Positions 1 through 64,000 of a stretch of DNA of 64,000 nt are shown in pieces. The notes beneath the pieces were generated by a model. It was given only the letters and a program-made list of their open reading frames with translations, was not told the origin of the DNA and searched no databases. The DNA is taken from positions 745 through 64,744 of the forward strand of contig DATBNJ010000182.1 of assembly GCA_036554385.1 (NCBI GenBank), written 5' to 3'. This stretch comes from Marinagarivorans sp. (GTDB lineage: Bacteria > Pseudomonadota > Gammaproteobacteria > Pseudomonadales > Cellvibrionaceae). Every line of letters begins with the position of its first letter. The first letter of the stretch is position 1. The position numbers and the translations under genes are program-made.

Positions 1-692
1 GTTCTTACGCGTTTGCTGCCTTTAACCACTGTTTTTTGCGCGGCGCGCTTGCGATCAATGTTGGCGTCTATAGCGTTTTTCGCCGCAATTAAAAGGCCTG
101 CGACAATAAAGGCACCGGGCGGTAATACGGCCACTAAAAAGCTTGGGTAACTAGCGCCAAACACGTAAAGAGTTAAATCGACCCCATCACCGAGCAGTAA
201 ATGCATGTCGGCCAACAGCGTCCCTTGGCCCAAAATTTCTCGCACGCCGCCGATAACAACAAGTACGGCACCAAAGCCAAGCCCCATCATTAAACCATCG
301 TAAATTGAAGGCAGTATGGGGTTTTTGCTGGCAAAGGCATCGGCTCGTCCGAGGATGGCGCAGTTGGTGACGATTAGGGGAATAAATATGCCCAATATTT
401 GATAAAGCTCGTAGGTAAAGGCCTGCATTAGCAGTTCCGTGCAGGTGGTAAAAGCGGCGATGATCATCACAAACGCCGGTAGCCGAATGGCATCGGTTAC
501 GGCATTGCGGATAATCGAGACAGCGAAGTTCGAGCCGACTAAAACCAGCATGGTTGCCAAACCTAGCCCGAGTGCGTTAACCACAGAGCCCGATACAGCC
601 AGCAAAGGGCATAGGCCCAGCAGCTGAACGAGAGCGGGGTTATTGCTCCACAGTCCTGTTCGAGCGATTTCTTTGTAGTCGACATTACTCAC
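1..692 (-). CDS. rnfE: Rnf/Rsx electron transport complex subunit E, partial (runs off the left edge; not in the ORF track)
   Basis: Manual translation from GTG at 692 gives [33 protein letters not shown]...; the frame is open to base 1, the start overlaps the rnfG stop by 8 nt, and WxxNPxLVQxLGLCPxLAV is the RnfE motif. Confidence 0.93.
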
Positions 693-1341
693 GGGTGGAC
701 TCCTGTTGTGGCAAGATTTTAGCGGCGTCTAACCACTCGGTGCGGCGTTGTTGATAGAGCTCGAGGGTAGATTTTATGCGCTTGATGACGGCGCGCGGTG
801 TAATGGTGGCGCCGGTAAATTGGTCAAAAACCCCCCCATCTTTTTTGACCTTCCATTGCTCGGCGGGCGGGGTAGTCAGCGATAAACCCTTGAAGCTGTG
901 CATCCACGGGGATTTGCGCAAGTCAATTTTGTCGCCTAACCCGGGGGTTTCTTTGTGCGCTAAAACGCGCGCGCCGGCGAGGGTACCATCTGTGTTTATT
1001 GCGATAATTAATTTGATGTCGCCGCTATAACCGTCGCGAGCCAGCGATGGAATAATCAGCGCGGTAGTCTTGCCGTTTAATTTAGCAACGTGGAGCGCTA
1101 CTGGCGCATCAAAGCCTAGGGCTCGGCTGTCGGCTGCCGACGCCCAAAGTGTGTCAGCCAGCATATCGTTGTCGTGTCGCGACGCTGGCACCATATCGAT
1201 AAGTGCGGCGGAAGCGGCTTTGCGTTCCTCTTGGAGTATTCGCGTTTTAGTGCTTTGGAAAGTGATCGCAATTATCGCGGCAGTCGCCGCTGCAAAAGCA
1301 CCCAGTATAAGGCTGTTTTTAGTAATGGATTGGCCGAGCAT
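685..1341 (-). CDS. rnfG: Rnf/Rsx subunit G (covalent FMN)
   Basis: N-terminal TM anchor, [11 protein letters not shown] and [12 protein letters not shown]-binding motif; lies between rnfD and rnfE. Confidence 0.95.
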
Positions 1342-1343
1342 GA

Positions 1344-2402
1344 CTAGGAATTCTCTGTGCGTGTGGCGCGTTTGGCTTTGGCGTGGCCGTAGGTTCTAGG
1401 TAGGGTGTAATAGTCAATAAACGGTGCGGCGAAGTTCATTAATAATACGGCGAAGGCGACGGCATCTGGGTAGTTACCCCAAACGCGGATAATGTAAACC
1501 AAAGCGCCAATCATAGCGCCGTAAATTAGGCGCCCTTTATTACTGGTGGCCGAAGATACCGGGTCGGTCACAATAAAAAACGCGCCCAGCATTGTCGCGC
1601 CCGAAAATAAATGCAAAAGCGGGGAACCACCACTGGAGGAACTGCCACTGTCGTAAAATGCCGCGGAAAGCAGCGCCAATGTCGCCAACATAGCAATGGG
1701 CGCGTGCCATGTAAAAACGCGGCGAATTAATAAAAAGATGCCGCCGACTAAAAAGGCAACATTGACCCATTCGTAACCAGCGCCGGCAAATACGCCCTGT
1801 GTGAAAATCGCGTTGTTATTGTGAATATCTTCGGCCGTTAGCCCGCGGCTTTGCTTAAAGACATCAAGCGGGGTTGCACCAGTAAGTGCATCTAGCGGCG
1901 TCGAGCCGATAATTAACTGGGCCAAAGCCGAAACATCAAAGAGTGCGCCGTTGGTGGCGATGTTTTCTGGGGCGAGCCATAACGTCATGTACTGGGGAAA
2001 CGAAATAAGCAATACCACATAACCGACCATAGCGGGGTTGAACGGGTTATACCCCAAGCCGCCGTAAAGCTGTTTGGCGACCACGATACTGGCGATTATG
2101 CCGACCGCAATCAGCCACCAACTACTTGCTGGCGGGATGGCAATCGCGAGCAGTACCGCGGTGACCACAGCGCTTAAATCTTTAAGGTAAAAGCCGATCG
2201 GACGCTTTCGCAGTTTTAAGATAAGAGCTTCAAAACCCAAGGCAAACACACAGGCGATGACGATGTTGGATAAGGTGCCCAAGCCAAAAAAGTAGGTCAG
2301 CACGGCGATGCCGGGCAGTGTTGCAATGAGCACGTCACGCATAACGCGTTGCGTGGTGTTGGGGTTATGGGTATGAGGGGACGAAGCGCGCAGAAAAGCC
2401 AT
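1344..2402 (-). CDS. rnfD: Rnf/Rsx subunit D
   Basis: Starts with SSPH, polytopic membrane protein, KQLYGGLGYNPFNPAM, FMN Thr motif DALTGATPLD, FIVTDPVS. Confidence 0.96.
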   Translation of the reverse strand: MAFLRASSPHTHNPNTTQRVMRDVLIATLPGIAVLTYFFGLGTLSNIVIACVFALGFEALILKLRKRPIGFYLKDLSAVVTAVLLAIAIPPASSWWLIAVGIIASIVVAKQLYGGLGYNPFNPAMVGYVVLLISFPQYMTLWLAPENIATNGALFDVSALAQLIIGSTPLDALTGATPLDVFKQSRGLTAEDIHNNNAIFTQGVFAGAGYEWVNVAFLVGGIFLLIRRVFTWHAPIAMLATLALLSAAFYDSGSSSSGGSPLLHLFSGATMLGAFFIVTDPVSSATSNKGRLIYGAMIGALVYIIRVWGNYPDAVAFAVLLMNFAAPFIDYYTLPRTYGHAKAKRATRTENS

Positions 2403-2430
2403 TCAAAAAGCCACAGTAATTAATCGGGTA

Positions 2431-2460
2431 AAAACAAAAGTGGGGGCTTTAGCCCCCACT
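2431..2460 (-). terminator. Intrinsic terminator downstream of mscS, inside the rnf operon
   Basis: Inverted repeat AGTGGGGGCT (2439-2448) / AGCCCCCACT (2451-2460) followed on the minus strand by TTTGTTTTT. Confidence 0.75.
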
Positions 2461-2464
2461 GAGC

Positions 2465-3295
2465 CTACTTTTCAACTTGATGCATATACACATCTTGTTG
2501 TGGGTAAGGAATGGTAATGCCGTTGGCATCAAAGGTGTTTTTAATTTCTTCGAGCAAGTACCAGCGAGTTGGCCAGTAGTCGCCAGACGCCACCCACGGC
2601 CGAACAACGAAGTTTACGCTGCTATCGCCGAGCTCGTTGACAGCAACCACGGGAGCTGGGTCTTGCATGATGCGCTCGTCGGCATCGAGTACCTGCATGA
2701 TGAGGTCGCGCGCTTTTTTCATGTCGTCGTCGTAGCTAATGCCGATGGTTAAGTCGATGCGTCGCGTGGCGCGGGCAGAGTAGTTAGTTATGGTTCCGCC
2801 GTAAATTTGTGCATTCGGCACGATGATTTCTTTGTTGTCACCCGAGCGGAAAACCGTATTAAACACTTCAATTTTTTCGACAATGCCCGCGATTCCCCCA
2901 GCTTCAATAAAATCACCGGTTTTGAAGGGTTTGAAAAGAATCAACATTACGCCGGCAGCGAAGTTGGATAGCGAATCTTTTAGCGCAAGGCCTACGGCCA
3001 AACCCGCAGCACCTAATAGCGCCAGTAATGAGGTGGTGTTCACTCCCAGTTGCTCAACGGCGATCAAAATAATGACAAAGCTGAACACGGTGCCGAGAAT
3101 TGCTGTTAAGAAGCCGCGTAAAACCGGATCCATTTTGCGCAATTCCATGCCCTTGTCGATCAGTCTAACAATGTGGGAGGCAACCCACTTACCGATAAAG
3201 TAAATGGCGATGGCCACTAGCACGTTGATCAAAAACGGAACAACGCTGTCCATCCAAGCCCCATCGGCAAAAAACTCATTTATTTGCTCTAACAT
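2465..3295 (-). CDS. mscS: Small-conductance mechanosensitive channel MscS family
   Basis: Three N-terminal TM helices, TM3 LGAAGLAVGLALKDSLSNFAAG, PFKTGDFI, IIVPN, TRRIDLTIGISY, GITIPYPQQDVYM. Confidence 0.93.
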   Translation of the reverse strand: MLEQINEFFADGAWMDSVVPFLINVLVAIAIYFIGKWVASHIVRLIDKGMELRKMDPVLRGFLTAILGTVFSFVIILIAVEQLGVNTTSLLALLGAAGLAVGLALKDSLSNFAAGVMLILFKPFKTGDFIEAGGIAGIVEKIEVFNTVFRSGDNKEIIVPNAQIYGGTITNYSARATRRIDLTIGISYDDDMKKARDLIMQVLDADERIMQDPAPVVAVNELGDSSVNFVVRPWVASGDYWPTRWYLLEEIKNTFDANGITIPYPQQDVYMHQVEK

Positions 3296-3433
3296 AGGTA
3301 ACTCCTAATTGGTTTTAGCGCCCGTAATAGACGCACGATAGTTGTTTTCACCCTGTGGTCATGCAACGTATGTCCCTATCGCCTTAAAATTGCTCGGCTT
3401 TTTCAACGGGTGGTTTCCCAATGTTGTTAGGCT

Positions 3434-5698
3434 TTACGTTGTGCTTTCTTGCGTTCCCTCATTCATTGCATCCTGCAGTTTTTGCTCCAATTTCTCTACG
3501 CCCGCGGCAAACGCCGCTATGTTGTCGTCGTTGTCTTGCTCGGCCTTATGTAAGCGCGACTTGGCTTTAGCGAGCCGTTTCTCTAGTGAAGCGATATTGG
3601 CCGCGCGCTTCTCCTCTAGCGACATCGCCGCGGCCGCTTTAGCTTTTGCTTGCGCCTTGGCGATGGCGGCTGCGGCGGCATCTGTAGTGGCCGGTTCCAC
3701 TGCAAGCTCTGCTGGCAGCGCTTTGGTGGCCTCTAGCGCGTGCCGCGCCTCATCAACCTTAATTTCGAGTTTTTCTACGCCCTGTTTAAGGGCGTTAATT
3801 GTGGGTTTGCCCGCTTCAATGGCTTCGGCTAATTTCTCGCGCGCGGTTGCCAAGCGCTTGCTGATTGATGCGAGGTTCTTTTCCGCTATGGCGACAGGGT
3901 CGTCGCTTTTGGCTGTAGCAGCGGACGCGTTTTGGGCGCCACTATCTTGGGACGCGCTGCTGTTTTGCGATGCCTGCGTTTGCTTTAAAGCGGCCAGTTT
4001 AGCGCGCGCATCTTGCAGTTTTATTTGTGTTTGTTTTAACTGCGAGGTGAGCTTCTCGACCGGTTGTTGATTCTCGCTCGCCTCAGCAATTTGGCTGTTT
4101 AGTCGCTCCATTCGCGCATTGAGGCTTGCCAATGTTCTTTCAATACGCGCCTTATCCTGTTCGGGATTATTTTGCGCTTTGGCAGCGACCGTTGCCTTTG
4201 TTGCCATGGTTTCTTCGGGCGTTGCCCCAGCGCTTGCATTGGCCTGTTTTGCTTTGTTCTGCTCGGCGGCGAGTTTGCGCGCTTGACGTTTCGCCTCTTT
4301 GGCGGCCTCTTCTTTGGCGATACGTGCTTGGCGGCGCTCAAAGCGCTCGCGCGCGCGATCGGACTTCAGCTTGTCCTCCTGCGCTTGGCGAATCGTCCCT
4401 TTTGCCGATCGGTAATACTGCACCAGTGGAATGGCGCTCGGGCAGACATAAGAGCAGGCGCCGCACTCGATGCAATCAAATAAATTGTGATTTTGCAGTT
4501 TTTCGTGCTCGTCAGCCCGTGCATACCAATAAAGTTGCTGCGGCAGTAATCCAGCCGGGCAAGCTTCGGCGCAGTGTCCACAGCGAATACAGGCTTGTTG
4601 TGCTGGGGCCTCGGGCATTTCAGTGTGGCTCGGTGCCAGAATGCAGTTTGTGGTTTTCACCACCGGCACGCTCGTTTGCTCAAGGGCAAAGCCCATCATC
4701 GGGCCGCCAACGATCAAACGCGCGCTAGACGCTGGATTAAACCCGTTCTCTTCGAGAACGCGGTCCATGGGGGTGCCGATGCGTACACGCATATTGCGCT
4801 GCGTTTTTAGCGACTCGCCAACCACGGTTGTAATGCGCTCGATGAGCGGTTCGCCATAGCGCACCGCGCGCCAAGCTGCGACCGCGGTGCCAACATTTTG
4901 CACCACAATACCGAGGCTTGCGGGGATTTGCCCAGAGGTAACCTCTTTGCCCGTCAAAATGTAAATGAGCTGCTTTTCGCCACCGGAGGGGTACTTGGTG
5001 GGAAAGCTCACGACCTCGATATCGCTTCCCTTGGCGGCACCTTCCAGCGCAGCGATGGCTTTGGGTTTGTTGTCTTCTACGCCGATTAGTACCTGCGCGG
5101 GATTGCCGAGGGTATGAGCCAACAGCTGAGCGCCGAGAATAACTTCATCGGCGTGCGCTTGCATGAGCGCATCGTCGGCGGTGATATACGGCTCGCATTC
5201 GGTACCATTTAAGATCAGCGTATTAATGACCGTATTGCTGCGCGGGTTTAATTTAACGGCCGTTGGAAAGCCCGCGCCGCCCAGTCCGACCAATCCGGCC
5301 GAACGAATTTTTTCAATAAGCGTTGCGTGCTCCAGCTCGAAAGGATTGGGCGCTTCGCTCAGCGCTAAAGCGGTGTCTAAACCGTCTGCTTTTATCACGA
5401 TACAAGGCGCGCTCAGGCCTGAGGGGTGCGCAATAAAACGGTCTTCGATGGCGGTCACCACGCCCGAAGTCGGGGCGTGTAAGGCAGCGCTAAATACTCC
5501 TTCGGTATCGGCAAGCCGTTGGTATTTTTTAACCGCATCGCCGACCTCAACTACCGGTGTAGAGGGAGCGCCAATATGCTGCGCGAGCGGCAGTACGTAT
5601 TCATCAACCAGCGCGGCGGTGGCGATGGGGTGTTGCAGCGACTGCGCTTTGTTTTCCGGCGGGTGCACGCCGCCGGGGACTTCCCAAATTTTCCTCAT
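3434..5698 (-). CDS. rnfC: Rnf/Rsx subunit C with a long C-terminal coiled-coil extension
   Basis: [42 protein letters not shown] and two CxxCxxCxxxCP ferredoxin motifs, then about 310 aa of Ala/Lys/Glu/Gln-rich tail. Confidence 0.96.
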
Positions 5699-6300
5699 GC
5701 GGCATTCTCCTGCTTGGCAGGGCGGTCGGTCGCAATGATGTCACTTTGGGGCTTTTCCCAGACCCACTGCTGCACGCCTGGCTCGAGCGGTATCAGGTCG
5801 ATGCAGTCGACGGGGCAGGGCTCTACGCACAAATCGCAGCCAGTGCACTCGCTGGCAATGACCGTGTGCATTTTTTTCTGGGCGCCCAAAATCGCATCCA
5901 CGGGGCACGCTTGAATGCACTTTGTGCAGCCAATGCAATCTTCCTCGCGAATAAACGCAACTTGCTTAACTTCCGGGGCCTCACCGTGCTCTGCATCCAG
6001 CGACGGCGCTTCAACGCCGAGTAAGTCGGCCAAGTTGTTAATGGTGGTTTGGCCGCCGGGTGGGCAGTGGTTAATGGCTTCGCCGTTGACAATCGCTTGT
6101 GCGTACGGGCGGCAGCCGGGGTGCCCGCATTGCCCGCATTGCGTTTGCGGCAATAGCGCGTCGACCTGATCGACTAACGGATCACCTTCAACTTTGTATT
6201 TAACCGCGGCAAAACCGAGGATGGCGCCGAACACAAGCGATAACGCGGCCAATACCAAAAGCGCCCCCAAAACGGGGTTGTCAATTATCCAGTGCAACAT
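5695..6300 (-). CDS. rnfB: Rnf/Rsx subunit B
   Basis: [18 protein letters not shown] FeS domain plus [16 protein letters not shown] and [16 protein letters not shown]. Confidence 0.96.
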
Positions 6301-6303
6301 TAC

Positions 6304-6879
6304 TTATACCAGCCCTGCAAAACCCATAAAGGCTAGGGACATTAAGCCTGCGGTAATCATTCCGATGGCGGCACCGCGAAAGTGTGTTGGCACATCGGCA
6401 GCGGCCAGACGCTCACGCATGGCAGAAAACAAAATTAAAACGAGTGAAAAACCCACGGCAGCGCCAAATCCGTAAAGGGCCGATTGGCTGAAAGTGTGTA
6501 CTTTGTTGGTATTTTGCAAAGCCACACCGAGCACCGCGCAGTTGGTTGTAATTAGAGGTAAAAATACCCCGAGCACGCGGTAAAGCAGCGGGCTGGTTTT
6601 TTCAATAAACATCTTGGCGAACTGCACAACCGCAGCAATAACCAAAATAAAGCTAATAGTTTTTAAAAACGTTAAACCTAAGGGGGCCAGTATCCACGAA
6701 TGCACCATATAGCTGCAAATGCTGGCGAGCGTTAGTACAAAGGTAGTGGCCGCAGCCATGCCGATTGCGGTTTCCAATTTGTTGGAAACGCCCATAAAAG
6801 GGCAGAGTCCCAAGAACTGGACCAGCACAAAATTGTTAACCAAAACAGCGCCAACAAAAATGACAAAAAACTCAGTCAT
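6304..6879 (-). CDS. rnfA: Rnf/Rsx subunit A
   Basis: [20 protein letters not shown] and [19 protein letters not shown] motifs. Confidence 0.96.
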
Positions 6880-8915
6880 TACATTACTCGCATGCCGGGC
6901 TGTGCGCCCTCGTTAGGTTCTAAAATGAACAATTCTTTACCGCCGGGGCCCGCTGCCAAAACCATGCCTTCAGACATGCCAAATTTCATTTTGCGTGGCT
7001 TTAGGTTGGCGACCATTACGGTGTGCTTACCAATTAAAGCCTCTGGCTGATAGGCGCTTTTAATTCCAGCGAATACGTTGCGTGATTCACCGATGTCCAG
7101 CGTTAAGCGCAGCAGTTTGTTGGCCCCTTCAACGTGTTCGGCGTTAATAATTTTAGCGACGCGCAAATCAACTTTGGCAAAGTCGTTAAAGTCGATTTCG
7201 TCGGCGATGGGCTCCTTGGTAAGCCAAGGGTTATCAGTGTTATTGCTCGTTAAAGCGCTTGCGCCCGCAGCTGGCATCGACTCGATGCTGGCCGCCACCA
7301 TGCTTTCTACGGCTTTGGGGTCTACGCGGGTCATTAGCGGTTTAAACTCGTTAATTGCGTGATCGCCCAGATAGGACAGCTCCGGCTGCCAAGCAAGGGT
7401 AGTGGCCAAAAACGCTTCTGAAGCTTCGGCCGTTTTTGGTAGCACCGGCTTTAAAAAAGTCATTAGCGCTGCAAAGCAATTAACGCCCAAGCTGCAAATA
7501 TCGGCAACCTGTTGCGCGTTGCGGGGCTCTTTGGCTAGCGTCCAAGGCGCCATCTCGGCAATATATTCGTTGGCAGCGTCGGCCAGTGCCATAATTTCAC
7601 GCATGGCCTTGCCGAATTCGCGCCCTTCGTAGAGCTCGGCTATGGTGTTATTGGCATCGACAAAGCGTTGCCACAAGGCTGGGTTGGGGTTGTTAGGGGA
7701 TAAGCGGCCGCCGGCTTTGTTAATAAACTTCGCCGTGCGACTTGCGATATTGACCACTTTACCCACCAAGTCGCTATTTACGCGGGTAACGAAATCATCG
7801 AGGTTAAGGTCGAGGTCGTCGACACCACCGGTCAGTTTGGTTGCGTAGTAATAGCGAAGATACTCAGGGTTTAAGTAATCTAAGTAGGTGCTGGCCTTAA
7901 TAAAAGTGCCGCGCGACTTGCTCATTTTTTTGCCGTCTACGGTCAAAAAACCGTGGACAAAAATTTGGCTTGGCGTGCGCAGTTCGGCTGAATGCAGCAT
8001 AGCTGGCCAAAAAAGGGCGTGAAAGTTGATGATATCTTTGCCGATAAAGTGATAAACCTCGGCGCTGCTATCTTTGGCCCAGTAGTCGTTGAAGTCGAGG
8101 CCGTGCTGGTCGCAGTAATTTTTGGCGCTGGCAATATAGCCAATGGGGGCATCTAGCCAAACGTAAAAATACTTGCCTGGCTCGCCCGGTATTTCAAAGC
8201 CAAAGTAGGGCGCGTCGCGAGAGATATCCCACTCTTGTAGGCCAACATCCAACCACTCAGCGATTTTATTCGCGACTTCAGGCTGAAGGTGGCCTGCGCG
8301 GGTCCAGTCTTTCAAATAATCGCTGAACTCAGGCAGCTTAAAAAATAGGTGCTTCGAGTCTTTGGCGATCGGGGTTGCGCCGGAGATGGCTGATTTTGCA
8401 TCGATCAGCTCCATTGGCGAGTAGGTGGCCGAGCATGCCTCGCAGTTATCGCCGTACTGGTCCGGTGTTTTGCATTTTGGGCAGGTTCCCTTGATGTAGC
8501 GGTCCGCCAAAAATAGCTGCTTTTCTGGGTCAAAGGCCTGCGTAATGGTGCGTTCTGCTATGTGCCCGTTGGCTTTTAAGCGGTTGTAGATCTCGGCAGA
8601 CAGCGCTTTGTTTTCTTCGGAGTGCGTGGTGTGATAATTGTCGAATCCGATATTAAAAGCGGCAAAGTCGGCCTCGTGCTCTTGGCGCACTTGGGCGATT
8701 TGCTGTTCGGCGCTGATGCCGTTTTTTTCGGCGGTTAGCATAATTGCGGTGCCGTGGGCGTCGTCGGCGCAGACGTACAGGCAATCGTGGCCGCGCTGCT
8801 TTTGAAAACGCACCCAAATATCGGTTTGGATAGTCTCTACCATATGGCCGAGATGGATCGAACCATTGGCATAGGGCAGTGCGCTAGTCACCAAAATTTT
8901 GCGTTTTGTAGTCAT
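6879..8915 (-). CDS. metG: Methionine--tRNA ligase with C-terminal tRNA-binding domain
   Basis: [13 protein letters not shown] (HIGH), Zn knuckle CPKC/CEAC, KMSKS and [10 protein letters not shown]...[10 protein letters not shown]. Start placed at ATG 8915 ([10 protein letters not shown]); the ORF track extends it to 8984. Confidence 0.98.
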
Positions 8916-9123
8916 AAAATGCCGAAATCCTAACTGTTTTAAGGGGCTGCGCCAGACAGCGACCGTGCCAAACCCATGGGACAATTTGCCGCTGATAACC
9001 GCTTTAGCCGCGCCTTGCGTGGGAACTTGATCAGCGGCGTTGCTGCCATCGGGCTGCTAAGCGGGTTCTGCGCGAGGGGCGAACGGTTTGCTTAATGGGT
9101 TGGAGCTATTAAAAAAGCGCGAA

Positions 9124-9132
9124 ACTATACCA
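9124..9132 (-). promoter_or_regulatory. Candidate extended -10 element (TGGTATAGT) for the metG-rnf operon
   Basis: The minus strand reads TG-G-TATAGT, matching TGnTAnnnT, about 200 nt upstream of the metG start. Confidence 0.35.
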
Positions 9133-9319
9133 TTTTCGCCGTCTGTATGCATGACTTGAGGCGTTTTTTTTAAGCCAAAACCCTGATTTAACAGTGGTTT
9201 TTGGCGTGTTCGACTATACTGTGGGGCAAGCGTGCAACAGTTGCCGCTAGCGCGTTTGAGGTATGGTGATATTGCAGTTTTAGCGTGCCGCAATAGGCAA
9301 GAGCAAGCAGGGTAACCCG

Positions 9320-9556
9320 GTGGCAAGTACTGACGATCAGATTATTCAGGTCCACTTATCGATTAGCGCGCGCGAGTACTTGCTGTTGTACAAGGGCGTT
9401 GCCCGCGACGTATTGGCGACCGCGTGCGATGGTCGTAAGGTGCGATTTCCGGCCAAAATCCTGCAGCCCTATGTCACGCGCGAGGGGGTGCAAGGGCGTT
9501 TTTATATTCGCTTTAGCGCCGAGGGGCGCTTTATATCGATAGAAAAATATGGCTAG
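9320..9556 (+). CDS. DUF2835-like small protein
   Basis: 78 aa; pattern YLxxYxGxAxxV..DGRxVRFPAxILxPYVTxxGVxGxFxIxF recognised as DUF2835-like. Confidence 0.75.
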   Translation: MASTDDQIIQVHLSISAREYLLLYKGVARDVLATACDGRKVRFPAKILQPYVTREGVQGRFYIRFSAEGRFISIEKYG

Positions 9557-9558
9557 CG

Positions 9559-10206
9559 CTACGGGTTTTGTGTTGCCTCTTGCGAGGCCAGCTCAAAGCT
9601 ATCGTCGATAAAACGCTTAAACGTGCGCACAAATGCCTGCTGATTGATTACCCGGCTAGTGCGGGTAAGTTGATTGCCTCCAGCACCCGCTTGCACGCTG
9701 CGTTGGTCTTTAAACTGCGCTTTGATCTCGCCATTTTTTTCGAAAATAACGGCAAAGTCGCCTGCGCCGTGCTCGTTGTTGGCGTAAAGGTCTACCAGTG
9801 CACCATCGAAGTCGGGCGCGGTTATGCGCATATTATCAACTCGTGCGCGCACGGTGGTTTTGCCCGTCGAGCTAGCCGTTTGTGTTGTGCTGACTTGCCA
9901 GCCTTGCGCTGATAAGGCTTCGACCAGCGCCGCGGTTAGCCGCTCGCTGTAGCGTTGTTGTAAAGCGGCGATATCTGCCTTGGTGTGGTCGCGTGATTGT
10001 TCCCTTAACCAATAGCTCGCGAAGGTGACTTCGACGGGTTTAACCTGTGCGATTTGCGGTGTTAATGGCGCAAGGGCGTGAAGGGTGGCTTCGTCCATGT
10101 TCGGCGCATTCGCACAGGCCGCGGTGATTATCAGGCATCCGATGGGGGCGAGCAGGCGAGTGAGTTTGGTGGCGAGGTATGTTGGTGTGGTCATCAGGTT
10201 TTCCAT
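9559..10206 (-). CDS. Putative lipoprotein (possibly DUF3313-like)
   Basis: Hydrophobic signal ending in lipobox TAA-C, followed by a mixed alpha/beta domain. Family assignment is tentative. Confidence 0.65.
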   Translation of the reverse strand: MENLMTTPTYLATKLTRLLAPIGCLIITAACANAPNMDEATLHALAPLTPQIAQVKPVEVTFASYWLREQSRDHTKADIAALQQRYSERLTAALVEALSAQGWQVSTTQTASSTGKTTVRARVDNMRITAPDFDGALVDLYANNEHGAGDFAVIFEKNGEIKAQFKDQRSVQAGAGGNQLTRTSRVINQQAFVRTFKRFIDDSFELASQEATQNP

Positions 10207-10332
10207 TCGGCATTTGGCATTTGGCCATTCATGAGTGGGTGATCATTTAGGTCGATGATGGCTAAAAAGTTATTTCAGATCAAAAAGTACCCTAGGTAAC
10301 CGGTTTTAGTGCCATTAACTTAGGGCCGGACT

Positions 10333-10360
10333 ATTGATTCCGGCCATTGTACCCCCACTT
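10333..10360 (+). promoter_or_regulatory. Candidate sigma32 (RpoH) promoter for clpB
   Basis: ATTGAT-N14-CCCCACTT versus consensus CTTGAA-N13/14-CCCCATNT, about 65 nt upstream of a heat-shock gene. Confidence 0.5.
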
Positions 10361-10424
10361 TAAAGACAATACTTTTACCGATGCATTCGGTGTCGATAGA
10401 CATTACACCAACGGGGTGAACTAC

Positions 10425-13055
10425 ATGCGAATAGATCGATTAACTAATCAACTTCAGATGGCGTTGTCCGATGCGCAGTCGTTGGCTGTGGGGCGCGATC
10501 ACGCCCATATGGATAGCGTGCACCTTTTACAAGCTATGCTGGATCAGCAAGGTGGCGCTGTGAGGCCTTTACTGGCCCAGGCGGGGTTTGACGTCCCGGG
10601 GTTGCGCAACGCGTTAACTAAAGCCTTAGAGGATTTGCCCAAAATTAACAATCCCACTGGCGATGTGCACATGTCGCCCGATTTAGGGCGCCTGTTAAAT
10701 TTGGCCGATAAAGCCGCGCAACAGGCTGGTGATAAATTTATTTCGAGCGAATCGGTATTGCTAGCCGCCGTCGGCGATGGCAATTCGGGGCTCGGCCAGT
10801 TGCTGAAAAAATTCGGCAGCGAGGCGCAGTTAAAAGCCGCCATAGAAAAAGTGCGCGGCGGCGAAAAAATTGAAGATGCCGACGCCGAAGGCAACCGTCA
10901 AGCACTCGAGAAATATACCGTCGATTTGACCGCACGCGCCGAAGCCGGCAAGCTCGATCCGGTTATTGGCCGTGACGATGAAATTCGCCGCACGATTCAG
11001 GTGTTACAGCGCCGTACCAAAAATAATCCAGTGCTAATCGGCGAGCCGGGCGTAGGCAAGACGGCAATTGTCGAAGGTTTGGCGCAGCGCATTGTCAACG
11101 GTGAGGTGCCCGAAGGGCTTAAAGGAAAGCGGTTGTTATCGTTAGATTTAGGTTCGTTATTAGCGGGTGCAAAATTCCGCGGCGAATTTGAAGAGCGCCT
11201 AAAAAACCTGCTGAAAGAGCTCGGCAAACAAGAAGGGCGCATTATTCTTTTCATCGATGAGCTGCACACCATGGTCGGTGCCGGCAAAGGCGATGGCGCC
11301 CTCGACGCCGGCAATATGTTGAAGCCAGCACTGGCGCGCGGTGAATTGCATTGCGTGGGCGCAACGACGCTGGACGAGTATCGCCAGTACATTGAAAAAG
11401 ACGCGGCCCTTGAGCGCCGTTTTCAAAAGGTGTTGGTGGATGAGCCTAGTGAGGAAGATACCATTGCCATTTTGCGCGGCCTAAAAGAGCGCTACGAGGT
11501 CCACCACGGGGTGGATATTTCCGACTCGGCCATCGTTGCGGCGGCGAGATTGTCTCAGCGGTATATTACCGACCGGCAGTTGCCCGATAAAGCCATTGAT
11601 TTAATTGACGAGGCCGGCAGCCGCATCCGCATGGAAATAGACTCCAAGCCGGAGCAAATGGATCGCTTAGAGCGCCGTTTAATTCAATTAAAAATTGAGC
11701 GCGAAGCGGTTAAAAAGGATGACGACGAGGCGGCAAAAAAACGTTTGTATAAAATCGATGAGGATATCGACACTGCGGAGCGAGAATATGCGGATCTCGA
11801 CGAAATTTGGCGCGCTGAAAAAGCCGCTTTGCAAGGCTCGCAGGGGGTCAAAACGCAGTTAGAGCAAGCGCGTTTTGATTTAGAGGCGGCACGCCGTGCC
11901 AGTGATTTAGCGCGCATGTCTGAATTGCAATATGGCGTTATTCCCGAGCTCGAAAAACAGCTCGATATGGCCAGTCACGCCGAAATGCTCGATATGAAAT
12001 TACTGCGCAACCGAGTCACCGACGAAGAAATTGCCGAGGTTGTGTCCAAGTGGACAGGAATCCCCGTGTCTAAAATGCTAGAAGGCGAGCGCGACAAGTT
12101 ACTGGCGATGGAAGATATGCTGCACAGCCGTGTGGTGGGGCAGAAAGAGGCGGTAAAAGCGGTAGCCGACGCGGTTAGGCGCAGCCGGGCTGGTCTATCT
12201 GACCCCAATCGTCCGAACGGCTCCTTTTTGTTTTTGGGGCCTACTGGGGTGGGTAAAACGGAGCTGTGTAAAGCCTTGGCAGAGTTTTTATTTGACACGT
12301 CCGATTCGGTCATCCGCATTGATATGTCCGAGTTTATGGAGAAACACTCGGTGGCGCGGTTAGTGGGCGCTCCTCCCGGATACGTCGGCTATGAAGAGGG
12401 CGGATACTTAACCGAGGCGGTGCGACGCAAGCCTTATTCGGTAGTATTGTTAGACGAGGTTGAAAAGGCGCATCCCGATGTCTTTAATATTTTGCTACAG
12501 GTGCTTGATGATGGTCGCTTGACTGATGGCCACGGCCGCACGGTCGATTTTAAAAACACCGTGATTGTGATGACCTCCAACTTGGGTAGCGATATCATCC
12601 AAGAGCTGGCTAACAATAAATCGTTTGATGTAGTGAGCTTTGAGGGCGAAATTGCCGAATCGGACTCTAACTCACACCGTTACAACGCCATGCGCGAAGC
12701 GGTTATGGAGGTGGTTGGCCGCCACTTTAGGCCGGAATTTATCAACCGCGTCGACGAGGCGGTCGTATTCCACCCCTTGGGTCGCAGCCAAATTCGCTCG
12801 ATTGCCTCCATACAGCTTGAACACTTGCGCAAGCGCCTTGCCGAGCGCGAGTTGACACTTGAGTTGTCTGATGAGGTGATGGATCGATTGGCAGCGGTGG
12901 GCTTTGACCCAGTGTTTGGCGCGAGACCACTTAAGCGTGCCATTGTACAGATGGTTGAAAATCCCTTGGCGCAATCGATGTTGGCTGGCGAGTTTTTGCC
13001 AGGCGATCACATTACTGCGGTAATGGATGGTGAGCAGGTGGCTTTTAGTAAATAG
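10425..13055 (+). CDS. clpB: ATP-dependent disaggregase ClpB
   Basis: Starts [11 protein letters not shown]; Walker A GEPGVGKT and GPTGVGKT, middle coiled-coil domain, [16 protein letters not shown]. Start refined from 10347. Confidence 0.98.
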
Positions 13056-13079
13056 CACCTAGGTAAATAGCGCCGAATA

Positions 13080-13110
13080 AGTGCGCGGCTGAGCAGGCCG
13101 CGCACTATTG
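13080..13110 (+). terminator. Hairpin after clpB, probable terminator between convergent genes
   Basis: AGTGCGCGGC (13080-13089) / GCCGCGCACT (13097-13106), then ATTGTTT. Confidence 0.6.
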
Positions 13111-13211
13111 TTTGCCGTTTTGCATGGCCGCAAAATGTTCCATTACGTTATGCTTGGTCCTAAAGCGCCAAGCACAGCTAAATTGCGGGGCCCTTGCTGA
13201 ATTGCCTGAGC

Positions 13212-13643
13212 CTATTCACAGCTTTCGCTAATCGCTTGTCGCGATTTTTGCATTTCTTGTTGAATCTGCCGCTCATCAAGGTAATAAAAGCCGCCGTCAG
13301 GGTTTTGCATGCGAATTCGTGCACCGGACGACAACTGCTTTAAGCGGTTTTGTTCAGCAGTACAGCGCGCCGGATCTTGGCCGATTTTGGCTTTAGGCTC
13401 GTCTACCAATGCCTCTTGCTCGGCACTTTCGGCCGCATCGACTTCTTCAGTGGTGGGGGGTCTTGCACTCGTTTTGACTTTTTCAGCGGTGGCCTCTTTG
13501 GGTGGGCGCTCTGAAAAGTGCGACACTCCGTTTTCGTCAACCCATTTGTAGTACTCACCGGCCGTGCTCGGCATTGCGATCAACGCTAAGCCCAGCGCCG
13601 CGATAGCGCTGCAGCAATGGTTTTTCATGTGAATGATTTTCAT
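13212..13643 (-). CDS. DUF4124-domain secreted protein
   Basis: Signal peptide, then YYKWVDENGVSHFSERPP (DUF4124 motif) and a C-terminal Cys pair. ATG 13643 follows GAGGG. Confidence 0.85.
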   Translation of the reverse strand: MKIIHMKNHCCSAIAALGLALIAMPSTAGEYYKWVDENGVSHFSERPPKEATAEKVKTSARPPTTEEVDAAESAEQEALVDEPKAKIGQDPARCTAEQNRLKQLSSGARIRMQNPDGGFYYLDERQIQQEMQKSRQAISESCE

Positions 13644-13736
13644 AAATTGCCCTCGGTATCTAGCCGCATGGTAGCGGCTAGTCCAACATACAGAAGTGAT
13701 TGACTTCAAGCTTATATGAAAATCCAGGTGACCGCC

Positions 13737-15137
13737 TCACTTCTCAGCGGGTAGACCAACCAGTCGTTCCTTATTTAACCACTGATCCAGTTGTACGAGA
13801 TCTTGTGCGCTCAAAGTGCCTGCCGCTTGTTTAAGGCGTAGGCCCGACAATACGTAGTCGTACAGGGTGCTTAAAAAGTTGCGCTTCGCATCATACACGC
13901 GGCGTTGCGCATTGAGTACGTCAACAAGGTTTCGCGTGCCGACGTCGTAACCGGCTTTAGTGGCTTCAAGAGCACTTTCGTTCGAAACGATGGCCTGCTG
14001 GCGGGCGTGCACTGTTGCCACGCCGGTATTAACCCGCTGGTGCAAAGAGCGTGTTTGTTGGGTAACGCTGCGCTCGATCAGGTTGATGGTTTCTTTGGCT
14101 GCCACTTGCTGATTAGCCGCCTGCTGACGCACTGCCGAGGTGCGACCGCCGGTGAAAATGGGCAGTGACAAGGTCACGGTAGCAGATGTGCCCGCAGAGT
14201 CTCCGACGTCACTGGGTAAGTCACCGTCGTTGTCAGTGTCGCTGTAACCTAGGCGAGCGCTCAAGGTGGGCAAATGGCCACTGCGCGCCACCTTGTAGTT
14301 GGTTTCGGCAATTTCAAAGCGCTTTTGCGCACTGAGTAAATCGAGGTTGGCTTCTTTTGCCATTTCGACCCAGCTTTCGCGGTCGGCAGGCTCAGGGGGA
14401 GTCACTGGGAAAGTGCTTTTAAGCGGCGCAACCTGTTTGTGTGGCGAGCCGGTCAGTACTTCGAGCGCCTCAAAGGCAATAACGAGAGCGCCTTCGCTAA
14501 TTAAGCGGTTAGCCTTGGCGGAGTCGTATTGAGCTTGCGCTTCGTGGACTTCGGTGATGGCGGTAAGGCCTACCTCAAAACGCTGTTTGGTTTGCTCTAG
14601 GCTATGGGATAGGGCGTCTTCTTCGGCGATGGCGGTTTCTAAGTCGTCGATGGCTTTTAAACTGTCAAAATAGGCTTCGGCGGTGCGAAGAATTAAGGCT
14701 TGCTCTTCGCTTCTAAAGGTAACCTCACTCAATTCGGTTAGGCCCTTGCCGCTTTTATATTGGTACCAAGCCGCAGCATTAAATAGTGGTTGGTCTAACT
14801 GCGCTGATAAATTAGTGGTGTCTGTTTTTCGGTCGAAATCAAGCGTACCGTAGGCTAAAGGATCTGTCGTTTCTAGTCGTGTTGTCGTGCCGGAAATATC
14901 GTTTTCGGTATAGCTAGCGCTGGCGCTTATTTGGGGCAGCAAGCCAGCGCGGTTAACGTTTTTAGCGAGGCGATCGGCTTCATAGTTGGCTTGCGCAACG
15001 CGGTATTCCGCGTCGTTTTGCACGGCCAAGCGATAAATTTCGGCCAGTGAATCCGAGTAAGCGGACGACGGCGTCAAAAGGCCAAGGGTAGAAAAAGCTA
15101 TAGCAAGCTTGAGTGGAACGAAAGGCTTTAGCGGCAT
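13737..15137 (-). CDS. tolC: TolC-family outer membrane channel
   Basis: Signal peptide, DSLAEIYRLAVQNDAEY, GLLPQI, RFEVGLTAITEVHEAQA, GYDVGTRNLVDVLNAQR. Confidence 0.93.
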   Translation of the reverse strand: MPLKPFVPLKLAIAFSTLGLLTPSSAYSDSLAEIYRLAVQNDAEYRVAQANYEADRLAKNVNRAGLLPQISASASYTENDISGTTTRLETTDPLAYGTLDFDRKTDTTNLSAQLDQPLFNAAAWYQYKSGKGLTELSEVTFRSEEQALILRTAEAYFDSLKAIDDLETAIAEEDALSHSLEQTKQRFEVGLTAITEVHEAQAQYDSAKANRLISEGALVIAFEALEVLTGSPHKQVAPLKSTFPVTPPEPADRESWVEMAKEANLDLLSAQKRFEIAETNYKVARSGHLPTLSARLGYSDTDNDGDLPSDVGDSAGTSATVTLSLPIFTGGRTSAVRQQAANQQVAAKETINLIERSVTQQTRSLHQRVNTGVATVHARQQAIVSNESALEATKAGYDVGTRNLVDVLNAQRRVYDAKRNFLSTLYDYVLSGLRLKQAAGTLSAQDLVQLDQWLNKERLVGLPAEK

Positions 15138-15328
15138 GGGGCGATCCTTTTGGTGTCATATGAGTCCCGCATTGAGGGAATGCACGGCGTCGAAAATACA
15201 AATGATTAAAAACGGATTTAACTATTAAGTAAGCTAAGCCACGCTATTTTAGCGTTGGACAGGCAACTCATTTTTTTACCGGGCGTCGTGGAACGATACG
15301 ACCGTTTGAATAACTTACTATACCTAGG

Positions 15329-15682
15329 CTACGCAAAGGTATCTACCGAGGCGCCTAGCTTTAATGATGGTTGAGTGATAGCTGCAAACACCGCTAGAGG
15401 AGCGCGCGCGGGTATGACCGGTTTAGCGCCAAAAAGTTGCTCGTTGTCTTGTACGGGCTTCGCTTCGAGTTGGCTCTGTTGGCGTTGCTGGTTAGCCTCA
15501 GATGCGGCTTGCGGCGATAACGATTCCGATGGCGCTGCAGTGCGCTGAGCCCGCTCGGTGTGGGAGCTGAGTTTTTCGCCTTCGATAACCAGCGGCTGCC
15601 TCGGCTCGCGATTAACTGGCCGATTACCGCTCGATGAGTAAGCAAAAGAAGAGTACTGCGAGTTATTGATCGAAACATTCAT
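15329..15682 (-). CDS. Hypothetical low-complexity protein with C-terminal LGASVDTFA motif
   Basis: 117 aa Ser/Gln/Pro-rich ORF that fills the gap between tolC and the next gene. Confidence 0.6.
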   Translation of the reverse strand: MNVSINNSQYSSFAYSSSGNRPVNREPRQPLVIEGEKLSSHTERAQRTAAPSESLSPQAASEANQQRQQSQLEAKPVQDNEQLFGAKPVIPARAPLAVFAAITQPSLKLGASVDTFA

Positions 15683-15863
15683 GGGGCAAGTCGGCCTGTC
15701 GTTACAACCCTAAGTGCTGCAACCCTAAGTATAGACGCTCGCCATTTTACGGCGAATACGCAGCTTGTCCAATACCGATGACTTAGCTGCCGGCGGCGTT
15801 GCTCGCGCTTGGATGGCAGTTTGCCTACAATAAAACCTTTATATCAGACTTTAGGGATATTTT

Positions 15864-16847
15864 ATGGGCGACTTTTTGCGAATCACACCTCCCACTATCA
15901 GCCTACGTTATGGCCGGCAGCTATTGATGGCCGCCATGGCGCTATGCGCTGGCACGCAAAGCTGGGCGCAAGCCTCGGCCGAGCAACCGTTCCTCCTTGA
16001 GGTGCTGGCGGGTTGCCCAGCGCACAGCCCCGACGCTTCCGAATTCGTAGTCTACGACGGCCGCACAAATCTTTTGCAAGGCTGGAATCAAGCGTCGGCG
16101 CATCAGACTTATGCCGCGCTTAAAAGGGCTCCCTCTGACTACGCGGTCGATAATAGCGGATGGCGGTTAATACAAGAGTGTGGTCAAGAAAAAGTGTTTA
16201 GTGCGCTATTGGTGAAAAAGCTGGGCAATTGGCAAGGCAACCATGTGAATGGCATCGAGCCGCTGTTTGAACGAGCTCCGATAGCATTGGGTGATATCGA
16301 TGCGGTGATTCTGGAGTTAAAGCTCGACCGTGCGCAATCATCGCTGCCGAAGCGAGCGGCATTTCACGCGCACTTCGCTTTTGCAGCCTCGCCGGAGCAG
16401 TTAAACAGCGTGGATCAGCAGGACTTCAATTTTGGCATTACGCTGTTCGACGCGGGTTTTCGGGATCAAGCTGTTGCTACGGTTAACGCCCAAACGCGCA
16501 TAGCGCTCGAGCCCGACATCTACGGAGATCAGTGGCTGCGAGTGACCATACCCGTCGACCAAATGGCTACGTATTTGGAGCAGCACTATGCACCTACCGA
16601 CATCGCGTTAAAGGATTACGCCGATACGCCCATTATTGGCCTGCGTATTAACCCCGAGACCCACAGCGGTAAAGTGGTGCGAAACATCAACGGTGCCCCT
16701 TGGCAGGGCGAGCAAGAAAAAGCGGTCGCCCAAAACGAAATGTTTAAAGAGATGGCCGTGCAGTTACGCAAAGTGGCTTTGCGACTAAAACCCGAGCGCG
16801 AGGTATCGCCGCAAGCGCTGGCAATACCTCGCGAAGTGGCTAAATAG
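15864..16847 (+). CDS. Secreted hypothetical protein, possibly a carbohydrate-binding beta-sandwich
   Basis: 327 aa with an A-x-A signal peptide (SWAQA) and AGGGA upstream. No catalytic motif recognised. Confidence 0.7.
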   Translation: MGDFLRITPPTISLRYGRQLLMAAMALCAGTQSWAQASAEQPFLLEVLAGCPAHSPDASEFVVYDGRTNLLQGWNQASAHQTYAALKRAPSDYAVDNSGWRLIQECGQEKVFSALLVKKLGNWQGNHVNGIEPLFERAPIALGDIDAVILELKLDRAQSSLPKRAAFHAHFAFAASPEQLNSVDQQDFNFGITLFDAGFRDQAVATVNAQTRIALEPDIYGDQWLRVTIPVDQMATYLEQHYAPTDIALKDYADTPIIGLRINPETHSGKVVRNINGAPWQGEQEKAVAQNEMFKEMAVQLRKVALRLKPEREVSPQALAIPREVAK

Positions 16848-16853
16848 CTGGTG

Positions 16854-17174
16854 CTACAGCGGGTTGCAGCCCTGTGCTGATAAGGCAATATTGGCGCTGG
16901 ATTTTGCGGTGTCGAAGTATTTGGCGCCGCTGCCGCCGGTGTATGGAATACCAATCGAAGCTGACAGCTCTTTAGCCGCGTCGATCGACATCTTGTCTCG
17001 GTCATAGGCGTTAAAGGTGTTGTAGATTTGGTCGCAGCTAAAGGCACCAAACCCCTGTCTGGAGGCGTCCACCATGGCGCCGGAGGTTTCGCAGCCGCTT
17101 AGCGTTGCACTCGTGATGCCAAAAGCAAGTGCCAAGGTGCCTCGGCGGAGGGTTGTTGTTAGAGTGTTAGACAT
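16854..17174 (-). CDS. Small hypothetical lipoprotein
   Basis: Lipobox LSG-C, two further Cys residues, and GAGGA upstream of the start. Confidence 0.75.
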   Translation of the reverse strand: MSNTLTTTLRRGTLALAFGITSATLSGCETSGAMVDASRQGFGAFSCDQIYNTFNAYDRDKMSIDAAKELSASIGIPYTGGSGAKYFDTAKSSANIALSAQGCNPL

Positions 17175-17283
17175 AGTGTTTTCCTCAATGGTCTGTTACA
17201 TCCAAATGGTCATTTACGGTGTTAGCTACCGGCAATGTTATCGGTTATTTTTAGGCTTAGGGACTAGTTGCTATCGTTAACTA

Positions 17284-17461
17284 CCATCCATAGCGTTTTG
17301 CGGCGTCGTTTTTTGTGGGTATCTGACCGCTAAGGACGGAGGAAATGCAAACCGATGGCCTAAGCGAGCTTTGCCCCTACGCCGCGTGACCTGAGCCTTC
17401 GGGCGGCAGGCAGTGAGCATTACATAAAATTCCGCCTTTGGCATCTCGCAAGCGGTTTTTT
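17284..17461 (+). ncRNA. Candidate structured small RNA or leader (unassigned)
   Basis: 7-bp long-range stem 17300-17306/17379-17385, cUUCGg hairpin 17390-17410, weak hairpin plus T6 at 17432-17461, and TGCTATCGT extended -10 at 17269-17277. No known family recognised. Confidence 0.3.
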
Positions 17462-17537
17462 GCCGTAAATCAACCCCCTGCAGGGGCCGCATTTAACGGT
17501 ATAATCGCGGCCCTTTTGGCCAAAGTATTAGCTTCGT

Positions 17538-19067
17538 ATGTTTTTTGTTCGTGAACGTTTGCACTTTTTCCGGCCTCTTACCACAAAGTACCGTCAGCAG
17601 GTGCTGGAGTGCCTGTGCCTGTTACATGAGCGCTTGTACGGTGCCACCGCCGAATACGGCCAGTCGCTGGGGCGCGATCAGGTGCTGGATATTTTCGAAG
17701 AGGCGCTAGCGCGGGCGCCGGTTTTGGAGGCGCTCGCCGGCGATGAGCTGCGCCTAGAGGGCGGGGAGCTGGAGTTTACCGAGCAGCGCTTTAAAAATCA
17801 CCGCGAACATGCCGGCTGGATTCTCAAATTGCTATTAGAATACGGTTGGCTCGAGCGCCAAGTGGATGGGGCGACCTTGCAATCGAGCTACCCGTTGTCG
17901 CGAGCGGGGCGGTTATTTATCGGTCCAATGGTGGAAATGGGCTCGCGCAGAGTGCGCACTCGCCACCGCAATACGCGCAATACCTTGAACGCGCTGGAGG
18001 CCTTCGCCAGCCGCGGTGAGATACATGACCTGCTCGATGCCTTTGAATATTCAGAGCGCATTATTACCGATTTCACGGATATTATTAGCGAGCTCGAAGA
18101 ACGCAAACGCGAACTGGTGCAAGAGGTCGAGTCTCAGCGCATTGTGCAGCAGGCGACCGAGCAATTTTTTGAATTTATGGAAAAGCGGTTTCAGCCCGAT
18201 GTATCTGTGCGCTTATCGGCCGATAGCGTAGAAAAGCATCGAGATCGCGTTTTTAAGGCTATTTCGCGCATTCGCCGCAAAGATAAAGCCTTTAAGCAAA
18301 TTGCCGAGCGGCGTTTGCGCGAACTGGCACCAGAGCTGATTCACGACGAGCGCCAGTCGGCTTTGTGGTACCTGCTCGATACCATCGATCAGCGCATGCG
18401 CCGCGCCGCGGATACCATGCTCCCCGCGCTGCGCTCGGCCTTGGCCGGTTTTACCAAACGGGCCGATATTATTATTCGCCAGCTCAGTTATTTAGCCAAT
18501 AGCACCCGGGACCCCTGGTTAGAGGCGTGCGACAACCTTCGCAAGCTGACGCCGCAGGAGGCCGAGCAGCGCCTTAGCCAACTGGGCGACTATTTGTCGG
18601 GTGTCAATGTGCGCTTAGTCGATCCAGCTCAAGTGCGGCTGACGACGCGCAAAAGTGCCGCGCCCGTTATGAGCGCGCTTGATGAGGAGCGCCCGCTAGA
18701 CCCAGCAGCGCAAAAAGAGCTGCTCATTCAGCAAATGTTAGATCAAGCATTTGTGATTAACGATAATCGCCAGCAGCAATATTTGCGCACCCATATTGAA
18801 GCGGCGTTGCGCAATGACCGGGCGATATCGACCTGTGACCTTCCGATCGAGAATGCCAGCGATTTACTGGCGGTTGCCCACGCTATTGAATCAGCCGCCC
18901 GACAGGCTCCCGAAGCCGATTACCGCTTTAGTGTTAAATATTTAAATCGGCAGTACCAAAATACCTTTTTTAGTTCGGCTGACGATTTTGAATTGTCGTT
19001 GAGCTACCACGCGCAACAAGGTGGTACGAGCCCTCAACCATTACCGGAGCAAGCTGATGATCAGTGA
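17538..19067 (+). CDS. jetA: Wadjet JetA / MksF-like kleisin subunit
   Basis: 509 aa, N-terminal FFRPLTxKYR, winged-helix-like LxxYGWL, long helical middle; first gene of a kleisin-KITE-SMC operon. Confidence 0.8.
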   Translation: MFFVRERLHFFRPLTTKYRQQVLECLCLLHERLYGATAEYGQSLGRDQVLDIFEEALARAPVLEALAGDELRLEGGELEFTEQRFKNHREHAGWILKLLLEYGWLERQVDGATLQSSYPLSRAGRLFIGPMVEMGSRRVRTRHRNTRNTLNALEAFASRGEIHDLLDAFEYSERIITDFTDIISELEERKRELVQEVESQRIVQQATEQFFEFMEKRFQPDVSVRLSADSVEKHRDRVFKAISRIRRKDKAFKQIAERRLRELAPELIHDERQSALWYLLDTIDQRMRRAADTMLPALRSALAGFTKRADIIIRQLSYLANSTRDPWLEACDNLRKLTPQEAEQRLSQLGDYLSGVNVRLVDPAQVRLTTRKSAAPVMSALDEERPLDPAAQKELLIQQMLDQAFVINDNRQQQYLRTHIEAALRNDRAISTCDLPIENASDLLAVAHAIESAARQAPEADYRFSVKYLNRQYQNTFFSSADDFELSLSYHAQQGGTSPQPLPEQADDQ

Positions 19068-19722
19068 TTATTTGCGCGGCCCGCTGAGCGAAAAAAATGT
19101 TTCCAACGAGGAATTTTCCGAGTTGCTTATTCGCTTATTGGATTACGGCGTATTATGCCGCGACGAAAATAATATCGAGCAACGACTGTACGATCGCTAC
19201 CTTCGCATCGAGCCGATGGTCGTCGACTTTATTAGCGTGTTGGGCATGCGCATTGAGCACAATGCCCGCTTTGGTTTTATTCGCGTGTATCCGCCCGGAG
19301 CGCAGGTGCCGAGCCTGCCCGATGACGAACATGCGCCGTTTAATAGCGGCTTTCGCCAGCGGCTCAATCAGTTTGAAGCCGCTTTGGCGATTATTCTACG
19401 TGTTGAATATGGTAAGCAGCTGCGTGAAGGCAAGGTCGACGAGCAAGGCGCTGTGCTGGCCAATATGGAGGCGATATCTATCGCTTTTCACAATCTGTTG
19501 AAAAAGAGCTTGCCGGAAAATATTACCGAGCGCCGCAACCTATTTCGCAAACTTCGCCAGCTTCGGGTGCTGCATTACCAAAGTGAAGAAGACTTAGACA
19601 GCCTAGAAGGTTGGGTCAAAATTCGGCCGTTGATTATGGGCTTTGTTGGCGATGCAGCGTTGGATGCCCTAGAGGCCCGAACTAATGAAGAGCTTGTTCA
19701 AGAAACGGTATTCGATAATTGA
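19057..19722 (+). CDS. jetB: Wadjet JetB / MksE-like KITE subunit (DUF4194-like)
   Basis: About 221 aa from ATG 19057, overlapping the jetA stop by 11 nt; LLDYGVL...YDRY and IILRVEYxxxLREG, typical of DUF4194-type proteins. Confidence 0.8.
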   Translation: MISDYLRGPLSEKNVSNEEFSELLIRLLDYGVLCRDENNIEQRLYDRYLRIEPMVVDFISVLGMRIEHNARFGFIRVYPPGAQVPSLPDDEHAPFNSGFRQRLNQFEAALAIILRVEYGKQLREGKVDEQGAVLANMEAISIAFHNLLKKSLPENITERRNLFRKLRQLRVLHYQSEEDLDSLEGWVKIRPLIMGFVGDAALDALEARTNEELVQETVFDN

Positions 19723-19768
19723 TCGATAACTGCAATGATTGTCGTGCCTGTAAAATTAAGAGTGTTGT

Positions 19769-22700
19769 ATGTTTATAAAAAAAGCCGTTTTTGTTAACTG
19801 GGGTAATATTCCAAAATTGGAGTTTGACTTTGGCCCCGTCAACCTCTTTTCGGGGGGGAATGGCTCCGGTAAAACAACGGCCGCCGATGCGCTGCAAGCT
19901 TTGATGACCGCTGCGCACGATAATTTGTTTGCCTTTAACCCAGGGCAAGACGAAACCACTCAAAAAGGCCGCGGCGGCAAACAGGTTCGCACGCTGGCTT
20001 CCTATTTGCTGGGTTGTGACGACGGCAGTTATGCGCGTCCCTATGCGACTGATGGTTATGTGGCGGCGGTTTTTCACCCCACCGAAGGTGAAGTCGCAGA
20101 GCCTTTCTCAGCGATTATGGCGATGCGTGGTCATATCGAAACCGGCGGTAGCCAAAAACAAGCGCGCCTAGATAATTTGTTTTTTATGATTATCCCCGGT
20201 GAGTCGGTATCGCTTGATTGTTTTGTGCGCGAATTTAACGACGGCAAGCATATCAAACCGACCACAGAAGTGGCGGCCTACTTAAAGCAACGTTTCTCCA
20301 GTAGCACGGTCGAAGTTTACGATAAAAAAGGCGCCTATTTGCGCCGCCTTTACGGCGCGCTTCGCGGCCGCACAGATGCAGTGCCCGACCGAGAGGCTAA
20401 ACACGCGGCCCGCACCCTTGCCAATTTTATGGCCTATAAGCCCGTAAAAAGTATTCACGAATTTGTTGCCGGGGAAATACTAGAGGCCAAAGACCTTGGC
20501 GATGCCATTCGCAATGTCTCCGATTTGATGAAAACTATACATCAAATGGAATCGTCTGCGGCTACGGTTAAAAGTGCCATTGGGCTATTGGGCAGCGCCG
20601 CCGACTGCAGTCGGCAGTATGTGGATACTTGGGTGGATTTGGCGCTGGCAAGGTATACCGAGGCGACGCGCCAAGTGTTAGCGGCGCAAAATAGTTATCT
20701 GACGTTACGTCGCGAAAAGAAACAAACGGACACGGCGTTATCACAAGCACAAGAGCGCAGCGAGTTGGCGCGTGAGCGCAAGCGGCAATTGCATAAGACC
20801 ATTGTACAGCTCGAGGCTAAACGCCAGGGTATTGATGCACTGCGAGACAAAGACGCCCTGCAGCAGGCGGCCGATAAAGCGCAGAAACACATGGCGCAGT
20901 TGGTTGAGCCTTTTTTAAATGAAGTGGCCAATGCACAAAATAACGCCGCTTGCGCAGAGTTTTTATTGCAGGCAGGCCAGCAAAGTGGCTTGGGTGTCGA
21001 ACTTAAATTTTTAACTGACCCTGCGTTTCAAAAGTTATCCCGCGCTGTGGTCAGTGCCGGCGAGCTGCGCACACTCGATGCGCGGAAGGTCTTTAATAGC
21101 GATTGGTTGGGCGCGGCGCCACTCGAGCAATTAATGGATAAGGCGCTGGTTTGGCAGGGCGAGCAAAATAACTGGCTGGCCGATGTTATAGCAACGGACT
21201 CAGGCCCAACTGGCGATGCGGCAAGACGCGATGCAGTGGCATCTTTAGTGGCCGAGCGCAAGCAAGCTTATGAGCGTTTAAAAGCCGAGTGTGTCACCTT
21301 AGCCAACGACGTACAGTTATTGATGTCTAGCCAAGTAAACTACCCGCCAGCGGTAGTTGCTGCGATAAAGGCCATTGAAGAGGCGTGCCCACATGCGCAC
21401 CCCAAGGTGTTGTGTGACTATGTAGACGTACTTGAGCCCGAATGGCAAATGGCGATTGAAGGTTATTTGGGTGGCGCGCGATTTAGCCTGCTTGTCGACC
21501 CACAATACGAGGCGCAAGCGATTGCCGCAGTGCGCAATATGCGCGGCCATAAGCGCAATAGTGCGCGCGTCATTCAAGGTGAAAAAGCCGAGCGTGATGC
21601 CGAGCGCTTTAATGTGGTGAAAGGCTCAATTCTCGAGGTCATGGCTTTTAGTCACAGCACTGCACAAGCGTACATCAAAGCATCATACGGCAATGTGGTG
21701 CGCGTAGATTCGGCGCAGACCTTAAAGCATACGGCGCGGGGTATTACGGCAGAAGGTTTAGGTTCTGGTAATTATAGTTTGTGGCGTTGTGATTTAAACG
21801 ATGCGGAGCTCGTTTTTGGGCAGGGTGCTCGTCAACGCGCTTTAATCGCCAAACAAGAAGAGTTACAGCGCAGCCAGAAGCGCTTGCGGGATGCGCAGGA
21901 GCAACTGGAACAGTTGCAGGCTATCGCGACCCAATTATCGACCATTAAACCTTGTCGCATTGCCGATTTACTGGAGCAGTTGCTGCAATTATCGCGTCAA
22001 CTCAACGAGGCCGAAGAATCGTTGGCCGCTATCGATAGCGGTGAGGGTAGTGACCTCGAGCAAGAATTGGCTAACGTGCAGCAGCAATATCAGCAGCAAG
22101 AGGATCAACAAAAACACTACGAGCAGGATATTGGTCGTTATCAAGCGCAGCTAGCAACCTTGGAAAAAAAGGTGACCTCGCTGTTAGATGAGCAAGATGG
22201 CGCTGAAAAACAGCGCGAAATACTCGAAGATGCCGTGCAGGACATCGCTAAAGTGCATCCGCGTTTTGATATTGAAAAAGCGTTGCGCGATGCTGATGTC
22301 AATGCAGAAAAAACTGCCGAAAGTTCGTTAGCTGAACTGCTAAAATCCTCACAGGAACAGCTGACGCGCTGCGAACGCGAATTATTTAACTTGGTTCAGC
22401 GCTACAACTTAGAGGCCGGTGTCGGAGATTCGCTATTGTACGATGCGGGTGTGTCGGAAATGCACAGCTTTGAGTTTTTTAAGCACTTAGTCCATTTGCA
22501 AGGTTCTATCGAGGCGCTGCATACACGATTTAAAAATAATATTTTAGTTGCAAAGCACAAAGAGCTGACCGCGCTTAAAGAGTCATTTAATACCGCTTTT
22601 GTCACCAATTTGTGTCACTCCATTTATCAGGCGATTAACGAAGGCGAGTCAGTGCTTAATGAGCTAAATAGCGAACTTGCGCACCATCGCTTCGGTGCCG

Positions 22701-23431
22701 ACCGTGAATGTTATTCCTTTGCTACGCAGTGGGTGCCTGAGTATAAAGAGTATTGGCAGTTTTTTAAGGTTGTGATTGCCAACCCGCAGCTGGGCGATGG
22801 CAAAACTTTGTTCGAAATTGAGCTCGACAAAAAGCATGCGCGCATTCGCGATGAACTGCTGCGCATGTTATTGGATGAGGACGAGCAAACGGCGCACCGT
22901 GAATTACAGCGGATTAGCGATTACCGAAATTACCGGCGTTACGAAATTTACAAAGAGCCGGCTAACAAGGCGCCTATTGCATTGAGCGAATACGGGACCG
23001 GCTCTGGTGGGCAGCTTGAAACACCGGCTTACATTATTCGCTCGGCGGCGGTGACATCGGCATTTCGCTTTAATGAAGGCAAGGCGCATTTGCGCATGGT
23101 TATGGTGGACGAAGCTTTTTCAAAAATGGATGAGGGGCGCTCGCGAGAAGTCATCAACTATTTAACGGACGCGCTCGGTTTACAGCTGATTTTTATTATG
23201 CCAACGAGCAAGTCGGGCCCGTTTTTAGACTTAATCAGTAATCAGTTTGTGTTTGCTAAGTGTCCGACACTGCAACCGGTCGGCGAGCTAAAAACGCGGG
23301 TATTTGTCGACCGCAAAGCCTGCAATACCGATAAAATCAAAAACCTATGGGCTAAACACCGTAAGGTGATTCGGCATCAGGCTATGTTAGATTTTATGGA
23401 AGAGTTCGCACCAGCCGCTGAGCAAGAGTAG
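19769..23431 (+). CDS. jetC: Wadjet JetC / MksB-like SMC ATPase
   Basis: 1220 aa: Walker A GGNGSGKTT, long coiled coils, hinge-like LCDYVDV..WQMAIEGYLGxxRF, signature GSGGQ and Walker B/D-loop VMVDEAFSKMD. Confidence 0.88.
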   Translation: MFIKKAVFVNWGNIPKLEFDFGPVNLFSGGNGSGKTTAADALQALMTAAHDNLFAFNPGQDETTQKGRGGKQVRTLASYLLGCDDGSYARPYATDGYVAAVFHPTEGEVAEPFSAIMAMRGHIETGGSQKQARLDNLFFMIIPGESVSLDCFVREFNDGKHIKPTTEVAAYLKQRFSSSTVEVYDKKGAYLRRLYGALRGRTDAVPDREAKHAARTLANFMAYKPVKSIHEFVAGEILEAKDLGDAIRNVSDLMKTIHQMESSAATVKSAIGLLGSAADCSRQYVDTWVDLALARYTEATRQVLAAQNSYLTLRREKKQTDTALSQAQERSELARERKRQLHKTIVQLEAKRQGIDALRDKDALQQAADKAQKHMAQLVEPFLNEVANAQNNAACAEFLLQAGQQSGLGVELKFLTDPAFQKLSRAVVSAGELRTLDARKVFNSDWLGAAPLEQLMDKALVWQGEQNNWLADVIATDSGPTGDAARRDAVASLVAERKQAYERLKAECVTLANDVQLLMSSQVNYPPAVVAAIKAIEEACPHAHPKVLCDYVDVLEPEWQMAIEGYLGGARFSLLVDPQYEAQAIAAVRNMRGHKRNSARVIQGEKAERDAERFNVVKGSILEVMAFSHSTAQAYIKASYGNVVRVDSAQTLKHTARGITAEGLGSGNYSLWRCDLNDAELVFGQGARQRALIAKQEELQRSQKRLRDAQEQLEQLQAIATQLSTIKPCRIADLLEQLLQLSRQLNEAEESLAAIDSGEGSDLEQELANVQQQYQQQEDQQKHYEQDIGRYQAQLATLEKKVTSLLDEQDGAEKQREILEDAVQDIAKVHPRFDIEKALRDADVNAEKTAESSLAELLKSSQEQLTRCERELFNLVQRYNLEAGVGDSLLYDAGVSEMHSFEFFKHLVHLQGSIEALHTRFKNNILVAKHKELTALKESFNTAFVTNLCHSIYQAINEGESVLNELNSELAHHRFGADRECYSFATQWVPEYKEYWQFFKVVIANPQLGDGKTLFEIELDKKHARIRDELLRMLLDEDEQTAHRELQRISDYRNYRRYEIYKEPANKAPIALSEYGTGSGGQLETPAYIIRSAAVTSAFRFNEGKAHLRMVMVDEAFSKMDEGRSREVINYLTDALGLQLIFIMPTSKSGPFLDLISNQFVFAKCPTLQPVGELKTRVFVDRKACNTDKIKNLWAKHRKVIRHQAMLDFMEEFAPAAEQE

Positions 23432-23445
23432 GGATGCTCGCCGAT

Positions 23446-23853
23446 TTACTGGTTTAGCCAGCTTTCTAAAATGAGCCGTGCGGCGATGGCATCAATAGGG
23501 TTTTTGCCGTAATCACCTTTGTGGCCGCGCTGCGCAGCTTCGGCCTTTGCTTCTCGCGTCGATAAACGCTCGTCCATTAAGTGAACGGGAATGCTGAAGC
23601 GCCCGTGAATGCGGTTGGCGAATTTGCGCGCGCGGGTCGATAGCTCACTGTCAGTGCCGTCCATATTTAAAGGCAAGCCCACGACGGCAGCTTCGACGCG
23701 CCACTCGACAAGTAGCTTTTCGAGGTGTTCCCAGTTGGGGATGCCGTCACGAGCGGGGAGTGACGGCTGTTCGGAGGCGGTGCGCGTTATCTGTTGACCC
23801 ATGGCAACGCCAATGTTTTTTAGCCCGTAATCAAAGCCTACAATATAGCCCAC
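23446..23853 (-). CDS. ruvX: Holliday junction resolvase-like / pre-16S rRNA nuclease YqgF
   Basis: GFDYGLKNIGVA, VVGLPLNMDG, DERLST, IDAIAARLILESW. Confidence 0.95.
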   Translation of the reverse strand: MGYIVGFDYGLKNIGVAMGQQITRTASEQPSLPARDGIPNWEHLEKLLVEWRVEAAVVGLPLNMDGTDSELSTRARKFANRIHGRFSIPVHLMDERLSTREAKAEAAQRGHKGDYGKNPIDAIAARLILESWLNQ

Positions 23854-23856
23854 GGA

Positions 23857-24423
23857 TTACGCATTTCCGCCACTGGCAATCGTGCCAGGGTCGACCCCCA
23901 TCTTGCTGTACAAGTTGTGCCAGCGAGTTTCGGCCGGTTGACTAAATAGGGTGTCGAGGTCGGCATCAATGGTTAGCCAGCAGTTTTCTTTAAGCTCGGT
24001 TTCTAGCTGTCCGGGACTCCAACCGGCAAAGCCTAGCGCAAATAGGTAGTCATCTGGCCCGTCGCCCTGAGCAATCGACTCGAGTGCATCCTTGGAGGCG
24101 GTGAGCATAAGCTCGTCTGTGACGCGCATCGAGGTATGCCATTTATGGTCACAGGGGGTATGCAGTAAAAAACCGCGCTGCGGCTTAACGGGCCCGCCTT
24201 TGAGTACTGCTTTTGCGGTGGGCAGCTCAATGGGGTTGGGCAGGTTGAGTTGCTTAAAAATCTCTGGCAGCGATAGCTCGAGCGGTTGGTTTATCACGAT
24301 GCCCATGGTGCCTTCATCGCCATGATCGCAAATGTAAGTAACGGCCTTATCGAACTGCTTGTCTTCCATGCTGGGGAGCGCAACTAAAAATTTGTTGCGA
24401 AGAGAGAGTTGACCGTTTCGCAT
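23857..24423 (-). CDS. yqgE: YqgE/AlgH family protein
   Basis: FLVALPSM, GTMGIVINQP, GGPV..RGFLLH, GFAGWSPGQLE.E..EN.WL. Start refined to ATG 24423. Confidence 0.93.
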   Translation of the reverse strand: MRNGQLSLRNKFLVALPSMEDKQFDKAVTYICDHGDEGTMGIVINQPLELSLPEIFKQLNLPNPIELPTAKAVLKGGPVKPQRGFLLHTPCDHKWHTSMRVTDELMLTASKDALESIAQGDGPDDYLFALGFAGWSPGQLETELKENCWLTIDADLDTLFSQPAETRWHNLYSKMGVDPGTIASGGNA

Positions 24424-24516
24424 TGTGATTCCGTTAAGTGGTTGTGAATCGTACCTGTACTCTATGGGCGAGCGCGAGAAAATCAATAGTTATTTGACCA
24501 ATCGCGCCAATCACCA

Positions 24517-25401
24517 TTACCGACGGGTCCCCTTGGTGGATAAACCGGTAATCTCAAATGACCATACCCGCGTGATTTCGAGCTTGTCGTGGCCATCGAG
24601 CACTGTGCTCGGGATTTTTTCGAAGGGAGCTGCCATATGCACCATCTGCAGCGCCGACTGGTTGAGCAGTGCGTGGTCGGACGGGTCGATAATCTCGACG
24701 TCGTCGATGGTGCCATCGGCGTTCAACGTGACTACCATCATCAGTTGTCCGAATATTTCCTCTTGCAAGGCTTCTTCTGGGAAGTGGCGGTTACCGACAT
24801 CTTCGACGCGAGAATTCCACGCATGTAGGTAGGCGGCATCGGCACTTGCTTTGGTCGCTTCGGTCTGAATGCGTTTAACTTTGGGGCGCAGGGCCTCGGA
24901 TTGACGAAGTTTGTCGAGCTTGGCTTGCAGGGCGGCCGCCTCTGGATTAGACATCAAGATGTCTTCATCTTGCGCCTTAACGGTTTTTTCTTCTGGTGTT
25001 TGCTCGGTTTTTGTGTCGTCTTCGAATTGCAGGCGACTATTGGCCGTCGTTTGCAATGTTTCCGACTGTACTTCGGCGGCTTGGGTGGTCTTTTGCTGCG
25101 GCTGAGGAGTGATTTCACGTATGACGGTATCGTTGAAGTCGGCTAGTTCGTCGGTGAGCAGTTCTTTCGCCTCGTCGCCCGTGCCGCTGGCTTCTTGGTT
25201 TTGTTGCGCTAAGAAGTCGGCTTTTTCGGGCGCGTTTTGGCTAATCTGGGTGGCCAGTGTGATATTGAGCGTAGGCGCGATCTTGTCCGCCGCTGGGATC
25301 TTGAAGCCTAATTGCAGCAAGATAAACAGGTGCAGCGCTACGGCGGCAAAAAACGTAAAGGCTAGGCGGTCACCGGTGGATACAGAAGTGCTAAGGGCCA
25401 T
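24517..25401 (-). CDS. tonB: Energy transducer TonB (TonB3-like by position next to gshB and pilG)
   Basis: TM helix with the conserved A/SxxxH (AVALH) and a C-terminal TonB domain (YLHAWxxRVE..GN..FP; SxxxLLNQSAL). Confidence 0.85.
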   Translation of the reverse strand: MALSTSVSTGDRLAFTFFAAVALHLFILLQLGFKIPAADKIAPTLNITLATQISQNAPEKADFLAQQNQEASGTGDEAKELLTDELADFNDTVIREITPQPQQKTTQAAEVQSETLQTTANSRLQFEDDTKTEQTPEEKTVKAQDEDILMSNPEAAALQAKLDKLRQSEALRPKVKRIQTEATKASADAAYLHAWNSRVEDVGNRHFPEEALQEEIFGQLMMVVTLNADGTIDDVEIIDPSDHALLNQSALQMVHMAAPFEKIPSTVLDGHDKLEITRVWSFEITGLSTKGTRR

Positions 25402-25514
25402 AAAAAATGCGTCTTAAATTATTGTCGTTATCGGTAGTGCGTCGAGTGTTTTTAATGCATTGGCCAGCGCATGCAATGTGAGGCTGGCGCTGGCTGTAAT
25501 CAATTATGGCTATC

Positions 25515-26474
25515 CTAGCGCTTTTTGCTCAACAATGCCTGCTCAATAGCGCTAATTAGGCGTGCGCCAATGCCCGTGTCGAAGGCCGCGTCGATTTCTC
25601 GGATGCAGGTCGGGCTGGTAACGTTGATTTCGGTAAGGTAATCGCCGATAACGTCGAGGCCAACAAAAAAGAGCCCTTTGTCGCGCAATATTGGCCCGAC
25701 GAGTCCTGCGATTTCTTTGTCGCGCGGCGACAGTGGCTGTGCCACGCCACGTCCGCCGGCGGCGAGATTGCCGCGCAGCTCGCCACTGGCGGGAATGCGT
25801 GCTAGGGCGTATTCCACGGGCTCGCCGTTCACCATAAGAATGCGTTTGTCGCCGGCAGTGATCGCTGGGATAAACTTCTGCGCCATAATGTAATCGGCGC
25901 CGTTATTGGTTAATACTTCGACAATAGAGGCCAGGTTGCTGTCGCCATCTTTACAGCGAAAGATGCCGCTACCGCCCATGCCGTCGAGGGGCTTGAATAT
26001 GACATCTTGGTGCTGTTTGTGGAACGCGCGCAGCCTAGCCATATTATTACTGACCAGCAGGGGCGGGCAGCAGTCGGCGAATTCGGTGGCAAAGAGCTTC
26101 TCGTTGCACTCGCGCAGGCTCTGCGGATTGTTGACCACTAGGGCGCCGGCATTAGCGGCACGCTGCAAAATGTGGGTCGCGTACAGAAAGGCGCTGTCGA
26201 AGGGCGGATCTTTGCGCATCATAATGACGTGCTCGTCGCCCAGCGCTTGGCTGCTGCGTTCGCCGAGCTCAAACCAATGTGCCGGGTCGTCGAATACCGT
26301 TAATGGACGAAGGTCGGCATAGGCGGCACCGTTTTCGATGAACAGGTCGCTCAGCTCAGCATAAGCCAGTTGCCAGCCTGCATTTTGCGCCGCAAGGGCG
26401 ATAGCGAGGGTGGAGTCTTTCTTGAAACTAATATTTGCAATGGGGTCCATCACAAAAATCATAAGCTGGGACAT
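25515..26474 (-). CDS. gshB: Glutathione synthetase
   Basis: MDPI..I.FKKDSTL, MRKDPPFD, NEKL, KPLDGMGG, RGNLAAGG, EINVTSPTC. Confidence 0.97.
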   Translation of the reverse strand: MSQLMIFVMDPIANISFKKDSTLAIALAAQNAGWQLAYAELSDLFIENGAAYADLRPLTVFDDPAHWFELGERSSQALGDEHVIMMRKDPPFDSAFLYATHILQRAANAGALVVNNPQSLRECNEKLFATEFADCCPPLLVSNNMARLRAFHKQHQDVIFKPLDGMGGSGIFRCKDGDSNLASIVEVLTNNGADYIMAQKFIPAITAGDKRILMVNGEPVEYALARIPASGELRGNLAAGGRGVAQPLSPRDKEIAGLVGPILRDKGLFFVGLDVIGDYLTEINVTSPTCIREIDAAFDTGIGARLISAIEQALLSKKR

Positions 26475-26794
26475 AGCTAAACCTATAAGTGTGGCCATAT
26501 ATTGAAAGTGATGGCGCAATGTGCGATTTATGCCAAAATAAACGTGCTATTGATTGGCGCTTTCCATTCAGTTGAGCGATTATAAATGGTGTGGCGCAAA
26601 AGCTCAGCTTTTGCCCTAATCGATGTTGTTAAGCCTTTGCTAACCTCTGCACAACGGGCTTGCTGGTGTTAGCCAAGAGTTGGCGTAAGGCCAATTTCTA
26701 TGTTAAAAGGTACTCCCGCTGGATGCGACCAAAAAAAACAGGGTGTTCCCTGTAACGACAACTTTCTATAACTTATAACTACTAGGGTCTGTCT

Positions 26795-27190
26795 ATGGAT
26801 GTGAACCTCGAACATCTAAAAGTTATGGTCATCGACGACAGTAAAACGATTCGTCGCACGGCCGAGACTTTGTTAAACAAGGTGGGCTGCGAAGTCATTA
26901 CTGCAACTGATGGCTTTGACGCATTGGCCAAAATAGCTGACTCCCGTCCAGATATTATTTTTGTGGATATTATGATGCCGCGTTTAGACGGTTATCAAAC
27001 CTGTGCTCTGATTAAGAATAACAGTGAATTCCGCTCGACGCCGGTAATTATGTTGTCCAGTAAAGACGGCCTTTTTGACAAAGCGAAGGGCCGAATTGTG
27101 GGCTCTGACCAATACCTAACTAAACCATTCAGTAAAGGCGAGCTCCTAGGTGCCATCGAAGCACACGTAAAAGTCGCGCAAGCCAGCTAA
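26795..27190 (+). CDS. pilG: Twitching motility response regulator PilG
   Basis: Single REC domain: IDDSKTIRRTAETLL, VDIMMPRLDGYQTCALIKNN. Confidence 0.96.
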   Translation: MDVNLEHLKVMVIDDSKTIRRTAETLLNKVGCEVITATDGFDALAKIADSRPDIIFVDIMMPRLDGYQTCALIKNNSEFRSTPVIMLSSKDGLFDKAKGRIVGSDQYLTKPFSKGELLGAIEAHVKVAQAS

Positions 27191-27244
27191 TCCGCTGGTT
27201 TTCGCGTCTACGTAAGGATCTAGCCTAGGTATATTGGGGGATAC

Positions 27245-27610
27245 ATGGCTAAAGTACTAATTGTTGACGACTCTCCAACAGAGACGTACAAACTGACGAG
27301 CATGCTCGAAAAGCATGGTTATATCGTAAGCTCGGCTTCGTCTGGCGCCGATGGTGTGGCGAAAGCAAAAGTCGAGAAACCCGATTTAGTGTTGATGGAT
27401 GTGGTAATGCCTGGCCTCAATGGCTTTCAGGCAACGCGCCAGCTGAGTAAAGCACCAGAAACTGCGCACATCCCCATTATTATTGTCACCACCAAGGATC
27501 AGGAAACTGATCGCGTTTGGGGTATGCGCCAAGGCGCCAAAGCTTACTTGACCAAGCCGGTCGATGAGCCCCAATTGCTTAAAACGATAACGTCTTTGGG
27601 GCAGCTATGA
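27245..27610 (+). CDS. pilH: Twitching motility response regulator PilH
   Basis: REC domain: VDDSPTE, MDVVMPGLNGFQATRQL, KDQETDRVWGMRQGA. Confidence 0.96.
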   Translation: MAKVLIVDDSPTETYKLTSMLEKHGYIVSSASSGADGVAKAKVEKPDLVLMDVVMPGLNGFQATRQLSKAPETAHIPIIIVTTKDQETDRVWGMRQGAKAYLTKPVDEPQLLKTITSLGQL

Positions 27611-28149
27611 GTTCTGGTGCGGGCTTTCAGGCATTAGTTGATTTAGCAGCGAAAACGCGCTCGAACTCTCTACCAATACCGGCAGAAGGCGATGAAGCGC
27701 CTCGTCAAAGCGGTATTGGCTTTTCCCTATTGGGGCGCCGTTTTGTCGCGCCTATGGGGCAAATCGCAGAAATGCTCGAAGTCCCGCCCTCGACCCGACT
27801 GCCCGGTGTGCAACCTTGGGTGATTGGCTTGGCTAATGTGCGCGGTCGGTTGCTTCCGTTGTTTGATATGGCAATCTTCTTTGGTGGTACCTCGCTGGGT
27901 CAGCGGCGTCAGCAAAGGGCATTGGTTATCGATACCGACCAACTCTACAGTGGCTTGGTGGTTGATCAAGCCTACGGTATGCAGCACTTTACTAGCGACT
28001 TATACCGCGAGAAGGTCGACGATGTTCCCGATGCGATAGCACCGTTTGTAAAGGGCGGCTATGTCGATGCCTCGGGTGTGTCCTGGGCACTGTTTGATAT
28101 GTACGAGATAGCCAGTTTTTCCAAATTTCTGAATGCCGCTTCTGCCTAA
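27607..28149 (+). CDS. pilI: CheW-like adaptor PilI
   Basis: TRLPGVQPWVIGLANVRGRLLPL; position in the pil-chp operon. Confidence 0.93.
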   Translation: MSSGAGFQALVDLAAKTRSNSLPIPAEGDEAPRQSGIGFSLLGRRFVAPMGQIAEMLEVPPSTRLPGVQPWVIGLANVRGRLLPLFDMAIFFGGTSLGQRRQQRALVIDTDQLYSGLVVDQAYGMQHFTSDLYREKVDDVPDAIAPFVKGGYVDASGVSWALFDMYEIASFSKFLNAASA

Positions 28150-28281
28150 TTGGATAATGACGGTTCACTGTCAGCAACATCTAGGTCGATGCAACGCGCT
28201 ATGGACTCTCCAGCCGCGTGAAATAATAACGAATATTTGCTGATCCAAAAGCAGAAAATTTGATCCATTAGGGAGCATCCT

Positions 28282-30465
28282 ATGAAAAATGATTCGGACG
28301 GCCTCTGGTCACGAATTAAATCCAATCGTTTCCTGGCAATATTAGTGTTAATGCTGTTGGGTTTTGTTGTGTTAACTGGGGTGATCGATTATCGATTGCG
28401 CCAAGATTCCGCACAGGATCAGGTTTACAAGCAAATGGTTGCAGACCTGCGCGCTGCATCTTATCAGCTGACTTCGTTATCGCGTGACGCTACCGCGGGC
28501 AACAAGCAAGCGTTTGCCAAGCTGGAAAAAGTGGTCGCGGATATGGACCAAACGTGGAGTAAAATTCAATCGACGGACGGGCAAACCCGAGCGGTACTAT
28601 CCGAGGAAATTAGCGCTTACGATTCCGCCTGGAAAAAGATCAAAGATAATGCCGGCGTCATTATCGAAAACGAGGATTCGATTATCTTAATGCACGACGT
28701 GGCGACGACCCTTAACGAGGCATTGCCCGAGCTGCAGCAAGAGCACGATACTATCGTTGAGATTCTGCTTGAAAACGGTGCTCCGGCCGAGCAAATCTCG
28801 GTAGCGCAGCGCCAAAGCTGGTTTGCAGAGCGCATTGGTCGCAACGTCGACAAAATGCTACGCGGTGGCCTTGATGCCACCCGCGCCGCCGATGAGTTTA
28901 ACCGCGATGCCAGTCGCTTTGGTAACGTACTCGAAGCGATGAAAAAGGGCGATATTGCGATGGGTATGGCCAAGGTAACAGACCCAGACGCAGTCGAAAG
29001 CCTCGAGCAAATCACACGCTTATTTGCGTTTGTGAGCGGTTCGGTTAGCGACATTTACGAAAAGTCTCCCGATTTATTCAGTGCACGACAAGCGGCAAAC
29101 GCCATTATTGATGGCAGCCCGTTTTTGCTTAAGCGCTTAGGTGACTTGGCTGATGGCATCAGTAACTTGCCAGCCGAGCGCAGGGTGAACAGCAACTTCT
29201 TGATTGCAGCGATTGCCGGTGCAGTGTTGTGTTTGATAGCGATTGTTTGGGTGCTTAACTTGGCGACCAAACGTCGCTTGCAAGAGCAAGCCGAAACGAA
29301 CGAGCGCAACCAAAGCGCGATTCTCCGCTTACTGGACGAATTGGCGGATCTTGCCGACGGTGACTTGACCACGACCGCCACGGTCACTGAAGACTTTACT
29401 GGCGCCATTGCCGACTCGATTAACTACACCATTGACCAACTGCGGGTTCTGGTATCGCGGATTAACGACACCTCGGCCAACGTATCGGCGGCATCTGAAG
29501 AAACCAAGCAAACGGCACTACACTTGGCGCGCGCCTCAGAGCACCAGGCGCAGGAAATTGCCGGTGCCTCGGCGGCGGTTAACGAAATGGCGGTAACCAT
29601 TGACCAAGTTTCCGCCAACGCTGCCGAGTCGGCTCGAGTGGCAGAGCGCGCGGTATCAATCGCCTTTAATGGCGCCAAGGTGGTACAAAATACCATCCAT
29701 GGTATGGATACCATTCGCGAGCAGATTCAAGATACCGCCAAGCGAATTAAGCGCTTGGGTGAGTCGTCGCAAGAGATTGGTGATATCGTCAGTCTGATTA
29801 ACGATATTGCGGATCAAACCAATATTTTGGCACTGAACGCGGCGATTCAGGCCTCGATGGCTGGCGATGCGGGTCGCGGCTTTGCGGTTGTTGCCGACGA
29901 GGTACAGCGCCTAGCAGAACGCTCCGCGACGGCGACCAAGCAAATTGAGGCGCTGGTGAAAACGATTCAAAGCGATACCACCGCAGCGGTCAACTCGATG
30001 GAGCAAACCACCGCCGAGGTGGTTCGCGGTGCGCGCCTTGCACAGGATGCAGGTGTGGCGCTCGAAGAGATTGAATCGGTATCGGCGAGCTTGGCAGAGC
30101 TGATTCAGAACATTTCGAATGCGGCGCGTCAGCAGTCGACCTCAGCGGGTCACATTTCTAACACCATGAACGTTATTCAAGAGTTTACCTCGCAAACGTC
30201 GGCTGGTACCTCCGCAACGGCAGAAGCAATTGGTCGCCTTGCTCAAATGGCGATTGAACTGCACGAATCGGTTGCTGGCTTTAAGTTGCCCGAGGAAATG
30301 GCCAATGAAATGCAATCGCTGGCCGCGGCCCATGCGCCTGATGGACAAACTTCTCACGACCTGACACAGCTATCCTTGGAGGACGCAAGTCAGTACGATG
30401 AAGAGGGCGACTCGGACAATGCCGATGAGCGTGACGAGTCAGACAAATCTGGGCACCGTGTATAA
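28282..30465 (+). CDS. pilJ: Methyl-accepting chemotaxis protein PilJ
   Basis: Two TM helices, HAMP ([23 protein letters not shown]) and MCP tip [35 protein letters not shown]. Confidence 0.96.
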
Positions 30466-30482
30466 CACAAGCAGCGAAGACT

Positions 30483-31331
30483 ATGGTTTGGTCCTTACAA
30501 TCCTTACCCGAGCTTAATGATATTGAGTTCGAGCGTTGGGGGAAATTGCTCGAAGAGCGCGCTGGCATCTATATGGGTGATCAGCAGCGCGTGTTTTTGC
30601 AGACTCAAGTTGCTATGCGCATGCGAGAGCTGGATTTCGACAGTTATTCAACGTATCTCGATTTTGTGCTCGATGGTGTGTCGGGCATGCTGGAGTGGAC
30701 TCGCCTCATCGATCGTTTAGTGGTGAAGGAAACCAGTTTTTTTCGCCACAAAGAGTCTATCGAAATGGTGGCTCAGCATTTGGTCAATCGTTTAGCCGAC
30801 AGCGACGACTCTGAAAGCTTTGAGCTTTGGAGCGTGGGCTGCTCGTCGGGCGAAGAGCCTTATTCGTTAGCCATGGTACTTAACGATGCCTACAACTGGA
30901 TGAATAAAGACCCGTTATATGGAATTACAGCAACCGACATTAGTCGCGCTGCGTTGTCTTTAGCTAGGACGGGTATCTATAACGAGCGGAAGCTTGAGCG
31001 CTTGGATGACAATTATCGACGGCGCTACTTTACCTCGCTCGAAGATGGCAAATACCAAGTGATTTCGACATTGCGTGATCGCATTTGTTTTAATCAAGGC
31101 AATGTTCTCAATATTAGCGAGATGCCGGTCGTCAAAGTCGATGCGATCTATTGCCAGAACCTCTTGATTTATTTCAAAAAATGGCTGCGTGAAAACATAA
31201 TGAATGCCTTTGTGGAGCGTTTAAAACCGGGTGGGATATTAGTGATAGGACTTGGGGAAGTTGTTGACTGGTCTCACCCGAAAATGAAGCGTATTTCCAT
31301 AGAAGAAGTACAAGCCTACGTGCATATATAA
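30483..31331 (+). CDS. pilK: CheR-type methyltransferase PilK
   Basis: ETSFFRH, WSVGCSSGEEPYS, ATDIS, CQNLLIYF. Confidence 0.93.
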   Translation: MVWSLQSLPELNDIEFERWGKLLEERAGIYMGDQQRVFLQTQVAMRMRELDFDSYSTYLDFVLDGVSGMLEWTRLIDRLVVKETSFFRHKESIEMVAQHLVNRLADSDDSESFELWSVGCSSGEEPYSLAMVLNDAYNWMNKDPLYGITATDISRAALSLARTGIYNERKLERLDDNYRRRYFTSLEDGKYQVISTLRDRICFNQGNVLNISEMPVVKVDAIYCQNLLIYFKKWLRENIMNAFVERLKPGGILVIGLGEVVDWSHPKMKRISIEEVQAYVHI

Positions 31332-31333
31332 GA

Positions 31334-34300
31334 ATGGGACCCCCGATGGGAGAAAAACGTAACTACGCAGCCCTTGACTGGGTAATAGGCGAGATTGGTG
31401 ATGCCCTTAACGAAGCGCGCCAAGCCTTGGAGGCCTATGCTGAAGATTCGCGTGATATTACGCGCATTCGCTTTTGCCTCACGCATATTCATCAGGTTCT
31501 TGGCTCGCTGAAAATGGTTGAGTTCCATGGCGCTGCACTGTTTGCAGAGGAAATGGAAGACTTAACCGAAGCCATTATTAACAAGTCGGTCGTCAATGAA
31601 AATGAAGCGCAAGAAGTACTGATGCGCGCGTTGTTACAATTACCGATTTACCTCGAGCACGTTAAGCGCATCCAAGACGATCATCCCGGAATCGTACTCC
31701 CCTTACTTAACGACTTACGTGCGGCACGAAAAGAGCCGTATCTGAGCGAAACCAATTTGTTTACACCGGAATTGGCGAGCCTCGAAAAAATTACAGGTCA
31801 GCGACACCCTTTATTAAAAAGCGAACAGAAGCTCAAAGAAGTGCTCAAAAAGCTTTTTGAAATGTACCAGTACGCTGCCGCAAGCGTGCTGCGGGGCATA
31901 AAAATTGAAGAAAACCTCGTTTATGTCAGCAAGGTATTTACGCGCTTGGAAAACACCTCCGGCGGCACGGTTCAAGGCAATTTATGGCTGTTGGCAGGCA
32001 CGCTTGTCGATAGCTTAATTGAAGATGAAATCGAGCTGAGCGTTGCCGTCAAAGGTATTCTTCGACGCCTTGCGAAGGAAATTAAAAACCTGTACGACAA
32101 TGCCCCGCAAGCTTTTGATGCGCCGATTGATCAAGCTTTGGCGCGCAATATTCTTTACTATGTTGCTCGCTCGGGTGATGTCACCGAGCGCATTCGCAAG
32201 GTGAAAGACCTATACGGCCTCGACAATGCGCTGTTTGAAGGCGCCGTAGAAGGGCGTGACTTCCACAAAAATATGATCTCCGCGCCAGAGCCAGATACCA
32301 TTCGCTCGGTGGTTGCTGCCTTGCGCGACGAGATGAATACTGTTAAGCAGATTCTCAATCACGTGGTGATTGACGGTGGTGCCACCAGTGACCTCGAAGC
32401 GGCTTTACCCATTGTTAAGCGCGTTGCCGATACCCTTGCGGTACTTGGCGTTGCAGAGCTTCGCCACGCCACCAATGCTCAGCACGACCGATTGGCACAA
32501 GCATGCGCCTCTGCGGACATGAATGTTGACGAGCTTACTGATGTCGCCAATGAGCTGGTTGTCATAGAACACCGTCTTGATGCGATTGCCAAAGGCGCAA
32601 ACAAAGCCAATCTTAATGATCTTAACGAGCGCGACGTTGAAATTGATGAAGCGAAGATCGTTGTGCTTCAAGAAAGCCGCGTCGGCTTGGAGCGTTTAAA
32701 AGAGGCTATCGTCGAGTTTTATTCGTCGCAGTGGGATAAGTCGGCCCTAAACAGTGCCGAGGGATTAATTCGCGATGTGCGCGGCGGCTTATCAATGATC
32801 CCGCTGACTCGAGCGGCCAACATCGTCGACATCTGTGGTCAGTATATTCAGCAGCAGTTTATCGCCGATGATGCAAAGCCCACCGCCGATGCGTTAACAG
32901 CACTGGCGAACGCTATTGAAGGCGTCGATTATTACCTCGACCGATTAATTGGCGATTTTACCGACGACGTGGAAAGCTTCTTGGAGTTATCCGAAGATGC
33001 GCTTCGCGAGCTAGGTTGCAACGTGTCTACGGTAACCGAAGGCGAGCTCGATGATGAATCCGCCGACAGCCAAACGGCGCAATTTGATGATGCCGAGGTC
33101 GAGCCGCTCTTAACTGAAGTTGAAAGTACACAGGGCGACAACGGCGCCGTCAGTGCCGAGCAAGACCACACCGAGGCAGCCGAATCAGACGAAGCTGCCG
33201 CCCCGCAAGATGATTCCGAGATCGCCGTTGATGAAGCAACGTCGGACGCCTTGCCAGAGGTGCCAACCTTAGCACAGGCCGCGGAAGTACCCTTCGAGTT
33301 AGACCCCGATGTCGACGAAGATATCGCAGAAATTTTTGTCGAAGAAGCCCGTGAAGTGTTAGAAACCCTCGCCGAGGCGCTTCCCCAGTGGCAAGGCGAA
33401 AACGTTACGGGTGATGCGGTAGCCACCGCTCGCCGTAGCTTCCACACCCTCAAAGGCAGTGGTCGCATGGTTAAAGCCAGCGATATTAGCGAGCTGGCCT
33501 GGTCGGTCGAAAACCTGCTCAACCGAATTATGGATGGATCAATTCCGTTAGCTGCTATTCACCGCGATTTTATCGGTCGCGTCTACGACCTATTGCCGGC
33601 GCTAATCTCGGCATTTGAGCAGCGTGTAATTTCATCGCAGCAGGCGCTAGCGAAAACCTACCAGCAGTGGGGCCATCAGCTTAGCCAAGGCGAGACGCCA
33701 GCAGATTTTGCCGATGCAAATGTTGGCGACAGTCTCGATACCGATACCCCGCAAGCTGGTGCATCTGACCAGGCGTCTGCTAGCGAGCAAGCGATAACCG
33801 AGGGCGACGATTCCGATGCATCCTACGATGCGGCCGAAGAGAAAATCCTTTGGGAGCTGTTTGCCTCAGAAGCGCAAACCCATATTGCAGCCATCGAAGA
33901 GTTTATCGCCGAGATGGACGAGGCCGCACCGCTATTTACGGCGCCGACCGATGGCTTGCAGCGGGCTTTGCATACCCTTAAAGGTAGTGCACACATGGCT
34001 GGCGTTAGCCAGATCGCCCAGCTGGCAACGCCTTTAGAGCTCTTTATGAAAGAGATGCGCAGCTACCAAGTAAAAATTGATGCGGATATCTTGCAGCTTA
34101 TTAAAGATGCCGTGGACTACACTCGAGAAGGCTTAACCTTTATCGAACGGGACGAGCAAGCGCAAATACCTAAGCTTGAGCAGTTCACTGCGCGTGTCGC
34201 AGAGCTCAAAGATGTGCACTTAGGTCACTTGCTGCACGCCAGTGAAGGCAAGGGCACCGAAGTTGCGCACCCTGTTGATCCACGCATGTTGGCCATCTTC

Positions 34301-37300
34301 ATGGCCGAAGAAATTAGCCTATTGCTCGACGCAGATGAAGTGCTCGATCGCTGGCAAACTGATTTGGGTCACACCAATGAGTTGCCCGCCATGATGGCCG
34401 AGTTAAAAACCCTTGAGACCGGCGCTGAACAGGCAAACTTTCCTCCCATGGCTAAGCTCAGTGGCGAGCTTCACGACCTTTATGCCGCTGCGCTCGACCG
34501 GTTAGCACCGGATAATGCACTGTTTGATACCTTCCGCGCGGCTCACAACACGTTGCTCGATATGGTGGATGCGGTAGCCGCTGCGCAGACGTTGCCACTA
34601 CCGAGCGAGCATCTGCAGCAAGCACTCGATGATTACTTATCCGTTTGTGCCGAGCTTCCAGAGGTGTCGGCCGACTTTGAGGATGAGTTACTTGAACTCG
34701 ACGATGTGCAACCAGACGAAGAGCCGGTCGATAGCGACCCCGAAGCGCCAGCGCTAACCGGTGAGCAAATTGATGCGACAGCGTTTGACGATATCGACGC
34801 GGATGACGTTGTCATCGAACCGACCTCCGGTTACAGCGAAGACGATGATGCCCTAGATTTATCCTTTGTGGGCGACGATGAATCGCTGGTTACATCGAGT
34901 CTTAGTGATGCCAGTCGCGAAGCGAGCAGTGATTCGACGGATATCGACGGTGACAGCGATGATCTCGCGATTGAAATGGACGCATCCGATCTATTCGATT
35001 CGGATAGTCTCGACGCCTTTGCAGATGCTGCAGATCAAGCCCCCGAACCGTCCGACATTGGCGGCGATGTTGCCGCACCACAAGAAACCTTGGCGGACTT
35101 TAATGACCTGGCCGGAGATATAACGGCTGAATCCTCGACACAACAGGACTTCAGCGAAAGTGCCGGTGCGTTAGACGCAACCACTGACGACGGCGAGTCA
35201 AGCGATTCCATTTTTGTAGGGGGCGATCCGTCGTTGATCAATGCCGATGATTTCGACGAAGAAATCATTGAAATTTTTGTTGAAGAAGCTGACGAACTCG
35301 TAGAAGAACTTGAAGAGGCGATTCACGCATGGGAGTCCGACTGGTCGAGTACCGAGGCGCCCGACGAGATGAAGCGTGCGCTGCACACCCTTAAGGGGGG
35401 CGCGCGGCTGTCAGGTCTTACCGTGTTAGGTGAGTTAACGCACGAGTATGAAACCTATCTCATCAACAAGGTCAGCCCCGACCGAACGGCTAACTTTTTC
35501 GAGGCTGTGCACCAGTATCAAGACCTCGTACTCAAAGGCGTGCGCGGAGTGAAAGCGCGACTGGCCGGCGAACCAGTTGAGGCGCCCCAAGCGGTTGAGC
35601 CGCCATCGTCGACAAGCGATGACAGGCCAACCTCTTCTGGTGCGGTCACAGGGCACGAAGCGCGGCCCACCCCGCCGGAGACATCGTTGGATTTAGCGCC
35701 TGCTGTCGTCGAAAAGCCCGACGAGCCCAAACCCGAATTCGCCATGCCGCCATCACCGGCGCTACAAGAAGCCAAAAACGTCGCGGCAGCGGCCAAAAAA
35801 TCGGGCTCGCAAGAGGTGGTTAAGATCTCTTCAGAGTTACTCGAAGAGCTGGTTAACCTCGCCGGTGAAACCTCGATTAGTCGCGGCCGCTTAGAGCAAC
35901 AAGTGAGCGATTTTGGTTCTGCCATTGGCGAAATCGATATCACTTTGCGCCGCTTGCAAGAACAGCTGCGCCGCCTCGACATGGAAACCGAAGCGCAAAT
36001 TGTTTTCCGCCAAGAGCAACTGGCGGACAACGAAGAGTTCGACCCGTTAGAAATGGACCGCTATTCTCAGTTGCAGCAGCTATCGCGCTCGCTGACTGAG
36101 TCGGCATCGGACCTAGTGGATTTAAAACGTACATTAAGTGACAAGGTCAAAGATACAGAGGCGATCTTGCTGCAACAACAGCGCATTAACTCGTCGCTGC
36201 AAGAAGGTTTAATGCGAGCGCGCATGGTGCCGTTTTCTCGCATGGTGCCGCGCCTGCGCCGTATCGTGCGACAGGTGGCTAGCGAGCTGAATAAGCAAGT
36301 TAGTTTCGAACTTGACAATGTCGAAGGCGAAATGGACCGCTCCGTGCTAGAGCATATGGTCGCGCCGCTCGAGCACATGTTGCGCAACGCGGTAGACCAC
36401 GGGATTGAGTCGCCGGCCGAGCGTTTGGCCGCCGGTAAGCCGGAAAATGGCCGTATTCTGCTCAGTTTTGCCCGCGAAGGCGGCGATATATTGCTGCGCC
36501 TTGCCGATGATGGCCAAGGTATCGCCCTCGAAAAAGTTCGCCAGAAGGCGATTGAGCGCGGACTGATGGCCCCTGAAGCCGAGCTCAGCGAGCACGATAT
36601 TATGCAGTTTATTCTGCAGGCGGGTTTCAGTACTGCCGACAACGTGACTCAAATTTCGGGTCGTGGGGTAGGTATGGACGTGGTCGCCGCGGAGATCAAA
36701 CAGCTCGGCGGTTCGATGACGATCGAGTCTAAGCCGGGCGTGGGCACGCAATTTACGGTGCGTTTACCGTTTACGGTATCGGTGAACCGCGCCTTGATGG
36801 TTAATCTCGGCAAAGAAAGCTACGCAATTCCGCTGAATACCATTGAAGGCATCGTGCGGGTGAGCCCATTTGAGCTCGAACACTACTACAGCCAAGAAGA
36901 TGCACGCTTTGAATACGCGGGCGAGAGCTACGAAGTCCGTTACTTGGGCGGCATGCTCTATGAAGAAATGCAGCCTCGCCTCGAGGGCCAAGTAATGCCG
37001 TTGCCGGTTATCTTGGTGCGATCGGCGCAGCACACCATGGCGCTGCAAGTTGATGGCTTGATGGGCAGTCGCGAAATCGTGGTCAAGAGCTTGGGTGCTC
37101 AATTCTCCGCCGTACAGGGCTTGTCAGGTGCCACGGTGATGGGCGATGGTAGTGTGGTGGTAATTCTCGATCCGCACGCCTTGGTGCGTCGCGCTGTGGC
37201 AACCATTGGCCTGGCGGCACCGACAACCACCGGAGCGCTGGAGGCGACCGAGCGAATGACTAAAACGGTCATGGTGGTGGATGATTCGGTGACCGTGCGC

Positions 37301-37624
37301 AAAGTAACGACGCGCTTTTTGGAGCGTGAAGGCTTTAACGTGATTACCGCGAAAGACGGCGTCGATGCACTGCAAGTACTGCAGACGCGCACGCCCGATA
37401 TCATGTTGTTGGATATTGAAATGCCGCGCATGGACGGCTTTGAGGTCGCCAAAAATATGCGTACCTCCGAAGAGTGGGCACATATTCCGATTGTTATGAT
37501 TACTTCGCGCACTGGTGATAAGCACCGCGAGCACGCTTTGAGTATCGGCGTGAATCATTATCTTGGTAAGCCTTATCAAGAAGAGCTGCTATTGGAGAGC
37601 ATTAACGAGTTGCTAGAGGCCTAA
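31334..37624 (+). CDS. chpA: Chemosensory histidine kinase ChpA (multiple Hpt + HATPase + CheW + REC)
   Basis: NYAALDWV N-terminus, HTLKG Hpt motifs, EHMLRNAVDHGIE, QISGRGVGMDVV, C-terminal REC LLDIEMPRMDG. The true start may be the second ATG at 31346. Confidence 0.96.
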   Translation: MGPPMGEKRNYAALDWVIGEIGDALNEARQALEAYAEDSRDITRIRFCLTHIHQVLGSLKMVEFHGAALFAEEMEDLTEAIINKSVVNENEAQEVLMRALLQLPIYLEHVKRIQDDHPGIVLPLLNDLRAARKEPYLSETNLFTPELASLEKITGQRHPLLKSEQKLKEVLKKLFEMYQYAAASVLRGIKIEENLVYVSKVFTRLENTSGGTVQGNLWLLAGTLVDSLIEDEIELSVAVKGILRRLAKEIKNLYDNAPQAFDAPIDQALARNILYYVARSGDVTERIRKVKDLYGLDNALFEGAVEGRDFHKNMISAPEPDTIRSVVAALRDEMNTVKQILNHVVIDGGATSDLEAALPIVKRVADTLAVLGVAELRHATNAQHDRLAQACASADMNVDELTDVANELVVIEHRLDAIAKGANKANLNDLNERDVEIDEAKIVVLQESRVGLERLKEAIVEFYSSQWDKSALNSAEGLIRDVRGGLSMIPLTRAANIVDICGQYIQQQFIADDAKPTADALTALANAIEGVDYYLDRLIGDFTDDVESFLELSEDALRELGCNVSTVTEGELDDESADSQTAQFDDAEVEPLLTEVESTQGDNGAVSAEQDHTEAAESDEAAAPQDDSEIAVDEATSDALPEVPTLAQAAEVPFELDPDVDEDIAEIFVEEAREVLETLAEALPQWQGENVTGDAVATARRSFHTLKGSGRMVKASDISELAWSVENLLNRIMDGSIPLAAIHRDFIGRVYDLLPALISAFEQRVISSQQALAKTYQQWGHQLSQGETPADFADANVGDSLDTDTPQAGASDQASASEQAITEGDDSDASYDAAEEKILWELFASEAQTHIAAIEEFIAEMDEAAPLFTAPTDGLQRALHTLKGSAHMAGVSQIAQLATPLELFMKEMRSYQVKIDADILQLIKDAVDYTREGLTFIERDEQAQIPKLEQFTARVAELKDVHLGHLLHASEGKGTEVAHPVDPRMLAIFMAEEISLLLDADEVLDRWQTDLGHTNELPAMMAELKTLETGAEQANFPPMAKLSGELHDLYAAALDRLAPDNALFDTFRAAHNTLLDMVDAVAAAQTLPLPSEHLQQALDDYLSVCAELPEVSADFEDELLELDDVQPDEEPVDSDPEAPALTGEQIDATAFDDIDADDVVIEPTSGYSEDDDALDLSFVGDDESLVTSSLSDASREASSDSTDIDGDSDDLAIEMDASDLFDSDSLDAFADAADQAPEPSDIGGDVAAPQETLADFNDLAGDITAESSTQQDFSESAGALDATTDDGESSDSIFVGGDPSLINADDFDEEIIEIFVEEADELVEELEEAIHAWESDWSSTEAPDEMKRALHTLKGGARLSGLTVLGELTHEYETYLINKVSPDRTANFFEAVHQYQDLVLKGVRGVKARLAGEPVEAPQAVEPPSSTSDDRPTSSGAVTGHEARPTPPETSLDLAPAVVEKPDEPKPEFAMPPSPALQEAKNVAAAAKKSGSQEVVKISSELLEELVNLAGETSISRGRLEQQVSDFGSAIGEIDITLRRLQEQLRRLDMETEAQIVFRQEQLADNEEFDPLEMDRYSQLQQLSRSLTESASDLVDLKRTLSDKVKDTEAILLQQQRINSSLQEGLMRARMVPFSRMVPRLRRIVRQVASELNKQVSFELDNVEGEMDRSVLEHMVAPLEHMLRNAVDHGIESPAERLAAGKPENGRILLSFAREGGDILLRLADDGQGIALEKVRQKAIERGLMAPEAELSEHDIMQFILQAGFSTADNVTQISGRGVGMDVVAAEIKQLGGSMTIESKPGVGTQFTVRLPFTVSVNRALMVNLGKESYAIPLNTIEGIVRVSPFELEHYYSQEDARFEYAGESYEVRYLGGMLYEEMQPRLEGQVMPLPVILVRSAQHTMALQVDGLMGSREIVVKSLGAQFSAVQGLSGATVMGDGSVVVILDPHALVRRAVATIGLAAPTTTGALEATERMTKTVMVVDDSVTVRKVTTRFLEREGFNVITAKDGVDALQVLQTRTPDIMLLDIEMPRMDGFEVAKNMRTSEEWAHIPIVMITSRTGDKHREHALSIGVNHYLGKPYQEELLLESINELLEA

Positions 37625-37629
37625 ATTGA

Positions 37630-38628
37630 ATGGGAGGCCCGTGCCTGAAAGTGGGTGTTTTGGCAAACTCAGCAACACAAGTTGGTGAGTTTGTTCGCCT
37701 AATACAAACGGCTGGTCATCGCGCCAGTGCATCCTTAGATGCCTCTCACCCATTGCCTGGGGTGCTGCCCGAGGCCGATGTTTGGCTGGTGACATCGAAT
37801 CACGGCAATGCTGCTCGGGCTCTGCTGGAGAAGCTCGATGCTGCTAACATTCCCATTATCTACGAAGAAGATGGCGTTATTACGCCGGATGAAGAGCTGG
37901 CGGCGCTTAGTGCTCCAGAGCTGCGGCTCAAGCGTGCCAAGCGCTTAGCGAGCAAGCTGCAACTGTTGGCGCACGGGCAAGTTCGAGATACCTCCTGTGC
38001 AACCCGAGCGCGCGCTAAGTATGTTTGGGTGTTGGCCGCTTCGACGGGTGGACCAAAAGCGATTGCGGAATTTTTAGATGAGATTCCGGCATCCTTATCC
38101 GAAGTGGCATTTCTGTACGTTCAGCATATCGATAACGGCACCATGGAAACCTTGCGGCAAGTTGTCGATAAACACTCGGCATTTTGTGTGAGTACTTTGG
38201 ATGCGCCGCGAGTTATTCGGGAAAAAACGCTCTATCTCATCCCGCCCAACACACAGATCGATCTGCTCGATAGCGGTGTGATTACGCCGCTGGATCAGCC
38301 GTGGGTGGGTGACTATTCGCCTTCGATTGACCAGGTGATTGCCAAGGTCGCTCGTGTCTTTGCCAAGCGCGGCGGCGCTATTATTTTTACCGGCATGGGC
38401 GACGATGGCGCACGCAGTAGCAAGCTCCTGCACTACCGCGGCGGTAAAGTTTGGGTGCAAAGCGCAAACTCCTGTGCCGTGGACTCGATGCCTGTAAGCG
38501 TACAAGCACTGGTTGATGTGGCCGAGAATGGCGCGCCGGCACAACTGGCAAAAAAATTAGTTGCCCACTTTTCGTTAATGCAAGCGCAGGCCGGGGAGCA
38601 AATTATTCCCACTCTGAGCAACGAGTAG
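37630..38628 (+). CDS. chpB: CheB-type methylesterase ChpB
   Basis: Catalytic Ser/His/Asp motifs AASTGGP, VQHID and GMGDDG; the N-terminal REC-like part is degenerate. Confidence 0.9.
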   Translation: MGGPCLKVGVLANSATQVGEFVRLIQTAGHRASASLDASHPLPGVLPEADVWLVTSNHGNAARALLEKLDAANIPIIYEEDGVITPDEELAALSAPELRLKRAKRLASKLQLLAHGQVRDTSCATRARAKYVWVLAASTGGPKAIAEFLDEIPASLSEVAFLYVQHIDNGTMETLRQVVDKHSAFCVSTLDAPRVIREKTLYLIPPNTQIDLLDSGVITPLDQPWVGDYSPSIDQVIAKVARVFAKRGGAIIFTGMGDDGARSSKLLHYRGGKVWVQSANSCAVDSMPVSVQALVDVAENGAPAQLAKKLVAHFSLMQAQAGEQIIPTLSNE

Positions 38629-38694
38629 CGGCGCCAAATAGTGCTGACAATGCCAACAAGGCGCGAGACAGTTTTTGTATCAGTAATGTTGTAG

Positions 38695-39225
38695 TTGGAT
38701 AGAAAGCAACCGATTAAGGTGACAGATATGCAAGAAGAAAATAACCCAGAGGGCGCCGAAGAAGCCGGTGAGGGCATGCCTTGTTTTGTTCTCCCTGTGC
38801 AGGGTGGGGCATTGCTAGTACCAAGCGTCAGCATTGCTGAAATTGCACCGGTTGCCCCAATCTTCCCCGATAACAGCGGGCCAGATTGGTTTTTGGGGCA
38901 TTACAGTTGGCGCAACCGGCGGGTCCCGTTAATAAGCTTTGAAAAGCTCACGCGTGAGCAAGGCGGTGGTATCAACCCCAATGGCCGTATCGCATTGTTT
39001 AACAATACGGGTGAAAACACCGAAGTAGGTTTTTTGGCGATTCCTACGCAGGGTATTCCACGCGAGGTGATGGTGCTGCCTGAGGATATGGAAGACAGCC
39101 AAGGTAACGTAGGTCTGAGTGCATTCGAGGCCTTGTGCGTCAAGTTTGAAGATGAAGAAATGATCATTCCCAATCTGGGGGCCCTAGAAGACGCCTACTT
39201 GGCCTACAAAGACCGACTTTTGTAG
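38695..39225 (+). CDS. chpC: CheW-like protein ChpC
   Basis: LLVPSVSIAEI, WFLGxxxWRxxxVPLISFE; last pil-chp gene. The start may be ATG 38728. Confidence 0.88.
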   Translation: MDRKQPIKVTDMQEENNPEGAEEAGEGMPCFVLPVQGGALLVPSVSIAEIAPVAPIFPDNSGPDWFLGHYSWRNRRVPLISFEKLTREQGGGINPNGRIALFNNTGENTEVGFLAIPTQGIPREVMVLPEDMEDSQGNVGLSAFEALCVKFEDEEMIIPNLGALEDAYLAYKDRLL

Positions 39226-39328
39226 GCTATCAAAACAGTATTCGATTTTTAGTTTGGGTATTTTACGGGGTATTTTTTGTGTTGTTATTTGTAGTCGAGC
39301 GTTATTCGCTGATGCAGGGGAGGGGCGT

Positions 39329-40129
39329 ATGAGCGCGCTAGTAACCTTGGATCACGGTGCCTATTCAATGGTGATCGACCCAGCCAAAGGGGCTCGAATT
39401 ACGGTATTTGCCTTTAACGGCAAGAATGCGCTGACCGACTCGGGGCCGCAAACGGGCTCAACCTTTTGGCCCAGCCCGCAGCATTCATGGGGGTGGCCGC
39501 CACCGCCAGTGCTCGATAGCCAACGCTATGAGGCGACCCAGGCGGATGGTGCTTGGGTCTTTACCAGTGGCAGTTGTGCCATGACGGGATTGGTTCTCAG
39601 TAAAGTCATTACGCCGCGTAAACAGGGTTTTGATGTTGAATATCGCATGCATAACCCCGGTGAAAAAATACTGCAGTACGCACCTTGGGAAATTACGCGG
39701 GTAGACGGTGGCCTAACGTTCTACAGGGCCACCACAGCGCCGCTTGAGAGCTCAACACTCCCCGTCATTGCTCTCGGGGAAACGTTTTGGCACGACTATA
39801 GCCCAGCGGGCCCCGATAAGAATTTAAAACTATTTGCTAATAATAGTGCCGGTTGGTTAGCCAATGCCAATAAGGGCTTACTAGTAAAAAAGACTTTTCC
39901 GAAAATAGCTGAAGCGGACATTGCCCCCGAGGAGGCTGAGGTTGAAGTGTATGCTCACGGTGACCCAGAGCACCCTTATGTCGAAATCGAGCAGCAAGGC
40001 CGCTACGGTATCATTTCGCCCGGCGAAACGATCGCTTGGAAGGTCGGTTGGGAGATAGCCGAAATCCCTGAAGATATTACCGTGTCAGTCGGCAGTGATA
40101 AGCTACTGAAGCTCGCTGAAGCGCTTTAG
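39329..40129 (+). CDS. DUF4380-like protein (galactose mutarotase-like fold)
   Basis: GARI...., GSTFWPSPQxxWGWPPP, APWEITRV, YVEIEQQG. ATG 39329 follows GGGGAGG. Family recognised by pattern only. Confidence 0.7.
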   Translation: MSALVTLDHGAYSMVIDPAKGARITVFAFNGKNALTDSGPQTGSTFWPSPQHSWGWPPPPVLDSQRYEATQADGAWVFTSGSCAMTGLVLSKVITPRKQGFDVEYRMHNPGEKILQYAPWEITRVDGGLTFYRATTAPLESSTLPVIALGETFWHDYSPAGPDKNLKLFANNSAGWLANANKGLLVKKTFPKIAEADIAPEEAEVEVYAHGDPEHPYVEIEQQGRYGIISPGETIAWKVGWEIAEIPEDITVSVGSDKLLKLAEAL

Positions 40130-40216
40130 GATCTGAGCTACTAAAAAGTTTTTTTGTTGTGACTATTCAACTAAATATCAATAAACCGCTTATCTCTATT
40201 TAAACATGCTCGAGAC

Positions 40217-40255
40217 AAAAAAAGGGCCTTTAGCAATCAGCTAAAGGCCCTTTTT
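40217..40255. terminator. Bidirectional intrinsic terminator between the DUF4380-like gene and xylA
   Basis: AAAAAGGGCCTTTAGC-aatca-GCTAAAGGCCCTTTTT, a perfect stem with A/T tracts on both sides. Confidence 0.9.
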
Positions 40256-40274
40256 GATATTCACATCTTACCGA

Positions 40275-41606
40275 TTAGCGGATGTAGCGGTTGATCGTGT
40301 TTTCGTAAAGCTCTTGTTGGCCACTAATTTGTTTTGGCTCGCCTAGTTCGTCACCAATTTTGGCCAATGCTTCTAAGCTAAGCTCACCCTTCTCGAAGGC
40401 AGAGCCATTGCCTGAATCAAAGCTCGCATAGCGTCCGCTGCGAAGAGACTCAAGCTTAGACTCTTGCAACAATTTGTCGGCAATTAACAGGGCGCGTGCC
40501 ATGACATCCATACCACCGATGTGGCCGTGGAAGAGGTCGGCGAGGTCTGTTGAGTTGCGTCGTGCTTTTGCATCGAAGTTGATGCCGCCGCCTTGGAAAC
40601 CACCGGCGCGCAAAATAACCAACATCATTTCAACGGTTTCGTTGATGTTATATGGGAATTGGTCGGTATCCCAAGCGTTTTGGTAGTCGCCACGGTTGGC
40701 GTCAATTGAACCAAGCATGCCAGCGTCGGCGGCAACTTGTAGTTCGTGGTCCATGCTGTGCTGGGCTAGAGTCGCGTGGTTGGTCTCGATGTTTAGTTTG
40801 AAGTCTTTGTCCAGGCCGTGTTGACGCAAGAAGCCAATCACCGTGGCCGAGTCAAAGTCGTACTGGTGCTTAGACGGCTCCATAGGCTTGGGTTCGATAA
40901 AGAAGGTGCCTTTAAAGCCTTGCGAACGCGCGTAGTCGCGAGCCATCGTTAAGAAGCGTGCCATATGGTCTTGCTCGCGCTTCATGTCTGTGTTGAGCAA
41001 ACTCATGTAGCCTTCGCGGCCACCCCAAAATACATAGTTCTCGCCGTTAAGTGCAATAGTCGCATCGATCGCGTCTTTTAATTGCGAGCCGGCGAAGGCT
41101 ACAACATCAAAAGATGGGTTGGTCGATGCGCCGTTCATGTACCGTGGGTTAGAGAATAAGTTAGCTGTACCCCAAAGCAATTTCATGCCAGAAGCATCCA
41201 TTTTCTCTTTTGCGTAAGAGGTGATGGTGGCCAAACGATCGCGAGTTTCACCGCGGCTGCTGCCTTCTTCAACGAGGTCAATATCGTGGAAGCAGTAGTA
41301 AGGTGTGCCAAGTTTGGTAAAAAATTCGAAGGCGGCATCCATCTTCATGCGGGCACGGGTGTTTGCATCAGGGCCTTGCAACCAAGGGCGAATTTGGGGG
41401 CCTGGGCCGAAGGGGTCGCCACCGGTGCCACAAAAGGTGTGCCAGTAGCACGAAGAAAAGCGCAAAAACTCTTTCATCGTTTTACCCGCAACGACGCGGT
41501 TTTCGTCGTAATATTTAAAGGCTAGCGGATTGTCAGAATCTGGTCCTTCGTATTGAATTTTATTAATACCTTTGAAGTATTCAGTATCTCCGATGAGTGC
41601 GCTCAT
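40275..41606 (-). CDS. xylA: Xylose isomerase (class II)
   Basis: [51 protein letters not shown]...WDTDQF. Confidence 0.97.
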
Positions 41607-41667
41607 AATGTTTACCTTGTAAAAAAACAGCTGTCGCTGTGTGTATGAATAATTGTGTATTTATCGC

Positions 41668-43158
41668 TTAAACCGTCTGGCTTAGGTGTTTTTTCCAGCG
41701 AGCATAGGCGTCGGCGTATTGCTCCATCGCATTGGGCTCAGGTTCGAAAATGTCAGCGCGTTTTATCGACTGAAATGTTTCTTTTTCGTTTTTGAAAAAT
41801 CCATGTCCTAATGCAGCACCTCGGGCGGCCCCTTCAACACTGTCGGTTGTTAACAGCTCTAGGGTGCATTGTGTAGTGTTACAAAATGCGTACTGAAACA
41901 ATGGGCTTAAAAAGAGGCTGCTCGACGGCGCGCGAATAACCTTGCTAGCCCCCCCTAGTGATTCAATGACCTCAAAGCCAGCTTTCAGCGCAAATACGAT
42001 GCCTTCTTGTGTCGCCCGTACAATATGCCCTAGCGAATGACGGTTAAAGTCGATATCGACCAATCCACCCCCAAGGACTGCATTGTTAAAAATTCGTTCC
42101 GCACCATTGCCGAACGGCATAAAGTTTAAACCGTTGCTGCCGATTGGCGTTTTACTGGCGGCATCATTTAGCGTGCCATAATCCACGGTGTTGCCCGCGG
42201 CACTGAGTATTTCACGCAGCCAGCTGAAAGATCGACCCGCTCCGTTCACACACGCAAGAATACCATTGCGCGGCGCTTGCTCGTTGTGTGTCACGTGCTG
42301 AAAGGTGTTGACCCGGTGCTTGCGGTCACCAATGGCTTTGTCTGTCACGCTGTAAATCACGCCCGACGTGCCTGCTGTGGCGGCGACATCGCCGGGGTTT
42401 AGCACATTGAGACTAAAAGCATTGTTGGGCTGGTCACCGCAGCGGTAGCACACTGGCGTGCCGGGCTTGAGCCCGAGCTCTTCGGCGCAGCTGGCGGACA
42501 CGGACACTTGCTCGCCGATCGCGGGCACCAGCTCGGGAATCAGCGATGCCGACATGCCCCATAGCTGCAGCAGGCCTTGCTCTGGTTGTTGGGCTTTATG
42601 GTTCCACAGCATGCCTTCTGAAAGCCCAGTAGCGGTCGTTGTGATATCGCCGCTTAAGCGCATAGCGATATAGTCGCCCGGTAGCATGATCTTGTGGATT
42701 TTGGCGAACAGCTCGGGCTCGTTAAGCTGCACCCAGCGCAATTTTGCCGCGGTGAAATTGCCCGGAGAGTTCAATAGTTGTTCAAAGCAGTAGCTCTCGC
42801 CGAGCTCATTAAGTGCTTCGTTGCCAAGCTGAACTGCGCGGCTATCACACCAGATGATCGAAGGGCGAAGTACCTGCTGTGCTTTGTCAACACACACTAA
42901 GCCGTGCATTTGGTAAGTAATGCCAATGGCTTGAATCGCTGAAGGGTCAATAGCTTTTTGGGTAAAAAGCTCGCCGCAGGCATCCTTTACACATTGCCAC
43001 CAAAATTCGGGCGATTGTTCCGCCCAGCCCGGTTGTGGACTGGCGATCTCCATCTCCAGCTTTGGGTAATGAGTTGCAGCAATCGTAAGGCCACTATCTC
43101 CATTAAAAACAGAGACTTTTACTGACGAACTACCGATGTCGATGCCGAGAAAATACAT
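41668..43158 (-). CDS. xylB: Xylulokinase (FGGY family)
   Basis: GIDIGSSSVK, YQMHGLV, IIWCDSR, GDQPNNA, TAGTSG; directly upstream of xylA. Confidence 0.92.
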   Translation of the reverse strand: MYFLGIDIGSSSVKVSVFNGDSGLTIAATHYPKLEMEIASPQPGWAEQSPEFWWQCVKDACGELFTQKAIDPSAIQAIGITYQMHGLVCVDKAQQVLRPSIIWCDSRAVQLGNEALNELGESYCFEQLLNSPGNFTAAKLRWVQLNEPELFAKIHKIMLPGDYIAMRLSGDITTTATGLSEGMLWNHKAQQPEQGLLQLWGMSASLIPELVPAIGEQVSVSASCAEELGLKPGTPVCYRCGDQPNNAFSLNVLNPGDVAATAGTSGVIYSVTDKAIGDRKHRVNTFQHVTHNEQAPRNGILACVNGAGRSFSWLREILSAAGNTVDYGTLNDAASKTPIGSNGLNFMPFGNGAERIFNNAVLGGGLVDIDFNRHSLGHIVRATQEGIVFALKAGFEVIESLGGASKVIRAPSSSLFLSPLFQYAFCNTTQCTLELLTTDSVEGAARGAALGHGFFKNEKETFQSIKRADIFEPEPNAMEQYADAYARWKKHLSQTV

Positions 43159-43222
43159 TGAATAAAAAGGCCTTAAAAATTGATGATGTTAATAAATAAA
43201 GATAGCCCAGAAATGCAAAAAG

Positions 43223-43273
43223 ACGACACTTTTGTGGATCTAAGTGCCACTTTTTATAGCTCAGCGACACTTT
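43223..43273 (-). promoter_or_regulatory. Three direct repeats at 20-21 bp spacing upstream of xylB (AraC-family operator candidate)
   Basis: Minus-strand AAAGTGTCGC / AAAGTGGCAC / AAAGTGTCGT; the TG(T/G)C cores start at 43269, 43249 and 43228. Confidence 0.55.
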
Positions 43274-43521
43274 CTCGTTTGCGAATGGCTAAAAAAAGGC
43301 TAGCTGGAAAGGTTAGAGTAAAGGCTTGACGTACGGTTACAAACTTTTTCGCTGTATTACCGTGCTTTTTTAACTAGCGCGAAGCCCTGTATCCACGGCA
43401 CTGGAGGGCTTTTGGAGTCATAAAAATGACGTTTCTCGATGCGTTGTATTTTGTTAACCTAAACGTGTGCAAATTATGGAGACTTCGAGGCCATATGTGG
43501 CCTGAATAGTCATTATAACTG

Positions 43522-44388
43522 TTATATTCCACCTGATTTTAATCGCTGGTTCTCACGGTACTGGCTTGGGGTGAGGTGTTTTTTCTCAAGAAATTTTCTA
43601 TTGAAGTGAGAGATATTTCCGTAACCACAGGTCAAAGCGATGTCTAGGATGTCTTTGTCGGAAGAGCTTAGCAGGTGGCAGGCTTCGGCAATGCGCACTT
43701 CATTAACGAATGATACGAATGTTCGACCGGTTTGCGTGCGAAAGAAGCGCGAGAAGCTTTGCGGCGCCATATTGACGAGCTTGGCGATGTCTGGCTGTCG
43801 AATCTCTTCGTGAAAATGGTTTTTGACATAGTTGATTGCGCTGGTAAGGCGGTCAACGCCTTTAACCGACTTATCAACCTGGTAACTATTACTGACAAGC
43901 AGACGGCGCTCGCATTGACTGAGCTTTTCACACAGGATAAGCAACTGGGCGATGCGCGTCATGCCCTCTGATTGACAAACGCTATCGAGTTGTTGGCGAA
44001 CCTCAGCGGAATAGTCCTTAAACTGGACGGCTTGGTCTGATGCTTTAAACAGCGCGTGAATACTTTGAGCTTCGGGAATATTGTAAAAGCTTTCACCTAA
44101 AAATAACGGGTCAAACTGGACTACCAGCATCTCGTTGTTGACCGCTTCGTTGTCGCTGATCCAGCAGTGAGGTATGTTAGGCCCAATCAGCGTTAAGTTG
44201 CCGGGATAAAAAGCCTCGATGTTATCGCCCACAAATTGTTTGCCTTGGCCTTTGAGGATAAGGGTCAGTTCGTATTGTGGGTGGAAGTGCCACGTGTGGT
44301 TGCTTTGAAATGCAGGGCAGGAAAACTGCAGGACACGGATGGATTCGTGCTCGTCAAGAACAACATTTTCGAAGGCTGGTTTTCCCAT
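43522..44388 (-). CDS. AraC-family transcriptional regulator (cupin + HTH)
   Basis: WHFHPQYEL, IGPNIPHCW cupin; FSRFFRxxTGRTFVSFVNEVRI...IALTCGYGNISHFNRKF. Confidence 0.93.
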   Translation of the reverse strand: MGKPAFENVVLDEHESIRVLQFSCPAFQSNHTWHFHPQYELTLILKGQGKQFVGDNIEAFYPGNLTLIGPNIPHCWISDNEAVNNEMLVVQFDPLFLGESFYNIPEAQSIHALFKASDQAVQFKDYSAEVRQQLDSVCQSEGMTRIAQLLILCEKLSQCERRLLVSNSYQVDKSVKGVDRLTSAINYVKNHFHEEIRQPDIAKLVNMAPQSFSRFFRTQTGRTFVSFVNEVRIAEACHLLSSSDKDILDIALTCGYGNISHFNRKFLEKKHLTPSQYRENQRLKSGGI

Positions 44389-44923
44389 AGTCTATTCAAT
44401 TCTAAGGTGAATTTTAGTATTCATTATATGCTTAATCTGCAAGTAAAGTTCAAGTGCCAAGGCTTTAAATTGCAGTAAATGATAACTTAGTGCTTATGGT
44501 AATACAGACTAAATTACTGCTCTTGGGCTACTGGTTAGAACATTGCGTGTGCCTTGGTAAAAATGGGGTGCTTGAGTGTTAAATATAGACTATCTGTCGT
44601 GTTAAAAGTTCGGTAGCGTGCCTGCGGCTCCACTGAGCATCATCGGCGGCGCAACTTATTTGTTTTGCGGTTATATCAGGGCAAGCTGAGGCATTGAATA
44701 ACAACATTGTTTAATGGCGTTAAATAATGCCGAGTTAGCCGCTTGATATGAGCTTGACGGGCTTGGTTTGAGCGAAATACCGCTGAGCGGTTGCAGCGCT
44801 GCTCGGCAGAGCAGTATCATGCAGCGCGCAAATACAAAGCGAGTGAACAGTGGTGGCAGCTCTTTAGTGTAGGAGTGCCCACCGAGTGCTCTAAACAATA
44901 ACGACAAACTTGAGCAAAAGCAT

Positions 44924-46339
44924 ATGGAAAATATACCTCCAAAAACCAATGAAAACTTTTCATTTATTGTCTTAATTAGCTGTATTGCAACGATTGGCGG
45001 CTTTCTTTTTGGCTTCGATAGCGGTGTGATCAACGGCACGGTTGATGGCTTGAGGACAGCGTTCAACTCAGATTCCATGGGAACCGGCTTTAACGTTGCC
45101 TCCATGTTGCTTGGTTGCGCTGTCGGTGCTGCCGTCGCAGGGCGATTAGCCGATGTTTACGGGCGTCGCACCATGTTAATTTGCGCGGCCATTTTCTTTA
45201 TTATTTCAGCATGGGGCTCCGGTGCTGCAGGCGGCTCTATAGAGTTCATTGTGTATCGCGTGCTCGGTGGCTTAGCGGTAGGTGCCGCGAGCGTTATGGC
45301 GCCGGCTTATATTAGTGAGGTGGCTCCAGCGGCTTATCGTGGTCGTCTGGCTACTATCCAGCAAGTAGCCATTATTACGGGATTGACGGCGGCATTTCTG
45401 AGCAATTATTTGTTGGCCGAGCTATCCGGCTCTGCTTTAAGTCCATTGTGGCTAGGCTTCGATACTTGGCGCTGGATGTTTTGGGTAGAGATGTTCCCCG
45501 CAACTATTTTCTTGGTTGCATTACTGTTTATCCCTGAAAGCCCGCGTTTTTTGGTAAGCCGTCAGCAAAAGGAAAAAGCCTTATCGGTGCTTAGGCGTTT
45601 GTACGGTGACGCTGATGGCGAAAAGAAGTACACAGAAATTGACCAGTCGCTCGCTAAAGATCACCACCGCCCGTCGTTAAAAGACTTAATCGATACGAAA
45701 ACAGGCCGCATTCGTCGCTTGGTGTGGGTCGGTATTGGTTTGGCGACCTTCCAGCAGCTGGTGGGGATTAATGTTGTCTTTTATTACGGCGCTGTGCTGT
45801 GGCAGTCGGTTGGCTTTTCGGAAAATGATGCGCTATTCATTAATGTGGTTTCCGGTGCGCTAAGTATTGGTGCCTGTATCCTTGCCTTATTGCTGGTCGA
45901 TAAAATCGGGCGTAAACCGCTATTGTGGATCGGTTCTACAGGCATGGCGGTGACACTCACTTTGTGTACTATTGCGTTTTCCACCGCGTCTTTTGATGCA
46001 TCAGGGCAATTGAGCTTGAGCGACAATATGGGCACCTTGGCCCTTATTAGCGCCAACCTTTACGTGATTTTCTTTAACTTGTCATGGGGCCCTGTGATGT
46101 GGGTAATGTTGGGCGAAATGTTCCCGAATCAGATTCGGGGTTCTGGTCTTGCGGTGGCCGGTTTGTGTCAATGGGGTACAAACTTTGCGATTACGATTAC
46201 CTTTCCGATTTTGTTGGCAGGGATTGGGCTGGCAGGCGCTTACGGCTTCTATGCGCTGTGTGCGTTTATATCAGTGATCTTCATCCTCAAATTTGTCCAT
46301 GAGACCAAGGGCGTCGAACTAGAAGATATGAAGGGCTAG
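44924..46339 (+). CDS. MFS sugar porter (XylE/GlcP-like, probable xylose:H+ symporter)
   Basis: GGFLFGFDSGVING, ADVYGRR, YISEVAP..YRGRL, PESPRFL, FQQLVGINVVFYY, SWGPV.WVMLGEMFP, ETKG..LE. Substrate inferred from context. Confidence 0.93.
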   Translation: MENIPPKTNENFSFIVLISCIATIGGFLFGFDSGVINGTVDGLRTAFNSDSMGTGFNVASMLLGCAVGAAVAGRLADVYGRRTMLICAAIFFIISAWGSGAAGGSIEFIVYRVLGGLAVGAASVMAPAYISEVAPAAYRGRLATIQQVAIITGLTAAFLSNYLLAELSGSALSPLWLGFDTWRWMFWVEMFPATIFLVALLFIPESPRFLVSRQQKEKALSVLRRLYGDADGEKKYTEIDQSLAKDHHRPSLKDLIDTKTGRIRRLVWVGIGLATFQQLVGINVVFYYGAVLWQSVGFSENDALFINVVSGALSIGACILALLLVDKIGRKPLLWIGSTGMAVTLTLCTIAFSTASFDASGQLSLSDNMGTLALISANLYVIFFNLSWGPVMWVMLGEMFPNQIRGSGLAVAGLCQWGTNFAITITFPILLAGIGLAGAYGFYALCAFISVIFILKFVHETKGVELEDMKG

Positions 46340-46361
46340 CAGAGCTATTGTATCTAAACCT

Positions 46362-46392
46362 AAAAAAGCGAGCTCAGGGCTCGCTTTTTTTT
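46362..46392. terminator. Bidirectional intrinsic terminator between the sugar porter and DUF484
   Basis: AAAAAAGCGAGC-tcagg-GCTCGCTTTTTTT. Confidence 0.9.
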
Positions 46393-46456
46393 GGTTTTTA
46401 TTGTTTGCGTTGAAAAGTGTGGGCTTCGCAGTCATTGTCGCAAGCGGGGAGTCGCG

Positions 46457-47155
46457 TTATAAAAAACGCCCCAGAACTCGACTTAATAGTTCGCTCAGGT
46501 GGCGCAAAAAGAGCGTGCCGCCGTTGGGCTGGTAACGCTCGGGGTCTTCGTGGCCTACCGCAATTATGGCAATCGGTCGGCTGCCGTGCCGCACAATGCT
46601 GACGGCGGCGGAACCCACTTGGTGCTCATTGTCAAAAAGCGCATTGATTTCGGCTTGGCTGATGCCGCTAAACGCGGTTTTGCTGCTTTTGAGCCTTTCG
46701 TTAAGTAAGGGCTGAAAACTGTTGTCTGCCCAAAAATGCGTGGTTGCGGAGCTTAGATGTTTGTCGAGTACCCATATAGCGGCGTGTTTTACTTTAAATT
46801 CTTGGTCGAGGCTATAGCTAAGGGCGTCGAAAATATCGCCGAGCTCGGAACACTCAATCAGTGATAAGGTGAGCCTTTGGCTTAACTCGAAAAGCCGGTC
46901 ATTTTCGCGAGCATTGGCTAAAAGTATGTTGAGTCGTTCGCGAATATTGCTATTGCGCTCGCGGTAGGTGTGGACTTGTTTTTCTATTAGGGAAATGGCG
47001 TTACCCGAAGGGTGAGAGAGCCTTAAACTTAGCAACAGATCTAAGTGGCGCTCAAAAAACTCGGGATTGTCAGCGAGGTAGCGCTCGACATCGTCTTCGC
47101 TAATCGGTGAAGAGGGCTCAAGCGTTGCTGGCTTTTTATTATGCTTATCGCTCAC
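46457..47155 (-). CDS. yigA: DUF484 (YigA) family protein
   Basis: VERYLADNPEFFERH..LL..L.L.HPSG.AISLIEKQV..YRERN; GTLFL..L; follows dapF. Confidence 0.9.
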   Translation of the reverse strand: MSDKHNKKPATLEPSSPISEDDVERYLADNPEFFERHLDLLLSLRLSHPSGNAISLIEKQVHTYRERNSNIRERLNILLANARENDRLFELSQRLTLSLIECSELGDIFDALSYSLDQEFKVKHAAIWVLDKHLSSATTHFWADNSFQPLLNERLKSSKTAFSGISQAEINALFDNEHQVGSAAVSIVRHGSRPIAIIAVGHEDPERYQPNGGTLFLRHLSELLSRVLGRFL

Positions 47156-47180
47156 ATCTTTCCCCTTATTTGGTTACGTA

Positions 47181-48044
47181 TTAAATGCGCACTTGTCCGT
47201 GAAAAACGGTCGCCGTGGGGCCAGTCATCATCACGGAATTGCCCGGCCCCGCCCACGTGATGACCAAGCTGCCACCCGGCAAATTGACGGTAACGGTCTC
47301 ATCGAGCAGCGACTGAACGCGACCTGCAACTACTGCAGCACAGGCGCCGGTACCGCACGCCAGCGTTTCACCGGAGCCGCGTTCGTAGACGCGAAGGTTA
47401 ATTTCGCCTCGGTTGACGATGCTCATAAAACCGGCGTTTACGCGGTTCGGGAATTGAGGGTGGGCCTCCACGAGCGGGCCAATCGCTTTTACTGGGTAGT
47501 TTGCCACATCGTCGACTTGAGTTACGGCATGGGGGTTGCCCATTGAAACCGCGCCAATGGTAAGCGTTGAAATCGCGCTTGCCTGTGCGTCGGTGGCAGC
47601 GCTCGTGTCGATATCAAGAGGGTAGGCGCTCGCTTGGCAATCCGCAATAAAAGGAATTTTACTGGGGCTGAGCTCGGGTATGCCCATGTCGACGGTTACA
47701 TTGTATTTATCGACGACATTAAGCACCAATAAGCCGTTGGCCGTTTCGGCATTGATTACGTGTTTGCCGGTCAGTTTGCGCATGCGCACAAAAATTGCAA
47801 AACACCGGGCGCCGTTGCCACAGTTTTCTACCTCTGAGCCGTCGGCGTTAAAGATGCGGTATTTAAAGTCGGCGTCGCTGCGTGTTGGGGCTTCGACAAT
47901 AAGAATTTGGTCACAACCCACGCCGAAGTTTCGATCGGCAATTTTGCGTGCCCGATCGGGAGTAATGCTCACCTGCTGGCTAATGGCATCAATCATGACA
48001 AAGTCGTTGCCAAGGCCGTGCATTTTAGTAAAGCGAATTTTCAT
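47181..48044 (-). CDS. dapF: Diaminopimelate epimerase
   Basis: FTKMHGLGNDF, ENCGNGARC, SMGNPH, YERGSGETLACGTGACA. Confidence 0.98.
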   Translation of the reverse strand: MKIRFTKMHGLGNDFVMIDAISQQVSITPDRARKIADRNFGVGCDQILIVEAPTRSDADFKYRIFNADGSEVENCGNGARCFAIFVRMRKLTGKHVINAETANGLLVLNVVDKYNVTVDMGIPELSPSKIPFIADCQASAYPLDIDTSAATDAQASAISTLTIGAVSMGNPHAVTQVDDVANYPVKAIGPLVEAHPQFPNRVNAGFMSIVNRGEINLRVYERGSGETLACGTGACAAVVAGRVQSLLDETVTVNLPGGSLVITWAGPGNSVMMTGPTATVFHGQVRI

Positions 48045-48052
48045 AGTAGGAT

Positions 48053-49303
48053 TTATTCCGCTGCAGGTAGCGTGGCTTCGAGGGCAATCAAGTCTTCGAT
48101 GCTTTCGCGTTTGCGCACTACGTGCACGGCTTCGCCGTCAACCATAAGCTCACAGGCGCGGGGGCGCGAGTTGTAGTTAGAGCTCATAGTAAAGCCGTAG
48201 GCGCCGGAAGACTTCACGGCTAAAAGGTCGCCTTGCTCTAAGGTGAGTTCGCGGTCTTTGCCTAAGAAGTCGCCGGTTTCGCACACGGGGCCGACAATGT
48301 CCCACAGTTTGCCAGCTTCGGGCCTTGGATTGACCGGCACGATAGCTTGCCACGCTTGGTACAGCGATGGGCGAATAAGGTCGTTCATGGCGGCATCGAC
48401 GATGGCAAAGTTTTTGTGCTCGGTGGGCTTAAGGTACTCGACACGTGTTAGCAATACACCGGCATTGGCTGCAATTGAACGGCCCGGTTCAAACATGAGT
48501 GCCAGTTTTCGATCGCCCAGTCGGTTTTTAATGGCCGCAATATAGTCTGCAATGGCCGGTGGGGTTTCTTGATCGTAAGTTACGCCAAGCCCGCCACCTA
48601 AATCTAAATGGTGAATGCTTATGCCCGATTCTGCGAGCTTGTCGACGAGCTGCAAGACGCGATCGAGGGCATCGAGAAATGGCTGGGTTTCGGTCAGTTG
48701 CGAGCCAATATGGCAGTCGACACCAACAATGCGAAGCCCAGGTAGGCTCGATGCGCGTTGGTATACTGCGGGGGCGTCGTTAATATCGATACCAAATTTA
48801 TTTTCTTTTAGGCCCGTTGATATATAGGGGTGTGTTTTGGCATCGACATCGGGATTGACGCGAATTGATATCGAGGCGACTTTGTTCTGAGAACCCGCTA
48901 CTTGCGACAAGGTTTCGAGTTCGCTGGCCGATTCAATATTAAAACAGCCTACGCCGACTTCGAGCGCGCGTGCCATTTCACTGGCTGTTTTCCCTACGCC
49001 AGAAAAGACAATTTTTGCCGGTTGTCCACCAGCGCGTAAAACGCGCTCTAACTCGCCCACAGATACAATATCAAAGCCTGCGCCCAAGCGCGCCAGAACA
49101 TTTAAAACCCCAAGGTTTGAATTGGCTTTCACGGCGTAGCAAATGGTTCCTGGCCAATCCCCTAGGGCGTTGGCATAGGCTAAATAGGCATCGCTTAACG
49201 CAGCGCGGCTGTAAACATAGGCTGGCGTGCCAAATTGGTTGGCAATGGCGTCAAGGCTCGCTTGTTCAAGGTACAAGCTGTTATTTTTTGCTGTTAAAGA
49301 CAT
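48053..49303 (-). CDS. lysA: Diaminopimelate decarboxylase
   Basis: YAVKANSN (PLP Lys), FDIVSVGEL, ISTGLKENKFG, CHIGSQL, FEPGR, GPVCETGD, MSSNYNSR. Confidence 0.98.
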   Translation of the reverse strand: MSLTAKNNSLYLEQASLDAIANQFGTPAYVYSRAALSDAYLAYANALGDWPGTICYAVKANSNLGVLNVLARLGAGFDIVSVGELERVLRAGGQPAKIVFSGVGKTASEMARALEVGVGCFNIESASELETLSQVAGSQNKVASISIRVNPDVDAKTHPYISTGLKENKFGIDINDAPAVYQRASSLPGLRIVGVDCHIGSQLTETQPFLDALDRVLQLVDKLAESGISIHHLDLGGGLGVTYDQETPPAIADYIAAIKNRLGDRKLALMFEPGRSIAANAGVLLTRVEYLKPTEHKNFAIVDAAMNDLIRPSLYQAWQAIVPVNPRPEAGKLWDIVGPVCETGDFLGKDRELTLEQGDLLAVKSSGAYGFTMSSNYNSRPRACELMVDGEAVHVVRKRESIEDLIALEATLPAAE

Positions 49304-49311
49304 GTGTAAAC

Positions 49312-49557
49312 CTAATGAGTATGAGTCTCTGGGAGTCGCAGGGTAGTCGGCTCTGATACCGCGGTGCTACCGGTATCATTGGCCTTATCCACGCTTGCAG
49401 CACGATTGTTGTCGGCATCGCCGCGCTCGGGCGCGACTAACGGCCCTTTGTGTCCGCAGCCTTGCATAAGCAGTGTCGCACATGCGAGTAGGAACGCAGC
49501 ACAAGCGGGAAAAAGTGACGCAATGTATACGTTAAGAACGGAGCGCAGGCCGCGCAT
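49312..49557 (-). CDS. lptM: LPS translocon maturation lipoprotein LptM (YifL/LppL)
   Basis: Lipobox followed by CGHKGPLVAP (the CGxKGPLxxP motif); first gene upstream of lysA-dapF. Confidence 0.85.
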   Translation of the reverse strand: MRGLRSVLNVYIASLFPACAAFLLACATLLMQGCGHKGPLVAPERGDADNNRAASVDKANDTGSTAVSEPTTLRLPETHTH

Positions 49558-49667
49558 AGCTCAACTCCAGATGAATTTTAGTTAAACACTGGAGTATACG
49601 GGCGAGAGGCATGGCGAACAATAGCGGCGCGCCACTATCGCATGCAGCGGTGCGGCGTTAACGGAGG

Positions 49668-50294
49668 CTATTTAACAGCGCGTAAACGGTTGAGAATTTG
49701 CTCGGCTGACTCTGCTTGAGCTTCCGCGGCGGGGTGCGCGGTTTGCGGCTTTTGAGGGGCCGAGTGCTTGGCTTGCGCATTGAGCCGCGCAATCGAGTGC
49801 AGGGCTGTGCGAATGCCTTTGCCGGCTGATAGTTGCGATTGCGCTCGCTGCAGTTGCGCGCTCGCATTTAAGGTATCTAGCTGTTGCTCTAAACGAAACA
49901 GGTTATAACGGTTTTGACTGAGCGTGCCCTTTAGGGCATGCATTGTTTGTTCTAGCGCAAGCACCTGTTTGCGATTACCGCACACATTGACATTGAGTTT
50001 GGCAATTTCGCTGGCCAGCGCCAGCGCCTTTTTGGCTTCTTCGCGCGCTAGCGCGTGCTGGGTATCCGCCTCGATCTGCTTGGTTTGGTGCTCGAGTTCA
50101 GTCAGCGCTTGTTTGGCTGCGCTGTAGTTTTGCTCCAGTTCTTTAAGTTGGGTTTCGCTGTGTTCGAATTGCTGTTTAACGGTGCGAAACTCTTTGCTTA
50201 CCATGCCTTGCGCCTTGCGGTGGGCCTCAGTTTGGGCATGGGCATCACTTGGCGTGGTGGCAAGCTGCGCAATAACGGTGCTCCAAGTATTCAT
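49668..50294 (-). CDS. Divergent PspA/IM30 (YjfJ-like) coiled-coil protein
   Basis: Amphipathic N-terminus MNTWSTVIAQL, long heptad coiled coil, AxxLAxEIA and LEQQLDTLNASAQLQRAQ; start overlaps the yjfI stop (ATGA). Confidence 0.7.
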   Translation of the reverse strand: MNTWSTVIAQLATTPSDAHAQTEAHRKAQGMVSKEFRTVKQQFEHSETQLKELEQNYSAAKQALTELEHQTKQIEADTQHALAREEAKKALALASEIAKLNVNVCGNRKQVLALEQTMHALKGTLSQNRYNLFRLEQQLDTLNASAQLQRAQSQLSAGKGIRTALHSIARLNAQAKHSAPQKPQTAHPAAEAQAESAEQILNRLRAVK

Positions 50295-51028
50295 AGTGCC
50301 GGCTCATCAGTGTGGTCGGTTAGCAGGTCGTCGCTTGTCGCGCAATCGCGCAAAAAGTGGCTGTAAGCATTCGCAGCTTGGATCACATTGGCGCCCAAAG
50401 TTTCAATTTCTAAGACAATATTTGCCAGTAAAGAGTTCGTCGAGAGCGCGCCAAATACGGTGTAATAGTCGTTGCCGTCGGAATAGGTTTCTATGCCGAT
50501 TGTCGACAGCGGGAAGTACTTGTGAGTGCGCAAAATAGCGGCATCAAATTGCGCGGTATCCGCAACGTCATCGACGGCCCAAAGTACCGCTTCGACCAGC
50601 ATCTGTTGCCCTGCGATGGTGAGCAGCAGCGGTAAGTCGCCGAGCTCATGCAGAATTATTTCTAAGCTGTGACCTTCGTCGAGCAGGTTAAAAGTGGCGT
50701 TATCGTGCGTGGCAAGGTCGGTGGTGAGCAGCGCCTCGTAAAGTTTGCCAATGGTCCAGCTGGGCGGGTTGTGGGCTAGCATGGCGTCGCCGACCAGCTG
50801 CCCCGCGTTGCCAATCGTGGGGGCTTCAATGTGAAAGCGCAGCTCTTTTTCGACCAGCGATAACAGCTTGCCGTTGGCGGGAATAATCCATGCCTCTTTC
50901 TTAACAAGGCCTTGCTCGCGTAACCTTTTTCGGAACTCGCGTTGGTAATAGGCCGATGATTTGGGTGCGCGGTGTTCAGCTGAACTGGTGGCTTTTGGCG
51001 TCTGCGCTGATTTCTTTGGCATATTCAA
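50291..51028 (-). CDS. YjfI (DUF2170) family protein with a basic N-terminal extension
   Basis: GDLPLLLTIAGQQMLVEAVLW, LRTHKYFPLSTIGI, YxVFGALSxxS.L.xI..EI..L..NVI. An alternative ATG lies at 51022. Confidence 0.85.
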   Translation of the reverse strand: MNMPKKSAQTPKATSSAEHRAPKSSAYYQREFRKRLREQGLVKKEAWIIPANGKLLSLVEKELRFHIEAPTIGNAGQLVGDAMLAHNPPSWTIGKLYEALLTTDLATHDNATFNLLDEGHSLEIILHELGDLPLLLTIAGQQMLVEAVLWAVDDVADTAQFDAAILRTHKYFPLSTIGIETYSDGNDYYTVFGALSTNSLLANIVLEIETLGANVIQAANAYSHFLRDCATSDDLLTDHTDEPAL

Positions 51029-51450
51029 TTGGCTTTTAAGTCGGTTACACGCGGTTCTGTACGCTACTCACGACAGTTATAGATGCGCTTGGGCCCTTGT
51101 GGTTCCGAAAAGGCGCTGAGTTACATGTAAATATCCAGCATTATATCGGCTTGAGCAAGTATTGTGTGCGCTGAGGTTGTGTCTTGCTATAAGTGTATTT
51201 GTGCGCCATTAGTTTGGCGCTACCGTGCCGACGAGTGGCTTATAACCATTTAAGTGACTGTTAATTGACGCACAGAATCCCCTTTTAGTCATGAATACAA
51301 TCTGAGTGCGCTTGTCGTCACCGAATATAACCAATGCGCCGCTCGCATGGCAGCGTGAAGTCGAGAAATGTTTTGAGTAACGTTTCGGACAAAGAGCATA
51401 CCCGTTGACGACCTCGGATAACCCGCAAATCTTTGGGAATAGTCATTTAG

Positions 51451-52089
51451 GTGCGAAACCTTCAGTTAGCAAAAAAATATACAGCTCAGTATTTGGCTTG
51501 CGTTCGGTGGCGAGTGCAAGCCGTATGGTCCGGTGTTCAAGCGGTGCGTGCCCTTGGGTGCCGGTGGTTCGGGGCTCGGCAAGGCCGTTGCGGTAACTGC
51601 CGCGCGCGCGCTGTGCAAGGTTGGCGTGGAGGCCAGCGTTCGCAAGCCGGTGCCGCTATGATTGAGGTGCTGGCGGCGGTGTCTGTTGTGGGAGCTGTTT
51701 CGGCGGTCGCGTTGAATCAGCGTGAAGCCCTCGATAGCATGGCCTTGGAAACCCATGCTCAGGTCACTGCAGCGGCGTTACATAGCGCCGCACGAATGCA
51801 GCAGGCCCATTGGCTAGTAAGCGGTGGTGTGATCGAGGATTCGCCACTGGTCTATACGCCGACTGGTATTCCAATGGGGCTCGACGGCAACCCTGAGGCC
51901 AGCCGAGCTGATTGCCAAGCGCTCTGGCAATCGCTCGTTACAACACCTCAATCGCTGCGCAGCGCTCGACGCTTTTGGTCTATCGATAGCGCCGGCGAAT
52001 ACTGCCGTTTTACCTATCAGCACGAGAATCTCGCTCCCGTACTTATTAAGTACCACACGGTAACTGGCGATGTGCACTATCGGCGGTAG
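51451..52089 (+). CDS. Type IV prepilin-like protein (MSHA minor pilin-like); start uncertain
   Basis: Class III signal QAG|AAMIEVLAAVSVVGAVSAVAL with Glu at +5, then a C-terminal P.G...DC..LWQSL...C.F.Y...Y...G.V pattern. Confidence 0.65.
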   Translation: MRNLQLAKKYTAQYLACVRWRVQAVWSGVQAVRALGCRWFGARQGRCGNCRARAVQGWRGGQRSQAGAAMIEVLAAVSVVGAVSAVALNQREALDSMALETHAQVTAAALHSAARMQQAHWLVSGGVIEDSPLVYTPTGIPMGLDGNPEASRADCQALWQSLVTTPQSLRSARRFWSIDSAGEYCRFTYQHENLAPVLIKYHTVTGDVHYRR

Positions 52090-52224
52090 CTGGTGGCGCG
52101 CGTCAACAAGACCTTTTTCGCCATTGCTGCTGCCCTAAAAAGCGATTCGTGTCTTAAACTTAAGCTGTTAGCTTACGTACTAATATACTTAACAAGTAGC
52201 AAAGCTTAAATGCGAGGGCAATTC

Positions 52225-54042
52225 ATGGCCGAATATCGAGCACCACTGACCGATTTATCCTTTTTGCTGAAGTACCTTATCGAAGCGGATCAGCTGTGGC
52301 CTCAGCTAGGTATCCAAGATGCCGACCCAGAGACTGTTACGGCCATTTTAGGCGAAGCGGCCAAACTCTGTGAGCAGGTAGTTGCCCCGTTGAACCGAGA
52401 GGGCGATGAGGTTGGGTCGCACTTAAAGGCGGGCGAAGTGGTTGTGCCTGATGGCTTTGTCGAGGCTTATCGCGCCTATTGTGATGGTGGATGGGGGGCG
52501 CTAGGTGGGGACCCAGAGTTTGGCGGCATGGGTATGCCCAAGAGTCTTGTTGCCTGTGTTGAGGAAATGCTGCAGGGTGCCTGCATGGCTTTCGGCTTGG
52601 CGCCGATGTTGACCGCGGGTGCCTGCTTGGCCCTTCACGCTCACGGCAGTCAAAACTTAAAACAGCGCTTTTTGCCCTGCTTATATTCCGGTCAGTGGGC
52701 GGGCGCAATGGATTTAACCGAGCCGCATGCCGGTACCGACCTAGGCCTGATTCGCACCAAGGCCGTGCCCCTTAATACTACGCGACTTGAAGAACCTCTG
52801 TACCAACTCACGGGCACCAAAATATTTATTACCTGGGGCGAGCATTCGATGGCGGAAAATATTGTCCATCTCGTGCTGGCAAAGTTGCCCGATGCGCCTG
52901 CCGGTTCTAAAGGAATTTCGTTGTTTTTGGTGCCCAAATTTTTGCCCAACGAAGATGGCAGTTTGGGTGAGCGCAATGCATTGCACTGTGGTTCCCTCGA
53001 GAAAAAAATGGGTATTAAAGCCTCGGCGACTTGCGTGATGAATTTTGAAGGGGCGAAGGGCTGGCTGGTGGGTGAACCGCACAAAGGGCTGGCGGCCATG
53101 TTCACCATGATGAATTACGAGCGTTTAACCGTGGGTATTCAAGCGGTGGCGGTGGCTGAGGCGAGTTACCAAAGTGCTAAAGACTATGCGCTGGAGCGCT
53201 TGCAGAGCCGAAGTGCAACAGGCAAAAAGTACCCTGATGGCGCAGCTGACCCAATTATTGTGCACCCTGATGTGCGTCGAATGCTGCTACATATGCGCAG
53301 CTTTAATGAGGGCAGCCGAGCTTTTTATTTGTATGTGGCTAAATATCTCGACCTTGCAAAGTTTAGTGATAATGCCGAGCACAGCAAAGCCGCACAAGGG
53401 CGAGTGGCGTTATTAACGCCGATTGCTAAGGCTTTTATGAGCGACATGGCTTTATCGGCAGCTGTTGAAGGGCAGCAGGTCTTCGGTGGCCACGGTTATA
53501 TTCGCGAATGGGGCCAAGAGCAATACGTGCGCGATATCCGCATTACTCAAATTTACGAGGGCACCAACGGCATTCAAGCGTTGGACCTTTTGGGCCGCAA
53601 GGTGATCGCCAATAAGGCGGTAGACCTTGCCGCTTATTGCGAAGAAATAGCGCAATTTATTAACCAGTCGCTCGCCTGCGTTTGGCGTGCCGAAGGTGCG
53701 GCATTAGCTGGCGCTGTTGAAACCGTATTAGCCGTTGCCCGTGAGCTCGATGCGCGAACGCAACAAAACCCCGATACGATTGGCGATTGTGCCGTTGATT
53801 TTTTGCATTTGTTAGGCCTGATTTCTTATGGCTACCTATGGTTGAAGATGGCCGCTAGCGCAGATGCGATACAAAAAGAAAGCGGTGCTGATCGCGAGCG
53901 CTTCGGAAAAGATTTTTTAGCGGCTAAAGCACACGTCTGTCGTTACTTTTTTCACAGGGAGTTCCCTCGAGTTGATTTTTTGGTGCAGCGTATTCGTGCC
54001 GAAACAAGCGATGTAATGGCTATGTCAGACAACCAATTTTAA
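52225..54042 (+). CDS. Acyl-CoA dehydrogenase (about 600 aa class)
   Basis: YxAPLxD, MDLTEPHAGTDLG, GTKIFITWGEH, KKMGIKASATC, QIYEGTNGIQALDL. Confidence 0.93.
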   Translation: MAEYRAPLTDLSFLLKYLIEADQLWPQLGIQDADPETVTAILGEAAKLCEQVVAPLNREGDEVGSHLKAGEVVVPDGFVEAYRAYCDGGWGALGGDPEFGGMGMPKSLVACVEEMLQGACMAFGLAPMLTAGACLALHAHGSQNLKQRFLPCLYSGQWAGAMDLTEPHAGTDLGLIRTKAVPLNTTRLEEPLYQLTGTKIFITWGEHSMAENIVHLVLAKLPDAPAGSKGISLFLVPKFLPNEDGSLGERNALHCGSLEKKMGIKASATCVMNFEGAKGWLVGEPHKGLAAMFTMMNYERLTVGIQAVAVAEASYQSAKDYALERLQSRSATGKKYPDGAADPIIVHPDVRRMLLHMRSFNEGSRAFYLYVAKYLDLAKFSDNAEHSKAAQGRVALLTPIAKAFMSDMALSAAVEGQQVFGGHGYIREWGQEQYVRDIRITQIYEGTNGIQALDLLGRKVIANKAVDLAAYCEEIAQFINQSLACVWRAEGAALAGAVETVLAVARELDARTQQNPDTIGDCAVDFLHLLGLISYGYLWLKMAASADAIQKESGADRERFGKDFLAAKAHVCRYFFHREFPRVDFLVQRIRAETSDVMAMSDNQF

Positions 54043-54154
54043 TCGCTTTTTAAATCCAAGCGGGAACTTTTCCACACGTAAAAGCTCTTTTAGCTCCAGT
54101 CATACAGTCGGGTTTACGCCGGTAAACCCAATGTTTAACGGAGAGCCTTTACTT

Positions 54155-55504
54155 ATGAAACTCGTCTTTGCGTCTATCATTTTTGCGACTGGATTATGTT
54201 TAAACCTTGTACCCCATAGTGCGTATGCACTATGGCCTTCGGCTGATGGCGATGGCAAGGAGTTGCCCACCTTAGCCCCAATGCTCGAAAAAATTAATCC
54301 CGCTGTGGTTAATATCGCGACTTATACCTCGCGCGAGAATGACAACCCATTGCTCAGCGATCCAGCCTTCCGGCGCTTTTTTAATATTCCCGATCAGCCT
54401 CAACGCCGTGAGCGTAGCGCTGGGTCCGGTGTGATTATTGATGCAAAAGCCGGTACGGTTATTACGAACCACCACGTGATTAAAGGCGCTGATGAAATTC
54501 ATGTGTCGCTCACTGATGGGCGCTCTTACGAAGCCGAGTTGATTGGTAGTGACCCCGATGTTGATATCGCGGTATTAAAAATTGATGGCGACGGGCTAAC
54601 GGCGGTAAAAATGGCGGACTCAACACAAATGCGCGTAGGCGATTTTGTTGTTGCGATCGGTAACCCGTTTGGTTTGGGGCAGACCGTCACTACGGGTATT
54701 GTCAGTGCGCTCGGACGAACGGGGTTGGGTATTGAGGGGTACGAGGATTTTATCCAAACCGATGCCTCGATTAACCCGGGTAACTCTGGTGGGGCTTTAG
54801 TGAATTTAAAGGGCGAATTAATTGGTATTAATACCGCTATCATCGCACCAGCCGGCGGCAACGTGGGTATTGGTTTTGCCATTCCATCCAATATGGCGAA
54901 TGTTAGCGTTGAGCAAATTTTAAGTCACGGTGAAGTACGCCGCGGTCAAATCGGTGTGGGTATTCAAGATGTTAACCAGGATCTTCGAAAAGCCTTTGAT
55001 CTAAAAAACGGACAGCTGGGAGTTTTGGTTACCAGTGTGAGCGAAGGTTCTGAAGCGGAAAAGTCTGGTTTGTTGCCTGGCGATGTGATTATTGCGGTTG
55101 ACGGTAAAGATACCTTAAGTGCGAGCCAGTTGCGCAACCAAATTGGAATTCGTCGCATTGGCGATACCGTCAAAATTAACGTGATTCGCGAAGGCAAAGA
55201 AAAGTCATTTAAGGTCAAAGTGGGCGACCCCTCTAACCTTGCAATTAATGGCAAAGTGCATGGATTATTTGAAGGCGTAACGCTCGAAGAAAACAAAGAA
55301 GGTAACGGGGTGATCATCACCAAGCTATCGCGTGATAGTAAAGTGGCTCGCGTAGGGTTGCGGCCAGGCGATGTGATTATTGGTGCCAACCGCATGCGCA
55401 CTGATAATATGAACGACTTGAAGCAAGCGCTTCAGCGTAATAAATCTCAGGCGTTGCTACACGTGCAGCGCGGTATGGGTACCTTTTATATTGTGATTCA
55501 ATAA
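54155..55504 (+). CDS. degQ: Periplasmic HtrA/Do serine endoprotease with two PDZ domains
   Basis: Signal peptide; triad TNHHV / DIAVLK / GNSGGAL; two PDZ domains. The degQ versus degP call is not certain. Confidence 0.9.
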   Translation: MKLVFASIIFATGLCLNLVPHSAYALWPSADGDGKELPTLAPMLEKINPAVVNIATYTSRENDNPLLSDPAFRRFFNIPDQPQRRERSAGSGVIIDAKAGTVITNHHVIKGADEIHVSLTDGRSYEAELIGSDPDVDIAVLKIDGDGLTAVKMADSTQMRVGDFVVAIGNPFGLGQTVTTGIVSALGRTGLGIEGYEDFIQTDASINPGNSGGALVNLKGELIGINTAIIAPAGGNVGIGFAIPSNMANVSVEQILSHGEVRRGQIGVGIQDVNQDLRKAFDLKNGQLGVLVTSVSEGSEAEKSGLLPGDVIIAVDGKDTLSASQLRNQIGIRRIGDTVKINVIREGKEKSFKVKVGDPSNLAINGKVHGLFEGVTLEENKEGNGVIITKLSRDSKVARVGLRPGDVIIGANRMRTDNMNDLKQALQRNKSQALLHVQRGMGTFYIVIQ

Positions 55505-55733
55505 GCGCGCTTTTGCCGCTTAGGTTAGTCAGCCTTTGGCAGTATGAACCAAACGCGTTAATGTCATTCGGAGGCGTTAGTTTTTGGTGGCTACTCGCTA
55601 AAGGCGGCTTTTTTATGGGCTGCTAATTAACAGCGCAATCGAGGGTGGCGTAGGTTTAGGATGATGATTGGCGTGTTTGTGTGTAAAATCTCGCGCTTAT
55701 GTTCGTTCATTGATCGCAATAGGCTCCCCTCAG

Positions 55734-56642
55734 ATGACCAAGCCACTCACTAATTTATCAATCCGAGTGAATATTCCCGAAGAAAAGGAATATAAAGTTA
55801 AAGAAGAAACGGTGGTTTTATGGGAGAGGGTGATTTTTGCCGGTTTGTTGATGGTGGCAATTATTGCTGGTGGGGTCGCACTGCTCGTGTGGCCAACAGA
55901 CGATAAAGCCCCTGTGGCTTTAGGTTCTAATCCATCAGAGCCTGTTAGTGCACCTTTGCAAAGTGTCCTGCAACCCAGCGACAGCGTGGGTGGGCAGCAA
56001 GTAAACAAACAACAGGCTTTGGATGTTGGCGTGGTACAAGCGGTTGGTACTACAGCGAAGGCCAAGGTGCAGCTGGTCGAGCCTCGCACTGATACTGCGC
56101 CTGTTGCCAAAACCCCGCCGATCCCGGCACCTGCGCTGTCACAGGCTGAGCCTTCGGTCACGGTCGATAGTGGCACTGACGAACGCTTACTAGCCAACAG
56201 GGCCGCAGAAGCTAGTGCGCTAGTCGACAAAGAAAGCGTAAAAGATGCGGACGACACACAGCGCGATTCGCCACCCGCTGTTGACTTGCCGTTGGCACAG
56301 GTGAATAGCCATTCCAAACATATGCTGCGCGCGGCACTCGCTACTGCGGTATCTGGGCGCGAGCCTGGGAATAATGCAGCAGCGGTTTTGTATGTGCCCA
56401 AAGATCAGTTATTGACGGTGTATTTTTTTACTGAGTTAGACGGGCTGCGAAAGCAAACCGTACACTACGACTGGTTTCGCAATGATAAACGCGTTGCGCG
56501 CGTGAAAATTCGCCCGCGTTTTGATACCACGGGTAATTTTTCCAGCAAGTATATTAATACCCAAATGTTAGGGCAGTGGCGTGTTACAGCCCAAACCGCT
56601 GACGGCGAGTTACTTGCATCCGCGCGTTTTGAAGTGCGTTAA
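55734..56642 (+). CDS. DUF2914-domain membrane-anchored protein
   Basis: One TM helix, Pro/Ala linker, then RAxLAxAVxxREP...YFFTEL......Y.W......S.K......G.WRV. Confidence 0.8.
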   Translation: MTKPLTNLSIRVNIPEEKEYKVKEETVVLWERVIFAGLLMVAIIAGGVALLVWPTDDKAPVALGSNPSEPVSAPLQSVLQPSDSVGGQQVNKQQALDVGVVQAVGTTAKAKVQLVEPRTDTAPVAKTPPIPAPALSQAEPSVTVDSGTDERLLANRAAEASALVDKESVKDADDTQRDSPPAVDLPLAQVNSHSKHMLRAALATAVSGREPGNNAAAVLYVPKDQLLTVYFFTELDGLRKQTVHYDWFRNDKRVARVKIRPRFDTTGNFSSKYINTQMLGQWRVTAQTADGELLASARFEVR

Positions 56643-56748
56643 GCGCTTAGCTGATCGCAGTCTCGCGCGCTTTGGGATGTGTTCTCGTGGGCTGTTCTCG
56701 TAGCTAGAGCAGCCCAGCGTAGGGCAATGAGCGCTTGCCTTGAACGCG

Positions 56749-57102
56749 TCACACCGAAAATGATGCGCCGCAGCCACAGGTAGAGCTAGCATTGGGGTTT
56801 TCGACCGTGAAGCGTGAGCCTTGCAGTCCTTCTTGGTAGTCGACTCTAGCACCGACTAAGTAAGGGTAGCTCATGGGGTCGACTACGACGCGCACACCGT
56901 CTTTTTCGATAAGCGTGTCTTCCTCGTCGAGTTCTTCATCAAAGCTAAAGCCGTACTGAAAGCCCGAGCAGCCGCCACCGGTTACGTAAACGCGCAACAC
57001 AAGATTGGGGTTTTCTTCTTCCTCTACCAAGCTGCGCACTTTATTAATTGCGTTTGCGGTCACTTGAATAGGGGTTGGGGTATAGGATTGCGCGGAACTC
57101 AT
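56749..57102 (-). CDS. erpA: Fe-S cluster insertion protein ErpA
   Basis: [55 protein letters not shown]. Confidence 0.97.
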
Positions 57103-57137
57103 AGGGGCCTCAACTTAAGATGGTTGTCGATTATTGT

Positions 57138-57162
57138 TAAGTTGAGTGTTTTAGTCAAGTAT
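57138..57162 (-). promoter_or_regulatory. IscR type 1 binding site upstream of erpA
   Basis: Minus strand ATACTTGACTAAAACACTCAACTTA matches ATASYYGACTRWWWYAGTCRRSTAT at 22 of 25 positions (counted by hand). erpA is a known IscR target in E. coli. Confidence 0.78.
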
Positions 57163-57311
57163 TGTTGCAACGGGTACGGGCCACCGGTAGTCCCGCCGCT
57201 ATAATCCCAGCGAATGACTTGGGTGCTGTTTGACGGGCTTTGGTGCTAGAGCTGTATCTAGGGAAAGATCGCTTCAAGCGATCTTTCCGCACTTCCTTTG
57301 GTCGTGGCGTG

Positions 57312-57749
57312 TCAGGATGGAGACTGGCCGGTTGCAGGCTTGGGCTTCGCTGCTGCAATGTGTTCGACTTTTTTGGCGTTGTCGGCTTTTTCATCAAAGT
57401 GAACAAGGTTGCCGTTGACTTGTGAGCCTTTGACCATCTCGATAATGTTGTAGTACACGTTGCCTTGTATAATGGCTTTAGAGGCCAGCTCCAAATGCGT
57501 CGTCGAGCGCACATCGCCGCGCACATTGCCGTTGATGACGGCGCCAGGGGCTCTGACTTCGCCTTCGACCAAGCCTTTTTCGTGAATGACGAGGCGCGCA
57601 TCATTGCCGCCTTCGGCAATCACGTTACCAATCACTTGGCCTTCGATTTGGAGTTCGCCAACAAAGTGGATATCTCCAACAACTTTAGTGCCCCGAGATA
57701 TCAGCGTGTGATTACTGCCGTGGTCAATTTCTTTTTTGGATCCGAACAT
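57312..57749 (-). CDS. Bactofilin (polymer-forming cytoskeletal protein)
   Basis: TLISRGTKVVGDIHFVGELQIEGQVIGNV..., repeated beta-helix GxVxG motifs. Confidence 0.93.
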   Translation of the reverse strand: MFGSKKEIDHGSNHTLISRGTKVVGDIHFVGELQIEGQVIGNVIAEGGNDARLVIHEKGLVEGEVRAPGAVINGNVRGDVRSTTHLELASKAIIQGNVYYNIIEMVKGSQVNGNLVHFDEKADNAKKVEHIAAAKPKPATGQSPS

Positions 57750-57757
57750 GATTCCCC

Positions 57758-58501
57758 CTAGTTAGCTAACCATTCGTAGCTTTGTGTGATGGTTGTATTT
57801 TTGTTGCCTGACACGTTGAGGTGTACCGCAACCTCACTGGGCTCAAAGCCCGTCGGCAGCTCGAAGGTGCCAGTCAAAGTTTGAAAATAGCGGAAGCGCA
57901 CTTTCAGCGCCGGCTTGTCATCGCCATTTTCTGCAACCGCTAATTCACTATAGTTGTAGGTGGCCGTTTTGCCGTTTTGCCTACCGCTAATTTCAATGGC
58001 AACGTGGCCTTTTACCCAGTCGGTGTGCTTGGCCAGCTGTTTGGCAACAACTTTGAATCTGTACTGGTTGGCTGCCCCAGCTGGGGTTAGCTCCCATTCG
58101 CCAAGGGCTGGCCCTTTCCCACCTTTACCTGGGCTCATGATATTGCGGTAAAAGTTGTTTTCTTCCTGCGTTTTTTGCAGCGCTGTTTTTAACTCTAGCA
58201 CCTCTTGGCGAACCGCTTCGTTGGCTTTGCGGTCCACTTCGGCACCGGTTTTGGTGTTGATCAGCTGCTGAGCCATTTCATTGTTGCTCGCTTCGAGCGT
58301 TTTGACGCGCTCGGCATGATCGGCCAACATTTGCTCAAGCAGTGCTTGTTGCACGGCACCCGTGCGGTAACCATGATGGTAACCGCCCATCGCCGAAGCC
58401 AGTATCGCAGCAACCGCAATAATGCGAATAGCCCACTGGAGTATGGGGCGATGGCGAACTACCACCATACGATGTTGGCGACTTTCTTTAACACTTGCCA
58501 T
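57758..58501 (-). CDS. DUF6776-like membrane-anchored coiled-coil protein
   Basis: TM helix, coiled coil, EENNFYRNIMSP, FRYFQTL.G...LP.GF.P; located between argC and bactofilin as in pseudomonads. Confidence 0.75.
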   Translation of the reverse strand: MASVKESRQHRMVVVRHRPILQWAIRIIAVAAILASAMGGYHHGYRTGAVQQALLEQMLADHAERVKTLEASNNEMAQQLINTKTGAEVDRKANEAVRQEVLELKTALQKTQEENNFYRNIMSPGKGGKGPALGEWELTPAGAANQYRFKVVAKQLAKHTDWVKGHVAIEISGRQNGKTATYNYSELAVAENGDDKPALKVRFRYFQTLTGTFELPTGFEPSEVAVHLNVSGNKNTTITQSYEWLAN

Positions 58502-58513
58502 GGTTAGCGCACG

Positions 58514-59554
58514 TTATGGAAGTAACGAGGCAAAATTTAGGCCGCAACGCTCATCGAGTCCAAACATAATATTCATGTTTTGCACGGCCTGCCCCGAGGA
58601 GCCTTTGGTGAGGTTATCTTCCACGACGGTGATAACTGCGGTGTCACGGCCTTGTGGCTGGTGAACGGCGATTCGGCAAATATTGGTACCTTTGACAGTT
58701 CGAGTCTCCGGTAAACTGCCCGCCGGCAGCACATCGACAAACGGCTCGTTTTGGTAAGCGGTCTCGAAAACCTGCTGCAAGTCGGTGCTTTTATTTTTGA
58801 GGGTGGCAAAGAGCGTTGCATGAATGCCGCGACTCATTGGTATCAGGTGCGGCACAAATGTGAGCTTAATCTCGTGTGTGCCGCCGGTAAAGTCGGTCAG
58901 TAATTGTTCAAGCTCCGGCAAGTGCCGGTGGCCATCGACACCGTAGGCTTTAAAGCTTTCGCAAAGCTCCGTGTGTAGCATGGCGACTTTAGCGCTACGG
59001 CCGGCACCGCTGGCGCCGCTTGCCGCACTTGCAATAAGGTGATTGGTATCGACTAAGCCCTGCTCTATAAGTGGTTTAAAGCCGAGCAAAATAGCCGTTG
59101 GATAGCAGCCAGGGCAGGCAATAAGGCGCGCATTTTTGATGGCCTCGCGGTTGAACTCGGGTAGGCCGTAAACGGCTTCGCTCACCCATTGTTTGGCGCC
59201 ATGCTCTTGGTTATACCACTGCTCCCACACTGCTACGTCGCGGATGCGGAAGTCCGCTGATAGGTCAATGATTTTAGCGCCGCCTTCCAGAAGCTCGCCG
59301 GCAGACGCTTGTGCAACACCGTGTGGGGTAGCAAAAAATATCACATCACAGGCGAGTAGCTCGTCCGTGTTGGGGCTGCTGAAATACAGGTTGTCGTAGT
59401 GACCGCGAAGGTTGGGAAATAGCTCTGTGACCGCTCGCCCATCTTCCGCGCGCGAGGTTATGACGCTAACTTCGGAGTGTGGATGGTTGGCGAGTATTCG
59501 GAGCAATTCAACGCCGGTGTAGCCGGTGCCGCCGACAATACCTACTTTAATCAC
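58514..59554 (-). CDS. argC: N-acetyl-gamma-glutamyl-phosphate reductase
   Basis: [61 protein letters not shown]. Confidence 0.98.
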
Positions 59555-59797
59555 AGTTCACCTCTGTTGTGTGTTCTAGCTAGAATTAGCGCTTTGCTAA
59601 GTCGTTTAATCCGTTACACTGGCAGGCGCACGCTTGGATTGCGTTAACCCATAACCCATTAAACCCAGTGCGGGCCCGTAACGGCTTTTATGTGTGCTAT
59701 TTTTTGCTGCGCATAGCTTTTGGGACGACTGCATAATAAGGCTCGGGTTGAGTCGCCATCATTTGTCCTAAGCTGCCTTGTATTGCGGCTAAGCGGT

Positions 59798-59839
59798 TGT
59801 CGTTAAAGGCAAATACGCTGTCGCAAAGGAAATAATACG
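59798..59839 (+). promoter_or_regulatory. Tandem 21-bp repeat resembling a Pseudomonas-type ArgR (AraC-family) site
   Basis: TGTCGT-N8-AA-N5 followed directly by TGTCGC-N8-TA, each one mismatch from TGTCGC-N8-AA-N5. Confidence 0.4.
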
Positions 59840-59893
59840 CGCCGATGCCGCGTATGGTAATGACCTTTCACTTAAAACAAAAGCTATATCACT

Positions 59894-61651
59894 ATGGCCG
59901 ATACCTTTGCTAGGTGGGTGAAGCGCGTTGACAGCGCTATCGTCCACTTCCGACATTCACTGTCTTATATCGACGCCTTGCCACAGTTAACGTTTCTCGG
60001 CTTGGTGATAGGCCTGTTTACCGGGCTGATCATTGTGTGTTTTCGTCTCTGTATCGATTGGCCATTAAGCTATTTTATGCCAGGCGGCCCCGAGTCTTTC
60101 GAGCAACTAACTGCACATACCCGCACGGCAATGATTTTTAGCGGGGCTTTTGTGTTGTGGCTGTTTTTACGGGCAATGGGGCCGCAAGCATCGCAGGTAG
60201 GTGTTGGGCATGTCTTGCATCGGCTACACAATTTTCAGGGGCGACTGCCCAAACGAAACGCGTTTACACAGTTTTTTGGCGGCATAATTTGCCTGTTGAG
60301 CGGTTTTTCCGTGGGCCGAGAAGGGCCTGCGGTTCACTTGGGCGCGGGCTGCGCAAGCCAAGTGGGTAATTGGCTGCGGTTGCCTAATAATAGCCGTCAC
60401 ACTTTGGTGGGTTGTGGCGTGGCAGCGGCCATTTCCGCGTCGTTTGATACGCCGATGGCGGGGGTAATCTTCGCTATGGAGGTGATCGTTATGGAGTATA
60501 CGATCATTGGGTTTGTGCCTGTCATCATGGCTTCGGTAATGGGGGCGGTATTGAGCCAGGCGGTTTTTGCCGGTGCCGGTGATCTCGTTTTGGTGCGCGA
60601 TGATATGGAAAGCTTAATTGAGCTGCCGTTCATGGTGGCTTGTGGTCTTGTGATTGCCGTTAGTGCTGCACTTTTTATGCGTTTGAACATCGCCGCCATG
60701 CGCTTTCGGCATTGGCCACTATGGCAGCGCTTATTCTTGGCGGCGGTTATTACCAGTGCTGTCGCTTGGTGGCAGCCGGCGATAATGGGGTTAGGCTACG
60801 ACACCGTTCGACAGGCCATGGCTGGCGAGTTGGTTTTTGCAGCTTTAATTGTTATTTGCTTTAGCAAAATTGCCGTTAGTGCGTTTACCATCGGTTTAGG
60901 GTTGCCAGGTGGTGTAATTGGCCCGGCTTTGGTGAGCGGCGCCTGTCTAGGCGGCGCGTTGGGGTTGTTAGTGCCGGTGATGTACCCAAGCATTGCGATC
61001 GAACCAGCTTTTTACGTATTAATTGGCATGGCGGGAATGATGGCGGCGGTTATTAATGCTCCTCTTGCGGCCTTGGTGGCTGTTTTAGAGCTTAGCTATA
61101 ACCCGCACATTATCTTTCCTGCGATGTTGGTGATTGTGGTGGCCTGCGTGGCGACCCGTTACTTTTTTAACTTTGGTGGTATTTTTAACGAGCAGCTAAA
61201 GCACAGCGGGCGTCCGCTTAATCTCAAGCCCGCCCAGCAGGCATTGCGTCGAGCGGGCGTTAGAAGTGTTATGGATTCGGCGCTAGAAATCGTGCATCGT
61301 GAAATGGACTACGAGCAAGCCAAACAGGTGTTGGCCCGCAAACCTAGCTGGCTAGTCGTCGATGAGGCGCCAAAATATACCGCGCTAAAAGCGGCAAATT
61401 TAGCCACCTGGTTGGAGGATGCTCCCGTAGAGGTGCTTGCATTGGAAAAGAATATTGATCTTTTTGATATTCCCGCGCAACGCCTTATACTGGCGGCAAT
61501 ACACGAAGATGCGAGTTTGTGGGAAGCAGAGCAAACCATTAGCCAAGGGCAGTGCGATGCAGTCTATGTGGCTAAACCACACCACTCAGTACTCAGCGCC
61601 ATGCAAGGCATTGTTACGGCGGAGCACCTCGACAATTACTATCATTCATAG
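59894..61651 (+). CDS. CLC family anion channel/transporter with a C-terminal CBS-like region
   Basis: GREGP gating motif, GCGVAAAISASFDTPMAG, GLPGGVIGP, NAPLAALV. Confidence 0.9.
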   Translation: MADTFARWVKRVDSAIVHFRHSLSYIDALPQLTFLGLVIGLFTGLIIVCFRLCIDWPLSYFMPGGPESFEQLTAHTRTAMIFSGAFVLWLFLRAMGPQASQVGVGHVLHRLHNFQGRLPKRNAFTQFFGGIICLLSGFSVGREGPAVHLGAGCASQVGNWLRLPNNSRHTLVGCGVAAAISASFDTPMAGVIFAMEVIVMEYTIIGFVPVIMASVMGAVLSQAVFAGAGDLVLVRDDMESLIELPFMVACGLVIAVSAALFMRLNIAAMRFRHWPLWQRLFLAAVITSAVAWWQPAIMGLGYDTVRQAMAGELVFAALIVICFSKIAVSAFTIGLGLPGGVIGPALVSGACLGGALGLLVPVMYPSIAIEPAFYVLIGMAGMMAAVINAPLAALVAVLELSYNPHIIFPAMLVIVVACVATRYFFNFGGIFNEQLKHSGRPLNLKPAQQALRRAGVRSVMDSALEIVHREMDYEQAKQVLARKPSWLVVDEAPKYTALKAANLATWLEDAPVEVLALEKNIDLFDIPAQRLILAAIHEDASLWEAEQTISQGQCDAVYVAKPHHSVLSAMQGIVTAEHLDNYYHS

Positions 61652-61687
61652 CGCATGTCTGCGCGAATTTAAACTTTAGGAGTACGT

Positions 61688-62113
61688 ATGTTGTGGGTTA
61701 AAGCGTTTCATGTCATGTCGGTTGTTACTTGGTTTGCGGTGTTGTTTTATTTGCCGCGCTTATTTGTTTATCACGCTGCATGTGAAGACGCTCCGGGTAA
61801 AGAACGCTTTAAAATTATGGAGCGGAAGCTTTATCGTGGTATTGGTATACCTTCGATGATTGCGGTGTGGGTCTTGGGTGTTTGGCTGGCAACGTTTCAG
61901 TGGGACTACCTAAAAACGCAAGGCTGGTTTCATGCCAAGCTGACGCTTGTGTTTTTACTGACCGGTTACCACCATATGTGCGGTGCTTACGTGAAAAAGT
62001 TTGCGCGCGATGACTTTCAGCCCCCAAGCCATGTGTTTTTCCGGTGGTTTAATGAAGTGCCTGTCTTATTCCTTATTGCGATTGTTATTTTAGTTGTCGT
62101 GCGGCCCTTTTAA
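61688..62113 (+). CDS. hemJ: Protoporphyrinogen oxidase HemJ
   Basis: MLWVKAFHV, LFYLPRLFVYH, MERKL, WFHAKL, RWFNEVP. Confidence 0.95.
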   Translation: MLWVKAFHVMSVVTWFAVLFYLPRLFVYHAACEDAPGKERFKIMERKLYRGIGIPSMIAVWVLGVWLATFQWDYLKTQGWFHAKLTLVFLLTGYHHMCGAYVKKFARDDFQPPSHVFFRWFNEVPVLFLIAIVILVVVRPF

Positions 62114-63201
62114 GCGGGCTTAAGCTCAAAGCTTTGACTGGCTACGCGCTTGCCATTCACTTGGATGTGAACGCGTTGTTGGCCACTGTAATAGCGGCGT
62201 GTGGTGATGGTTTTAAATGAATAGCGCTTTGATAAAGTCACCACCTGCCCTTGGTCTGCCTCTAGTGTTTTTAATTTAAACACTTTGCTGTTGTGCTGGC
62301 CGTTAGCGCGTATAAAGTCGATGGCATAGTCAATAACGAGCTTCTGCTTTTTTTGGCTTATGAACGATACGCTAAATGCTAAGTCTCCTTCGGGTTTTAT
62401 CTTTTGTGACCGTAGCTTTAGCTCGACATGATTAATGCTGGCTTCGTGCGCGCCCAGTAACGCGAGGCTGCGGGGGTGGCCCTGCTTAATCAGCGTACGG
62501 CTGGCGTGGCGAATAATCCACTGTGTTTCTTTGCTGGCGTTGTTTTGCCAGGACTCTAGTCGGCTTAATACGGTTTCGGGGTGGTCCTTACTGATATCAT
62601 TGAAATTATTCGCCACGGATTTTCTAACGTATAGGCTTGGGTCGTTTTTGAGGGCTTCTAGGATTGGCAAAATGGGCGCAGGGTTTGCCACTAACGTCCG
62701 AAGCTTAATGCCCCAAGGGAGTCTCGGTCGGCACCCTTCGCTGGCCAGGCGGCGCACGTGTTCATTTGAGTGTGCCGCCCAAACGCCCAGTTGCTTGAAT
62801 GTTAGGTCCGGGTACTTTTCAATAAATGGGCGAATGGCAAATTCGGCGCTAAACAAAGGTGTTAGGTGCTCTAGGGCTTGGTAGGCGGGTAAGGGGTGTT
62901 TTATGCCGTGGACTGCCACGAAGTCAATAATCGGCCACGCCGCAAACCCGCGAAGAGCGGCTTCTGGGTTACCCGAGTCCCAGTGGTGGGGGAGTTCACA
63001 AAGCGCGGGCGCAATCGCTTTAAAATCTGGCAATTGAGTATGGATCGCCGCAATGATGTGGCTCACTCGGGCTTTAAGCGTTAGTTTTTCAAGCCCAGTG
63101 CACGCTTGCATCTTAAAGTTTTCACTGTCAAAGCTTTTGACCACAGCGGATAAGCCCGCCGCGATACGCTCTACAGCTTGCTGTGATAAGGCGTGTTTCA
63201 T
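62110..63201 (-). CDS. alkC: AlkC-type 3-methyladenine DNA glycosylase (HEAT-like repeats + C-terminal Ig-like domain)
   Basis: SAEFAIRPF and RRLASEGCRPRLPW (the two catalytic Glu motifs), YVRKSVAN..NDISKD.P, plus a beta-rich C-terminal domain of about 120 aa. Confidence 0.82.
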   Translation of the reverse strand: MKHALSQQAVERIAAGLSAVVKSFDSENFKMQACTGLEKLTLKARVSHIIAAIHTQLPDFKAIAPALCELPHHWDSGNPEAALRGFAAWPIIDFVAVHGIKHPLPAYQALEHLTPLFSAEFAIRPFIEKYPDLTFKQLGVWAAHSNEHVRRLASEGCRPRLPWGIKLRTLVANPAPILPILEALKNDPSLYVRKSVANNFNDISKDHPETVLSRLESWQNNASKETQWIIRHASRTLIKQGHPRSLALLGAHEASINHVELKLRSQKIKPEGDLAFSVSFISQKKQKLVIDYAIDFIRANGQHNSKVFKLKTLEADQGQVVTLSKRYSFKTITTRRYYSGQQRVHIQVNGKRVASQSFELKPA

Positions 63202-63257
63202 GGGCGTTCCTGCGCAGTTCTATTAAGAAATTGAATACGTGTGCCATGGTTGCAACG

Positions 63258-64000
63258 CTATTCTATATCCTCCAACTTTTTTAGCGCCAGTAAAAACTGT
63301 TTTTTTACCTTTAATCGCAGGCTGTTATCGGCGGAAATTTCATTCAGGGTTTGCTGTTCTAGGTTTTTAAAGCTGGCGATTTGACTGGCTTTTAAACCTT
63401 TTGAACGCGCGATATCTTGAATCTGGCCAAAGCCGCTGCTGACATTGGCTTTGGTGCGTTTATTTAATGTGTCAATAGCAATATCTACTTCATGGGCAAT
63501 TTTTTTGATCTCGTTAGTGCTTTCGTGAAGGGCTTTGCGTTGTTTTTTGTAAGCTTGGTCTGCGCGCATGCGCGCGATGATTTTGTCGGATGTTTGCAAT
63601 AGGTTAAGGATGGCATATTGCTTTTCGTTGGTGCTGGGCAGGGCATCGACGGTAATTAGCTTTCCCGAAATATGCACGTAGTGAAAACGTATGGATTTGC
63701 CGCCATCTTTCGAGTCTACTTCGTCAATGCGCATGTTTTTGATGAGGGTTTTTTCTTTGGCTTGGAGAAGCCCAGACGGGTCTATTTCTAACGACCGAGT
63801 GCCGAGGTTGATCAGCAGGCCGGAAAACCACCCTAAATCTCCCAAGGTTTGATAGATAGATAGGGATATATCCTCTATCGAGTTTGCATCGAGGCACTCG
63901 GAAATAAAAATCATAACGGTTTGGTTAAGATCCTGAATGTCTTTGGCTTCTGAGATTTCACCTTTAAGTAGGCTGATGGTTTGCTCCAAGCCGGCTAGAT
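63258..64000 (-). CDS. Partial gene (5' end outside the window); helical C-terminal region, possibly of a response regulator
   Basis: The frame stays open from the TTG at 63989 to the window edge (...LAGLEQTIS). The family guess is weak. Confidence 0.55.
   Translation of the reverse strand, partial: LAGLEQTISLLKGEISEAKDIQDLNQTVMIFISECLDANSIEDISLSIYQTLGDLGWFSGLLINLGTRSLEIDPSGLLQAKEKTLIKNMRIDEVDSKDGGKSIRFHYVHISGKLITVDALPSTNEKQYAILNLLQTSDKIIARMRADQAYKKQRKALHESTNEIKKIAHEVDIAIDTLNKRTKANVSSGFGQIQDIARSKGLKASQIASFKNLEQQTLNEISADNSLRLKVKKQFLLALKKLEDIE

Follow-up and report, generated by a model that had tools for sequence, protein, structure and literature searches.

A JetABC operon of the type I Wadjet group that lacks its cognate JetD in Marinagarivorans sp.: a putative nuclease-independent SMC complex from a subclade with recurrent JetD loss

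A stretch of 64,000 nucleotides from Marinagarivorans sp. (hereafter the window) contains an intact jetA-jetB-jetC operon with no cognate nuclease gene, and we lean towards the reading that its product, a JetABC complex from a subclade prone to losing JetD, works as a nuclease-independent auxiliary SMC complex similar to MksBEF. Wadjet systems are SMC machines that measure the shape of DNA and cut plasmids. The type I system JetABCD, also named MksBEFG or EptABCD, has been studied in E. coli GF4-3, P. aeruginosa PA14, C. glutamicum and M. smegmatis.

The operon lies on the forward strand and consists of jetA (17538..19067), encoding a 509-aa kleisin of the DUF5716/PF18982 type, jetB (19057..19722), encoding a 221-aa MukE-like KITE protein, and jetC (19769..23431), encoding a 1220-aa MukB-like SMC ATPase. 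The longest reading frame of jetB starts at GTG 19021, and the aligned homologues begin at the methionine of ATG 19057; from this start codon jetB overlaps jetA by 11 nt (19057-19067). JetA matches Pfam JetA (PF18982; E 3.7e-17, 62.5 bits, cut-off 26.2) and PADLOC JetA1 (PDLC00445; E 3.8e-202), and JetB matches Pfam DUF4194 (PF13835; E 1.5e-26, 93.6 bits) and PADLOC JetB1 (PDLC00482; E 2.5e-89). JetC matches PADLOC JetC1 (PDLC00515) with 1672 bits across residues 1-1213, and also Pfam AAA_29 and SbcC_Walker_B; its sequence includes a Walker A motif (GGNGSGKT, residue 29) and a Walker B motif (MVMVDE, residue 1110), as well as a signature-like GSGGQ. The first-pass annotation of this DNA had described exactly such an intact kleisin-KITE-SMC operon, with the same overlap and ATPase motifs. 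All three subunits are those of a type I Wadjet system, and only the jetD gene expected in the operon is missing. Sequence searches of the PDB with JetC and with the JetA profile (A1) returned nothing useful, and the subclade lies so far from every solved structure of Wadjet and Muk proteins that sequence and profile searches cannot link them.

The same annotation found no jetD in or beside the operon, which holds. Downstream, only 14 nt (23432..23445) separate the stop codon of jetC from that of the convergent ruvX (yqgF; 23446..23853, reverse strand; Pfam RuvX E 1.7e-40; TIGR00250), a neighbour outside the system, and a fourth gene does not fit. Upstream of jetA, 363 nt without a called gene (17175..17537) presumably harbour the promoter and leader; the corresponding region in the nearest sister species (G004) measures only about 190 nt. 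This stretch is followed by the small divergent lipoprotein gene noted before (16854..17174, reverse strand; 106 aa, lipobox LSGC), which has no Pfam match and is 67% identical in G004 (BLAST, 90 aa). Promoter and terminator scans upstream of jetA gave site counts at chance level, no tRNA gene was found in the window, and the only repeat flanking the operon is an imperfect 20-mer (17/20), judged to be due to chance. The conserved gene block proposed on the ruvX side is borne out by Pfam as far as algH, tonB and gshB, which lie beyond ruvX. The reported lack of integrase, transposase and defence genes nearby agrees with the flanks as far as they were scanned with Pfam, their genes being ordinary. 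The locus has the appearance of an intact, expressed-looking jetA-jetB-jetC operon.

The description of this site as a housekeeping locus was overstated, and the jetABC-ruvX junction, whose conservation in relatives had been raised as a question, is kept only in the source species (G000) and G004. Because the junction is limited to these two species, the adjacency of the YqgF/RuvX gene is coincidental, as had been suspected. In the other genomes of the genus, the genes beyond ruvX are pilT/pilU-like in three cases and unrelated in a fourth, and two of these four genomes carry a jetABC of 50% identity at another locus. The genus therefore holds two JetABC lineages, about 50% identical and located at different sites, and a single origin of its JetC proteins is rejected (p-AU 6e-49). 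Synteny around jetABC also differs between genera. An operon that is neither strictly vertical in descent nor part of a housekeeping region fits less well with a condensin role.

In relatives, the cognate JetD is a protein of 371-432 aa encoded directly after jetC. Each of the 20 aligned members is hit by PADLOC JetD1 (PDLC00527; best E 4e-145) and by Pfam JetD_C, and their consensus contains VENQD and WGDLD, corresponding to the Toprim E and DxD motifs; the profile built from them (A2) gave only one match in the PDB, of 25 bits, to the Toprim motif of MksG. Among 75 related loci that could be assessed, jetD follows jetC in 29 and is missing from 46. A whole-genome search with A2 found no cognate JetD in the source assembly, which is 97.6% complete, and none is present in five other genomes of the genus; the sole JetD_C match in the source assembly comes from a gene that belongs to another subtype and is not linked to jetABC.

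The distribution of JetD on the JetC tree requires at least 13-17 changes of state, and members with and without it are interleaved down to species level. Since the two states alternate between close species, the loss is recurrent, and not the result of one ancient domestication. Intermediates of decay are also found: one jetD has an in-frame TAG (G018), and in another genome a remnant of 39 aa abuts jetC (G020). In a further case (G011), an intact jetD of the cognate type is unlinked from jetABC and lies 507 kb away. In eight of the loci without JetD that have a co-directional ORF 3' of jetC, the genes there proved to be unrelated and ordinary (an ion channel, a pseudouridine synthase, a GGDEF protein and others), which argues that no replacement effector has taken the place of JetD at these loci. 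By all these sequence comparisons, JetD loss is frequent and recurrent in this subclade, leaving pseudogenes and remnants. Given this recurrence, and the published JetD-less operons of the Wadjet group (PMC7617805; PMC10586767), the present case is not exceptional; a JetABC without JetD is in itself already documented and no surprise.

The subclade can be told by its DUF5716-type JetA, by a JetC about 1210 aa long and by a JetD of the PDLC00527 type; it is a distinct branch of type I Wadjet, chromosomal and widespread in marine Pseudomonadales. Its hosts include Cellvibrionaceae, Microbulbifer, Halieaceae, Alcanivorax and Halopseudomonas, among others, and no plasmid-borne close relatives were found, identity reaching at most 30%. 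The JetC of the window falls into a Cellvibrionaceae clade of seven members (support 100), none of which has JetD. This clade extends down to about 55% JetC identity with JetC at full length throughout, and in none of the 46 loci without JetD is JetC shortened (1203-1295 aa).

These data bear on whether jetABC, having lost JetD, is now without function and on its way to becoming a pseudogene, a fate that the pseudogenes and remnants of jetD in relatives could be taken to foreshadow. In one genome of the genus (G002), jetA itself is broken at about codon 253; however, this break, which abuts AT-rich, ORF-poor DNA (an Rfam search of that stretch for rRNA found nothing), may be an artefact of MAG assembly, and jetC is intact on another contig. 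In the window, the reading frames of jetA, jetB and jetC are unbroken and the ATPase motifs preserved. Between G000 and G004, whose JetA proteins are 89% identical, dN is 0.070 for jetA, 0.081 for jetB and 0.066 for jetC, with dS saturated (above 2); the values are 0.055 for parC, 0.098 for ruvX and 0.109 for gshB, and range from 0.18 to 0.47 among the genes upstream, so that jetABC evolves more slowly at the protein level than neighbouring housekeeping genes. The comparison indicates strong purifying selection on JetA and JetC. Together with the breadth of the JetD-less clade, in which every JetC is full length, this makes functional decay very improbable.

The unlinked JetD_C match deserves separate consideration. 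It is a gene encoding 413 aa (G000:C185:15973-17211; PADLOC JetD1 PDLC00528, E 8e-52) that follows parC-grx, with the convergent spoU-pdxJ on its other side and parE at a distance of about 6 kb; in G004, a complete genome, 1.1 Mb separate its counterpart from jetABC. The five other genomes of the genus all have it, in each case immediately behind parC (behind parC-grx in the four with full flanks), and metagenomic relatives have it in the same place. The protein is 64-68% identical across the genus, forming one vertical lineage, and between G000 and G004 the gene (dN 0.072, dN/dS about 0.03) is as conserved as JetABC and ParC. PDB searches with the protein and with its family profile (A3) returned nothing useful. 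An AlphaFold (AF2) model (pLDDT 86.6) was matched by Foldseek over its full length to C. glutamicum MksG (8b7f, E 1.3e-9) and PA14 JetD (7til, E 3.9e-7), followed by Topo VI-A and Spo11, and the protein is accordingly predicted to have the JetD/MksG fold, with an N-terminal CAP-like domain and a Toprim domain at the C-terminus. The Toprim glutamate is invariant in the family, whereas the DxD motif reads WGNID in this protein. This NxD variant occurs in 9 of 12 protein clusters and in all four genus genomes checked, the other three clusters having DxD; a second change, from EN to ED, is seen only together with NxD.

The first-pass annotation, which had read the operon as a nuclease-less SMC system, named a cognate jetD elsewhere in the genome as grounds for abandoning that reading. 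The reading stands in that cognate JetD is absent and the operon is intact and conserved, and must be qualified in that the genome does encode an unlinked protein of the JetD family, although one of a non-cognate subtype. This protein does not match PDLC00527, scores 10 bits against A2 and has only the Toprim motif in common with the cognate type. Its nearest operon-linked relatives belong to jetABCD operons with a PF18982 JetA, and by sequence it would derive from a different Wadjet lineage from the JetABC of the window.

JetABC could still be a plasmid-sensing nuclease complex if the parC-side protein served it in trans. Such an arrangement would make use of a genuine member of the JetD family, in both profile match and predicted fold, that is fixed at one site, is under comparable constraint and is found in a genus in which each JetABC-bearing genome lacks the cognate JetD; its operon-linked relatives are paired with the same type of JetA, and the intact jetD located 507 kb from jetABC in G011 offers a precedent within the same family. 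We nevertheless consider it unlikely. The protein is of another subtype, the first aspartate of its Toprim DxD is replaced by asparagine in most clusters, and it forms a single vertical lineage against the two of JetABC, which argues that they were not inherited together. The IFDR motif in the N-terminus of E. coli JetB contacts JetD (PMC10586767), and in this clade an alignment of JetB N-termini revealed no visible difference between loci with and without JetD, so that the surface on which JetD docks may persist. Like the presence of a JetD-family protein elsewhere in the genome, this is an observation that a condensin reading has to accommodate. A rather unlikely scenario is that a JetD of foreign lineage was captured at parC-parE, which encodes topoisomerase IV, was fixed there and had its Toprim domain remodelled (EN...DxD to ED...NxD), and now either acts as a trans effector for whichever JetD-less JetABC is present or has become a domesticated protein with its own part in chromosomal DNA processing. 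The foreign-type JetD gene between parC and parE is the one unusual feature of this genome's case.

A different form of defence, without cutting, would have JetABC recognise small circular DNA by loop extrusion and restrict it through compaction, silencing or mis-segregation. Such an action has been proposed for Smc5/6 on viral episomes, and a review describes non-nucleolytic restriction by Smc5/6 (PMC10586767). The patchy presence of JetABC, its changing surroundings and its horizontal replacement at least once within the genus are more typical of a defence system than of a core condensin. The interleaving of members with and without JetD further suggests that the JetABC core is valuable in both states. 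However, such an activity is undocumented for any JetABC, and the Wadjet restriction described in the literature depends on JetD (PMC10586767). Nor did neighbours of the defence-island kind come to light around the operon, the scanned flanking genes being ordinary and the upstream neighbours having no Pfam match. We regard this form of defence as quite unlikely.

The reading that we favour, an auxiliary SMC complex that needs no nuclease, places JetABC beside Smc-ScpAB. The source genome encodes Smc (two contigs with matches of 569 and 524 bits), ScpA and ScpB; the best MukB (PF04310) match, on another contig, reaches 20 bits and is below the cut-off. This coexistence with Smc-ScpAB, an arrangement as in the published P. 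aeruginosa MksBEF (PMC10586767), agrees with the earlier idea of a second chromosome organiser. A second Wadjet-I operon is truncated on a short contig (C245), the 3' end of its jetC and any jetD lying outside the assembly; a Walker-B family search for the remainder recovered only the JetC of the window, an SbcC-like ORF and an ABC ATPase. In this subclade, a PDLC00527-type JetD is normally encoded right after jetC, and repeated losses have removed it with JetABC being retained; the lineage of the window lost it before the seven-member Cellvibrionaceae clade diverged. Deprived of its cognate nuclease, JetABC is most likely an ATP-driven, loop-extruding SMC complex acting on DNA independently of any nuclease, and we infer a condensin-like activity, auxiliary to Smc-ScpAB.

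The locus bears on how SMC machines change over between defending the cell and maintaining the chromosome. With close relatives that have JetD intact, as a pseudogene, as a remnant, unlinked or not at all, the subclade provides a natural series and a good comparative system for the role of JetABC without JetD. The JetD-family gene fixed at parC-parE is a secondary curiosity, and directly testable.

Compared with type I Wadjet systems, the operon shares the three core subunits and their order (kleisin JetA, KITE JetB, MukB-like JetC) with full-length PADLOC matches, but it has no jetD, and the genome has none of the cognate type. Several members of the Wadjet group are without MksG/JetD (PMC7617805), and the MksBEF of P. 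aeruginosa PAO1 is a condensin that lacks JetD and operates alongside Smc-ScpAB (PMC10586767). Like the latter, the locus described here is a three-gene mksFEB/jetABC operon without a nuclease, intact, under selection, chromosomal and accompanied by Smc-ScpAB. The likeness is one of gene content and arrangement, as none of the 120 best homologues of a Halopseudomonas JetA, which extend down to 58% identity, comes from P. aeruginosa. Unlike PAO1 MksBEF, this subclade alternates between states with and without JetD among close species. MukBEF, too, belongs to the Wadjet/Mks group without having a nuclease, and is composed of kleisin, KITE and SMC subunits (PMC7617805); by contrast with the enterobacterial complex, no MukB-domain match exceeds the cut-off here, and Smc-ScpAB is kept, not replaced. 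The parC-side protein, for its part, resembles JetD/MksG (7til, 8b7f) in its full-length predicted fold and invariant Toprim glutamate, and differs in having no linkage to jetABC, in occupying a fixed site between parC and parE within a single genus, and in carrying NxD in most of its members.

The jetABC operon is encoded on the forward strand, with jetA at 17538-19067 (Pfam PF18982; PADLOC JetA1 PDLC00445, E 4e-202), jetB at 19057-19722 (Pfam DUF4194; PADLOC PDLC00482, E 2.5e-89) and jetC at 19769-23431, whose product covers the full length of PADLOC PDLC00515 (1672 bits). JetC carries a Walker A motif (GGNGSGKT, residue 29), a signature-like GSGGQ and a Walker B motif (MVMVDE, residue 1110). 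The convergent ruvX (YqgF; 23446-23853) lies on the 3′ side and is followed by algH, tonB and gshB. The 11-nt overlap of jetA and jetB, read from the sequence, the intact ATPase motifs and the gap of 14 nt between the stops of jetC and ruvX, all described in the first-pass annotation, are confirmed by open reading frames, profile matches and sequence reading. Upstream of jetA there are 363 nt of gene-free DNA (17175-17537), compared with ~190 nt in the nearest sister species, G004 (L037:5868-6057), and then a gene for a 106-aa lipoprotein with an LSGC lipobox.

Homologue names assign the genome to Marinagarivorans in the Cellvibrionaceae. The gshB-tonB-algH-ruvX block is kept across this genus, and the DNA beyond ruvX varies. 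Among the genus genomes compared, only that of the window (G000) and G004 have jetABC in this position; G001, G003 and G005 contain two T2SSE (pilT/pilU-like) genes, and G002 something else. In G001 and G003, jetABC is found at another locus and JetC is only 50% identical, though ParC is 86% identical. A single origin of the genus's four JetC proteins is rejected (p-AU 6e-49), in a test weakened by the group having been named after the tree was seen. The neighbours of jetABC also vary between genera. The operon is chromosomal, and on plasmids even its nearest relatives do not exceed 30% identity. It nevertheless does not form a core gene set that is fixed and inherited vertically, and the earlier description of a housekeeping locus goes too far, as the genus has two JetABC lineages at different loci and the junction with ruvX is shared by G000 and G004 only. 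Given this restricted distribution, the adjacency of YqgF is coincidental, as suspected earlier. The window contains no tRNA genes, and no convincing flanking repeat was found around jetABC within it; an imperfect 20-nt direct repeat (17/20; 17449-17468 and 23493-23512, the second copy inside ruvX) brackets the operon, probably by chance. In G002, jetA is cut near codon 253 (G002:C87; L149:1768-8805) and adjoins a stretch of ~6 kb that is AT-rich (30-37% GC), poor in ORFs and without an Rfam match, and jetC (79% identical) is located at the end of a different contig; the break reflects an indel or else a misassembly of the MAG.

A scan with the JetA alignment, using one genome per species, returned 80 loci (51-65% identity) from Cellvibrionaceae, Microbulbifer, Halieaceae, Alcanivorax, Halopseudomonas, Oleispira, Ketobacter and others. 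Searches of the PDB by sequence and profile found no structure from this subclade, and no member of it is known to have been studied experimentally. Many of the loci contain a co-directional ORF of 371-432 aa directly 3′ of jetC, and 23 of these ORFs form one family. The 20 members that were aligned have the consensus motifs VENQD and WGDLD, and each of them hits PADLOC JetD1 PDLC00527 (best E 4e-145) as well as Pfam JetD_C. This family is the subclade's cognate JetD. It is present at 29 and missing from 46 of the 75 assessable loci. Loci with and without it are interleaved on the JetC tree, down to species level in Microbulbifer, Halopseudomonas and Arenicella, which requires at least 13-17 changes. 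Whole-genome searches of 40 relatives recovered two genes that look like decay intermediates: a cognate jetD carrying an in-frame TAG (G018:C368:1219-2349) and a 39-aa C-terminal remnant abutting an intact jetC (G020:C3:11771-11887; L159:3715-4167). A third relative, G011, encodes an intact cognate-type jetD 507 kb from its jetABC (G011:C1:2056201-2057316; L158:10085-11344), flanked by a TonB-dependent receptor gene and hipA, and is thus a natural case of an unlinked JetD within the same family. One locus of the subclade comes from a MAG labelled Flavobacterium sp. (L095, JBLHIH010000019.1); its tree sister is a sequence from a Candidatus Azotimanducaceae MAG, and a binning error is probable rather than a transfer to Bacteroidota.

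The window's JetC belongs to a clade of seven Cellvibrionaceae, all JetD-less (support 100), which spans ~55% JetC identity and in which JetC is full length throughout; JetD was therefore lost long ago in this lineage, with the motor kept ever since. Between G000 and G004, where synonymous sites are saturated (dS > 2), dN is 0.070 for jetA, 0.081 for jetB and 0.066 for jetC, with values of 0.055 for parC, 0.098 for ruvX, 0.109 for gshB and 0.18-0.47 for the genes upstream of jetABC. The first-pass annotation had considered that relatives might show a recent loss of jetD with relaxed selection on jetABC; here the loss is old and dN is low. That jetABC is a decaying remnant is highly improbable, since an old loss with a maintained motor, full-length JetC across the clade and low dN all speak against it.

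The G000 assembly (353 contigs, 97.6% complete) encodes Smc, ScpA and ScpB, and a search of the whole assembly found no MukB. This settles which other complexes accompany the operon, a point raised in the first-pass annotation: as Smc-ScpAB is present, JetABC is an SMC complex additional to the canonical condensin. The canonical smc is split over two contig ends (G000:C249:8914-11001, profile positions 462-1180; G000:C56:2304-3665, positions 1-454), which is an assembly break and not a broken gene. There is also a second Wadjet-I operon, on the 4.2-kb contig C245 (1-4191; L014), with jetA (DUF3375-type; 2033-3535) and jetB (1299-2045) on the reverse strand; of its jetC, which is cut by the contig end, the initial 434 codons are present. 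The remainder of this jetC and any accompanying jetD were searched for and are not in the assembly. The contig has 54% GC (genome, 51%), and a system of its type occurs in just one other genome of the genus.

Whole-genome searches found no PDLC00527-type JetD in G000 or in the five other genus genomes. The statement that the genome is nuclease-less therefore stands for the cognate type but not for the JetD family as a whole, because an unlinked gene of another lineage lies near parC. This gene (G000:C185:15973-17211; L002:9974-11215) encodes the only JetD_C (Pfam) match in G000, a 413-aa protein that matches PADLOC JetD1 PDLC00528 (E 8e-52). Its AlphaFold model (pLDDT 86.6) matches Corynebacterium glutamicum MksG (8b7f) and Pseudomonas aeruginosa PA14 JetD (7til) over the full length, followed by Topo VI-A and Spo11. 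The protein does not match PDLC00527, having nothing but a short Toprim motif in common with the cognate JetD, and its nearest operon-linked relatives are located in BrxR-associated jetABCD islands with a JetC of another PADLOC type; it is therefore a JetD of a different Wadjet-I lineage. The gene order is parC, a glutaredoxin-like grx and the jetD-like gene, convergent with spoU-pdxJ, and parE lies ~6 kb away. The gene directly follows the parC region in all five other genus genomes (59-91% identity), and the parC-grx-jetD order is found in all four with full flanks; metagenomic relatives have it at the same parC site, one of them without grx. The grx gene is found more widely, which makes the jetD-like gene an insertion behind grx. 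The family is narrow, with 12 protein clusters and 26-29% identity to proteins outside it. With a dN of 0.072 and a dN/dS of ~0.03 between G000 and G004 (non-topoisomerase neighbours, dN 0.17-0.24), the gene is as constrained as jetABC.

The Toprim glutamate is invariant in this family. Where canonical JetD has IEN and WGDxD, the protein of G000 has IED and WGNID. Among the 12 clusters (alignment A3), three combine EN with DxD, two EN with NxD and seven ED with NxD, and none ED with DxD, so that ED follows the catalytic Glu only together with NxD; the state differs within sister pairs. This distribution has the look of an Asp/Asn swap in the Toprim pocket that is constrained, and possibly compensatory, rather than of free decay. 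JetABC could use the parC-side protein in trans, as a Wadjet system split between two loci, and the genus-wide co-presence of both, the strong constraint on the gene and the precedent of the unlinked JetD in G011 are consistent with this. However, the protein is of a non-cognate subtype, its DxD motif is altered and it is not co-inherited with the genus's two JetABC lineages, which makes such a division of labour unlikely. The N-termini of JetB from JetD-bearing and JetD-less loci show no visible difference, and this comparison therefore does not discriminate between a split system and its rivals. Restriction of plasmids by JetABC without nucleolysis seems less likely still.

We lean towards the reading that JetABC is a JetD-less member of a Wadjet-I subclade and works without a nuclease, in the manner of MksBEF, beside Smc-ScpAB. 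Two descriptive points are new: the patchy and recurrent loss, with intermediates, of the subclade's JetD type, and the fixation, within one genus, of a heterologous JetD-family gene between those for topoisomerase IV. Nuclease-less operons of the Wadjet group are already documented, with several members lacking MksG/JetD (PMC7617805), and the window's locus is another such operon.
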